Source: Eledone cirrhosa (lineage: Eukaryota). Taken from it: a DNA stretch of 64,000 nt. The stretch is from assembly GCA_964016885.1 (NCBI GenBank), contig OZ024742.1, positions 19,220,001 to 19,284,000 of the forward strand. Reading direction: 5' to 3'. Each line of letters opens with the position of its first letter. The first letter of the stretch is position 1. The translations under genes and the position numbers were made by a program. Of the stretch, positions 1 through 64,000 are shown piece after piece. The notes beneath the pieces were generated by a model. It was not told the origin of the DNA. It searched no databases and saw only the letters and a program-made list of their open reading frames with translations.

Positions 1-2140
1 GCAACTCGGTGCAGTAACAGTTCCAGTCTGCTTTATTCCAGTCAAAGTGAGCAGTTTGGAGATGGTTGTGGTTCTTGTTACTGCCCATGATGGATAGATT
101 GGCAATGATCATAGCATGATCAGAGTCACCTAAAGGTTCCTCAGCAGTAACACTAATGACCGTTTCAGGAGTAGTGGTGAAGAGTAGGTCCAAAGTGTTG
201 TCACCTCTCGTTGGGGAGGTGACCACCTGGGACCAACTCGAGTCCAGCACCAGCTCAAGGAAGTCATTTGCACTTGGCGGCCAACGAAAGGTCTCCCAGT
301 CAATCTCAGGGTGATTGAAGTCACCTGCAATGAAAACATAAGTGGCTCTCTTCCTGGCAGCAGCTCTGAGGATATCACAAAGTTGAGTGTCCTGATGGTA
401 ATTTGGGGGACGGTAAACGACTCCAAGTAGCAGTGTTGACATGGTCATACGTATATCGCAGAAAAAAACTTCCTGCTGTGATTGGTTCAAATCAGCACAA
501 GGAATTGCCGACAGATTTGACCGAACGTAGACCATTACACCACCACCACGACGATTAATACGGTCTTTACGAAACAGGTTGTAGCCAGTCATGCTGAAAA
601 CCCCATCACAGAGTAAGGGATGTGCCCAAGTTTCCGTGACTGTAATGAAGTCCGGGTTGATACTTTTGACGTAGGAGTCAAAAAGATGAATCTTATTGCA
701 TAGACTACGTGCATTCAAGGACAACAGTTTGTACTTTGATTCCAGTCTATGATTATGTGCAGGGGATGGCAGGTTGTTCTGATTTAGTTTCCCAGAGTTT
801 TTTTCAGTTTCTTTATTGTCAGTTGTTGTGGGTACAGTGTTTTCAGACCAGCTGGTGTCTCTTTTCCATGATTCGCCACCCTTAACAAACTTCCATATCT
901 GCCCATCATCTCGTAGGCTGAAGCTTTCATGTTCTGCCGAGCTGCGGTTTAGGGAAGCTGCAGCACGCAACTTTGGGCGGACATCAGGTGGAAGACCAGG
1001 ACGTGTTCGGAAAGCAATCCGACTTTCACGCCTAGCTTTATCAGAGGCTACAAGGTATGAACGTGCCTCAGCCGAGTTTGAAAACGACAGTCTAATTAAC
1101 CTGGGTTTCGGGCCTGGTCGGCCAAGGCGTAGAGCACCCTTTGCGGGAGCACAGCCCAGGTCTTTGGATGAACTGGCAGCAAATGCCTGAAGATCAACTA
1201 TGTCTTCCGGCACACCAATGGCAATCACTTCGTGGTTTGCAGATTCAGTGGCATTCTCAATGCGTCTAGGTTCAACATGAGGTACGCGGAGATTTTTTAA
1301 CAAGGCACTCCGGTAAGATCCCTCATTGTGCGGTTCTACACGAACGCTTGATTTTATTTCCGCTATTTCTTGACTTAAAGCGGAAATCATTTGCCGTATT
1401 TCCACAAACTCCGTATTGACGGTCGGTTTTTGTTGTTGTTCTTCTCCTTCAACAGGCATGGTAGAAGACACAGTCGTCGGTTGTTGTTGTTGAAAAGTAA
1501 CGGGTGAGGAAGACATGGGTTGCTGTTGTTGATGAAGTCCTTCAACGGGGGTAGTAGCAGAAGCTACGGTCGTTGGTTTTTGCTGTTGTTCAGCGACAAT
1601 GGTAGAGGAAGACACGATCCTCGGTTTTTGTTGTTGTTCAGGAACAATGGTAGAAGACACGATCTTCGGTCTTTGTTGTTGTTCCGCAGCAATGGGAGAA
1701 GCAGGCATACAGTCCAGGCACTGAAAGGACCAGTTTGTTAGCTGGACCATCTCCCAGAGTCTATCCATCGTAGCAATGTGATGTTTCTTATTTTGGCCTG
1801 GGATCTTCCGGAAGCCTGTGGCGCATTGAAGGCAGACAGAGATGCGACAGGTTCCACATTCGACCCAACGATTACGGAACGAGTTTTCGGGTTCCGTACA
1901 GATATGGCAGGTGTGATCTTCCGAGCAATGTTCTATTTTTGGACATCGACCAGTTTTGTCGCAAATTTCATCGATGGATATCACCATGGCAATTTTGTTA
2001 TTTCTACCCATCCGTAGAAAAACACAGAATGTAAACAATATAGGTTTAGCGCACTTGATTACGATAGAAATAAAATGTCTGTTTTTTTTGTGTATTTTGT
2101 TTCCGTTTTCCTAAATGTTGTGTGTGTGTAGAAGAGTCTG
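1..2140 (-). mobile_element. CR1/L2-type non-LTR retrotransposon, 5' portion (5'UTR, ORF1, start of ORF2); continues beyond the window start
   Basis: Manual translation of the minus strand gives a PHD-like ORF1 followed by an AP endonuclease. The 5' boundary is approximate. Confidence 0.85.
2..2011 (-). CDS. LINE polyprotein, partial: PHD-like finger + ORF1 RRM-like region + APE endonuclease in one frame, open to the window edge
   Basis: ATG at 2011: MGRNNK...CHIC...ECGTC...CLQC...WSFQCLDC; Q-rich repeats; VIAIGVPE; RLGRPGPKPRLIRLSF; then LLSLNARSL, ITVTETW, FRKDRINRRGGGV, GVVYRPP, AGDFNHP, TRGDNTLDLLF, DSDHAMI. I found no stop codon down to base 2, which explains its absence from the ORF track. 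Confidence 0.88.
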   Translation of the reverse strand, partial: MGRNNKIAMVISIDEICDKTGRCPKIEHCSEDHTCHICTEPENSFRNRWVECGTCRISVCLQCATGFRKIPGQNKKHHIATMDRLWEMVQLTNWSFQCLDCMPASPIAAEQQQRPKIVSSTIVPEQQQKPRIVSSSTIVAEQQQKPTTVASATTPVEGLHQQQQPMSSSPVTFQQQQPTTVSSTMPVEGEEQQQKPTVNTEFVEIRQMISALSQEIAEIKSSVRVEPHNEGSYRSALLKNLRVPHVEPRRIENATESANHEVIAIGVPEDIVDLQAFAASSSKDLGCAPAKGALRLGRPGPKPRLIRLSFSNSAEARSYLVASDKARRESRIAFRTRPGLPPDVRPKLRAAASLNRSSAEHESFSLRDDGQIWKFVKGGESWKRDTSWSENTVPTTTDNKETEKNSGKLNQNNLPSPAHNHRLESKYKLLSLNARSLCNKIHLFDSYVKSINPDFITVTETWAHPLLCDGVFSMTGYNLFRKDRINRRGGGVMVYVRSNLSAIPCADLNQSQQEVFFCDIRMTMSTLLLGVVYRPPNYHQDTQLCDILRAAARKRATYVFIAGDFNHPEIDWETFRWPPSANDFLELVLDSSWSQVVTSPTRGDNTLDLLFTTTPETVISVTAEEPLGDSDHAMIIANLSIMGSNKNHNHLQTAHFDWNKADWNCYCTEL

Positions 2141-2721
2141 TGCATGTAAACAAATAAATATTTACCTGCACAATAGCCTGAGGGTCTATTTTACAGGGAG
2201 CAATAACATAAGCTTAAAAAGCATGTTTTTCTATTGTACCGAGACCGGTAAAATAGCCTATTCTAATAAAAGAAGGAACAAATATATAGAAAACCAATGT
2301 ATACCGAGTACTGTATGTCTGATGAGTGACTGGCGACGACATTTCAGTTCGAGTCATCCTTCACTTTGCCCAAATAAAATTATATAACGAATATCGTTTT
2401 TTAAAACAGCACATGCACATTTACTATAGAAATAGATGTACGAGGTACACTCTCTTTTAATTGACCTACGTAACTGTCACTCTAATACATCCTTGATATG
2501 GTTATAATAAGCTAACATGCCAAATCTTTATTTTCCAGGTTGATGGTTTGGGTCGCTACAGCACTTTAAACACAGAACATAAAGGAGAATTTTGCTGAAA
2601 TATATTGAACAGTTTTAATTTTAAAGTAAGATATTTTATATGGAATAATATTTTCTACTACGGTCGGAATATTAACAATTCATTCCTAACAGTTTCTTTG
2701 TTCTGTTTCTTTCACCATTAA

Positions 2722-3305
2722 GGGTCGGACGCCATGCTTTCCAGCATAGTTACGTCCCTTTACGATCTGAGTTCAAATCCCGGGGTCGATAAAATAAAGT
2801 ACCAGTAATGTACTGGGTAATTGCTGGCCTTGTGCCAAAGGTAGAAACAATTATTAATACATGATTATTATTGTGAATGAACCGGGGTGATTAACCCATT
2901 ATTATTCTATTTTGAATTATAATGTTTTCTAACATTATCATAAGGCCAGAAATTTGGGGGAAGGGGAAAGTTAAATATAATGACCCAGTACTTAACTGGT
3001 ACTTTATTTTATCGACCCCGGGAGAAAGTCGTAACTAAATACTGCAAAGCATTTTGTCCGATTTTCTACCGATACTGCCAATCCAGCACCGTTCTATTTT
3101 AAGCAATAATGGTTTCTGATTTAGGCAGACCAACAATTTTGGGGGTGGAGAAAGTTGATTAAATCGTGTTACTCTTACTTTATTTATCGACTCCGTTAAA
3201 GATGAAAGGCAAAGTTAACCTCGACGGGATTTGAAATCAGAACGCAAACGGTCGTAATTTTATGCCGTGAAGGATGATGATCGACGTTCTACCGGCACTG
3301 CCATA
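2722..3305. mobile_element. Cluster of three tRNA-derived SINE copies (one +, two -)
   Basis: B-box GAGTTCAAATCCC, core GCCTTTCATCC..GGGGTCGATAAAATAAAGTACCAG, tail GGCCTTGTGCC..AGAAAC(ATT)n. Near-duplicated target ttctatttt..aataatg at about 2906 and 3092. Confidence 0.8.
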
Positions 3306-3459
3306 ATATTAGTAAAAGTTGTTTACGCTGGATGGACTTAACGCTGACAATATAACACAGACTAAAATTCATTGTCAGCATTATTGTTCACCCCTTTGTC
3401 AAATTAATTACGTACCAATTGTTGTTTAGCAAATTATCGGCCTTGGTATGACAAATTTA

Positions 3460-3715
3460 CAACCTATAATCTACTAGGAAAGAATCGTTAGACAGATTTT
3501 ATGGGCAAATCCAACCAGCAAGAGACCCAGGTGTAGACTCCGAGCAAGATAGTTGGATAACATCCAGGAGGTTAGGTGGTCTCGCTTGGGGATTCAGCCG
3601 GATGAGTTGGAGACGGTTGCTTCTGACAGGACCCGCTGGAAGGAGTGTTCGAGGACTCCTCGTCACCCACGACCTTCTCAGGAATAAATGGGTGAAGAAG
3701 AAGATGAAGTCTACT
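3460..3715 (+). mobile_element. RTE-clade LINE 3' fragment, degenerate
   Basis: Homologous to 11795-12020 (..GGATTCAGCCGGATGAGTTGGAGACGGTTGCTTCTGACAGGACCC..); GAA-rich tail. Confidence 0.7.
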
Positions 3716-5254
3716 AGTATTCCGTCTAATTTTTGGTTCAATGTATTCTGAACTATATAAACTATATAAACTGTTGGGTGTAATTTGACTAAGAATTATT
3801 TGTAGTATGCCAAGCAACCAAATAGAAGCTTTTTCCTTGACTTGTATATCAAGCATATACACTGTCGTAAATGTGTTCCTCTCTACTGAAGCTTGTAACA
3901 TTCCTATTGATATTTTATTTTCTAGCTTACCTTAATATATGGCAAACTTATATGTTTATCCCTTCTTTAATTTAAGGCGTAAGTCCTCACGCCAGAATTC
4001 TGAAGTCTCCTGTTATGCTTCTATAACTGAACCGCCATACAATTGTTATATTTATAATATTCCACAATAAAAGGAAATTAAGGATATATCTATACATTCA
4101 AAAAGGTTTTAATGAATTCATTATTAACGCTGCGTAAGTCTATCATATAAACTTATGAATTAAACATTACTAAACATTAGTTGACAACCATGGAAAAATT
4201 AAAAGCCATAATTATATCATAAGTGTGCAGGAAAGTATTTCAGAGATTACAACAAGAAAACTACCTAAATACGTAACAAAGAGTTCTGGTCGGAAGGTAT
4301 TCAGAAAAAAAGTGGGCCAAAGTTGATTTTAACAAAAGACATCTTATCTTTTGTGTCATAGATCTAGGACAAAGACCTCCTATTAACAAGAAGCCTTTTA
4401 GGAGTTAGTTAATTAATAATCGTACTCTCGGGTCCCAAATAGGGTTTGGTGGCTGGAGAAAGTGGGGCGGGAGGGATCGATGATTTTTCTAGGTTGTCAC
4501 TCTTGATTTTTTTAAAACCAGAATTAGTTGTTTAATTTCCATATTGGGATCCCAACCCATCCTATTTATTTTATAACGTATGAGATTTCTAGTAGTGTAT
4601 CTTTTGTCATGTATAATGTTTTTATTTATGTCAAAATTAATTGTTGCAGGAATGATATAACATTTCGCCGGAGATCAGCAAAAGTTAATAAGCGCGAGGG
4701 GTGGATAAGAGTGTGGGAGGGATCTGAAAAATTAATAGGCGGTGGGGAGGGGTGATTATTTGAGATCCGAGAGTAGATATACGATGTGTGTTGGGTGATA
4801 TTTGACAGAAAAGACTCACTGCTGAACATAGACTTAATGATTCTAAATAGCTTTTGAAATTATAGTGAAGAGAGACACAGAATTTTGCAAAGCAAAAATC
4901 AAAAGAGTAAAATAATTACATTTAGAAATGCATCCGTGAGTTTTATATCGAAATATAATATACGATTCGTCGTTAGAACAAAAGGATGGTGATGGTCATC
5001 AAAATGTCTTTGGGTATTTGTTCTAGCTTTCTCCGTTCTTGGTTCAAATCCAGCTGAAAGTAATTTCACCTTTCATCCTTATGTAGTAGATAAAATAAAG
5101 TTCCAGTCCAGGGTGTTGCATTACTTAACCATTTACACGTTAATTTATCGATTAGAACATTCTTCTGATCGAACTAAATACCCACCGCCTAAACCAATTT
5201 ATTTTCTGAATTTATATATCATAATATATATATTTTTTTTAATCGTATTCTATA

Positions 5255-5652
5255 AGGCCAAGCAACATGGCCATCTTCCCGTTCCGTAATGGTAAATCGC
5301 TTATCTGGAATGCCACAAGCAGCGGCACATTCTCCATCGACAACCTGGTGTAGTCTACGACAAATCCAGGCTCTGCTGCACTTCGGGTTGAGGAGGGTAA
5401 ACTCTCCAAATAACGGTCGCTCTCCGACAAGTTTGCAATCGAGCCAATAGCAGTGGAGGCGCCTGCTGTCCTTGGCCCTAGGATCACATCCCTACTCACC
5501 ACCATCGCCGCGGAGTTGGCTACCCAGAGGTGTGGGCCTCTCGAGCTGGAATTGCTCTTCCAACGCGTCTCTCTCGCCATCATCCGAGGAAACGCCTTCT
5601 CTATTCTGTCGGCCGCAGGGCAGCCAGCGCGTGGGCTCCCATTTGCTTATAA
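5255..5652 (+). pseudogene. CRE-clade non-LTR retrotransposon C-terminal restriction-like endonuclease fragment
   Basis: RPSNMAIFPFRNGKSLIWNAT..GSAALRVEEGK..K*..EPIAVEAPAVLG..LFQRVSLAIIRGNAFSIL, the typical CRE REL C-terminus, with two in-frame stops. Confidence 0.75.
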
Positions 5653-5822
5653 TAATTGTTTCTACTTTCGGCACAAGGCCACCAATTACCCAGTGCATCA
5701 CTGGTACTTTATTTTATCGACCCCGTAAGGATGAAAGGCAAAGTTAACCTCGACGGGATTTGAACTCAGACCATAAAGGGCCGTAACTCTTTGCTGCAAA
5801 GCATGGCGTCCTATCCTCTACA
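5650..5822 (-). mobile_element. SINE copy abutting the CRE 3' tail
   Basis: Reverse complement of the SINE core and tail; head is deleted. Confidence 0.8.
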
Positions 5823-6031
5823 TGGAGAGAGCTGGAGACACGTAGGCAGTGACAGTGAGAGTTTGGTTCCATTGTGTTCGGACCTGGTTTATATATATTT
5901 ATTTACCGCACCACATTTATACTTCATTCTATAACTGTTTGAGTAAAAAGTGAATTCTTTAAAAGTGATTGATGTCTTTAATAACTTATCTTTTGGTCGA
6001 AGTATATTCGAAGTTTATGTTTGACTAACAT

Positions 6032-6264
6032 TACAAGATTCTATATTTCAATTGCTCTATAATTTAATTACACAAACAAATTTCACGCCATAATTGTTTC
6101 TACTTTTGGAATAAGACCAGCAATTATCCCAGTGCATTACTAAAATGAAGTACCAGTAATGCACTGGGATAATTACTGGCCTTGTGCCAATAGTAGACAA
6201 CATTATAGCGTGAAATGTGTTTGTGTAATTAAATTATAGAGCAATTGAAATATAGAATCTTGTA
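6032..6264. repeat. Inverted repeat with arms of about 110 bp containing a SINE tail plus flank
   Basis: tacaagattctatatttcaattgctctataatttaattacacaaac... is mirrored by ...gtttgtgtaattaaattatagagcaattgaaatatagaatcttgta; spacer about 6142-6154. Confidence 0.85.
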
Positions 6265-6489
6265 TGAGCAAATATATAATTTCCATCGTTATATAGTTCG
6301 AATAGGCTACTTTGCCTGTCGCGGTAAAATAGACAAACTTGCTTTTTAAGTTTATTTTACCGGTCCCGGTAAATATAAACAATGTTTGTATTGGGTCTGG
6401 GTTAGGGTTAAAATTGTCTTAATAATTGGTGATGAAAATAAATAAGCTTCTGTGTTAAATCTGTGTTGTTTTAACATTACCTCCCTTCA

Positions 6490-6695
6490 TAATAATTGTT
6501 TCTGATTTAGGCACAAGGACAACAATTTTTGGAGAGACCTAAGTCGATTAAATTGACTCCAGTACATTACTGGTGCTTTATTTTATCGACTCCGTAGGGA
6601 TGAAAGGAAAAGCTAACCTCGGCGAGACTTGAACTCAGACCGTAAAGGGCCGCAACTCTATACTGAAAAGCATGGTGTCTGACACTCTTACTGGC
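6490..6695 (-). mobile_element. SINE copy
   Basis: Same SINE core, B-box and tail on the minus strand. Confidence 0.8.
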
Positions 6696-8130
6696 AAAAT
6701 AGCCTCTTCCTATTTAGTTTGAAAAAGGTTGCTTTCAAGTGTCCTTAACTATGATATCCCTGTCGCCCTACTTTAGATAGTATCGATTTTCATCCATCAA
6801 CTCCTACAACCTCTGACATTAACAAGGTTATCCTCTCTAACTTTGTTCAGGTTAAAACTATATTTGTATTTAAAAGAATACATGAAAAGGCATGTGTTTG
6901 TTCATAGCATATTTAGCGTCGTCGTTTATGTACAGTCAAAGCATTAAGACTATTATCACCAGCGCTGAACCTTCCATAAACACCCTTGTCAACACAACTT
7001 CTATTCATCTAGAGCGGTAAGTATTTATTTTGATACGAAACCTCAACTAACGTATTCTGGTTTTCGTTTTTTCGTATATATATATATTCACTACCCACGC
7101 CTCCTTATCTTATAGAAAACGGTACAAAGAGTATAAAACTATCGATAAAGGTTCTCATAGCAAACAATTCTCACTGAGTACTCGTCTATCTAAAGTGCAC
7201 TGGCGACCAATCATTGTTGTTATAGCAACAACGACCATTACGGCCCAGTATTTGTGTCTATTTGTTTTAATCACACATGAAAAACATCCCCCGGCTGTGA
7301 GTTTTCAACAGAATTCTTTTCTTTTCTTATTCTTTCATTAATATATATTTTATGTGGTTTTTTCTATATTTATTTGTTAGTTTATTCTTGGCCTTGTTTC
7401 TTTCCTTTTATAAATGGGTTCCGTTTGAGCACCAAATTTTTGACCTCGTCTAAAACAACATTTGAACTCTCCAGGAATGTATTTGTTATCCAACAAACGG
7501 CTTTTGTAAACATTTCTCACACAACCGTTTCTTGAAGGTCTCTATATGGAAAGGGACCACTTTCCGGTTATTACTAGCATGGAGTCTATTTTCACTTTGT
7601 GGATACAAACTATTGTTTATATATATATATATATATACACCTAGACGCGCAGATATAGCAAAGGGACAAGAAGAATATAAATAGATATGCAACACATATA
7701 AGTAATTTATATGTATATTATGTATGCTAGACATATATGTTTAAATAATTATCTGTCGCGTTCCCTTCTTCTTCTTCTTCTTCTTCTTCTCACTCTCGTT
7801 TCTCTTTCACTCGCACGCACACACACACACACACGCGCTATGTTTTTTTTTGTGTGTGTGATATGGCTATATTTATAACTGCATATATATGTTTAGGTAC
7901 ACGTTTTATGTAAAACGTGTACCTCTGTAAGATCAGTGTTAGTATTTGTGTTTAAATTGTGTCAATAATTGGAAATGTGTTTCCCCCACCCAACCTTCTT
8001 TGATGAACTGCTGGATGAAGTCTCGGCAACTACGTGGGATTTAGACCAACCTGTAGATTTGCTATATCGAAGCAATCAACATTCGATATAATTAATTAGG
8101 GATATCTGAGTAATCACCATTCAATTTTTT

Positions 8131-8347
8131 AGTGGAGACCTCTGGTGTACTTGGCCCTAGGATCACCTCCCTACTCACAACCACAATCGCCACGGAGTTG
8201 GCTAGCCACAAGTGTGACCTTCGCGAGTTGGAATGGCTCTTCCAATACGTCACCCTCGCCAACCTCTGAGGAAACGCCTTCTCGATTCTGTCCACCTTGG
8301 CGGCAGGGTGGTCAGCGCCTGGGCTCCCACTTGCTTATAATAGTGAG
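8131..8347 (+). pseudogene. CRE-clade LINE 3' fragment without a SINE insertion
   Basis: Homologous to 5452-5652 (GTGGAGACCTCTGGTGTACTTGGCCCTAGGATCACC...GAGGAAACGCCTTCTC...GGGCTCCCACTTGCTTATAATAGTGAG). Confidence 0.75.
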
Positions 8348-8351
8348 ATAC

Positions 8352-8910
8352 CTTAGCCTTCACAACCATAGCCACCATACCTTAGCCACCACCACCATAG
8401 CCACCATATCATAGCCTTCACAACCACCACCACTATCATCCCCATTGCTATCACCACAACCACTAGCACCATCACAATCACCCTATTTGGCACCACCATA
8501 GCCATCACAACCACCACCACCATCATCATCACCATCACTATAGCTATCACCATCACAGCCATTACCACAACAATCACCATCATCACTATAGCCATGACAA
8601 TTACCCCCAAAGGCACCACCATAGTCATCACAATCACCATCACCGTCATCAGCATCACCTCCAAAGGCACCACCATCACCATCCCAGCCACTACCATCAC
8701 CACGATTACCATCATCACCATTGCCATCACCATCACAGCCACTACCACCACCACCACCATCATCACTCTATCTGCACCACCGTAGCCATCACCATCACAA
8801 CCACTACCACCACCACAACTATCATCACTCTATCCGCACCACCGTAGCCATCACCATCACAGCCACTACCACCACCACCACCACTACCACCACCACCACC
8901 ACCATCACTC
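8352..8910. repeat. Degenerate (CAC/CAT/ACC)n trinucleotide tract
   Basis: Direct reading; source of the His/Thr/Met-Val low-complexity ORFs. Confidence 0.9.
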
Positions 8911-9295
8911 CAGTGTCCCAAGACATACGGTATAAGAAACAGCCCCTACCCAGAGCTAATCTACTGTATAAAAAAAAAAAAAAGATTGTCGTCTTTTAAT
9001 GTAGACGACGTCAATTGTAAGTTTAGAACAAACATCAAGAAATTATCTCTTTAAAAGATCTAAACCGTAGATACAGTTGTATTAAAGGGCTGCTAAAGAC
9101 ACAACAGTATCCCTGGCCCCTACCCTACCTCGTTTATGTTTATCTTCGGCTGTTATATGGGCCGGTTCCTTTAGGGCACATGATATATCAATTAATTATA
9201 TATCCGATTTCTTAGCATTATTAGCTGAAATAATTACTTACTAAATTACTGCCACTATTCTAAACGTCAAACTGCCCTGCTCAGCAGGCGGCAAT

Positions 9296-10163
9296 TACTA
9301 CATCTACAGAACCACTACAGCAGGATACTACATCTACAGAACCACTACAGCAGGATACTACATCTACAGAACCGCTACAGCAGGATACTACATCTACAGA
9401 ACCACTACAGCAGGATACTACATCTACAGAACCACTACAGCAGGATACTACATCTACAGAACCACTACAGCAGGATACTACATCTACAGAACCACTACAG
9501 CAGGATACTACATCTACAGAACCACTACAGCAGGATACTACATCTACAGAACCACTACAGCAGGATACTACATCTACAGAACCGCTACAGCAGGATACTA
9601 CATCTACAGAACCACTACAGCAGGATACTACATCTACAGAACCACTACAGCAGGATACTACATCTACAGAACCGCTACAGCAGGATACTACATCTACAGA
9701 ACCACTACAGCAGGATACTACATCTACAGAACCACTACAGCAGGATACTACATCTACAGAACCGCTACAGCAGGATACTACATCTACAGAACCGCTACAG
9801 CAGGATACTACATCTACAGAACCGCTACAGCAGGATACTACATCTACAGAACCACTACAGCAGGATACTACATCTACAGAACCGCTACAGCAGGATACTA
9901 CATCTACAGAACCGCTACAGCAGGATACTACATCTACAGAACCACTACAGCAGGATACTACATCTACAGAACCACTACAGCAGGATACTACATCTACAGA
10001 ACCACTACAGCAGGATACTACATCTACAGAACCGCTACAGCAGGATACTACATCTACAGAACCGCTACAGCAGGATACTACATCTACAGAACCACTACAG
10101 CAGGATACTACATCTACAGAACCACTACAGCAGGATACTACATCTACAGAACCACTACAGCAG
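9296..10163. repeat. 30-bp minisatellite, about 29 copies of TACTACATCTACAGAACCRCTACAGCAGGA
   Basis: Perfect tandem units with a single A/G variable position. Confidence 0.97.
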
Positions 10164-11181
10164 TACTAATGCAGGATTGTTTATATTCTTATTAGTTTTT
10201 GATAGGCTACACACAAATACAATTTTTGAGATTAGGTAACCCATACAGTTTTATAACCTATTATGCTATACATAAATACAATTTTATAACGTATAAGGGA
10301 TTAGTTAAAGTATCTTTTAAGGCTCATGAAGCCTGTACTTATCCCCGGTTTCCCTGGCGTTACGTGACTGAGAATACACGACTCTCTCTGGACAGGACAC
10401 TGGTCTATCAGGCCGGTACTTGCCCCCGGTTTCCCTGGCGTTAAGTGACTCTGAGAATACTAGTACAAGACTCACCCTGAAGATGACACCGGTCTGTCGC
10501 AGGTTTAACTCCCAGCTAGTGCTGGTACTCATTCTCAGCTAAGTGTAATGTAGCAATTGATGTATCATAGTTTATGCCTGAAGACAAAACCTTAAATTTC
10601 AGTATAACGAAATGGCCCAAGCCACTGGAAAAACCTTGAGACGTTTCATCTTTTTACAATCGTTCGATGTTTTATAATGAGAAGTTAAAAAGAAGTCATA
10701 CAATCTGGGCTCAAATTCTATCGAGGTCAACTTTGTCTTTTATTGTTTCGGGGCTCGATAAATAAAATACTTGTCCACAATACTGGGGTCGATTTCTCTC
10801 TTCTCTGTCTAGGTGAAGACCATCCTACGACTCTATCAGAAGTCCATTTATCCATCCATACAAACACCTTATAAAATTATATGTTTCTGTAGCTTGATAG
10901 CTTATAAAATTGTGTGTGTTGTCTATGAGTGGGGATGAAATGAAAATGATATATCGTAAAACAAAATCTCAGTATAATTCATTAGACTTGGTGTATAAAG
11001 ACCGCATATGACATCAGAATGGGAACCTTCCCATTGGTGGAACTGTTAACGACACAAACAAGGGCAAGGAAAGATATAAGAAAAAATGTTTTATCTACAA
11101 ACAATTTTTGTATGCTTATTTTCATGAGTGTGTTTGGAATGTAAAAATAGGACATTAAATGTCTACAATCGAGTGTACGTA

Positions 11182-11226
<45 letters not shown>

Positions 11227-11559
11227 TAAAAGTGTACAAAAAAATGCATTAAATTGTGTGTGTGAGTTCTTGCAAAACCCATTGCCATGTTTAACAGGTT
11301 GAATATTACAAGATGATATTTTTGACACTCGCTAGCAACTAACATTTGCTTGCAACATCAGCTGACGAGTGTAAGCATTGGGCTTGTACTACGATCAAGT
11401 GACTTTTGAAATACGACACATCCACCACCAGTTTGTCACAAGACATGTTATCACTCTTTACAATATTAACTAAAATTATGAATTTGTAATGGGTGCATCC
11501 CAAGGCAAATGATCACAACAATAGTGGATCACAAGAGATAGTAATTGAAAAAATCGGGT

Positions 11560-12050
11560 TAATTGATATTCGTGCCAACTCTTACCCGTGTTCGTGAATC
11601 TTGAGTAATAATCGAAAGAATATGATCACAAATACAAGCGGCCGAAATGAGATTCCTCCGAAGGGGTTTTAGAATAACGTTGCTTGATAGTGTACATATC
11701 TCGGACATCAGAGAAACGCTCCAGGTAGAGCCACTACTTCTCCAAATTGAGAGATCACAGCTCCGATACTATAGGCATATGGTTAGAATGTCTCAAGAAA
11801 GAATTGCTGGACAGATTTTACAGGCAAAACCAACCGGCAGGAGACCCAAGAGTAGACCCCGAGCAGGATGGTTACATAACATCCATGAGCTTGTCTGGTT
11901 TCGCTTGGGGATCCAGCCGGATCAGTTGGAGATGGTTGCTTCTGACAGGACCCACTGGAAGCGTTTTGAGGAATCTGTCCCCACGACCTTCTCAGGAATA
12001 AGTAGCCAAAGAAGGGTAAAAAATCCCTGGAGACGGACAAAGTAGAGAGG
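11560..12050 (+). pseudogene. RTE-clade LINE 3' end (C-terminal domain)
   Basis: IQAAEMRFLRR...LRYYRHMVRMSQERIAGQIL..PTGRRPKSRPRAGW (ORF 11647-12045), the typical RTE C-terminus. Confidence 0.85.
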
Positions 12051-12159
12051 GTACATTAACCACTATTATAAAGAACCAATGGGCACCAGATCCCTCTTCC
12101 TAGTGGATTTTAAGCCAGTAAATAGAACTATGAAGAAACCTATTTGTTAGTACTTTGTG

Positions 12160-12700
12160 TTACTGGTACTTACTTTTATCAACCCCATAACGATGAAAGG
12201 CAAAGCTAACCTCGGCTGAATTTGATCTCAAAACGTAAAGGGACGTAACTATATATCGCAAAGCATATCGTCCGACGCTCTTTCGATACTGTCACTCCAA
12301 TGGAAATAATGATTTCTAGTATAGGCACAAGGCCAGTAATTTGGGGGAGGGGAAAGTCAATTAAATCGAGCCCAGTACGTTATTGGTATTTTCTTTTAAT
12401 AGTTAACCTCGGCGGGATTTAAACTCAGATCGTAAAGGGCCGTAACACTATTCTGCAAAGCATGGTGTCCGACTCTCTACCGATACTGCCAATCCACCGC
12501 CCTACTCCAATGGAAATAATAAGATTCGTTCAATATTGTGAAATGAGTTAATAGATTTTTAATTTTGGCACAAGAGCAGTAAACTTGGGGGAAGGGTGTA
12601 GTTAATCAATATCAGTTCTTGAATGACATTTTTTTTTCTCGATCCCGGAATGAGGAACGGCAAAGCTGACCCATGTAGTATTTCAAGAGTGGTGAGTAAA
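12160..12700 (-). mobile_element. Stack of 2-3 SINE copies; the middle one is full-length with a TSD
   Basis: TSD actccaatggaaataat at about 12294 and 12504; SINE motifs on the minus strand. Confidence 0.8.
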
Positions 12701-13080
12701 TACTGAGATTCTAAGATAATCACTATCTAAGTGGTGTGAAATAAACACAGATTTATTGATATTATATGTAAACTGTTATTCTTGGTAATTTTGTTTTAAC
12801 TTTTGTTACAAAGAATGTTAGGTGGTCTAGAGTACTTGCTTTTACCCTTCTTTTCCTCTCATTTATGGCTTTTATAGTTCTTTCCCTTACTTTCACACAC
12901 AGCCAGATCTGCCTTTCTTTATACCTTTCAAATTTGTAATGTTATTTATACAATTGTAAATAAAAGTTCATCTATATTAGGCAAGAACAAGGGGTACTAA
13001 CTGTTTGTTGGGACGTTACAAAAATGCAAACCTGAGTGACGTTTGAAAACTGTACAGTGACGTGACAAAGGGAAAATACC

Positions 13081-13111
<31 letters not shown>

Positions 13112-13749
13112 ACACACACAATCTTTTTTTTTTTTTTTTTTTTAAATTCATGAAATTTCTAATTTGAAATTAAAAATCGTGAAAATAAAGGAAAATTTTA
13201 TCTTTTCCCAAATGAAAGTTATTTAAAAATACTTTTCACAGTAATACTTGTATGAGGAAATTCTGCATATAATCGATGTTTAATAAGATATTCTATCATA
13301 TTTTTCAGCTTGTCGCAATATGTGTTAGTGCTACGCTTTTCACAACAAAATCGAAGACACGGTTGAAATTTTTAACGCAATGAAAGAATGAATATTCATA
13401 AAATGAATATTCATAAAATGAATATTCATAAAAACTGGAATTTCCACGGAATTTGTCGGATTTCTGATATATAAAAAAGTTTGAATCACACGGGATTGCC
13501 TTTGAGAATTCTTGTTTATTCCCACATAAAATATATATGAAAGAAATCAAATCTCTTTAATAGAATATTATCCCAGCTGCTTTAGATAGAAAGTCTAAAT
13601 GAAACTTGTTTTCGAATGTTTTAGTCACAAATCAGATAAAATAATTGTTGAAAATATGTAATGAAAAGAAACATACAGATAACACATTATTTTGAGATAT
13701 ATAAACTTAAAATGTAAACAAAGTGGTTGGCTTGAAAAGCAAATGTGAA

Positions 13750-14020
13750 CATTCGAAATATGTGCGCCCCAAAGCAAATGATTATAACAATAGGCGATCA
13801 CTATAAATAAGAGAAAATCAAGATGGAGAAATGCGAGGAATCGAACCCTGCGTAGCTAGAATGACGGACGAATATGTTAACCCATAGGTTAAAGTGCCAG
13901 TGGGTTCGATTTCTAGCAGATACCTCTGCCTCCAGATGTGCTTTACCCGATATTCTCATATTTATAGTGATCATCTATTATTTTAGTCAGTTGCGTTGGG
14001 GTGCACATATTTCAAAAATG
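13750..14020. repeat. Inverted pair of a second tRNA-derived short element
   Basis: gaaatatgtgcgccccaa..gatcactataaat versus atttatagtgatc..ttggggtgcacatatttc. Internal B-box-like GGAATCGAACCC and GGGTTCGATTTC point in opposite directions. Confidence 0.6.
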
Positions 14021-14043
14021 ATATATATACATATATATATATC

Positions 14044-14367
<324 letters not shown>

Positions 14368-14494
14368 TGGTCCCGTAACTCCTGAGGCAATCGTATATTC
14401 TCCCGTTTTGACATACGGCGCTTCTTAGGGTATCCTTAAACCTGGAGGAGCCAATCGCCTCTCCAGGATATATATATATTTATACATGCATGTA

Positions 14495-14525
<31 letters not shown>

Positions 14526-17148
14526 AATAACAACACAATCGGTACAGTGTATGGAAGAGTACGTACGCATGTATGACGTTTAGAAAAAGACTAGTGTGTG
14601 ACACAAGTCTGTGATTCCATTTCAATTCCCGGTCATCCTGGTAAGTTATTTAACATAAACCATACGAGCCTTAGAAAATCACAAGCTCACCACGGCCCCC
14701 CTTTATAACTAAGATATGTAAACCCAATCTTTAATTGCTTGTTATCGATAGGGTGCTTGAACTAGCACAGATGCTAAATGACACTTATTTGGTTGATATA
14801 ACAATTGTAAAAACGTGGGCGAGATGATCTGTTGTTAGGAGAAATACACCTTCATCAACAATAGCAAAATACTTTTGTTTTTAGAACGATGGATGATAAT
14901 TGATTAGAAATAATGTCATCGGTTTGTTTATGTTTGGGTTCTGAAAAGAAGAAAAAATTGTCTCTGAATAACCAGAAAGCTAACATGAACCCTAAATATA
15001 AGGATTTCCCCTTTAATCTTCAGCTGTCTATTCAGCTATCTACAAACCCATTTTATTTATTATTCTCGTGATTATTTTTATCTTCGACGCCAAAGCATTT
15101 CAGCTTTCCCTGTCTTGGAGAGAGATTACATGAGAAATAACTTCGTAATTTTCTCGGTGAACGCCCAGAGTTTCTCGGCTGAATCATATTAAGAGAAATC
15201 AACACACTCCAGTCCTATGTTGTAATTCTATAAATAGTTTATCCATAACGTTTACAGCAGGAAGTTTTTGTGAGCAGAAACAGGCGGTATGAATGTCACT
15301 TGGTCAAACAACTTTCCAGTCTTGTTGTTGACAACTTGTTGTTCAGTAATAATTTATTCACCAACAGAACCCCTGGCTTTACAGTTTCCCTTGCTTCCCA
15401 TGTTTTTCTTTATTTTAATGTGTATTTTGCCTCAAGTTCGCCTTCCCTGTTTAAAGTTTATATTTTATTTTATTTTATTTTATATTCACTTATCTCTATA
15501 AATCTTGTTTTTCTTTCTTTCTCAACTGTAAGAAGTACTAGAAACTTCCACTGGTATGCCATGGCTTACTAGCTCTATGCGGACTTTTAAATTGATTAGA
15601 TAAATAAATAAATGCTATACAGTAAAATATTTTCTGCTGATTATCGAAAGACAATGCGACTTAATGATTGAAATGTAGATAGAAGTGTTTCAATTTACAC
15701 TAATTCAATTAGTTTTCGTTTTACTAGAAACCTCAGCGACGAATTTTTAAGGAAAAATGTAAATATTAGATTCCTGTGTCAGGGATTTTCAGACCCACCA
15801 CAAACAGAAGCGTAGTACTGTTCTTTAGATTAACTGGAACAGAAAATACCGATAAAAATTGCTGAATTGTAAAATTCTTTTGTTGTTTATTCCCTGTCAT
15901 AAGACTCTGAAAGTTTACACGCTTCCAGTCAAATGACCAAAACGTAGACATTTTGTATTCCAAATGTTCCATGTATCCTTAAATATACACTATAATATAA
16001 CATTTATTCCTTTAGAGTTTAAAGGGATACATATCTCATACACTGTCTAGAGTCTGGACAGAGTATGAAAGATGTACCCCTTTTAATTTGTAAGGCTCGG
16101 ATCAACTCCTTCCAACGAGAAAATAAAGGGAAGCTACATGTATCTTTCTTAAAAAATAGGATCTACTGATACATTTTTCGATGGATAACTGTAGTTAATA
16201 AAAATGAGTTATCCCAATTTAAGAGGTTTTGAGACTTTTATCAGAGATATTTATTTAACTTAGATCAACAGTAGAATCTCCCCCAAAGTAGGATCGCCCC
16301 AACTTCAATTCACTTGTTGTAGCGCTTCAGTCACTTCTGTATCGCCCCCATATAGTCCTCCAAAGTGAAGGTACCTAAGGCGCTTGTCACAGTCTCCTTT
16401 GTCTCATCCACTGTATAGCCGAATGGATAAGAAGTTCACTTCACAAAAATTAAATCCCGAGTTTAATCCCACTGCGGAGAATGTTTGGCAAGAGATATCT
16501 GCCATAGTCTCCGGTCTTGTAAGTGGGTGGACGGAAACTGTTTCGAAACCCGCCGTCCTCTGGGGAAACACCTTCTCTATTCTGTCCGCCGGGGCTGTGG
16601 GAAGGCCACCAATATGATTGACTGACTTGTCATTATATATAAGGACAAAGAATAATGCTTACAACAAACAGATGGAGCACTATCCAAATTACATTACACT
16701 ATTTCATTACACTATTTCTGATGAAAGACACTGCCTATGTTTTTCAAATAATTTTGAAAATTGGCAAGAATTTAAAGAGATTTAATAATGTGACAAACTT
16801 TTTCATTATTATGTGTACAGATTGACCGTGTCTGGAATTGAAACATCCAGCCTTGTCACACTGCCACGCTAAATCACGCTGGAATGACTTTTCAAAATCC
16901 TTTTGGAGCATCTTTTCTATAAAACTCCACACTTAGTCAAGTGATCTCTGTTACCAATAAAACTCCCCATGGTTGTATCATTTTAGCTGTTGTTCTCCAG
17001 TTTGCTTCTTTCTATCTTCTGGGATAATTTGTCCTTATTTATCGTAAAATCACTTAACATTTAACTCTACAAGATACATCAGCAATGCTGGTATAGTCAC
17101 TGCTTCCGCCTCACTCGCTCTCCCCATCTCTCATTATTATAAGCAAAT

Positions 17149-17343
17149 GGCGCTGGATTGGTAGTATCGGTAGATGGTCGGGCGCCATGGTTTGCAGCAA
17201 AGAGTTATGGCCCTTTATGGTCTTAGTTCAAATCCCGCCGAGGTTAACTCTGCCTTTCATCCTTACGGGGTCGATAAAATAAAGTACCAGTAATACACTG
17301 GAATAATTGCTGGCCTTATGCTAAAAGTATAAACAACTATTAT
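17149..17343 (+). mobile_element. Full-length SINE with 16-bp TSD
   Basis: TSD tattataagcaaatgg at 17135-17150 and 17338-17353. Confidence 0.88.
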
Positions 17344-17525
17344 AAGCAAATGGGGCTCACGCGCTGGTCACCCCGTGGCCCCGGTAGACAGAATAGAGAA
17401 GACGTTTCCCCGGAGGATGGGGAGGAAGACGCATTGGAAGAGCCATTCCTACGGGAAGCCAACTCCGTGCCGATGGTGGTGAGTATGGAGGTCGTCCTAG
17501 GGCCAAGGACACCAGAAGTCTCCGT
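17343..17525 (-). pseudogene. CRE-clade LINE 3' fragment
   Basis: Reverse complement of the 5452-5650 and 8131-8340 family. Confidence 0.7.
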
Positions 17526-17559
17526 TGGAAATTATATTAAAGGTACACGTATCTGTGGA

Positions 17560-17880
17560 CTGCTCAGACACTTACATATTAATTACATGAGTAGCCTATT
17601 TTATTTACCGCACAACTGGAACATCATCGTCGGATTGCACTTACACGTGTAGCCTTAAAATAATTCTCAGGGAGATTCAGTGTTGTACAGTGTGTGACAG
17701 ATTTGACCCTTTGAATTGCAGGTACAGTCCACCCGAGAAGCTTTCAGAATCTGCCAGTCCAGTTTTACTCACAATGCATGGATTAACCCGGCTCTATGGT
17801 AAATGATACTTACCTAAGTAAGATAAAACCCGGCACCTCGTGATTACGAAGCGAGCGTCTTAACCATTCGGCCATGCTCC
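17560..17880 (-). mobile_element. Second SINE family copy (relatives at 23975-24215 + and 34375-34640 -)
   Basis: Shared blocks ACACGTG..ATTCTCAGGGAGATTCA..CAGTGTGTGACA and a tRNA-like head CTTAACCATTCGGCCA. Confidence 0.6.
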
Positions 17881-19210
17881 ATCCTTTTCGTTTGATTAAG
17901 TTGGCATATTTATGTTCATTGCACTAAAAGGTTTTCTGGTGAATCTTTAAATTTCTAGATTGTTGTCATGTCCTATCTCAGTGTACCTTTCGGTGTCAAA
18001 TATGTGTTATCTATGTACTGGAATCTAGGTTTTGTATATCTTTCTGACAATCCACCACGATTTGGTCACTCCTACTTGATTGGTTTGCCTGGGGTGAACT
18101 GAGGTGTTCTGTATATGGCTTCTAACCTTGTTTCCTGTGTTATAGCTATACAAATGTGACGTATTATTAAAGTTTTATTTTCAAAAAGGTGTATATTTTT
18201 TAGGCCAGGAGTGTTATATTGCAGCATGTTTAGAATTGCGGTATTATGTTTAAACGCCGTATATTGTCGACTTAAGTTCTTGACATGTATTTTCTATATG
18301 AAATTGTTTTTAGGAGTTGTTGGTTATATTTTATGAGGAGCGGTGAAATTAAGAAGGGAGATAATGACACTTCCGGTATCCTAATGTTTTTTTTTTTAGT
18401 TTATTTTCTATGTTGTGTTTTCTGTTGTCTATGTGTATGTTTGGGATGTTATTTTCTAGATATGTTTGTTTTACCTTTCCAACGATTTTGCTGTCTATTT
18501 CATGTAGAGAAGTCGGGTTCGGATTTCATTTGCGCTTCACGTTCCACCGAATTTCGTTCAGTTAGCTTTCTTCTCTGTCGTCTTTAACACATTCAATCGA
18601 TACTCCTGCTGGGAAACTCACCCCCCCCCCCCTCCCCCCGTTAGTTTTGCTGATATGTTCAAAACAAGGCTATACAATGTAGTCGCTCATTTTTAGAACA
18701 GTATGGAGTTAATTTCAGGGACATTTCACTGCTATTACTAGTATATAAGTAAGCCATATAAATTCTCCCTGACTTACATGTATACTTGGCTTCCTACCCA
18801 GTGTTACATGGTAAATATAATTGTTTCTACTTTTCGCAAAAGGCCAGCAATTATCCCAGTACATTACTGGTACTTTATTTTATCGGCCCTTAAGGATGAA
18901 AGGCAAAGTTAACCTCGAAATATAATGTCTTGAATTGATTGACAATTTGTTAAATGAAAATCGCGGTACTCCTCTATTAACGTATTATATCAGAAACATA
19001 TTTGTATTTAAATATAAGTATGTATACGTACATACATATATGTATACAGACGTACAGTAGTATGTATATATATACATACATGCACACATATATATATGTA
19101 CGTATGGATTCACCGAACATTTATTATAATACTCGGTTTGTTTATAAACAAACATCCCGTACAGTGTTTAGCAACCATCGTTGCCCTTTTGTTCAACACT
19201 GACAAAGGAA

Positions 19211-19251
19211 CGATGTACTAGTTTCAAGCTTATTAGCTATCGTCAGCACCG
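19211..19251 (-). ncRNA. Minimal type I hammerhead ribozyme, family A
   Basis: Minus strand: cggtg CTGACGA tagct-aata-agctt GAAA ctag TA catcg. Confidence 0.8.
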
Positions 19252-19679
19252 TATACCTTCCTGCCAGATGATTGAACGTCTGAAAGTATATCCTTTCCTT
19301 ATGCATATTAACGGGCAAACGATGGTTGCTAAACACTGTACGGCTTAATTCGGGATGTTTGTTTACAAACACATCGAGCATTATAATAAATGTTCGGTAA
19401 ATCCATACATACATATATATATGTGTGCATGTATGTATATATATACATACTACTGTACGTCTGTATACATATATGTATGTATGTATGTATACATACTTAT
19501 ATTTAAGTAACAGCCGTACTAAGAGTGAGAAATGAAATTTCGTTTCATTTTTTCCATTTATCGTTTTCGGTACCCCGGCCGATTAACTCACTCGATATGC
19601 AAACTGGGCTGCTCAGCCGTTAATATGCATAAAGAAAGTATATACTTTCAGACGTTCAATCATCTGGCAGGGAGGTATA

Positions 19680-19720
19680 CGGTGCTGACGATAGCTAATA
19701 AGCTTGAAACTAGTACATCG
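19680..19720 (+). ncRNA. Minimal type I hammerhead ribozyme, family A
   Basis: cggtg CTGACGA tagct-aata-agctt GAAA ctag TA catcg; palindromic stem III ACTAGT, GUA cleavage triplet. Confidence 0.8.
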
Positions 19721-20369
19721 TTCCTTTGTCAGTGTTGAACAAAAGGGCAACGATGGTTGCTAAACACTGTACGGCTTAATACGGGATGTTTGTTTACAAA
19801 CAAACCGAGCATTATAATAAATGTTCAGTAAATCCATACGTACATATATATATATGTGTGCATGTATGTACATATATACATACTACTGTACGTATGCATA
19901 CATATATTTATGTACGTATACATACTTATATTTAAGTAACAGCGGTACTAAGAGTGAGAAATGAAATTTCGTTTCATTTTTTCCATATATTTGTATTATT
20001 TGTGATATAAATACATCTCTTTACCGAATGTCACCAACTCCTCTATTATGTGTTCCAGACCAGAGGCTGAGGTCATGCTGCGGTACCGCCATCTTTCAGA
20101 ATCTGCCTGTATTTAACTTTGAAAACAAAACCTCTTGCAATCATGGATATTCCATATCAGGGAGAAAATTGGATGTTTGTATCTGGAATTCACTCGTGCA
20201 TAGTCTCATAACTCTTTAGGTGGTCGTGGGGCAACGTATTACCATACAGAGTTTCTTGGGCTTCTTTAATTCTGGCGGAGCCCAGCCCTCGCTAGGTACG
20301 AATACAACATATTTCTTCCTGAGAAGGATAGAGTGAGTGAGGGAATGGAAGTGATAAAGAGATATAGAA

Positions 20370-20490
20370 GAATCGACCCAGTACTTGACTGCTACTTTTG
20401 TTATCGACCTCGAACGGATGAAAAGCAAAGTTGACCTCGGTAGGATTTGAACTCAGAGATCAGGAACGAATACTGCAAAGCATTCAATCC

Positions 20491-20491
<1 letters not shown>
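20370..20491 (-). mobile_element. SINE fragment
   Basis: Core and B-box on the minus strand. Confidence 0.7.
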
Positions 20492-20564
<73 letters not shown>

Positions 20565-20578
20565 CATATGTATGTATG

Positions 20579-20612
<34 letters not shown>

Positions 20613-20633
20613 TGTATGTATGTATGTATGTAT

Positions 20634-21203
20634 GTACAACCTGTCTCATGGTCGGGTCGTTGGCGACTAAACTGGCAACCCCACCAAGGTTTCTTGGTGA
20701 GGAGGGTGACTTTGGACATCCTGCAGGACTAAAAACAAAACCTGTCAAAGGGCAAAGGAGCTCTTAAGAGTCAATGGCCATCCAAAATCACCGGGAGAGA
20801 TGACCCCTTAGCCTTTGTCAAGGCAGAATTCTAGGAGAAGGAAAACTCTGATATAACACCTGCAACCTTGATGGTATCCAATGATGTTGACTTGTTCTTC
20901 TTTTTGGTAAATATCATCTTGGTTAAGAGAGTGGGACTGGCTTTGTGCAGTGCCTTTGCTCACTATAAAAGCTTCACGGCACAGGCATTGCTTTATATCT
21001 GGAGATCTCTCTGCACTTGTCCTCACATGGTACCATGGGCCCAGCACTATGTGTCAATAATTGTCACAAGTGTAGTGTTTGTACCAGAGTTTTCAAGTCG
21101 CTGGCTGGACTAAAAAGTCACACTCATGCAGCGCTTCGGTAGGGGTTCTCCTACATGGATATAAAGTAGTGGCCGTACTCGAAAACGAGTTGGCAGCCAC
21201 CAT
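20634..21203 (+). mobile_element. Short non-autonomous RTE-derived element in a (GTAT)n array
   Basis: RTE-like 5' block TGGCGACTAAACTGGCAACCCCACC; 3' remnant CSVCTRVFKSLAGLKSH (C2H2); ends GCCACCAT(GTAT)n. Near-identical copies at 21302 and 36112. Confidence 0.7.
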
Positions 21204-21301
21204 GTATGTATGTATGTATGTATGTATGTATGTATGGATACACACACATTCATATATATATGCATGCATATACCCATGTATGTATGTATATATGTATGTA
21301 T

Positions 21302-21968
21302 GCAGTTGGTGCTACTGGTAACATGTATCCCAGTACAACCTGTCTCATGGTCGGGTCATTGGCGACTAAACTGGCAACCCCACCAAGGTTTCTTGGTGAG
21401 GAGGGTGACTTTGGACATCCTGCAGGACTAAAAACAAAACCTGGCAAAGGAGCTCTTAAGAGTCAATGGCCATCCAAAATCACCGGGAGAGATGACCCCT
21501 TAGCCTTTGTCAAGGCAGAATTCTAGGAGAAGGAAAACTCTGATATAACACCTGCAACCCTGATGGTATCCAATGATGTTGACTTGTTCTTCTTTTTGGT
21601 AAATATCATCTTGGGTTAAGAGAGTGGGACTGGCTTTGTGCAGTGCCTTTGATCACTATAAAAGCTTCACGGCACAGGCATTGCTTTATATCTGGAGATC
21701 TCTCTACACTTGTCGTCACATGGTACCAAGGGCCCAGCACTATGTGTCAATAATTGTCACATGTGTAGTGTTTGTACCAGAGTTTTCAAGTCGCTGGCTG
21801 GACTAAAAGTCACACTTGTTTAGCGCATCGGTAGGGGTTCTCCTACATGGATATAAAGTAGTATATATATTTTTTTTAAATAAGACTCAAGTTGCATTTT
21901 CGATTTCATCTTTTTTTCTTTAATATAAAGTAGTGGCCGTACTCGAAAACGAGTTGGCAGCCACCATG
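21302..21968 (+). mobile_element. Second copy of the RTE-derived element, interrupted at 21863-21922
   Basis: Collinear with 20634-21203 plus about 30 bp extra at the 5' end. Confidence 0.7.
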
Positions 21969-22056
21969 TATGTATGTATGTATGTATGGATACACACACA
22001 TTCATATATATATGCATGCATATACCCACATACATATATATATATATATATATATT

Positions 22057-22537
<481 letters not shown>

Positions 22538-23079
22538 TTATATATATGCGCACACACACATACATGTGCGAGCGTTTGTGTAGTACAAGATGATTTTTCT
22601 TTTTCATTTCGTTTATAAGAATGAATTGATTTTGTGTTTTGTTTTGTTTTGTTTGTCTATCGAAGATGTATAGGGAATGAATCGTAAAAATAGAATATGA
22701 AAGGAATAACTAGCTAGTAAAGATAGTATTGTTTTTACCTGCCTGTTCATTGTTGTTGACATAAGAACGAGATATCCCGGCTAACAATGCAACTGAAAAA
22801 GCTCATTGGGCGTCATAGCAGGCGCCAAGCAATAAAGTATTGTGTTAGTAGGACATATAACCAATCCTTGTTTGGTTTAGTTGGCGGGACAATAGTTACG
22901 ATGAAGACAAGATCATATTTTGTTCAGGAAACAACACACTACATCAATAAAGTCATATCGTATAGCTAGTAGCAACTTCTGGCAGCTTGGATGACCTGAT
23001 TTAGAGGTCGCATACGCCATTATAAGGCGGTGAATTAACAGAGTCGTAAGAACGCCGGATAGAATGATTTCTATTATTT

Positions 23080-23635
23080 CGGGTTGGATTGGCAGTATCG
23101 GTAGAGGGTCGGACGCCATGCTTTGCAGCATAGAGTTACGATCCTTTATGATCTGAGTTCAAATCCCGCCGAGGTTAACTTTGCCTTTCATCCTTACAGG
23201 GTCGATAAATAAAGCACCAGTCACGCACTTGGGTCGATTTAATTGACTTTTTCCTCCCTCCAAATTGCTGGCCTTGTGTCTATATAAGAAACCATTATTT
23301 CGAGTCAGATTGGCAGTTTCGGTAGAGGGTCGGACGCCATGCTTTGACGCATAGAGTTACAGCCCTTGCCATTCTGAGTTCAAATTCCGCCGAGGTTAAC
23401 TTTGCCTTTCATCCTTACGGGGTCGATAAAATAAAGTACCAGTGATGCACTGTGGTAATCGCTGGCCTTGTGCCAGAAGTAGAAACAACAGAGTCATAAG
23501 AAAGTCAGATAGAATGCTTTGCAGTATTTGTTTCGGCTTTCTGCTCTCTGAGTTCAAATCCCACTGAGGTTACCGTTGTCTTTCATCCATTCGAGGTTGA
23601 TAAAAGAAGTACCAATCTAGTACTGGGGTTGATAT
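23080..23635 (+). mobile_element. Three head-to-tail SINE copies
   Basis: Repeated GGATTGGCAGTATCGGTAGAG..GAGTTCAAATCCCGCCGAGG..GGTCGATAAA..AGAAAC. Confidence 0.88.
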
Positions 23636-24980
23636 TTCGTCTATATCTCTTTCTCACATCCCCTCTCTCACTTTCTATCCTTCTATGGAAGAAATCTGCT
23701 GTATTCAGACCTGAAGAGGAGATGGGCTCCTCCAGGTTTTAAAATATCCTAGAAACGTCGTATGTCAATCCGGTGACCCTTCGACTCCCCCAGAGGTCAC
23801 GGGACCAAGCATGGATGTATAAACCATTATGGTAACAGGTAGCCAAGCTTCGCCTCTGAAAGAATCTGTTCGCTTTAGAATATAGGAAGAGATAAAACAA
23901 CAACAAAAGTTGGAGATAACAATTAAGACATTCCTTAATAGACAATTCACTGACTTTTTTATAGTACATACACACTTCGACTCACGTTCGAAAGGTCATG
24001 AGTGTGATTCCTGGCGTCGCGTTGTGTTCATGTGCAAACACTTTATTTTACATTGCTCCAGTCCACTCGACTGGTAAAGATGAGTTGTACCTGCAATTTA
24101 ATGGGGCCAGCCTCGTCACATATTGTTTCCCGCTGGCTCTCTCTGAGAACTATTTTAAGTGTACACCTGCCTGAGGAATGCTCGGCTATGTTCACGTCAA
24201 TTTCACGAACAGTCTGTTCTTTTTTCCAAACCCCTAGAAGACCGCTTCTGAATAAAATTTCAAATGTAAACACGTTGAAAGAATACGATCGCGAATACAA
24301 GTGGCCGAAGGGTTTTTGGAGTAACGTTACTCTATAGAGTGCGTCACTCGGAGATCAGGGAGTCATTCCAAGTAGAGCCACTACTTCTCTGAATTGAGAA
24401 ATCGCAACTCTATGGATATATCATTACACACCATAAGGTTTTGTGTTCAAATCCTGCCGAAGTTAACTTTGCCATTCATCCTTACAGGGTCGAATAAAAT
24501 AAAGTACCAGTAAGGCATCCGGGTCAATTTACCCAACATTCTCCTTTCTTTCAAATCGCTGGCTTTCTTCCAAAGTAGAAGCTATTGTGGCAATTTGTAC
24601 ACATTCCAAACCTCAAATTTTCCTAATACTCTTAAGTCAACTTTTGTTTACATATAAAAGTTACTTTTTAGGTAGGCACAAAGACAAAGCAATGTTTGTT
24701 GCTGAAATATTTTGAAATATCTAAGATTTACGGATTAAATATGATTGATCAATTTACATCTGATCAAACATTACAACTACGTGATAACCTAATGAGATTG
24801 ACTACATCATGTGGTTGTGTTTATCTTTGATATTACATACGTCATTGACATTCATAAGCTGAGTTTAATTAGTAATTATTTAGTCCAGATTCTAGACTGT
24901 ATAATGAACCGAAAAATCTGTTCTAATCCACAGATTAATATGAAATAATAGATCAAATTCATTAACGACTGAAGTCAAAT

Positions 24981-25026
<46 letters not shown>

Positions 25027-25149
25027 GGAGATGAGTTTTATTGTAGTACAATAAAGCAATGCAGATATCGGATAAGAAGCACTCTACAGTTTGTAGGACT
25101 GGAGTATGCATAATATAAGATCAAAAGATGGTTAAAGGAGTTCCATGTA

Positions 25150-25216
25150 TTTTATTATGCGCATTTCAAAAACAAACTTCATCATGCAATAATATTTGTG
25201 TTTTCATCAGCTAAAA
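25150..25216 (-). ncRNA. Type I hammerhead ribozyme in the PLE pseudo-LTR
   Basis: ttttag CTGATGA aaacacaaatatt..gtttgttttt GAAA tgcgca TA ataaaa; palindromic stem III ATGCGCAT. Confidence 0.78.
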
Positions 25217-26233
25217 CAGGAGAACATGATATGAAGGCTAAAAAACACTTGTGGATAGTGCAGTTTTAAATCAACATATGAAAAGTGGTTTTAGATTGAT
25301 GTGTGATATTGGGAAAAATATTTTATTTAGAGAGGGGGGTGGAAAGGATGAAAAGGGAAGGAGATGAGAGGGAGAGATGGGTGATAGAGAGAAAGAGATA
25401 GTTTTTATAACTGAGAGGAGATATATTGTTTTATATAGAGAGGTTGAAAACCGTTGGAAGATAATGTATAAATTAAAAATTTTGAAAATTAACGAAGGGA
25501 GGATATGTGCGAGGAAAAAATATTTTATTTAGGGAGGGGGGGGGGAAGGATGAAAAAAGGGGGATGAGATGAGAGTGAAGGTGGAGAGGGAGAGATGGGT
25601 GATAGAGAGAAAGAGATAGTTTTTATAACTGAGAAAAAGATATATTGTTTTAACATAGAGAGGTTGGGAACCGTTGGAAGATAATGTATAAATTAAAGGA
25701 ATTTGAAAATTAACGAAGGGAAATTATGTATGAAGATAGAGAGAAAAAAATAATAATTGTGGATGAATATTCTAACGTCAAAAAAAGAGAAATGTATGTA
25801 TTGTGGCAATTTCAAAATTAACGAAGAGAAAAATTATTAAGGTTTGTGTGTAGAAGGATTTGAGAAAAATAATGTGAAGTTAAAGTTTGTATATTGATTG
25901 AATTGATAATATATGCGAATAAAGAGTTAATATGTATTAATAATGAGTTCGTTGATGGGGAGAAAAAAATAATAAATTAAGGATGAAATTGAGATTAAAA
26001 AGATTTATGATAGAGAGAAAAAATAATAATGATTGCGGATGAATATTCTAACGTCAAAAACAACAAATGTATATGTTATGATTTTACAAGGTGAAGATAG
26101 AATGAGGGTAATGAGTAAACAAGTATTATAGAGTGTATAATGCCCTTTAAAGTAAGGTAGATGGGTATATTTTAAAGAGGTGTATGTATATGTGCCTTTG
26201 AGAAAAGATTCTAAATTGATAAAGAATTGAATA

Positions 26234-26751
26234 TTAACTGTATACTTTGTGAAAAGTTCTATGGAATTTATGCAGGCAGATAGAAAACAAATCGGTGCGT
26301 CTATTTATTATAGAATCTAGGTTAGAGATAATGGTAAATTTTTCATTTAGGCAGAGATTACAGATTTTAGATAGAGAGCTGTTCAAGTATGAGGATCCAG
26401 AAGAAATCTTCTTCCAAAAGATGGTATATTTAATGTTTTTGTCTTTTAAGGACCATATGAGTTCTGAGAGAGCAGTGTTAGTTCTTTTAAGTTTGTATTT
26501 GAAAGATGAATGATGATTATAGAGACGAGCTTTAAAAGAGGTGGAAGTGGAGCCAAAATAGGTGAAGGAATTGGTGCTAGTTATAATTTTACATTCATAA
26601 ATTAAGTTTTTATCGAGACAATGGTTGTTGAGAGGACATTTATTTTTAATGCGGCAGTTGCAATTAGAGAGATTATTAATGAGTGATCTAGTGTTATCTA
26701 TAGAAGGAATTGGATTGGAGAAGTTGTTTGCGATAGGAATAATAGGATAAT
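26234..26751 (-). pseudogene. PLE C-terminal Cys linker + GIY-YIG endonuclease (truncated ORF)
   Basis: CNCRIKNKCPLNNHC, LIYECKI..TYFGSTSTSFKARLYNHHSSF, CNLCLNEK, INRRTD..CLH. The first about 10 aa of the tracked ORF come from the inverted arm. Confidence 0.9.
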
Positions 26752-27801
26752 ACTTTTCACAAAGTATACAGTTAATATTCAATTCTTTATCAATTTAGAA
26801 TCTTTTCTCAAAGGCACATATACATACACCTCTTTAAAATATACCCATCTACCTTACTTTAAAGGGCATTATACACTCTATAATACTTGTTTACTCATTA
26901 CCCTCATTCTATCTTCACCTTGTAAAATCATAACATATACATTTGTTGTTTTTGACGTTAGAATATTCATCCGCAATCATTATTATTTTTTCTCTCTATC
27001 ATAAATCTTTTTAATCTCAATTTCATCCTTAATTTATTATTTTTTTCTCCCCATCAACGAACTCATTATTAATACATATTAACTCTTTATTCGCATATAT
27101 TATCAATTCAATCAATATACAAACTTTAACTTCACATTATTTTTCTCAAATCCTTCTACACACAAACCTTAATAATTTTTCTCTTCGTTAATTTTGAAAT
27201 TGCCACAATACATACATTTCTCTTTTTTTGACGTTAGAATATTCATCCAAAATTATTATTTTTTTCTCTCTATCTTCATACATAATTTCCCTTCGTTAAT
27301 TCTCAAATTCCTTTAATTTATACATTATCTTCCAACGGTTCCCAACCTCTCTATGTTAAAACAATATATCTTTTTCTCAGTTATAAAAACTATCTCTTTC
27401 TCTCTATCACCCATCTCTCCCTCTCCACCTTCACTCTCATCTCCTCCCCCTTTTTTTCATCCTTTCCACCCCACCCCCTCCCTAAATAAAATATTTTTTC
27501 CTCGCACATATCCTCCCTTCGTTAATTTTCAAAATTTTTAATTTATACATTATCTTCCAACGGTTTTCAACCTCTCTATATAAAACAATATATCTCCTCT
27601 CAGTTATAAAAACTATCTCTTTCTCTCTATCACCCATCTCTCCCTCTCATCTCCTTCCCTTTTCATCCTTTCCACCCCCCCCCCTCTCTAAATAAAATAT
27701 TTTTCCCAATATCACACATCAATCTAAAACCACTTTTCATATGTTGATTTAAAACTGCACTATCCACAAGTGTTTTTTAGCCTTCATATCATGTTCTCCT
27801 G

Positions 27802-27868
27802 TTTTATCTGATGAAAACACAAATATTATTGCATGATGATGTTTGTTTTTGAAATCCGCATAATAAAA
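27802..27868 (+). ncRNA. Type I hammerhead ribozyme in the inverted pseudo-LTR
   Basis: ttttat CTGATGA ... GAAA tccgca TA ataaaa; one substitution breaks the stem III palindrome. Confidence 0.72.
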
Positions 27869-27905
27869 TACATGGAACTCCTTTAACCATCTTTTGATCT
27901 TATAT

Positions 27906-27962
<57 letters not shown>

Positions 27963-28058
27963 AATTCGCTATGTTAAGATTTTTATAATTTATTTTTTTA
28001 AACTATAATTCTTACAAGAAATGAATATGAGAAGAAAGCTTATAGCATGGAGTTTTAT

Positions 28059-28464
28059 TTAAAATTCGATATGGGCACCAGCATTCTCCACCAGCTTCTC
28101 AAGCCGCCCGGGAACGGTTTCAACTGATTTCACTAGGAACTCTTGTGGGATGGAAGACACAACTTCTCGTATTCACCCTTCAAGTTCTTCCAAAGTCGTT
28201 GGTTTGGTAGAGTAGACTTGCTCCTTTAACCAACCCCAAAGAAAAAAGACGCAGGGTGTTAAGTCAAGGCTTCTGGCTGGCCACTCATGCGAGCCACGAT
28301 GACTCATCTCCCAGGAAGTGGGCATTCAGCCATTCATGAACAACAATAGCAAAATTAAATCTTCAATATTCGCCTAAGTACTGATAACTAGCCAGATTTC
28401 ACCTTGCAGCATGGTGAGGTACCTTTCGGCATTCAATAGGGAGTTACTTTTCAATCAGCCTGTA
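28059..28464 (-). mobile_element. Tc1/mariner-superfamily transposon remnant, internally deleted
   Basis: TA + TIR-like CAGGCTGATTGAAAAGTAACTCCC; peptides AERYLTMLQ and HEWPARSLDLTPCVFFLWGWLKEQVY..NAGAHIEF*. Confidence 0.85.
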
Positions 28465-28659
28465 TATATAATGTGTGTGTATGTTATATAGTTGATTACA
28501 GCACATTACTAGTACTTCCTTCATTGACACGAAAGCAAATTCAACAATGGTGGCATTTCATCGCAAAAGAGAGGCATTGAAACGGATAAGATAAATTATG
28601 TAAATCTAAACATCTGAACTGCGCCCAATATTATTATCGTTATTTCTTAGAAAGAAATA

Positions 28660-29272
28660 AGGGTCGTGTAATGGCAGAACTGGTAGAGCGTCGAACAAAA
28701 TGCCTTTGTGATATTTAGTTGTGGCCGTTTACATTCTGTGTTAAAATCGCACGGAAGTGAGCTTTTCCTTTCATCCTTACAGGATCTATAAAATAAAGTA
28801 CCGGTAATACACTGGGGTCGATTTAAATTAATTTCCCCTGCCCCAACTCTGAAGGCCTTGTGACTGAATCAGAACTATTATTTCTTAGAAAAGTGGTGGG
28901 AATTGGTAGAAACGTTAGAGGGTTGGACAATATACGTTGCAGCATAGAGTTACGGCTCTTTACGTTCTGAGTTCAAATCCCGCCGAGGTTAATTTTGTTT
29001 TGTTTTCCCTCTTCTCGGTGGTCGATAAAATCGATAAAATAAGTACCAGTAACGCACTTGTATGGATTTAATCGACTTTCTCCCCCCCCCCCAATTGCAA
29101 GCCTTCGAAAAATGGCGGTGGATTGGCAGTATCGGTAAAGCGTCAGGTAACATGTTTTGCGGCATAGTTACGGCCCTTTACGTTCTGAGTTCAAATCCCG
29201 ATCGAGGTTAGCTTTGCCTTTCATCTTTACGAGGGTCGATCAAATATAGTACCAGTTACGGACTGGTGTCGT
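28660..29272 (+). mobile_element. Three tandem SINE copies
   Basis: SINE head, B-box and core repeated; TSD-like tatttcttagaaa at 28641 and 28879. Confidence 0.8.
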
Positions 29273-30051
29273 TCTTTTCATGATATGCTTAGTAGTTGTC
29301 ACGAGATATGTTTCTGAGATGAATGTATTTCAAAGTTCTAGATCTGGTTTTATTCCGTGGTTCCCCTTGCAAAGCAAACAATAGGATAAGGAAATTTACG
29401 TCATCATTTTGTTGTTGCTCTTGTTAGTGTTGTACAGTTCGTCGTTATCAACATTTTAATATATATTTAGAAAGAACCTTGTTGCTCTCCGGCATGTCAT
29501 TATCGCCGTTTTTTTAAATTTATTTATAGAATGAAAATTGTTCTTGTTGTGTATCTCATTATCATAGTTTTTTTTATGTTTCTTTCTAGAATGGAATGAA
29601 AGTTCAAACAAAGAACAAACCCCAACTAATTATCTGTTTCTTTGATAATTTACAAGATTGTAATCTACTAGAAATAAGTCCAAACAGATCTAAAAATAAG
29701 TTAAAAAAACCTTTCGTTAAGATATGAAACATCTTTAGTTAAACTGTCTACAAGTTCCAATAAGAAAGACGATGCAAATATCTCAGTTATGCAAACAGAA
29801 ATTGAGGCTGAATAATTAGAATACATTCTATCAGCTGAAAAACTTAGCTTTTTGACTGGAGATTATAAAACAATTATAATCTTGTTGTTTGTATATATTT
29901 CAGTTTCTAAGATGATCTAAAACAAAATAATGTTTATAATGTGTTTATTAATATTGCGGTGTTTTATCAACAAATCACTTCTATAATAATAGATATATTT
30001 TATCATGTCCTACAAAGCAAAATATAATTATTATTATTTTAGGTGGCAGAA

Positions 30052-30460
30052 GGGTAGTGTATTGGCAGTATCGGTAGAGCGTCGGACACCATGCTTCGTA
30101 GAATAGTTACGGTCTTTTATATTCTGATTTCGAATCCCACCGAAGTTAGTTTTGCCTTTCATCCATATGGGATCGATCAATAAAGTACCAGTAACTCACT
30201 GGGGCCAATTTAATTGATTTTCCCTTCCCTCCAAATTGTTGGTCTTGCACCTATATCAGAAATCGTTATTTTAGGCAGTGTGCTATTTTAACTCCTAATG
30301 AGGTGGCAAATTGGCAAAGTCGTTTGAACGTCGGATAATATGATTTGTAGTATTCAGTGCGGTACTCTGCGCTCTGAGATCAAATCCTACTAAGGTCAAC
30401 TTTGCCCTTTATCCTTTCGAGGTCGATAAAAATGTACCAGTCAAGTATAAAGATCGATTC
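30052..30460 (+). mobile_element. Two tandem SINE copies
   Basis: Same SINE motifs. Confidence 0.78.
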
Positions 30461-32015
30461 TAAATCTCTCTGAAATTAATCTGGTGTGTTCAAAATGGTA
30501 TTCGACTGACAGAGATGTCTTGGATGTTCTGAAATAAATAATCTGTGAACACTAAATATGAATGGGACTGATATACACATGGACCCATGACCTCTGATGC
30601 AATCATAGGGGTGGCATTTTAAACCTGAAAGACCTTATCCCCTCTTCAATTCTCTCTCTCATTTCTCTAGGAGAAATCGACTGTTGTCCGACCTAGAGAC
30701 AGCATGGGCTCCGCTAAATTCCAAGTGCCTGTGAGATGCTGTATGTCTCGGTAGCGCCCTTATAAATCCATCAGAGATACAGCTCCATAGATACATACTC
30801 ATAATAAATGGAGCGAAGATTGTTAGCCGTTAATGATGCAATTATTTAATTTGACCTTTTGAATAAAAGTGATATCGTTGTCAAAATCCTACAGAATTTA
30901 CCATAAGTAAAATCATTTTATAAAGAACAGTTCCTTATAGCATTAATAATGTAAACGTATTTAACCGGGAATTGAAACTATTTTGTGAGCGTAGCACATC
31001 GAAAAAAGCCACCTTCTGTATTACTGACAGCTAAGAAATCCCTGTAGTCTTCACTCTGTATTAGTGACAGCTTAGCATTCCCTGTACAACTTCACTCTGT
31101 AGTAATGAAATATATCATACAACTGTTCTTTTGTACTGGTTTAGTCAGAGGAAAAAGATCAGTACTTAAGACCTTGAGAACAGAATCTCTGATATTGATG
31201 GGAGAGGAGGAGGAAGTTATTTTCAGATTGGCCCTCGTGCTTGCAACAGAGTTCACTTCGCTAAACGCAATAAGGGGTAGGGTAGGGTTAAACAAGGTGA
31301 AGGTTAAAGTGTAACAACTAAGACAAGGGTAAGGTCTCACTAACTGGTTTCTATGCAGTTTTGGGCTACGAAATTTGTGACCACAGGCTTTGGTTGACGC
31401 GAGTCTTTGTTAAAATGTGCCGTGCAGTGTGATTGAACTGAAAACCGCGCAATTGCAGAAGAAAATTTTAAAACACAGCCATGCTTACGCCCAAAACATG
31501 ACAGATAATTATTGATGTAGTATTTCCTGCTCAACCGTATTGGTATTCTACGAAGTTGCCAAATACATTTGTAATAGGTACTTACTTGATATTCAGAAGT
31601 CATGATTAGCTAAATAATATGCTATTACATTTCATGTCTAAACGCAGTCGATTGAAAAAACGCATCAATCTTGGCCTACTGCACAGACTATAGTAGATGT
31701 ATAAATTAAGTCAAGCATACCTGTGAGATAAGAGCTTGGCTTTAAATTTCAGCTTGTACTGGAGTTATCCACCTAAATACAGATATATTACGTTCAGTAT
31801 AAATTCATATGTGTGTTCGGGATAGAAATGACAAGAATCTTCTTATTCTAAACATCAAAAACGCCACAAGTAGATATTGACTGATATCTATATCAAAGTT
31901 CACCGAAGACTTCTAAAGTTCATGTAGATATATTTCTATGATGTCCATAGCTTAACGATTAGAAAGCAGAAATTCTATTTGTTGATGTACTCTGATGCTA
32001 CATACATAGCAGGGA

Positions 32016-32802
32016 TATAAGTGTAAGTATATATATATATAAGTATATGTATATAAGTATATGTATATAAGTGTATGTATATAAGTGTATTTATATAAGT
32101 ATATGTATATAAGTATATGTATATAAGTATAAGTATATAAGTATATGTATATAAGTAAATGTATATGTATATAAGTGTATGTATATGTATATAAGTGTAT
32201 GTATATAAGTATATGTATATAAGTATGTGTATATAAGTATATGTATATAAGTATATGTATATAAGTGTATGTATATGTATATAAGTATATGTATATGTAT
32301 ATGTATATAAGTATATGTATATAAGTATATGTATATAAGTATATGTATATAAGTATATGTATATAAGTATATGTATATAAGTGTATGTATATGTATATAA
32401 GTATATAAGTATATGTATATAAGTATATGTATATAAACATATGTATATAAGTATATGTATATGTATATAAGTGTATGTATATGTATATAAGTATATATAT
32501 ATAAGTGTATATATATAAGTATATTTATATATAAGTATATATATATAAGTATATATATATAAGTATATATAAGTATATATATATATAAGTATATATATAT
32601 ATAAGTATATATATATAAGTATATATATATAAGTATATATATATAAGTATATATAAGTATATATATATATAAGTATATATATATATAAGTATATATATAT
32701 AAGTATATATATATAAGTATATATATATAAGTATATATATATAAGTATATATATATAAGTATATATATATATATAAGTATATATATATAAGTATATGTAT
32801 GT
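32016..32802. repeat. Complex minisatellite (TATATGTATATAAG)n grading into (TATATATATAAG)n
   Basis: Direct reading. Confidence 0.92.
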
Positions 32803-32946
32803 AAGCAGAAAAGTCACAGCATTGAATCATGAGTGTATGATACATTCCAAATATATGCCACAAATTGTAGATAAAAGAATTACAAATTGAAGAACTATAT
32901 ACTGTATATGTTTCAATAAACATGACCTACTCCACTATAACAGGAT

Positions 32947-33260
<314 letters not shown>

Positions 33261-33286
33261 CATTCATGTTGACATCTCTTTATATG

Positions 33287-33320
<34 letters not shown>

Positions 33321-33539
33321 CGTGTGTATTTGTGTATATAATTTGACACACGCTCATACATACAGAGAGAGGTCTTCTGAAGATGCCGTTAAGGGTGAAA
33401 GCAGCGATTCTTTGCTTAAACTTTAATCTGTTATTTTAATAAATATTTGCTCTCGGGTTCTTATATATTTGATATATATTTATCCTTATCGAACTTCGGA
33501 TTTTAGTCTTCACATTTTTATTATTACTATTATTATTAA

Positions 33540-33725
33540 GGGCTGTGGATTGGCAGTATCGGTAGAAGGTCGGACGTAATGCTTTGCACCATAGGGTTAC
33601 AGCCCGTTACGGTCTGAGTTCAAATCCCGCCGAGGTTAACTTTGCCTTTTATCCTTACAGGGTCGATAAAATAATAACACACTGGGATAATTGCTGGCCT
33701 TGTGCCAAAAGTAGAAACAATTATT
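33540..33725 (+). mobile_element. Full-length SINE in an (ATT)n site
   Basis: Flanked by ttattactattattatta on both sides. Confidence 0.88.
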
Positions 33726-34779
33726 ACTATTATTATTATTATTATATATATATATAAGAAGAAACAGTGGCTGTGTAGTTGATGGATAAGGTGTACTTAT
33801 AAATAAGAAGAAAGCATGAACGGGAGAAAATTTTCCTTCATCAGTTGTCTGTATATGAATTTTGATACAGTCCTTTATAAACTATATCTTCTTGTTCAGT
33901 TTCATGCCCCAATAAATTAAGACAATGACATGTCCAACGCTGTTAGTATATTACTTCATTGTCTACATAATAACATAGGCATCGTTTAACGAACGCAACC
34001 CGAAACATCCAGATAATAGTTGTATCAGTGGAAATGTTATATAAATCAGTAAAATAGTAAAAACTATAAATATCATAGAATTTTTTTTTATATATTAAGA
34101 AGGAAAAAAGACCAACATATACCCATACCTAATTAAACTTTCCCTCCCCATCTATAATAGTCATTGTAGGGATTGTCTTGGTTCTTGGCTAAACACTGAA
34201 ACTTGCCAAGTATTTGACTCGGAAGAATCGAAGAGAAACCAAACTGAAGAAAGAGTAAAGAATAAGAAAGTAAAAGAGAATATAAAGAAATTGATATAGA
34301 GGAATGAAAGGAACGAAATGCTAGAGCTCATCTCTTCCAGCCATGGCTGGTTTAGTTGTTGTGATTATAGGAACAGCCTGCTAATGAAATTAACCTGAAA
34401 GTGGCTGAGCATTCCATAGGCACGTGTAATTTTAATGTAGTTCTTAGAGAGATTCATGATAACACAGTGTGTGACAAAGCTGGTAATTTTTAAACTACTG
34501 GTAAAACTCAATTTTATTCCTTAGATGGACTGGAGCGACATGAAATAGTATCTGCCTCAAGGACACAACGCATCACCCGGTCCAGGATTCAAACTCACAA
34601 CCTTACGATTGCGAACTCAACGTTCTAACCATTAAACCACAATGTATTAACTAATTATCTACATGGTGAAAGAATGAACTTTATGCCAATTTCATCTAAG
34701 TTCGGATTTATGTTTGAAATTGTTAGCTTTTGTTTTCTCTTCGTGGGAATAAATATGTGTTCTTATCTGTTTATGAGCT

Positions 34780-35286
34780 ACATCGCGGATTTTTCGTTAG
34801 AAAATATCTATGTTCTTATCGCGGTATTACATCTGAATAAAACGTGTTTAAAATTTAAACTTATTAAATAAGTTTCGATGTGATTGAAGTGTATAGCGTA
34901 CGGAAGGGGTATGAAAACATGTTTTTATTTTTCATTCTATTACTGTTTTACTGATTGTGCTTTTCTGTAATCCTCTACAAACCCTTCATAGATTGACAGG
35001 AGATGGGCTACCAAGCGGCTAACGTGGCTGATAATGGTCGTCGTTAGTAACTAGTGGTACGATCGTTGGTGGCAGTTTCTATACGATCGTTACAGGGTGT
35101 TTTTGGCATTTAAATACAAAAGTGTGTTTTAATGAGTTTGTATGTACTCAAAGCATGTATGAGAGGTATTTTAAGGCTTAAACTATGAAAACAATGGTTT
35201 TCTTTAGGGTCTCTCTATATCGCGGATTTTCATTTATCGCGGTTGGTTCTGGAACGTATCCCCCGCGATAAACGGAGGATTACTGA
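34780..35286. mobile_element. pogo/Tigger-like MITE remnant, right TIR
   Basis: Repeated ATCGCGG subterminal motifs and the terminus CCCCCGCGATAAACGGAGGATTACTG. Confidence 0.55.
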
Positions 35287-36111
35287 ATATATATATAAAC
35301 AGAATTATTCCACACGCACAATATATGTATCATTATCTATAAAAGGCAGATGTTTGTGTCTGTATGTATGTTTCAATTTTATACATTTACACAATTCCAA
35401 AAATATTGAATGAATAATTAAGCAGAATGTTTACAAATATTCTAACTTGGGTCATGGGCGAACTTATTGGGTAAAAAATGCCCCAATTACGGAAAAATCG
35501 ATTTATTTCAACAATCGATGATTTCTCCTCTCTCATATGATATACGTTTCCTATATCTACTCCCTTCATCACCTCCCCTTAAAATTGCTACCTTCTCTTA
35601 TAAGTGTTTGTGAAAAAGAGAAACATTGAAAAAAAACATATACACACATATGTTGGTATGGTTACGATTGACGTCATAGAAACAGGAACGCGGGAATTTC
35701 AATCAATCAACGCATACACAGTTTGTTTTAGAAATAACAATAGCATATAATCATAAAGAGGGATATAATGATAAAGACGGGGAGAGAAACAAACAGACAC
35801 ACTAAAAGACGGATATATGTGTGTGTGTTTGTATTAGCGCGTTCAAACTCCATTTCGAAGCTGACTTTCATTTACTAAACTGTAAGTTTTTCAATCGGCC
35901 TTACACTTTCAAACTATATTTTTCTGTATAAGTAACTTTAACCCTTTATTTTCGATATAAAATTACACACATACATACAAAGACCTGTAAAGTTTTTTGG
36001 GGGGCCTTTCTTATCAATCTTTTTACATTCAATTATCAGCCTTATACTTTCAAAGTCAATTTTTGTTAAAGTAACTTTCAACCTTTAATACATACATATA
36101 TACATACATAC

Positions 36112-36570
36112 ATGGTGGCTGCCAACTCGTTTTCGAGTACGGCCACTACTTTATATCCATGTAGGAGAACCCCTACCGATGCGCTGAACGAGTGTGACTT
36201 TTTAGTCCAGCCAGCGACTTGAAAACTCTGGTACAAACACTACACTTGTGACAATTACTGACACATAGTGCTGGGCCCATGGTACCATGTGACGACAAGT
36301 GCAGAGAGATCTCCAGATATAAAGCAATGCCTGTGCCGTGAAGCTTTTTTAGTGAGCAAAGGCACTGCACAAAGCCAGTCCCACTCTCTTAACCAAGATG
36401 ATATTTACCAAAAAGAAGAACAAGTCAACATCATTGGATACCATCAGGGTTGCAGGTGTTATATCAGAGTTTTCCTTCTCCTAGAATTCTGCCTTGACAA
36501 AGGCTAAGGGGTCATCTCTCCCGGTGATTTTGGATGGCCATTGACTCTTAAGAGCTCCTTTGCCCTTTGA
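36112..36570 (-). mobile_element. Third, 5'-truncated copy of the RTE-derived element, nested in the Helitron
   Basis: Reverse complement of 20745-21203, flanked by (CATA)n. Confidence 0.75.
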
Positions 36571-36608
36571 TATACATACATACATACATACATACATACA
36601 TACATACA

Positions 36609-36640
<32 letters not shown>

Positions 36641-36932
36641 CACACATACATACAAATACCTGTCACTTAATTTACACACACATCGGCCTTACACTTTCAT
36701 ACACACATACATACAAATACCTGTACATTTTTTGGGGGGGCCTTTCTTATCAATCTTTTTACATTCAATTATCACCCTTATACTTTCAAAGTCAATTTTT
36801 ATGTTGAAGTATACCCATTTACTTACTAACATTTGTATCACAACAACAATAACAATATTCATAAACAGACAGTAGACTTTCAAAGTCAATTTTTCTGTAG
36901 AAGTAACTTTCACCCTTTCTTTTGGACATAAA

Positions 36933-37668
36933 ATGCCACCTAAACAGAAAAGTCGCTTCAGTCGACATACCGCGTCAGCAGTGGCGCAAAAGGCTACTAT
37001 AGCAAACGAGTCCTCTGAGGAAAATGCTTCAAGACTTTCACAGACAGCCTTATGTTCAGCAGAATGTCGAACCACTGAAAGTTTCCAACAGCGCACCCCT
37101 AGCCAAAATGGCTTCATACCAGGCTTCATACCAGGCTTCTTCCAGGGCTTCAGAGATCCGTGAACAAAGGTCGAAGCGCCTGGCTAGAAACGATGCGACT
37201 AATGCTGCTTCCAGGTCTTTGGAACGTTTAAAACAACGGACGGCTCGCCTTCCTACGAACGCTGCGGCTATGACTTCTTCCATGGCTTCTGAAGATGCAG
37301 ACGGGCGGTCCATTAGCATTGCAAATGTTGCTTCTGCTATTGCTGCCAGACCTTCCCACCATCTACACGACCAATGTTCTACGTTCAAGCGTAACAGTCG
37401 ACGGTGAGAAGCTGCACGCGGTGTGACGAGCCCCATAAGCCCTTACTGGCACCTACGAGCTTTCAAGTATGAGCAAAACGTTAATTACTCGATGCGCTCT
37501 GACATAAATATAGGCGAGATGCGCTTCAATTGCCAATTCTGCAATGCTACAAAGTGGGCTGGGGAGCCACCTGCAATGTGCTGCTTAAACGGTAAGGTCA
37601 CCTTGCTCCCTCTTACGGAACCGCCAGAGCCTTTGAAGGAACTACTGACTGGTTATACCTCAAGGTAA
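36933..37668 (+). pseudogene. Helitron RepHel N-terminal region, frameshifted
   Basis: MPPKQKSRFSR..; E/R-rich repeats; IGEMRFNCQFCNATKWAGEPPAMCCLNGKVTL zinc motif. Confidence 0.8.
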
Positions 37669-37701
37669 AAAAAAAAAACCATGATCCCCCAAATAAAAAA
37701 C

Positions 37702-38770
37702 GATCCTGGGGGTACCGGAAAAACTTTTGTAACGAATTTGATTCTCGCTAAGATTCGTTAGGAGAAAAAAGTTGCGTTGTCCGTTGCATCGTCCGGGATC
37801 GCTGCTACTTTGCTGCCGGGAGGCAGGACAGCACATTCAACCTTTAAATTCCCTTTGGATTTAGTAAAAACTGAGACACCAACATGCAATATCAGCAAGA
37901 GTTCACACAAAGCTATGGTTCTCAAAATATGTTGCCTCATTGTTTGGGATGAGTGCACAATGGAACACAAGGGTGCCCTTGAGGCATTTGACGAGGCCCA
38001 GAAAGACATTAGGGATTCTACGGCTCCTATGGGTGGCGTAACCCTTCTGCTATCAGGGGATTTTCGGAAAACGCTGTCTGTCATCCCCAAATGGACAAGA
38101 GCTGATGAAGTGCGTGCCTGTCTTAAGTCGTCCATGTTGAGGCTCCAGGTGAATAGTTTGTACCTGAGCACAAATATGCGTGCTCATTTGCATGGTGACA
38201 ACATGTCTGCAGCACAGAACATTTTAGCACTTGGTGAGGGCAATATCCCTGCGGATGACAAGGGCGGCATAGCAATCGACACCCTGTGCAACATTGTGAG
38301 CAGCCCTTCTGACCTTTGGGAAGCAGTTTTTCCTAATGTCTCATCTAACTTTAAAAACCTCGATTGGCTCAGCGAAAGAGCCATCCTTGCTCCGAAAAAT
38401 ACCATGGTTAATTTTATTAACGAGCAGCTGATTGAGATGATTCCCGGTAAAGAGCACATCTTCAAATCAGACCCCGACAATATCGTTAATTATCCGGTTG
38501 AGTTATTAAATCTCCTTGAGCCCCCAGGGCTCCCACCTCACATTATTAAGCTTAGGGTTGGCTGTCCCATTATGCTAATAAGGAACTTGCGTCCACCAAA
38601 GCAGTGCAACGGTACTCGCATAGTCGTCAAGTCACTGACACCTACTTGATTGAGGCCACCATTGTAACGGGGTGCGGAAGAGGGGAGAATGTTTTCATTC
38701 CAAGGATGAACCTTTTCCTCTCGGCGTCAGATATCCTGTTCGATTTCCGGCGATCACAATTCCAGGTCTA
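37702..38770 (+). pseudogene. Helitron PIF1-family helicase domain, disrupted
   Basis: PGGTGKTF, VASSGIAATLLPGGRTAHSTF, IVWDECTM, LLSGDFR, STNMR, RAILAPKN, PIMLIRNL..CNGTR, FIPRM. A stop precedes 37777 and a frameshift lies near 38645. Confidence 0.92.
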
Positions 38771-38964
38771 CTAAATTCGCTATTGGAAGATTATTAACCC
38801 ATCATTGATTGTCCAAAATGCTAATTGGTTCGTAACTTTTAATAACCGGTTCAACTGATTTATGCACTTAATTGATAAGCTTATTCGCTTTCAAACCACG
38901 TTTACCTGTATGTAACTTTTCATAGCAAATGAACAAACCCGAGCAACGCCGGGCTAAACTGCTA

Positions 38965-39091
<127 letters not shown>

Positions 39092-39117
39092 ATTATATTA
39101 TATATATATATATATTT

Positions 39118-39221
<104 letters not shown>

Positions 39222-39298
39222 TACCAAATCAACTTTTTAAATGGAAGTCGAAGTGTAAGGTATGTCAAATCTATCTATTTATAAGACTGTTTATATTG

Positions 39299-39364
39299 TA
39301 TTTTGTCTGATGAAGGCATACCATATTCTTAATATGATATCCCTGAAATATATATAATGAAATA
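39299..39364 (+). ncRNA. Type I hammerhead ribozyme, family C, within (TA)n
   Basis: tattttgt CTGATGA agg..catatt-ctt-aatatg..cct GAAA tatata TA atgaaata; downstream sequence matches 51436-51480. Confidence 0.75.
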
Positions 39365-39432
39365 AATATGGTTTTATAAATATAGTTTCCATTTATTTAA
39401 TATCGTATATATTTATATATATTTATATATAT

Positions 39433-39524
<92 letters not shown>

Positions 39525-39527
<3 letters not shown>

Positions 39528-39792
39528 TATTTATGTAATAAACAACATAAGACAATTATTCCATTTACCAAAGGTTTCACGAAGACAGACGAGCTCGACA
39601 CAGACGTCTGAAATCGCACATCAGAATCCGTAAGAAAGGTAAAGGAAAGGAGAGTGCTCTACAGAGCTATTTAGTTATGTAATAAACAACATAATGAAAT
39701 AATTTGTCTTATGTTGTTTATTACATAACTAAATAGCTCTGTAGCTTACATAGAGCACTCTCCTTTCCTTTACCTTCCCTACGGAAACACTT
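39525..39792. mobile_element. Family D fragments in tandem and inverted arrangement with a degenerate hammerhead
   Basis: Homologous to 51900-52035; the minus strand has GAAACCTTTGGTAAATGG. Confidence 0.65.
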
Positions 39793-39808
39793 AATAATGA
39801 TAATAATA

Positions 39809-39839
<31 letters not shown>

Positions 39840-40375
39840 GCATAATTTATTACGCACGTCCGTCATTATATGTATATAATGCAAAGATCTGATATGACTA
39901 GACTGCCCTAAATTTATTCATCTCTTAATCATCTCAAAGATTATTCTAAAAATATTACCACAGTGAGTTTCTGTCCAAATAACATAACATCACTCCACAA
40001 CAGAATAACATGTCTGCTCATTATATGTAATCTTCCCATTCACTCTTGGGACTTCATAGGAAATATTCCAACCGTAAATGGCATACATATGTAGAATATG
40101 TGGTACATATGGCAGAAAGCATGTGTAGATTAACGTCACAAAATAAATAAAGCATTCTTTAAGTTCCATTAATGGAGTGATATAATAAATAGCTTCGACA
40201 CATGAACTAACCTAGTACCACGATAATGTGAACAGTTCCCAAAATGGAATTATTTTTCCCTTTCTTAAAAGATGGAATATAGCAATTGCTAGTTTTTCTA
40301 TTAGTGTTACAAAGTATCTTTCTTGTGTGTGTGTGAGAATGTGCGCGAGTATGTACGTGTATATATATATATAAT

Positions 40376-40416
<41 letters not shown>

Positions 40417-40531
40417 CTGTCGTATAAGTTTAGTATTATTACCTAAAGGTAAGAGCACTCAGCCCATAGGACTAGTTAAGTATAATTAGTTACAACAGTG
40501 ACATACACAGGTACTTAAGTTTCGTTGGGTT

Positions 40532-41131
<600 letters not shown>

Positions 41132-41145
41132 TGTATTTATATATA

Positions 41146-41211
<66 letters not shown>

Positions 41212-41250
41212 TAACAGATTAAAGTATATATGTATATATATATATATGTG

Positions 41251-41281
<31 letters not shown>

Positions 41282-41309
41282 GTATGTATATATATATATA
41301 TATATATGT

Positions 41310-41521
41310 ATGTGAGAAAAACCACAGACGCTCCATCTCAACTTTACTTTTGAAAAGCAGAAGAACTGCGAAACCGGTAAAGGAACCAAATAAATATATA
41401 TATATTTTTTTTAAATAAGACTCAAGTTGCATTTTCGATTTCATCACTTTTTCTTTATACTTTCACTCGTGTAGGACACCTCGGTTATTTTTCGATTTGT
41501 AAAAAAAACCTCACTTTCTAA
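41310..41521 (+). mobile_element. Family E 3' fragment
   Basis: Matches 22269-22415 and the reverse complement of 22057-22120. Confidence 0.75.
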
Positions 41522-41525
41522 TATA

Positions 41526-41557
<32 letters not shown>

Positions 41558-41727
41558 AAGAATTAATATCTAGTAACATATATATACATACAGATGCATA
41601 TCAATGCTATCAAATATATAGGTTTTGTCTTAGTAACTTTGTGGTTCAATGCATGGGGTTGCAGAACAATAATATGAGAGACGTAAAATAAGAAAATTAT
41701 AAAATTAGCTTACTTACTAAAATATCA

Positions 41728-41807
41728 CTTCCAACTAATTAGTTTCTGAAATGGAATAAATATATTTTCCGAAGAAAACACAGAGAATCATTTCGTCGTC
41801 AGGGAAG
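41728..41807 (-). ncRNA. Type I hammerhead ribozyme, family F
   Basis: cttcc CTGACGA cgaaatg..catttca GAAA ctaattag TT ggaag; palindromic stem III. Confidence 0.72.
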
Positions 41808-42329
41808 ACTATTCTCATCTAAGTATCCAGGCAAAGCGTGAACTCTGGAAACTTATTCAAAAATAATTCAGTGGATAGAAAATAGCAAAGCGTGGACTGA
41901 ATTCCTAGCCATTGAGAAAATCACTGCCTCTGCGTCGGTGGCAAATTCAAAAAGAATCAATCACGTGACATCGAGGTCAATCAGTGGAAAGTGGTTTGCT
42001 AATAAGACAGCGGCCTGCAACTGTATGTATATATATGTTACTAGATATTAATTCTTTATAATTTTCTCCAAATTATTTGTCGAGCAATATTGGCCAAGAC
42101 TGTTGCTATGGTAGCAGGCAGGCCGCTGTCTTATTAGCAAACCACTTTCCACTGATTGACCTCGATGTCACGTGATTGATTCTTTTTTAAATTGGCCACC
42201 GACGCAGAGGCAGTGATTTTCTCAATGGCTAGGAATTCAGTCCACGCTTTGCTATTTTCTATCCACTGAATTATTTTTGAATAAGTTTCCAGAGTCCACG
42301 CTTTGCCTGGATACTTAGATGAGAATAGT

Positions 42330-42409
42330 CTTCCCTGACGACGAAATGATTCTCAATGTTTTCTTCGGAAAATATATTTATTCCATTTCAGAAACTAATT
42401 AGTTGAAAG
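42330..42409 (+). ncRNA. Type I hammerhead ribozyme, family F
   Basis: cttcc CTGACGA cgaaatg..catttca GAAA ctaattag TT gaaag. Confidence 0.68.
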
Positions 42410-42477
42410 TGATATTTTAGTAAGTAAGTTAATTTTATAATTTTCTTATTTTACGTCTCTCATATATATATATATGG

Positions 42478-43360
<883 letters not shown>

Positions 43361-43361
43361 A

Positions 43362-43419
43362 GACATATATATGTATATATATCTATATATATATATGTAT
43401 ATATATATATATGTATATA

Positions 43420-43488
<69 letters not shown>

Positions 43489-43501
43489 GTATATATATAT
43501 G

Positions 43502-43532
<31 letters not shown>

Positions 43533-43573
43533 GTATATATATATATGTATATATATATATGTATATATATATG

Positions 43574-43604
<31 letters not shown>

Positions 43605-43912
43605 GTATATATATATGTATATATATATATATGTATATATATATATGTATATATATATATGTATATATATGTATATATATATGTATATATATATGTATAT
43701 ATATATATATGTATATATATATGTATATATATATATATGTATATATATATGTATATATATGTATGTATATATATATGTATGTATATATATATGTATACAT
43801 ATATATATGTATATATATATATATGTATATATATATATGTATATATATATATGTATGTATATATATATGTATGTATATATATATGTATGTATATATATAT
43901 GTATATATATAT

Positions 43913-43952
<40 letters not shown>

Positions 43953-43976
43953 GTATATATATATATGTATATATAC

Positions 43977-44071
<95 letters not shown>

Positions 44072-44110
44072 CATATATATATACATATATATATACATAT
44101 ATATATATAC
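43362..44110. repeat. (TA)n/(TATG) compound microsatellite
   Basis: Direct reading; similar arrays at 14230, 22415, 38966, 41000, 44869, 45629 and 48990. Confidence 0.95.
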
Positions 44111-44868
44111 AGATAAGCAGAACAAGTAAAATTCAAGCAATTTTCCATCGGATTTATGAGGTTTTACAAAGCGAAACTGATTAGTAAGGGCCACTAGGAG
44201 AGGTAAATATTTATATTATATTTTTTAATGTATTTTAAAAAATTGATTGAATTTTACTTGTTCTGCTTATCTTAATATTAAAGTTCTGGTGTATCAAATT
44301 AATACCATTGAACAACCTTGAATCATTGACAACCTATGTATTTCTGGGGGTACCTAGTATCCCTGGACATATTAACTTCAATCTCTTTCTCCGTCTGTTG
44401 AGAACAATCCTGCTGTTCTATTTAGCTGCTATTTTTTTTAGTAGTAATTGTAGACAGCAAGTCTTTGATTTTCCCGCTTTTACTTCGGTCCAGTTTACAT
44501 ACGGGTCACTTTTACGACCTTTCAGACCTTTATTTGCTGGCAGGATGTTATATATTTTGTCGTTCCTGGGACATTTAGCCCTAGGAAGGGAAAATGCTTC
44601 TCTGATGAGCTTTGGTTTTCCATCATAAATCCATCGGATTTATGAGGTTTTACAAAGCGAAACTGATCAGTAAGGGCCACTAGGAGAGGTAAATATTTAT
44701 ATTATATTTTTTAATGTATTTTAAAAAATTGATTGAATTTTACTTGTTCTGCTTATCTTAATATTAAAGTTCTGGTGTGTCAAATTAATACCATTGAACA
44801 ACTTTGAATCATTGACAACCTATGTATTTCTGGGGGTACCTAGTATCCCTGGACATATTAACTTCAAT
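44111..44868 (+). mobile_element. Retrozyme-like family G: 486-nt period with 238-bp terminal redundancy and a short inverted 5' piece
   Basis: 44145-44382 is repeated at 44631-44868; 44111-44144 is the inverse of about 44238-44272; (TA)n on both sides. Confidence 0.85.
44596..44677 (+). ncRNA. Type I hammerhead ribozyme, family G
   Basis: ttct CTGATGA gctttg..tcataaatcc-atc-ggatttatga..caaagc GAAA ctgatcag TA aggg; canonical core with G10.1-C11.1 and palindromic stem III. Confidence 0.85.
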
Positions 44869-44944
44869 ATATATATATACATATATATATATACATATAT
44901 ATATATACATATATATACATATATATATATACATATATATATAC

Positions 44945-44989
<45 letters not shown>

Positions 44990-44990
44990 C

Positions 44991-45021
<31 letters not shown>

Positions 45022-45551
45022 CATAAATATATATATATACATATATATATATACATATATATATATATACATATATATATATACATATATATACATATAC
45101 ATGTAATAATTATATAAATTCGAGCGCCGGATTCATCAGGAAGCTCGCTCTTATCTAGACACTAAATTTTCCAAAGTGTTCGCGCCAAGAATTCATTTCA
45201 AAATGGCTAAAAAGTTTGGCTCGAGGTAATATAATTATTACATAATTATTGGAAAACTCAAAATACGGACGAAACCATGGTAGAGGTATTTAAATGTATT
45301 CTATTTTCTCCTAGTTTATTTTACACCTAATTCTGTTTAGTTGACTATATCTGGGCGATTACGCTGTCGAAATATTCGATAAATATTCCGCTACGGCCGA
45401 CGCGAAGCGCTAGTTTCGGTTATTTGTCGGAGATTTCTTCATAGAAGCCTCATTCTTATAGCCTGGTCTATTCGATTTTTTATATAGTTAATTATGCTAA
45501 TTGGGAGAGGAAATAGTATATATTTTATCTTGTGATTCTATAGACATGTTT

Positions 45552-45603
<52 letters not shown>

Positions 45604-45925
45604 GAATCTTGCTTACCCGCTTAAAGTGTATATATATATGAATATATATGTTTATATATGTATATGTGTATTATATATATGTATATATATGTATATATAT
45701 ATGTATATATATGTATATATATATGTATATATATATGTATATATATATATATATGTATATATATATGTATATATATGTATATATATGTATATATATATGT
45801 ATATATATGTATATATATGTATATATATATATATATATGTGTGTATATATATATGTATATATATATGTATATATATATATGTATATATATGTATATATAT
45901 ATGTATATATATGTATATATATATG

Positions 45926-45972
<47 letters not shown>

Positions 45973-46604
45973 GTGTGTGTGTGTGTATATAGAATCTTGC
46001 TTACCCGCTTAAAGTGCTTGCATTGCGTGTAACACCCTGCCACACAATAATAGTATAAAAATGAGACACACTTGCATGCTCCACGTGTAACTAACGCATA
46101 CACTACCTACTAGACCTGACTATCAAACTATCTTGCATTATCTGTGTTATCTGCCGAATGTATTTTTATTTTTATTTTTATTTTTATTTTTATTTTTATT
46201 TTTATTTTTATTTTGATTTTGATTTTGAATTTGAATTGCTGTACAAAAATAGTATAGTATAATATATGCCACTCCACTGTACATTAATATATATATATAT
46301 ATGTATCGGTATGTCTCTTGCGTTGGAAAGGAGGTCAATTATGTGTACAAACATTGAAAAATGCTCCGAAGAATCCAAGCCTAGGTTTGGATGAAACAAT
46401 TGTAAGTGAATAAATGCTTTGAACATAGCTTTGATTCTTGTGAATTCTATATAACTGCTCTGTAGAACAACTGATGTTATTACATTGAGCTATTTATCTT
46501 ACAGGTAATAAGGTAGTAATAAATTACTGACCTTCACTGTTTAGGGTTTAAAATATACATAACTACAAAAAGTTTTAATATATACATAACCATAAATAGT
46601 ATCC

Positions 46605-46673
<69 letters not shown>

Positions 46674-46676
46674 GGT

Positions 46677-46807
<131 letters not shown>

Positions 46808-47893
46808 CTTACTAACACTCCTTTGTCAATACATTGTGACAATAGACATGTATCAGCAGAGGCTATATGAGTTCTTTGCTTGCCTGCTTCTACAGATCCC
46901 AAAAATCCCAAAATTGCAAGGATTATCTCAGATGAGGGGAGATTGTTTTCTACTCATCGTTTCGAATCAAACCGGTCACTTCCAATATATAAGGTGAACA
47001 GGTTAATTAAATCAGATTATGAAACAATTTTCCTCTTATTTATGGCAATTATGTTCTTTCCAATTATAATTGGAAATAAAAGCATTAATGGAAAATGTCT
47101 TTTCGTAGTTGTTCTAACGCGTCTCCCTTGCTATCCTCCGGAGCAATGAATTTCTTCACCACCCTGTCCTCCTGGACTTTGAGGTGGACCAACCCCTATA
47201 ATCTGCACTGATCTTGGTTTTTCATTGAATATTGATCGTAACATTAAATAAAAATGCTCAAAAAGATGATCAACAGAATGTTTTCCACGTTCTGTTAAAT
47301 CTTTTTTATTCAATTCTTGAGTCATCCCCTCCATCAAAGGCGAAGTATGCACGATTGTATTGTACTAGTCTTCCCGATTTCTCATCGGCAGCAGCAAGAT
47401 CCCATCCAGTGAGACCTGTGGCCCTTGCCTACGGTGTCCTGAAGGTTATGTTTGGACGTACTACTCGTCGCTTTGCATCTGGTAACCATAGGATCAGTTT
47501 TATCATTTCTCTGCATGTTCATCAAGGGGTAAAGCATGACCAACGAGAGCCAAACGACTGGATCGAACCTTCGATAAAACTTGTGGAAAATCACCATAAA
47601 GAACTTTGTTGTTGTAAAATATAATTCATGTAAAGGTTATTTTGAAATGTGATTAAATCTAGTCAGTGTTCTTAGATATGAAAATTGAGGTTTCAACATG
47701 CTTTGATTTTGATAGATCGGTTAAGATTCAAAGGTTAAGTTTAAAGAGCAATGTTTTCACGGTCGAATAAAAGCACACACAAATACACACATCCTGTCTA
47801 TTTGCATTAAATGTTTCTCGGTGTTGTTAGCGTTTGTTTACTTAAATACAAGGATAGGTGACATACCATTATATATATGAGTGTATGTGTATC

Positions 47894-47977
<84 letters not shown>

Positions 47978-47980
<3 letters not shown>

Positions 47981-48743
47981 TAGTCTTAGTTCCTCCAGTC
48001 CCTTGTGGAACATTGGGCGACGAGCTTCCTCCACTTGATCTTGTCACTGGCGGCCCTTCTAGCACCTCTCCAGGTAATTCCCATCTCCCGCAGGTCCTCC
48101 CTGAATGTGTTCCGCTATGTTTTTCGTGGTCTTCCCCGTTCTCTCCTGCCACCTTCTGTTCCCCGATCCATGACAATATGAGCAGGTCGATCTGCCGGCA
48201 AACGAAGGATGTGGCCCGCGAACCGCCGTCTCCTTTTCCGGACAATGTCCCTTAACCTATTCAATCCTGACCTCCTCATCCCTTCCTCGTTGCTAACTTG
48301 GTCTCTCCATGAAATGTTCAATATGGTCCGAATGCAACGATGGTGGAATACATCAAGCTTGTTACATACACTTTCCGTACTCTTCCATGTCTCACAGGCA
48401 TATATCGCTCTTGGTACTACAATGGACATGTAAACACGGAATTTGACGGCGTTGCCGATGGAACACCTGGACCATACCGGACGGAGTCCCTGGAGACCGC
48501 CGCTGCTTTTCCCAGCCTTGTGCGCACATCCACCTCAGCATCCCCATCGTCAGAGATGTTGCTGCCAAGGTATTGGAAGTGGTTTACACATTCAATGTTA
48601 CGCTGACCAACCATGATGGGAGGATTTGGAGGGTCACCTGTCGACATGGTCTTGGTTTTTTCACAACTGATGCGCAGGCCAACTTTCTCTGCATTATCAT
48701 TTAGAACATTTGTCATCTCTTGCAGGTTTGCTCGGGAATGGCC

Positions 48744-48750
<7 letters not shown>
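47978..48750 (-). pseudogene. RTE-clade LINE 3' part, frameshifted, in (TA)n
   Basis: [59 protein letters not shown]. Confidence 0.9.
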
Positions 48751-48811
<61 letters not shown>

Positions 48812-48984
48812 TGCATGTATACATGTATATATATATATATATGCGTGTATTCACATTTGTGTACATGTATAGATATATACATATATATGTATATAATGCA
48901 AGTATATGCACGTAATTGGTACTAAAGTAGACAGTACCATGTATGTAATGTATGTATGTATGTATGTATATGTGTGTGTATATA

Positions 48985-49122
<138 letters not shown>

Positions 49123-49967
49123 TATAATCAGACATCTAACCAAATTTTAAATGTTGTTACATATTTGAAAATTCGTTTGTAAAGAAACAATGGAAAACGG
49201 TAATATTTCTAGATTTTTTATCTTTTTTAAATTTATTTATTTTATTAGTTTCAATCATTTGAATGCGAAATTTAGTCGATCATATCGATCCGGTGCCCGA
49301 GTCTAGTTCTTGCTTTCTTAGTATTCCCATTGCATTTTTAAGTTACCTTAAATAGCAACTACACAGCCATTTCTATTCTCCATATATTTCATCATGTTTT
49401 CGCTGTGACCATTCTTCTCTCCCCTTCTACCTACCTATTTGGCTACCTTCTACTCTCACCCCTCTTTGTTCTCCTCCCTTTCTCCCTATCTACTCTTACC
49501 CCACTTTCTTTCTCTTCCTCTCACTTTCACCCCCTCGCCTGACCGTTTAGCAGTTCTCTTCTCACTTACAACTGCGGCGTTCGGACGTGTGTCTCTTTCC
49601 TCTCGACCACTCAGTCTTGAACTTAAGTTCTCTTATCGAGTGGTCTTGTATTTCCTACCTATAGTTGCTTTCACATTGCTCGGTGTTGATTTTTTTTCGC
49701 TGTTTTGTTAGTTTTCTCTTTTCCTCTCCTTTGCTTTCCTTCCCTCCATCTTCCGTTTTCCCAATAACTTACCCAGTTATTGAACGCCCTGGGCGGTAGA
49801 TATCTTGTCTTTAAAGCGTAGAAATATCCGAGACCCCCAGTAGACAACTGATGAGGAACCCCCCCCCCCCCTCCCCCGGCGTTCTTGCTTTCTTCGTATT
49901 CCAACTGCATTTTAAGTTACCTTAAATACCAACTACACGGCCATTTCTATTCTCCATATATTTCATC

Positions 49968-50045
<78 letters not shown>

Positions 50046-50048
<3 letters not shown>

Positions 50049-50296
50049 AGTGAGGTTTTTTTTACAAAATGAAAAATAACCGAGGTGTCCTACACGAGTG
50101 AAAGTATAAAGAAAAGAAGATGAAATCGAAAATGCGACTGGAGTCTTATTTTTGAGATGTGAGAAAAACCACAGACCCTCCATCTCAACTCTACTTTTGA
50201 AAAGCAGAACAACTGCGAAACCGGTAAAGGAACCAAATAAATATATATATTTTTTTTAAAATAAGACTCCAGTTGCATTTTCGATTTCATCTTTTT

Positions 50297-50300
<4 letters not shown>
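50046..50300. mobile_element. Family E copy with an inverted junction
   Basis: Left part minus, right part plus, junction at about 50153. Confidence 0.75.
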
Positions 50301-50345
<45 letters not shown>

Positions 50346-51080
50346 CATAAACGGAGAAAGCTATTAGCGATACTCCGATCAATTTCCAACTCACTCAACA
50401 AACATTAGGAAATACCGGAGTATATTCCCAATTAATCGTTTGGGGTGCTAACTATATTGTATTGTGTGGATAATTGGCTGTATTATTTTATATGAGATAT
50501 ATTAAAGATCTCATTTCCCAAATGAATCGTTTCATTATAAGATTTCTACATGGTGGGTGAAATTATACCAAGTTATGTAGAAGCTTGTGTAAGATCAATG
50601 GATTCTTATTCAAGTGGGCCCTTATAAATCTTCAGTGGGTGCCCAATAATATTAATATTAATAACTAAATCAATATCAATATTTAGCGATAATCACCATC
50701 AGTGCTAGAAGGAACTGTTAGGTTGTAAGTCCAGCAGTTCTAAAGAAAATCTCACAATGTCCCGAAAATGGGAGGAGGAGGTTACCGCCAAAAACAATAC
50801 ACGCGCAGGTCATTGAACTCTGACAAGAATTTAAGCCTCGTGCGAAGAACTCAATTGGATATGAAAAACTAAATATATTGTGCACTGTTTAAGGACACAG
50901 AGAGATATTTTCTCAGGCAAAATAACAGATATGAGATACAGGAACAAATAATCAATATTCATATAAAAAAAATAAACAAAGAGAGTCATACCTTATATCG
51001 GGAAAGTTCATGTATGGTGCTCCAAGAGTATAATACATAAATACATAAACGGAGAAAGCTATATATATATGCAAAAGGGA

Positions 51081-51481
51081 TATTCAATTTATTGGTAATT
51101 GGATTATAACTGATTCAGAGCACTCCACAAATTTTTATGGAGTATAATATTCAATGATATTAAATAAATGGAAACTATATTTATAAAACTATATTTATTC
51201 TATTATATATATTTCAAGGGTACCAAAACTTTGGTACGCTTTCATCAAATACAAAGTTTGTTTTATAAATTTTGACATAACCAAGGAAATATACCTTAAC
51301 GGTTCAACTATCCAAGGAAAACTTGAACCGTTAAGGTATCTTTCCTTGGTTATGTCAAAATTTATAAAACAAACTTTGTATTTTATCTGATGAAAGCGTA
51401 CCAAAATTTTGGTACCCTTGAAATATATATAATAGAATAAATATGGTTTTATAAATATAGTTTCCATTTATTTAATATCAT

Positions 51482-51483
<2 letters not shown>
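51081..51483. mobile_element. Family C fold-back element
   Basis: Inverted arms about 51153-51307 and 51323-51483. Confidence 0.8.
51379..51439 (+). ncRNA. Type I hammerhead ribozyme, family C
   Basis: tattttat CTGATGA aagcgtaccaaa-at-tttggtaccctt GAAA tatata TA atagaata; the inverted copy has lost C3. Confidence 0.8.
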
Positions 51484-51546
<63 letters not shown>

Positions 51547-51614
51547 CATAAATTGATGTATGACATACCTCAACTGTGCTGATGGTTCAATTCCATCAAT
51601 TACATCAATATATA

Positions 51615-51675
51615 TATTTTATCTGATGCGGACGTACTGAAAAAACAACACAGTACCTCCGAAATATATATATAT
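51615..51675 (+). ncRNA. Variant or decayed hammerhead (CTGATGC)
   Basis: CTGATGC ggacgtactg..cagtacctcc GAAA tatata TA. Confidence 0.5.
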
Positions 51676-51878
51676 ATATATATATTTGTGTATACGTTTA
51701 TGGAGAGATATTGTGAGAATGTATACGTTTACGTACTATTTCGTATAAGCGTGTGTTTGAGTGTGTGTATGTTTGGGATATTTATTTATATATTTTCTTT
51801 TCCCCTCAGTTTTTTGCCCGTTATTTGATTTCAGCCCCACTTTTGTTTTCAAATCCATATTCAATAAACATTCTATTA

Positions 51879-51940
51879 TTCATTCTGACGACTGAAGACA
51901 GATATAAATATCTGTCTTCAAGAAACCACTGGTAAATGAA
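51879..51940 (+). ncRNA. Type I hammerhead ribozyme, family D
   Basis: ttcatt CTGACGA ctgaagacagatat..tatctgtcttcaa GAAA ccactgg TA aatgaa. Confidence 0.78.
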
Positions 51941-52065
51941 ATAATTATCTTATGTTGTTTATTATATAACTAAAAAGCTCTGTAGCCTACATATAGCACT
52001 CTCTTTTCCTTTACCTTTCCTGCGGAAATACTTCATATATATATATATATTTATGATACTTCAAA

Positions 52066-52254
52066 TAATTGTTTTCACTTTTGGCACAAGGCCAGCAATT
52101 ATTCCAGTGTATTACTGGTACTTTATTTTATCGACCCCGTATGGATGAAAGGCAAAGTTTAGCTCGCGGGATTTTAACTCATACCATAAACGGCCGTAAC
52201 TCTTTGCTGCAAAGCATGGCGTCAGACCCTCTACGATATTGCCAATCCACCGCA
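52066..52254 (-). mobile_element. Full-length SINE
   Basis: TSD-like tgatacttca.ataat on both sides. Confidence 0.85.
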
Positions 52255-52814
52255 TTGATACTTCATATAATGAACTTACAAACGAAAGTAAAGTAAAAGA
52301 AATATTTTTTTAATAAAAAAAAGATTGGGAGAAGAAAAGGGAAAGAAAGAAGGAGAGAAAGTATAAAGGATATGAAGAAGATGATAATTATCTGTGTTAT
52401 GAGGCGGTAATGGCGAGTGGCAAGAGATTTCGGATATGTTTTTGTTATGGCGTCTTCAATGCTAGGTGGTTGTTTGAAACTAATGAAGCGCAACGTTTTA
52501 TGTCAGTTTCAGACATTGGATCTTCATTATCTTAAAGAAAATCTGTTAGAAACTAGTTTACATTATTCAAGATAGATCGTATTTTTTTCTAAACTGCGTA
52601 TTATCGTTTTTCACATATTTAGAGAAAACGCCCAAGCTATTGTACGGCACATAATACCTGACCTGACTAATATTGAACCGGAAGTCGGTTGTAAAGGACC
52701 AGTAGTTAACTCCTTTGTAATTTTTATTTTCATGTAAGTTGTTTTTTGTATTTCTTTGTGTTCACTACATTACAATGTTTATACGTAATGTGTATTGTAC
52801 TTCTAGTGACATGT

Positions 52815-52878
<64 letters not shown>

Positions 52879-53496
52879 TGTCCGATGCTCTACCGATTCT
52901 GCTAATCGACCAGCTTGATTCCTAGCAAATAATGGAGATCATCGCAGCGTTCTTACCTTATTTCGGCTTAGATGAAGAGATTATATATATATTACTGCCG
53001 CTTGTCCTTTGGTATCAGTGTAATTGGTGCTTTTAACATGACAGGGATAAGCACGTGTAATATGATTATGATTTACTTTGAACTGTTATAGTTGAATGAC
53101 TCTAGGAAAACATAAGTGAAGAAGTAAAATAAAGAGATAAAGTAACACAGGGTGGGGGAATTGATTACAATGTCTTATGTAAGTATTGATATATTGAACT
53201 GAAAGTAGAAAGGAAATAACAGACGAAGTGAGGCAGACGACTAGTTTTATGTGGAGATGATATACGTACAATCTACAAGCGGACATTGCTGGACTGTTCT
53301 CTGCGGCAATACTGTCGTCATTTTCTCGACGAGATGCAGCTAAGATATACCGCCTAGGCTGGGCTTTAGAATCTGCCACTCCACTCCCTTCCCTTACTTT
53401 CATTTTTGTTTAAATATTTTAAAAAAATATTTTTATTATTTATTGCAAACAAAATTTACTCAACACCATCCTCCACGTGGGCTCCCGTTTTCTTAT

Positions 53497-53683
53497 AATA
53501 GTGTTTCTACTTTTGGCACAAGGCCAGCGATAACCTCAGTGTATCACTGGTACTTTATTTTATCGACCTCGTAAGGATGAAAAGCAAAGTTAACCTCGGC
53601 GGATTTGAATTCAGAACGCAAAGGGCCATAACTCTGCTGGAAAGCATGGTGTCTGACGCTCTACCGATACTGCCAAACCACGG
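53497..53683 (-). mobile_element. Full-length SINE inserted in a CRE-type 3' tail
   Basis: TSD gttttcttataatagtg at 53487-53503 and 53683-53699. Confidence 0.85.
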
Positions 53684-54039
53684 TTTTCTTATAATAGTGA
53701 GAGTTGGAGAGAGCGAGAGAGACGGAGGCAGTGAGTGAAAGAGAGAGATGGAGAGACGGAGGCAGTGAGTGAAAGAGGGAGAACATCAAATTTACAGAAT
53801 ATGAGAACACACTTTAATATTTACTTATTAGGCTGTTTTGTTCAAAGGTTTTCATACAATCCCATGTTATGTTTACTGGACAAGAGGAAGAAACTTTCGA
53901 GTAGTGCAAAAGCTAGAAATTATTCATCACTGTCTGTGGTGTGTTGGGAATCACAATGAAGGAATAAATACTATAACCCCCCCCCCCTCCCTACTTATAG
54001 CCTGTATAAATGATTTTTACATGAGACACAAGACCAGGC

Positions 54040-54511
54040 TATTAGTGTTTGTAGAAGGGAGAATCAAGTAAATCAAACAAGTATTTTACTGGTACTTTAT
54101 TTGATCAACACCAGAAGGGAAAGCAAAGCTAACCCTGGCGGCATTTGAACTCGGAACATATTGGTCCGTACCTAAATGCTATAAAGCATGTTGTATGATG
54201 CTATTACTTTATCTTGATAAATGTTCAACGATAGAGAGTTGAAAATCCATACATGACTTCCCCTCCTGGAGAAATAAAATAGGTAGAAATAGTTTCTGAT
54301 TTAGGCAGAAGTCCAACAATTCTGAGGGAGGGCAGTAGGTCGAGTAAATCGACCCCAATGCATTACTGGTGCCTTAATTTTCGACACAATAAGGATGAAA
54401 AGCAATGCTACCCCAGGGGGGGGGGGTTGATCTCAGAACGCAAAGGGACGTAACTAGATGCTTTAACGCATGTTATCCAAAGCTCTACCGATATCACCAA
54501 CTCACCGCCCT
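54040..54511 (-). mobile_element. Two older SINE copies
   Basis: Degenerate SINE motifs. Confidence 0.7.
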
Positions 54512-54897
54512 TAAAATAGTTAAAGAACCAAAGCTATTTCCCATGGTTAACAGATAAGTTCCAAGTTATCCCCCACCCACCATATACGTAATAACGATGA
54601 GTAAACCTACTGGCTCTGATGACTCACAAAAAAATGTGGCTTTTTTTTCTTTCTTTCTTAGATAAGTGTAAGGAAGAGAAAGGAAAGAAGGAAGCCTTCT
54701 ATGTGCCAGAATGTGGTATATATAGAATATATTGGTACAGACATAATCAATGTTAAACTTGTAAATAGAAAGTTCTTGACATCATCAATATGACGGAAAA
54801 TGAAGCTGATCAAGAAGTTAATAGCAATGGTGATGTCAATGATGATGATGATAATGACGACGATGGAAAGGAGGAGGAGGAGGAAGAAGAGAAATGG

Positions 54898-54939
<42 letters not shown>

Positions 54940-56864
54940 TTAGTAATAATTGTGCAGTAAAAACCACAGTGAGATATAATCTTATCTTAATTATTCCAGT
55001 TATGTTGTATTTATTTAGGCTGAGTTCCATTGACGTAAACCACTTTCTTGTCTTAATGCCGATCTCTGGGTGGGGTGATGATTTACCAAACTGTTGTGGT
55101 ACTTTCTTATCACACAACTGCAGTAATGATAACATTATGTCAACACCTTCAAATAACATGCAACTGTGTTGACATGCTGGAACAATTGCTTTTAAATATA
55201 TCATTTCCCTAAACAATAATTTCGTTTTCTTATTTAACCCTGATATTCTAAACATTCCGTACTCGACAATAATAATTTATCTGACGTTTGTATTTAGAAA
55301 ATTAAGAAAATTAACTAAAATCTTATCGAGACCTATATTTAAAAGATTACACATACAGAACAATATAATGCTAACAGATTACATATATACTATAGATACA
55401 TTCCATTAGCTGCGTGTATCCAGTGTAAAAGAAATACACCATGTCTCTGTATATCGCAAGAAGCGATTATGACGCTTTGGCACCAGAAAGGACATCCGGT
55501 TGTAAAACATCACCTCAAACAGAATCATACGATAAATATGAAGCTTTGCTTTAACCTGGAAAATGACCTTGCTGTACTCTTGGGTTTCAAATAATTGTCC
55601 TGTCCGCTGCTTATTAATTTTTTAGATTTTTTTTCGAGCCCCCGTCCCCCGCACTTATTCTTTCATGCTTTTCTATCCATGCCGCTGACCTTAACATGGG
55701 CGAGGTCGAGGCGCTGCGATTTCAGGTCTTCATCAATTTATTTCGCCCTTGTCTTCTGTACGCTGCACTGGTTCTCCAGTGTTGGGTCGCTGCGTGACAA
55801 AAGTTTTTGTGGTATATAACCGTAGGAGAGTATTGTAGTAAAAGTAAAAAAGAGAACGAGAATGTAGAGAGTTCAGTAAGGTGAAAGAGGAAGCTCTTTC
55901 ATTGCAGGTTTGCTACAGCCGTTCAATGACTGTATCGGTTACACATGAGTGGTTCCAGATGCATGCAGACGACAAGGATATATACACTGTTTAGGATATG
56001 ATAATCTTGGTGCATCCAGAGATTGAGGGCAGCCATGAAATATAACACCACACACAGTCGATCGTTTCCTTGTATGTAGGTCACCTTCATTCAGACGACA
56101 TGGAGACAAACTTCTCCCCGTATGCTAGACATAACCAAGGAGTGATTAAAGCTGTCATATTTGAAATTTATGTAATTTAACATGAACAGGCAGGTTGTAA
56201 TTTTTAAAATACTAAAATGAGTTTCAAGGTGGTGATCGAATTTGTAGCGTCGATAGAGCGTTTGAAAGAGTGCTTTGTGGCATTCGTTACGCCTTTTGTA
56301 CTCTGAGTTCAAATCCCGCTGAGGTCAACTTTGCTGTTCATCTGTTAAAGATCGATATTGTACCAGTCCAGTACTGAAGACTATTCTACAGCTCTTTCCC
56401 ACTTCTCTCTCTTCTTCTCACTTCTCTCTCTTCTTCTGTCCCTGTCTCTCTCTCCCTGTCTCTGAAACAAATCAGCTGTGTTCAGACCTGAAGTGGGGTG
56501 GGCTCCATCAGGTTTAAAATACCCAAGAAACGCCCTACCACTCTACCAGGAGTGTCGGATCCCTATATACAGACAAAATGAGTTTCAAAAGACGAAGATC
56601 TATACTAATTCTGAATCTAGTGCCATGCATTTAAACAGGAAGACAGGGACCTAGTCAAGACCTTTCCTATATACTCTTAAGAGGCGACTCCCATAGAACT
56701 AGATATATATCTTATATTTTAGGCATGTGATTAATATAGAAGGCTGCAATAGTGATAACATGTGACTGTATCTGTTGTTTACTTCCTAAACTGTAAGACC
56801 TACATTTAAATCCCAAGTGTACATACTCGATATTCCCACTGATATTTTATTTTAAATATCCTAA

Positions 56865-57083
56865 GAGCGGTGGATTGGCAGTATCGGTAGAGCGTGGCAC
56901 AACATACTTCATGGCGTAGAGTTACGGCCTTTTACGTTCTGAGTTCAAATATTGTCGAGGTTAGCCTTACCTTTCATCCTTACTCGGTTGATAAATAAAG
57001 AACCAGTAATGTACTGGGGTCGATTTAGTCGACTTTCCCCTACTCCAAAATTGTTGGCTCTGTGCTTATATCAGAAACCAATA
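56865..57083 (+). mobile_element. Full-length SINE (another fragment at 56255-56378)
   Basis: GCGGTGGATTGGCAGTATCGGTAGAG..GAGTTCAAAT..CCTTTCATCC..AGAAACC. Confidence 0.85.
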
Positions 57084-57631
57084 TCTTATAAACACCAGGT
57101 TGAGTTAAGAAATTCAATTTGAAATGTGAATGACTCTAATAATATGTGATCAATATAAAATAAGAGTTGAGAAATAAGTACACCTGAAGATGGATTAAGG
57201 TGTCCCTCGCAGGTACCTCAGTTTTTCCCCTAACTCTCCGGGTACTTAACCCGATTATTATAGCTATTATTTTATACTCATCAACTATTCTTATATTCAT
57301 TAACATTTGGGCGACTACACACTTGTTTTTTCTCCCCTTTTTTACATTTTCCCCGTTCCTTCCTCTTCGCACTCTTTTCTTTCTGTTTATCTTCTATTTC
57401 TAACGAAGGACTAGTCTCCGAAACGTTAAGAATCTCTTCCTGCTATTTGAAGCGTTAAAATAATATATTTCTTCTATGTACTGTGTCGTTTTGCTTTGTT
57501 ATTTCTGTTTACATTTTACATATATATGTCCTGTTACATTCCTCCTATAGCTAGACATATTAACTGACCAAACAAGATTTCTTTTGAATGAAACAGATAT
57601 AGTCCTGTAGAAGCCATTTCTATTCTAAACA

Positions 57632-57675
<44 letters not shown>

Positions 57676-57714
57676 AGGATGAATATAAAATGAAAGTGCT
57701 TTTTTTAAAAAGGA

Positions 57715-57855
57715 ATTTATTAGGTATTGACATATGTTTCTGTAACAGACGGAATACCTATGTATCGCTGCTTGCGTAATCATATAATGTTAGCAAGTAT
57801 TCGATAGCAAATGTATAATCAGTTGTCACTTCTTCAGAGATTTTGGATAAATTGG
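57715..57855 (-). ncRNA. Possible hammerhead in the pseudo-LTR (second copy 60823-60962)
   Basis: CTGAAGA agtgaca..tgttaca GAAA catatg TC with palindromic stem III ACATATGT, but proximal stem I is poor and a competing hairpin exists. Confidence 0.4.
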
Positions 57856-58310
57856 ATAAAATCAGAAAAATTGAAGTATTTATATTAGTAATAGAGGAAG
57901 AAAAAGAGGGGATAGTATATGACAGATGGTAAATTAATTTACTGCTAAACAAGTATATAATGGGTTTCTAATGAGAATACCATGAGTAAATCTAAATAAG
58001 AATTTTGGGAGTGCCAATTTTAATCTCTACTTGACCAATTGGACAGTGGACAGGGCTGGTCATTTGGTGCAGTAGTATTAATTATAAAGTGTCAATTGGG
58101 GAAGGGGGAGATTTCGATTGCTACTAAATAACATCAATGCTAGTAGCCAGCTGGTATATGCATTAGGGAATTGAATCAAGAAATCAGAAATCTCATTTTA
58201 TCTATAGCAGTTTATATTAAAAGGTAAATAATAGAAGAGTTGATAGAATTAAGACTAATAAAGAATGTTAATATCTATTTTGACAATCAAACGGAGATAG
58301 AGACAGGCGT

Positions 58311-60622
58311 TCAATCCTGGTAGTATTTATAATATGAAAATGTAGATTTTAAGCGATGGTTACAGTATAACGATCGCTCTATTCTGTTATTTAATAAAAT
58401 GTTTTTGGATTTCATAATACAAAATAATTCTACATTACATAATTTACAAAATTCCTGTTCATGGGAATATGGGGGGGGGGGCAGCCGCTATTATATCCCA
58501 TTTTAGGTGAAATTGTTGGTTATTTTCACGCAGCTGCCAAGCCTTGTCTGCGAGTGTTGTTACATAACGCTGGTTTTCATGTTTTATCGAGTAACGATGT
58601 CTATAAAGGCGTGATTTGAAGGAGGTGGCTGTAGATCCCACATAGTACCACTTCTGTCTATCCGATTCGATAGTACATTTGTATACGATGTTGCGTTCAA
58701 GACACTGATTGTTCAACGGACACATTCCTGGTTGGACACAGTTGCAATTATAATTTTGCGTTGTTGTATTGCCATGGATGGGTTGATGAGGTTGCTTATG
58801 TAGGACAGGATGTTGTTTGTTGTTTTGTGATGTTATAGCTAATGTTTTACGTGTATTGTTATGTGTTGGAAGGCGTTTATACAACCGTTTTGCGTTAAGC
58901 TTTTTTATATGTTGTTCAATATTAGGGGCGGTTGAATATGAAAGTCGAATAGTGTTAGGGTTTAAGATTTTATTATATTTATGTGATGTTGGAAAGTGTT
59001 TTTTAACTAATCGAAAGAATTTTGAGGGTAGATTGGTTTTAATAGAGTTGTTATAGACCGGGTTGTACCAAATATACTCCTTACATCGCCTTCTGTTTGG
59101 TGGTGTGCGACTATTATTGTGTCTATTGCGGTAGTGTATGTATGGTGGTGATTTTGTGCTATTTCTACTCCTATGGGATTTATTTTGGGTGTTTTGGTGA
59201 TCTTCGACTATATACTCTATATTATCTAGGTGACCGGCTTTCCTAAGTGCATCATCATAATATTCGGCATGTTCTTTGAAGGTCTGTTGGTTGGACGACA
59301 GGCGGGAGATTCTAAGAGAAACATTTCTAGGGATGGATTTAATTATAGAGAGTGGATGGTTAGAACTCGTATTTACATATTTAAGGTTCTCATTTAGTTT
59401 ATGGAACGGTTTAATCGTATCTGTATTGAGATTCAAAGTAACATCAAGGAAATTGACCTCTTTGAGGTTATATTCAAATGTAATATTTAATCCTAGTTCC
59501 TTAAAAAGCTTTCTGATATTTTTACGCATCCTTTCTAAAATATGCTTAACTAATAGGAGCGCATCGTCACGGTAGATTCCACCGTGGAGATCCTTGAATT
59601 TTCCTTGTAATCTGTGGGTGATATAAATTCCCACAAGATCTGTTACTTCCGCCGAATCATTAGAACCCATAGTGATATCAAAATTAGAAGGTCTATCTTT
59701 GCGAACCCAGTAGCTATCATCGAATTTAACTATAGTTTTCCTCGCTTCCATAATAATTTTTATTTCAGCATCCGTAAGGTCGGAATTATCCTTAGCGAAC
59801 GAAAGAGCTTCATGTAGAGTATCAGGTGAAATTGAGGAATAATATTCATCAATATCAAACTGAATAAATTTTGATTTTTTCTTATCAGTAATGTTATTAA
59901 ACCATCTTATTGCTTCATGAGTGTTACCCCATAGTTTAATCTCTACTTTAACCTTAACTTGGGGGATAATTCTGTCTAGTATATATTTGCTAATTTTGCC
60001 TATATCAGATTTAGAGGGGCATATAAGTCTAATATTAGGGTTAGTATCGAAGTTTACCTTGTGGTCCTTCAGGTTGAAGCATGGTATAGCTGGTGTTAAG
60101 GGTTGCGTTCTATCGTCAATACAAAGTTTTTTTAACAATTTCACATGCCGAGTTGTTGATGTTTTTAAGTGTAGCTTCATTAGTTTTCCTGTATTTTTTA
60201 TGCAATTCCTTACGGATGAAGTTATTGTAAGTGTCCACATCCATGGTATATACGTTTGATGTTTTGTCTGCTCTAACAATAATTCCATTGGCGTTTTTTA
60301 GATTATTGAGCAGTGCCGTGATGTCATTCTATAGTTTATTGTTCTTCCGTTTTGTAAATTTGATCTCCATGATCATATCCATTAGGTCTTGTTCAAATGC
60401 ATCCAAAAGTGGGTTTGAGGGTGGGTTCTTGTAAGATTTAAATCCAAATTTATCCTTGTTAAGATCCGATGTTTGGTTTATACGGCTTTTGTCAAAATGG
60501 AATGTTTTCCATCTGATTCGTCGAATAAAATCATTGGTCCTTCGTATCATACCTAGAATATATTCCCTTTTTGCCTGAATAGGTATGTTTTTTAACGACA
60601 TATCCAATTGGTGCCTTTCCAT
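58311..60622 (-). pseudogene. PLE reverse transcriptase + C-terminal GIY-YIG endonuclease, with one in-frame stop and two homopolymer frameshifts
   Basis: SLKNIP, IVRADKT, IRLICP, FDIDEYYSSI, MGSNDSAE, IYRDD, VNFLDV, SSNHP, CNC..CPL..C, IVYKC..YYVGST..FKSRLYRH. After the G-run (58471-58482) it continues CKLCNVE..LNNRIE..CNH to TGA at 58311. TAG at 60329; A-run shift near 60130. Confidence 0.93.
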
Positions 60623-62636
60623 TTTAGAGGCGTATACTGAATTAGTTGCTCAACTGTATAGGAGATTAATAAAATTTCAGGTTATCAATAATGTAGTGAT
60701 AATATATCGTTACGTTAGAGATGAACAGCGTACGTGCAGGTTTGCTCAACGAGTATAAATTATATTCCGGAGAAAATGTAGAAAGGATGAATATAAAATG
60801 AAAGTGCTTTTTTTTAAAAAGGAATTTATTAGGTATTGACATATGTTTCTGTAACAGACGGAATACCTATGTATCGCTGCTTGCGTAATCATATAATGTT
60901 AGCAAGTATTCGATAGCAAATGTATAATCAGTTGTCACTTCTTCAGAGATTTTGGATAAATTGGATAAAATCAGAAAAATTGAAGTATTTATATTAGTAA
61001 TAGAGGAAGAAAAAGAGGGGATAGTATATGACAGATGGTAAATTAATTTACTGCTAAACAAGTATATAATGGGTTTCTAATGAGAATACCATGAGTAAAT
61101 CTAAATAAGAATTTTGGGAGTGCCAATTTTAATCTCTACTTGACCAATTGGACAGTGGACAGGGCTGGTCATTTGGTGCAGTAGTATTAATTATAAAGTG
61201 TCAATTGAGGAAGTGGGAGATTTCGATTGCTACTAAATAACATCAATGCTAGTAGCCAGCTGGTATATGCATTAGGGAATTGAATCAAGTAATCAGAAAT
61301 CTCATTTTATCTATAGCAGTTTATATTAAAAGGTAAATAATAGAAGAGTTGATAGAATTAAGACTAATAAAGAATGTTAATATCTATTTTGACAATCAAA
61401 CGGAGATAGAGACAGGCGTTCAATCCTGGTAGTATTTATAATATGAAAATGTAGATTTTAAGCGATGGTTTCAGTATAATAAAATGTTTTTGGATTTCAT
61501 AATACAAAATAATTCTACATTACATAATTTACAAAATTCCTGTCCATGGCCGTCATTTATCTGGTTCCTTTGATATGTCACCTGTCAATCAAAGTTGTTT
61601 CTTTTAGCAGAATTACTGCTGTATGAAGTAAGGGGTTGTATGGTTGAAACGCTCGCACCCTGCTGCAGCCTTCCCGGCCTGTAGACACCCACACCCATGT
61701 CCATGTTTCGCGCAGGCGTGATACATATGGGCACCTATACACACACAACAATCACATACACACCCGCAACTGTATTATATGCGACAATCACAGTAAATAT
61801 TAAATGTGCCGCGAATAATTGGAAACAATTTTTAAACAATAGAAAAACATTTCAAAAAACGTTTCAGAAAAACACACCCTCAAAATACCTTAAAAAACAC
61901 ATTTAAAAAAAAACTTTAAAAAGAACATTTTAAAAAAATGCTTGAAAGAGCCAGAAAAACACAGCCTCAAAATATCTTAAAAAACACATTAAAAAAAAAC
62001 CTTTAAAAAGAACATTTAAAAATAATGCTTGAAAGAGCCTGTCAAAAAAAATTATTTCAAAAGTATTTCTGAAAAATATACATACGTATATATACACACA
62101 CACACTGTACTCAGGAAAGTATATATACCTAAGACGCATATACTTGAAACAATACATATGGATGCACATATATATAGATGAAAAAACGGAAAATATACAC
62201 ATACATAAGCATAGGGTTATATAAGATATAGAAGGACTGAAGATCCAAGGGACTGAGTAAGAATCTGCACATCAACCATGCACATGAGACAGATTTCATG
62301 ACAATATAAGTCTGATTTTGTTTACAACCTTATCTGTGGTTTTGAATTTTAATTTTAATTTTAATTTTCGATTTTTGATGTTTAATTTGCAATTTTAATG
62401 TTGGAATTGATGTTGGATTTAAGGTTAATGTTGAGGTTAATTCTAACTTTTCCTGCCGTTGCTATATACATGCCTACAACACAAGCCGGAGAAACGATTG
62501 TAATATGTCTAATACATTTTTATTCGTCGCACCACTGATTCTCCGTTTCTTATATGATATTATACTCTGCTCTGTAAGAGCATCGAGTGCTCAAACGGCT
62601 TACCGCATACGGACGCTTTAAGCATCCCACACCAAT

Positions 62637-62701
<65 letters not shown>

Positions 62702-62722
62702 GTATGTGTGTATGTATGTATG

Positions 62723-62756
<34 letters not shown>

Positions 62757-62874
62757 TGTATATAATGCGCACGCAAGTGTTGGTACAAGCGAAAGAAATC
62801 AGCAATCATCACACAATGTGAAAGTTGAAAGCAATTTTAAGTCAATCTCTCTCTCTATATATATATATATATGG

Positions 62875-63353
62875 AATAGAATGAAACGAAATTTCATTTC
62901 TCACTTTTAGTACGGCAGTTACTTAAATGTAAGTATGTATGTATACATACATACATATATGTATACAGACGTACAGTAGTATGTATATATATACATACAT
63001 GCACACATATATATATATGCACGTATCGGTTTACCGAACATTTATTATAATGTTCGGTTTGTAAACAAACAAACAGCCCGAATTACGCCGTACAGTGTTT
63101 AGGCAACCACGTCACCTTTTTGTTCAACACAGGAACGATGTACTAGTTTCAAGCTTATTAGCTATCATCAGCATCGTATACCTTCCTGCCAGATGGTTGA
63201 ATGTCTGAAAGTATATACTTTCCTTATGCAAACAAATCGAACATTATAATAAATGTTCGGTAAACCGATACGTGCATGTATATATGTGTGCATGTATGTA
63301 TATATATATACATACTACTGTACGTCTGTATACATATATGTATGTACGTATAC

Positions 63354-63357
<4 letters not shown>
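62875..63357. mobile_element. Family A copy with an inverted junction
   Basis: Minus 62875-63228, then plus 63229-63357. Confidence 0.8.
63136..63176 (-). ncRNA. Minimal type I hammerhead ribozyme, family A
   Basis: cgatg CTGATGA tagct-aata-agctt GAAA ctag TA catcg; perfect 5-bp stem I. Confidence 0.82.
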
Positions 63358-63423
<66 letters not shown>

Positions 63424-63866
63424 CAGAGAGAGATCGTGGTGCTGAGACTGAGAAGACCACTAATCATTTGAGTATTCGATACATGCGACGATGCAGTGTG
63501 GTATAGAGATATGTAAAATCCAGACCGCGCCACCAAGCGGTTTCGGCTTGTGTGTACAGCAAGGATTGCGGTCGGAATTCTACATATCTCTCTCTATATA
63601 ATATATGTAATATATGTATATATAATCTATCTCTGGCTAAATTTTATTTTAAGTGGTAACATTCCTGTGACAATTTTCTTTAGGTATTAAAAAACATTAT
63701 GTGTGTCAAAAGAAGGTACATTACTAGAAATCCCATACGTTATCAAATAAATAGGATGGATTAAGGTATATAAACGAAACGAATAATTCTGTTTTTTTTT
63801 AAATCAACGGAGACAAGTTACTGATCCACCCCTGCTCTTAATCACCCCCCCCCCCCCTATTATTTA

Positions 63867-64000
63867 TCTATATATATAAAGTTGTAGTTCCTGTCTGTTT
63901 GTTTGTTTGTTTGTTCACGAAGTCCTCATATGGTTTTGGAGATAGACCCCCATAATCATATATATTCTGAAACTACATTGCCCCGGGTACTTGGATAACT
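63867..64000 (+). mobile_element. Possible 5' end of a non-autonomous Helitron-like element
   Basis: A|TCTATATATATAAA followed by (GTTT)n, a common Helitron 5' pattern; runs off the window. Confidence 0.4.

What the first reader, a model, noticed from the sequence alone, without database searches (positions are those of the whole stretch)
41553..42465. Family F: two inverted pieces that close into a circle of about 520 nt
The minus-strand piece ends in ctgtatgtatatatatgttactagatattaattctttata. That is exactly where the plus-strand piece begins (42021), and the plus piece then runs into the sequence that starts the minus piece. The two therefore assemble only as a circularly permuted monomer with one hammerhead (GUU triplet, stem III ACTAATTAGT). 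This is sequence-level evidence for a circular or tandem template.
Basis: partly seen in the sequence, partly recalled or inferred. Interest (0 to 1): 0.7.

Follow-up and report, generated by a model that had tools for sequence, protein, structure and literature searches.

The report
Self-locking hammerhead retrozyme, Penelope-type insertion
The two inverted pieces are the two arms of one insertion of a 522-base, protein-free repeat found in thousands of copies in this animal genome; it carries a predicted self-cutting RNA fold and was likely pasted in by a borrowed Penelope-type enzyme copying an RNA, probably a circle, from both sides of a DNA break.

Summary
Observation confirmed. The two pieces are head-to-head arms of one insertion of a 522-nt non-coding unit that occurs elsewhere as tandem arrays of up to 4.9 units (2,451 exact ribozyme 24-mers; over 10,000 related cores). 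Each unit has a type I hammerhead fold with covarying stem II. Arms end in (TA)n at two fixed sites, 61 and 179 nt past the predicted cut; in an unbiased sample 27 of 28 two-armed loci pair one end of each type. An active Hydra-clade Penelope-like element in the same genome shows the same two-end rule (62 and 168 nt) and the same small bulged hairpin just 3' of each start site. No 5' ends pile up at the cut, so the template was a sealed circle or an uncleaved multimer; DNA cannot separate these, and no RNA run was available. A conserved helix pairs across the cut site and is predicted to lock the ribozyme off, as in viroids and unlike most animal retrozymes. Verdict: an animal non-LTR retrozyme, a variant of a known kind. 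The scan noted this insertion pattern and this superfamily before on other DNA of this genome.

The parts
41554..42018 (-). Arm 1: unit positions 96-522 then 1-38; 3' end at fixed site B, running into (TA)n
   Evidence: L001
42021..42465 (+). Arm 2: unit positions 521-522 then 1-442; 3' end at fixed site A, running into (TA)n
   Evidence: L001
42016..42020 (.). Head-to-head junction of the two 5' ends; about 3 nt fit either arm
   Evidence: sequence; overlaps at other loci (no null model computed)
41728..41807 (-). Predicted type I hammerhead of arm 1: stem I 5 bp, core CUGACGA 41802-41796, long stem II with UUCG loop, C.A in place of the usual closing pair, palindromic stem III, GUU, predicted cut after 41733
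   Evidence: covariation
42330..42409 (+). Predicted hammerhead of arm 2, one mismatch in stem I, predicted cut after 42404
   Evidence: sequence, alignment
42143..42158 (+). Blocking segment (unit 121-136), predicted to pair with unit 373-388 across the cut site, unpaired only opposite the cut nucleotide
41978..41993 (-). Blocking segment, copy in arm 1
   Evidence: sequence
41645..41666 (-). Bulged hairpin 6 nt 3' of end site A (candidate reverse-transcriptase start signal)
42066..42084 (+). Bulged hairpin 6 nt 3' of end site B (candidate start signal)
41521..41553 (.). (TA)n target, left flank
42466..42476 (.). (TA)n target, right flank
57793..61514 (-). Separate insertion in the window of the Hydra-clade Penelope-like family used as comparator and candidate enzyme donor (this copy's ORF is split; two direct terminal repeats)

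Best explanation
This is one two-armed insertion of a 522-nt non-coding repeat with a predicted hammerhead ribozyme (an animal non-LTR retrozyme), likely made by a Hydra-type Penelope enzyme copying a probably circular RNA from both ends of a cut in a (TA)n run. Shown by sequence: tandem arrays, two fixed 3' ends in (TA)n, random 5' ends, head-to-head arms that pair one end of each type, no stop at the predicted cut. Inferred: (1) tandem genomic copies are transcribed; (2) the hammerhead cuts, probably as a dimer through its palindromic stem III; (3) the monomer refolds so that positions 121-136 hold both cut ends, which would help ligation and keep the circle uncut; (4) the enzyme binds two small bulged hairpins and starts reverse transcription a few bases 5' of each, one start per DNA end; (5) each cDNA runs round the unit for a variable length and the two growing ends are joined. 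Odds: PLE-mobilised retrozyme about 0.9; circle rather than uncleaved multimer about 0.6; Hydra clade as donor about 0.7.
For: Copy number: 2,451 exact 24-mers, control 0; 8,565 + 1,513 intact related cores, controls 0. Ends: 33 of 62 arms end at 442 and 23 at 38-43 in the best-hit set; TA runs follow 56 of 56 and 79 of 82 fixed ends. Pairing rule in the positional set (55 loci): 34 head-to-head, 28 with both ends fixed, 27 A+B, 1 B+B, 0 A+A, P=1e-7; best-hit set 16 A+B, 0 same-type, 5 other of 21. Comparator: a Hydra-type element with uninterrupted 765-aa frames (RWK, DKT, CxCX5C as in PMC8557442 section 11) ends in TA at +62 and +168 nt from its GUC, and 9 of 9 head-to-head loci with both ends visible are A+B. 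The same bulged hairpin sits 3-6 nt 3' of all four start sites, the only 2 hits in the 815-nt PLE terminal region (0.11 expected) and the only 2 in the 522-nt unit (0.15 expected). Two internal RT starts defining a tail, and cutting plus extension of both strands, are shown in vitro for another PLE (PMC11167929). Stem II covaries (one pair seen as AU, GC, UA, CG; another UA/GC), in a part left free by my search patterns. The hammerhead strand folds better than shuffles (z -3.5) and the opposite strand does not (z -0.9). Genome-wide, 8 of 20 exact hits lacking U at the cut are breaks there, against 12 of 26 at a control site 5 nt away: no excess. Arms share subfamily in 15 of 15 loci, and arms compared in register differ no less than out of register (1.45 vs 1.34%); rare cut-site alleles are shared by both arms in L208 and L214.
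Against: No RNA data: cleavage, ligation and circles are untested. Rfam does not recognise the hammerhead; it has a GUU triplet and a C.A mismatch closing stem II, so activity may be low; 8 of 9 predicted Xenopus retrozymes did not cleave in vitro (10.64898/2026.07.22.740005). For the anole PLE, ribozyme cleavage was not needed and uncut RNA was the main template in vitro (PMC11167929). Rare alleles shared by all passes of a locus (12) are fewer than those shared by only some (16), and L030 and L044 look like later DNA-level unit duplication or conversion, so arrays can grow without a circle. Subfamily concordance could reflect successive waves of activity. The blocking helix would also protect an uncleaved linear transcript; its two-sided change rests on about one event, and it is weak in some sister monomers (duplex p>0.05 in 7 of 21). 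The unit has no significant sequence similarity to the Hydra family tested (tail alignment reached by 36 of 500 shuffles). The hairpin descriptor was written after seeing the four sites.
Confidence: 0.6

Rival explanations
1. Same element and enzyme, but the template is an uncleaved linear multimer transcribed from genomic tandem arrays; the ribozyme is mostly held off by the blocking helix and circles, if made, are a side product.
For: Uncut RNA was the main substrate of a PLE in vitro (PMC11167929). No 5' ends at the cut fits this equally. Alleles shared by neighbouring units show that arrays can be homogenised or extended in DNA.
Against: No excess of in-register similarity between arms (1.45 vs 1.34%; 3 in-register vs 3 out-of-register shared rare alleles). 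Many subfamilies each form homogeneous arrays, length variants included, which needs repeated passage through one monomer. Continued covariation of the hammerhead implies that cutting matters.
Confidence: 0.3
2. The pieces are only the truncated terminal repeats (pLTRs) of an autonomous Penelope-like element not yet found.
For: The anatomy (partial tandem, inverted 5' copy, tail on one end, TA target) is that of PLE ends (PMC8557442). Only about 95 of thousands of loci were mapped.
Against: Arms wrap round the unit instead of entering coding sequence in the 40 + 55 loci mapped; longest stop-free frame of the unit is 59 aa; PLE protein matches in the flanks lie outside the arms. Origin from an ancestral pLTR remains likely.
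Confidence: 0.05
3. A DNA-level satellite or foldback repeat spread by recombination, with a chance hammerhead-like motif.
For: Rfam finds no ribozyme; local fold of the 161-nt ribozyme region alone is not unusual (z 0.05); some arrays show DNA-level duplication.
Against: Strand-specific fixed ends and random 5' ends, dispersal over many contigs, A+B rule shared with an autonomous retroelement, stem II covariation, strand-specific folding.
Confidence: 0.05

Closest known systems
Animal non-LTR retrozymes (Cervera and de la Pena 2020, PMC7229834, parts 2-4 read; Li, Clavereau and Pollet 2026, 10.64898/2026.07.22.740005, parts 1-3 read)
   Same: Non-coding, AT-rich (35% GC) tandem units with one type I hammerhead each, thousands of dispersed copies, PLEs in the same genome, proposed rolling-circle reverse transcription.
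   Different: 522 nt, above the 150-450 nt of the 2020 paper though inside the 51-972 nt of the preprint; very long stem II with C.A closure; ribozyme predicted to be blocked by a complementary segment, which the 2020 paper says is typical of viroids and plant retrozymes and, among animals, only of some mussel circles; the parts read describe no fixed ends, two-armed insertions or start hairpins. Circles were shown there, not here.
Hydra-clade Penelope-like elements (Craig et al. 2021, PMC8557442, passages and section 11 read)
   Same: (TA)n targeting, partial tandems, inverted 5'-truncated arm, tail at one end only, hammerhead near the end; in this genome also the same distances of the ends from the cut and the same bulged hairpins.
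   Different: No reading frame; tail is 118 nt (106 nt in the local Hydra family) against the 30-40 bp described; no significant sequence similarity to the family tested.
Poseidon element of the green anole (Frangieh et al. 2024, PMC11167929, main text read)
   Same: Two internal RT start sites downstream of the hammerhead define the tail; both DNA strands are cut and extended at AT-rich DNA.
   Different: Autonomous; start sites lie in an AC-rich stem-loop; no one-start-per-end rule is reported in the main text (supplements not read).
Hammerhead viroids and plant LTR retrozymes (as described in PMC7229834 Discussion; otherwise recalled)
   Same: Ribozyme sequestered by a complementary segment in the monomer.
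   Different: No hammerhead found on the opposite strand of the window arms, no evidence of RNA-to-RNA replication, type I not type III, no LTR anatomy.

Membership tests
Animal non-LTR retrozyme | Short tandem repeats with one type I hammerhead motif per unit | tested here: met
   stem II covariation; Rfam negative
Animal non-LTR retrozyme | No protein coding | tested here: met
   longest stop-free frame 59 aa over six frames
Animal non-LTR retrozyme | No LTR anatomy, GC below 50% | tested here: met
   arms are permuted tandems with random 5' ends; GC 0.35; PBS and PPT not searched separately
Animal non-LTR retrozyme | Self-cleavage of the RNA | not testable with these tools
   fold and covariation only
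Animal non-LTR retrozyme | Expressed as circular RNA | not testable with these tools
   no RNA run listed
Animal non-LTR retrozyme | Target-site duplication longer than 4 bp when present | tested here: inconclusive
   ends lie in (TA)n, duplications cannot be read
Autonomous Penelope-like element or its pLTR | RT plus GIY-YIG reading frame contiguous with the repeat | tested here: not met
   none in the 95 loci mapped
Penelope-type insertion footprint | Partial tandem with inverted 5'-truncated arm and a tail at one end only | tested here: met
   43 A+B, 1 B+B, 0 A+A among 44 loci with both ends fixed, both sets
Hydra-clade partner | Shares cis signals with a Hydra element of the same genome | tested here: inconclusive
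   TA target, end spacing and bulged hairpins shared; sequence similarity not significant; one Hydra family examined
Viroid-like replicon | Ribozymes on both polarities and RNA-to-RNA replication | tested here: not met
   motif scan found the hammerhead on one strand of the unit only; replication itself not testable

The most novel reading that the evidence does not exclude
An animal circular RNA parasite that locks its own ribozyme like a viroid and carries two copies of the start hairpin of Hydra-type Penelope elements, so that one enzyme dimer primes both ends of a DNA break at two different sites of the same circle. The shared hairpin would be the missing cis signal for Penelope reverse-transcription starts, and the one-start-per-end rule a general part of the Penelope mechanism.
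Probability: 0.4. Interest if true: 0.75.

Novelty: new variant of a known kind. Interest (0 to 1): 0.5.

Why it matters
How retrozymes are written into genomes is proposed but not shown in the papers read, and how Penelope elements form their tandem and inverted ends is called open in PMC8557442. This family gives a testable answer from thousands of natural insertions: two defined start sites, a candidate hairpin signal shared with an autonomous element that still has intact frames, a strict one-site-per-end rule, and a predicted off-switch for the ribozyme. The single locus is ordinary; the value lies in the family.

Tried and rejected
Rfam, whole window and the finding alone: no hammerhead family. 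Folding the 161-nt ribozyme region alone: not better than shuffles, hammerhead not the lowest-energy fold. Pfam on the PLE frames of the window: no family; clade assigned from motifs. Sequencing runs: no RNA holder listed; the three runs are contigs of unrecorded kind from one sample, show loose TA ends at site A but nothing on expression. First gapped pattern had a wrong gap length and found nothing. Search for a parent PLE: no similarity to the Hydra family of the window; PLE fragments in flanks carry other ribozyme-like motifs or none. Linear cleaved monomer as template: rejected, no excess of 5' ends at the cut; the earlier count (3 of 150) was biased by how loci were chosen and is not relied on. 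Core conservation (1.6 vs 4.0%) and intact-junction counts are inflated by selection on an exact 24-mer and are not used. Junction overlaps were seen (1 nt or more in 36 of 55) but no null was computed. One search timed out and was rerun. Literature searches listed no paper on fixed paired ends, a start hairpin or this family in retrozymes; listings only for papers not named above, subscription journals not covered, and supplements of the cited papers were not read (they may hold related Hydra end structures).

Full report
Numbering. Unit positions follow a natural unit, L014:2023-2544; position 1 corresponds to window 42023.

1. Observation. The minus piece (41554-42018) covers unit 96-522 then 1-38; the plus piece (42021-42465) covers 521-522 then 1-442. 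The window lies in a 3.0-Gb genome. Natural tandems have a 522-nt period, and 65 of 93 other loci hold the junction in the predicted order.

2. Family size. An exact 24-mer of the ribozyme occurs 2,451 times, control 0. Intact cores with the same stem III number 8,565 (CUGAUGA) and 1,513 (CUGACGA), controls 0. Complete-looking monomers of about 500-570 nt fall into many subfamilies 65-98% alike (19 of 71 monomers aligned, chosen as cluster representatives, one spurious 471-nt and several near-duplicate rows left out).

3. Ribozyme. Each unit has a type I hammerhead pattern: stem I 5 bp, CUGACGA, a long stem II ending in a UUCG loop, GAAA, a palindromic stem III and GUU, predicted cut after 381. 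The pair that normally closes stem II is C.A. Stem II covaries: one pair occurs as AU 6, GC 5, UA 4, CG 3, another as UA 12, GC 6 of 19 rows. Palindromic stem III ribozymes of PLEs are thought to work as dimers (PMC6765202, passages). Against: Rfam finds nothing and the region alone folds no better than shuffles. Cleavage is untested.

4. Blocking helix. Folded as a circle, the ribozyme strand is more stable than shuffles (z -3.5; opposite strand -0.9; 40 shuffles each) and positions 121-136 pair with 373-388, 15 of 16 pairs, unpaired only at the cut nucleotide. Forcing the hammerhead costs about 7.6 kcal/mol in the 522-nt units and 2.5-25 in the others; the duplex beats shuffled bodies at p<=0.03 in 14 of 21 monomers, which are related. 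In the alignment its cells are 99% and 97% paired, with one two-sided change that follows the change in stem I. Cervera and de la Pena state that most animal retrozyme circles leave the ribozyme free, unlike viroids and plant retrozymes (PMC7229834). It would favour ligation and a stable circle, but would also protect a linear precursor.

5. Insertion anatomy. In 40 best-hit loci, 56 of 62 arms end at 442 (site A) or 38-43 (site B), 61 and 179 nt past the cut, and 5' ends are scattered. In 55 loci taken in order along contig C1, 34 are head-to-head; of 28 with both ends at fixed sites 27 are A+B, 1 B+B, none A+A. TA runs follow 135 of 138 fixed ends. 36 of 89 arms exceed one unit, 9 exceed two, the longest is 2,547 nt. 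The window's insertion is a typical B+A case. 5' ends are enriched near 519-9 (12 of 89, 2.2 expected), where the window's plus arm begins; unexplained, perhaps microhomology of the internal TA stretch or a hairpin.

6. Template. Both arms share a subfamily in 15 of 15 typable loci; passes within a locus differ by 1.2-1.5%, loci of one subfamily by 1.9-2.0%, of different subfamilies by 2.6-2.7%. Arms in register are no closer than out of register. Rare alleles: 12 shared by all passes, 16 by some, 210 single; L030 and L044 suggest later DNA-level duplication or conversion. Because both starts lie just past the cut, a cleaved linear monomer would give short copies beginning at 382. Genome-wide exact searches found 8 breaks among 20 hits there (about five of them internal deletions by my reading) against 12 among 26 at a control position. 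So the template is a sealed circle or an uncleaved multimer. No RNA run was listed.

7. Enzyme. The window holds a PLE (57793-61514, minus) of a family with many uninterrupted frames; a 765-aa frame has RWK, DKT, CxCX5C, CxxC and CxH, the marks of the Hydra clade, which targets (TA)n (PMC8557442). Its copies end in TA at two sites 62 and 168 nt past a GUC, and 9 of 9 head-to-head loci with both ends in view are A+B (30 loci, two overlapping). Following earlier notes e1-9869566 and e1-8805697 I looked for a shared hairpin: YUC, short stem, two-base bulge, GAR lies 3-6 nt 3' of all four start sites; it is found at site A in 15 and at site B in 12 of 18 representative monomers (three B hits were logged as 'elsewhere' by the script; 3 true stray hits) and in 17 and 15 of 18 full PLE tails. 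The descriptor was written after seeing the sites. Sequence similarity between the tails is not significant, so this family is a model of the donor, not proven to be it. Two internal starts and extension of both strands are shown in vitro for an anole PLE (PMC11167929). An older model explains head-to-head PLE ends by self-priming on an antisense template (PMC3846280, passages); it does not predict the A+B rule.

8. Comparison and verdict. It works like, and by the testable features is, an animal non-LTR retrozyme; cleavage and circles remain untested. It is not an autonomous PLE or a viroid. What goes beyond the papers read is the paired-end rule, the shared start hairpin and the viroid-like lock. 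The scan's earlier notes describe the first two for other families and for this superfamily in the same genome; they are unchecked AI notes and are not counted as support. Those notes call the host a cephalopod; I did not test that. New variant of a known kind; interest 0.5.

Noticed in passing
window 19210-19252 (-), 19679-19721 (+), 63135-63177 (-), 42732-43368: Another hammerhead-bearing repeat family with a 6-nt palindromic stem III and a U.U mismatch closing stem II; partial tandem with 431-nt spacing just right of the finding.
   Followed up: no
window 39299-39364, 44598-44676, 51379-51439, 51879-51940 (+): Further hammerhead-like motifs of at least three other families.
   Followed up: no
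window 25119-27899: Head-to-head pair of about 920 nt holding a GIY-YIG-like frame of a second Hydra-like family (26234-26794, 36% identical to the first).
   Followed up: partly
L139:740-860: The ribozyme-like motif of the active Hydra family is not canonical: palindromic stem III and GUC are present, but CUGAAGA lies about 90 nt upstream without a pairing stem I.
   Followed up: no
L222, L223, L224: Three copies share a deletion that removes the hammerhead and rejoins exactly at the predicted cut site; could be a mis-ligated circle or one event duplicated later.
   Followed up: no
window 40567-40938, 41310-41520, 22030-22537, 49972-50305: A palindromic MITE-like repeat flanks the insertion on the left and recurs in the window.
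   Followed up: no
window 42477-42630 (+): Short fragment that reads like the 3' end of an RTE-type LINE (label recalled, not tested).
   Followed up: no
window 37762-38649 (+): PIF1-like helicase fragment, probably from a Helitron.
   Followed up: no
unit 519-9, many loci: 5' ends are about five times enriched here (12 of 89).
   Followed up: partly

What the first reader, a model, noticed from the sequence alone, without database searches (positions are those of the whole stretch)
44111..44868. Family G: 486-nt monomer with a canonical hammerhead and terminal redundancy
The 238-bp block 44145-44382 recurs exactly 486 bp later, so the insert is about 1.5 turns of a non-coding unit with one complete ribozyme per turn. 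The first turn begins inside the stem II loop. A 1.5-mer is what reverse transcription around a circular or multimeric RNA would leave (inference). It has the best core in the window: G10.1-C11.1, GUA triplet, palindromic ACTGATCAGT.
Basis: partly seen in the sequence, partly recalled or inferred. Interest (0 to 1): 0.75.

Follow-up and report, generated by a model that had tools for sequence, protein, structure and literature searches.

The report
Hammerhead retrozyme with Penelope insertion footprint
This is one of several hundred genomic copies of a 486-base non-coding repeat that carries a predicted self-cutting RNA motif and sits in TA microsatellites; its copies end at two fixed sites, one on each side when the copy is back-to-back, which suggests it is pasted in by a Penelope-type jumping-gene enzyme, likely from a small RNA circle.

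Summary
Real, and a new member of a known kind. The block recurs 486 bp later, but with 3 mismatches. The hammerhead is well formed and covaries across 18 relatives. The unit is a family: 585 exact ribozyme-core hits in G000, in arrays of over 15 units. Start points vary (78 distinct among 89 arms), but 3' ends do not: 86 of 88 lie at two sites, 92 and about 196 nt past the predicted cut. 25 of 27 back-to-back copies have one of each, none the same site twice. This is the Penelope 'tail' signature; a protein-coding Hydra-clade family in this genome follows the same rule. So: a non-LTR retrozyme, likely moved by a Hydra enzyme. Arrays are single-haplotype, which favours but does not prove a circular template. 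One locus (L243) joins this unit, Hydra coding sequence and another retrozyme without TA between them. Cleavage, expression and the partner enzyme are untested. The scan found this layout before, in other families of this genome.

The parts
43365..44110 (.). Left (TA)n-rich microsatellite, insertion target
44111..44144 (-). Short inverted arm (unit positions about 95-134); outer end at site 1, blurred into TA from 44105
   Evidence: 33 of 34 identical to the reverse complement of 44239-44272
44145..44868 (+). Direct arm, 1.49 units, 5'-truncated in the stem II apex, 3' end at site 2
44145..44186 (+). 3' half of the first-turn hammerhead, with a C>T change at 44182 in the palindrome
44187..44672 (+). 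Predicted cut-to-cut 486-nt monomer; folds at z = -5.76, 0 of 100 shuffles as stable
44596..44677 (+). Complete type I hammerhead: bulged stem I, core 44602-44608, stem II with a long extension, 3-bp stem III with GAUC loop; predicted cut after 44672
   Evidence: cleavage not tested
44765..44868 (+). About 104-nt tail between site 1 (44764; 44278 in the first turn) and site 2 (44868; 44382 in the first turn)
44283..44313 (+). Tail hairpin A with a 2-nt bulge (again at 44769-44799); nearly invariant in the relatives aligned
   Evidence: relatives were chosen by this motif, so its conservation is partly built in
44338..44372 (+). Tail hairpin B just before site 2 (again at 44824-44858); 5 of 15 pairs change on both sides
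44869..45102 (.). Right (TA)n-rich microsatellite

Best explanation
This is a dispersed and tandem 486-bp non-coding repeat with a type I hammerhead motif (a non-LTR retrozyme) whose copies sit in TA tracts and end at two fixed sites, and it is likely copied in trans by a Hydra-clade Penelope-like enzyme, probably from a circular monomer. Shown: the family, the TA targets, the two fixed 3' ends, variable 5' ends, the one-of-each rule in back-to-back copies, single-haplotype arrays. Inferred: arrays are transcribed, the hammerhead cuts after 44672, the monomer is ligated into a circle; the enzyme nicks both strands of a TA tract and starts reverse transcription at site 1 from one DNA end and at site 2 from the other, on the same RNA; each copy runs round a variable distance and the two 5' ends are joined at short microhomologies. 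Here the site-2 copy ran 1.49 turns and the site-1 copy about 40 nt. Terminal redundancy then lets some arrays grow by unequal exchange. I put about 0.9 on 'retrozyme moved by a Penelope-type enzyme' and about 0.65 on the circle given that.
For: 3' ends: 86 of 88 arms at two sites in 61 loci; 45 of 51 in 40 further stretches, 7 of which were picked by the site-1 pattern; 437 exact site-1/TA junctions in G000, control 0. Back-to-back pairs: 25 of 27 and 7 of 11 (one a duplicate) are site 1 + site 2, never the same site twice; 19 of 25 in sister families, by my reading of the table. Junction overlaps of 1-11 nt in most pairs. The two arms share a haplotype: 23 differences against 79 expected, 19 loci. 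Units differ by 0.76 substitutions within loci and 6.73 between, 117 full units; no indel at the cut site. No two of 39 loci share two unit-specific variants. Hammerhead: 13 of 22 pairs change on both sides, core invariant, slid controls far lower. Hydra motifs RWK, DKT, CxCx5C in this genome's elements; a coding Hydra family has two ends about 95 nt apart, one of each in 10 of 30 loci. PMC11167929: two internal start sites define the tail; the first lies 85-92 nt past the ribozyme cut (my subtraction), as site 1 does here (92). L243 chimera.
Against: No coding element with ends homologous to this family was found: none contiguous in the loci screened, none in 60 loci of two Hydra families, out of more than 50,000 candidates. 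Tail hairpin A was not seen in the Hydra family A tail. In vitro the anole enzyme did not need ribozyme cleavage and used unprocessed RNA, and 8 of 9 Xenopus retrozymes did not cleave. Periodic variants with broken phase in L038, L040 and L057 show DNA-level growth, so array length is no measure of reverse transcription. Young homogeneous multimers would also give single-haplotype daughters. Units were split at an intact cut motif, so damaged junctions are under-counted. L243 is one case and could be a later deletion. Rfam gave no hammerhead hit.
Confidence: 0.6

Rival explanations
1. Same element and same Penelope-type enzyme, but the template is an uncut linear multimer read through an existing array, or a linear monomer with end-to-end template jumps; no circle is needed.
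For: Internal initiation on unprocessed RNA in vitro; weak cleavage of many animal hammerheads; long arrays exist as sources; L243 suggests template jumps occur.
Against: No shared ordered variants between loci; 6 of the within-locus variant types recur, about chance for 103 variants. Locus-private variants are fixed in all units, some in both arms. No scars at the cut site in 117 units.
Confidence: 0.3
2. The unit is the detached pseudo-LTR of a coding Penelope-like element; copies are 5'-truncated ends and arrays arose only by DNA-level amplification.
For: Model discussed in 10.64898/2026.07.22.740005; DNA-level growth seen in three arrays; Penelope-like end geometry.
Against: Upstream of the hammerhead every long copy continues into another unit, not into coding sequence. 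Many dispersed copies of 1.1-2 units have separate 5' ends, which needs copying across the unit joint. 22 array haplotypes among 39 loci (some due to partial cover).
Confidence: 0.08
3. A local duplication of 238 bp in non-functional DNA.
For: None beyond the single-locus view.
Against: 341 matches in the 39 candidates scored of 1888, middle conserved; covarying ribozyme.
Confidence: 0.01

Closest known systems
Metazoan non-LTR retrozymes (Cervera and de la Pena 2020, PMC7229834; Li, Clavereau and Pollet 2026, 10.64898/2026.07.22.740005)
   Same: Non-coding tandem units, low GC, one type I hammerhead per unit, dimers to multimers, co-existing with Penelope-like elements, which both papers name as likely movers.
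   Different: 486 nt is above the 170-400 nt of the 2020 paper but inside the 51-972 bp of the preprint. Stem II carries a long extension. Fixed 3' ends, inverted arms and TA targeting were not in the passages I saw. RNA circles are not shown here.
Insertions of endonuclease-bearing Penelope-like elements, Hydra clade (Craig et al. 2021, PMC8557442)
   Same: (TA)n targets, canonical hammerheads, 5' truncation, partial tandems, inverted 5' copy, tail at one end only.
   Different: No ORF; tail about 100 nt rather than 30-40 bp; strict one-site-per-arm rule counted here; no sequence link to a coding family found.
Poseidon element of the green anole in vitro (Frangieh et al. 2024, PMC11167929)
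   Same: Two internal start sites downstream of the hammerhead, AT-rich targets, both strands cut and extended.
   Different: Different clade, coding RNA, sites 30-40 nt apart; linear template in the assay.
Non-autonomous Chlamys elements such as MRC1 (PMC8557442)
   Same: Non-coding passengers of a Penelope-like element, in head-to-tail copies.
   Different: Green algae; similar to their partners at the 3' end; the paper's abstract says this group lacks canonical hammerheads.

Membership tests
Metazoan non-LTR retrozyme | Short tandem unit, dimers to multimers, dispersed | tested here: met
   485-486 bp units in arrays of over 15 units at many loci
Metazoan non-LTR retrozyme | One type I hammerhead per unit | tested here: met
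   core intact in 162 pieces that cover it fully, one changed partial piece (pieces were split at the cut motif); covariation; Rfam no hit
Metazoan non-LTR retrozyme | Non-coding, low GC | tested here: met
   longest ATG frame 34 aa, GC 34.6%; no Pfam hit for the 125-aa stop-free frame
Metazoan non-LTR retrozyme | Self-cleavage in vitro | not testable with these tools
   needs an assay
Metazoan non-LTR retrozyme | Expressed as circular and linear monomers | not testable with these tools
   needs RNA data
Penelope-type insertion (works like) | 5' truncation, fixed 3' ends, inverted 5' copy, one-sided tail | tested here: met
Hydra-clade dependence | (TA)n insertion preference and same end rule as coding Hydra elements | tested here: met
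Hydra-clade dependence | End sequence shared with a coding Hydra family | tested here: inconclusive
   none in the small sample screened; one chimera, L243
Autonomous Penelope-like element | RT plus GIY-YIG ORF | tested here: not met
   no ORF in the unit
Plant LTR retrozyme | Type III hammerheads in LTRs, high GC | tested here: not met
   type I topology, tandem units, 35% GC

The most novel reading that the evidence does not exclude
One Hydra-clade enzyme complex copies a single ribozyme-made RNA circle round and round from two fixed starts 100 nt apart, one for each side of a break in a TA tract, and can jump between RNAs: locus L243 would be one insertion built from three RNAs (this retrozyme, a Hydra mRNA and a second retrozyme) that still obeys the one-site-per-arm rule, a direct genomic trace of retrozymes riding Penelope enzymes.
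Probability: 0.35. Interest if true: 0.65.

Novelty: new member of a known kind. Interest (0 to 1): 0.42.

Why it matters
How animal retrozymes move has been proposed (circle plus a Penelope-like enzyme) but, in the papers I read, not shown. This young family gives exact start sites, a short defined RNA and intact candidate enzymes in the same genome (frames of 700+ aa), so the circle model and the two-sided priming model can be tested in vitro. The element class is known and the scan has met the same layout in other families here, so the surprise is moderate.

Tried and rejected
Rfam, whole window and insert: no hammerhead family, only microsatellite-driven miRNA hits. Runs: no RNA holder listed; laying four contig sets of one study says nothing on expression. 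Partner search: two Hydra families (60 loci) and the Hydra pieces beside fetched loci had no shared end; L101 and L185 looked like partners but TA tracts and other elements separate them. One search's end table was spoiled by TA in the references and redone. I first took the coding elements for Neptune; the motifs say Hydra. The 125-aa stop-free frame at 44251 has no Pfam hit. A pile-up of 5' ends around the ribozyme (24 of 89 in the best 50-nt window, 4 of 2000 simulations) is weak: part of it lies in an AT-rich stretch with TA microhomology, and the third set (7 of 51 in positions 25-75) was chosen for an intact core and cannot test it. Higher-order circles for period-3 and period-4 arrays: rejected, the phase breaks; period 2 in L037 and L048 stays open. 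Target-site duplications cannot be read in TA.

Full report
Observation. The insert lies between two TA tracts. 44144-44382 recurs at lag 486 with three mismatches, so the direct arm is 1.49 units. Unit position 1 = window 44145; the predicted cut follows position 42.

Family. A DNA search of G000 gave 1888 candidates; 39 were scored, 341 matches, with the middle conserved. Exact patterns: 585 hits for 27 bases of the ribozyme, 437 for the site-1/TA junction, 854 for a tail motif shared with sister families; reversed controls 0. Arrays reach over 15 units.

Ends. One search examined 61 loci: the window, the 38 best-scoring loci, and 22 family members from a position-ordered set of 77 on C1 (sister families and two duplicates of L194 left out). 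86 of 88 arm 3' ends lie at site 1 (129-136; 54) or site 2 (235-246; 32); the other two are a disrupted arm and a 38-nt side hit. 5' ends take 78 positions among 89 arms. Of 27 back-to-back pairs 25 have one site 1 and one site 2, one is disrupted, one reaches a contig end. Forty more stretches (33 chosen by the ribozyme pattern, 7 by the site-1 pattern; two gave no hit at the identity filter) gave 45 of 51 ends at the two sites and 7 of 11 pairs with one of each, one a duplicate; the rest are diverged or disrupted. Sister families: 19 of 25 pairs, my count. No pair had the same site twice.

Template. Among 117 full units, substitutions average 0.76 within and 6.73 between loci; 18 private variants are fixed across a locus (12 in one divergent locus), some in both arms; no indel lies within 6 nt of the cut. 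The two arms differ at 23 sites against 79 expected from other loci. Of 103 within-locus variants 6 types recur between loci and no two loci share two. Each insertion thus passed through a one-unit bottleneck, as a circle gives, but a young uniform multimer is not excluded. Repeating variants with broken phase in L038, L040 and L057 show later growth at the DNA level.

Structure. In 18 of the 23 distinct ribozyme regions found (truncated, redundant and unrelated ones dropped) the core is invariant, 90% of cells pair and 13 of 22 pairs change on both sides, against at most 4 in slid controls. In 23 of 39 tails, hairpin B has 5 of 15 such pairs; hairpin A is nearly invariant but was the selection motif. 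Relatedness inflates the shuffle controls. The monomer folds at z = -5.76. The minimum-energy fold of the ribozyme region alone is not the active fold. Rfam finds nothing.

Enzyme. The window holds Penelope-like remnants at 58459-60297 and 26234-26794 with RWK, DKT and CxCx5C, the Hydra marks of PMC8557442. Two young families have frames over 700 aa among 50,957-64,629 candidates. One ends at two sites about 95 nt apart, with one of each on opposite strands in 10 of 30 loci, two of them likely duplicates. Neither shares sequence with this unit. In L243 a 233-nt arm of this family ending at site 2 abuts, head to head and without TA, Hydra coding sequence, whose 3' UTR switches at a 5-base overlap to a 472-bp retrozyme ending at its own shorter end in TA. 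It is one case; a later deletion could mimic it.

Mechanism. Likely: transcript, ribozyme cut, ligation to a circle, two-strand nick in TA, reverse transcription from site 1 on one side and site 2 on the other, joining of the 5' ends at microhomology. Cleavage, circle and partner are inferred. The main rival is an uncut linear multimer; the anole enzyme used unprocessed RNA in vitro.

Literature. Seen: 10.64898/2026.07.22.740005, parts 1-3 of 5 (supplements closed); PMC11167929, parts 1-3 of 4 (supplements not read); PMC8557442, passages, section 11 and a supplement search; PMC7229834, passages; PMC4209133, passages, which already propose a circle as template for more-than-unit copies. Searches showed no paper on inverted two-site retrozyme insertions, judged from listings; older subscription papers on Penelope structure and unseen supplements may hold the one-of-each rule.

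Earlier notes. The scan reported the same layout for other families of this genome (unchecked AI notes); none matched this sequence. I had the retrozyme and two-end reading before that look-up; the notes pointed me to Hydra.

Verdict. New member of a known kind; interest 0.42.

Noticed in passing
window 57672-61545 (-): Near-complete Hydra-clade Penelope-like copy with about 900-bp terminal repeats, a stop and a frameshift early in the ORF and a cut-short 3' end of the ORF; ends in TA.
   Followed up: partly
window 26234-26794 (-): GIY-YIG remnant of another Hydra-type family (Pfam E 0.0037, below cut-off) with a long repeat-rich 3' region and inverted copies upstream.
   Followed up: partly
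window 27808+, 39307+, 42335+, 51387+, 51885+, 41802-: Six further type I hammerhead-like motifs of other families.
   Followed up: no
L243 1182-2710: Head-to-head chimera of this family, Hydra coding sequence and a 472-bp retrozyme, with no TA at the joints.
   Followed up: partly
L101 2060-2170 and 8175-8265; L199 2867-2980: Tail-only pieces that begin right at site 1; in L101 they cap both outer ends of an inverted Hydra composite. Unexplained.
   Followed up: partly
L034, L102, L106, L108: Sister retrozyme families with periods 469, 478 and 482 bp, the same tail and the same end rule.
   Followed up: yes
L049 and L219: Two loci on different contigs share the same inversion junction (8-base overlap) with different arm lengths.
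   Followed up: no
L037, L048: Private variants alternate with period 2 along the array: dimeric template or later duplication.
   Followed up: partly
window 37762-38649 (+): 295-aa stop-free frame that looks like a PIF1-type helicase of a Helitron (resemblance recalled, not tested).
   Followed up: no
window 9296-10163: 30-bp tandem array, 28.9 copies, 98% matches, open in several frames.
   Followed up: no
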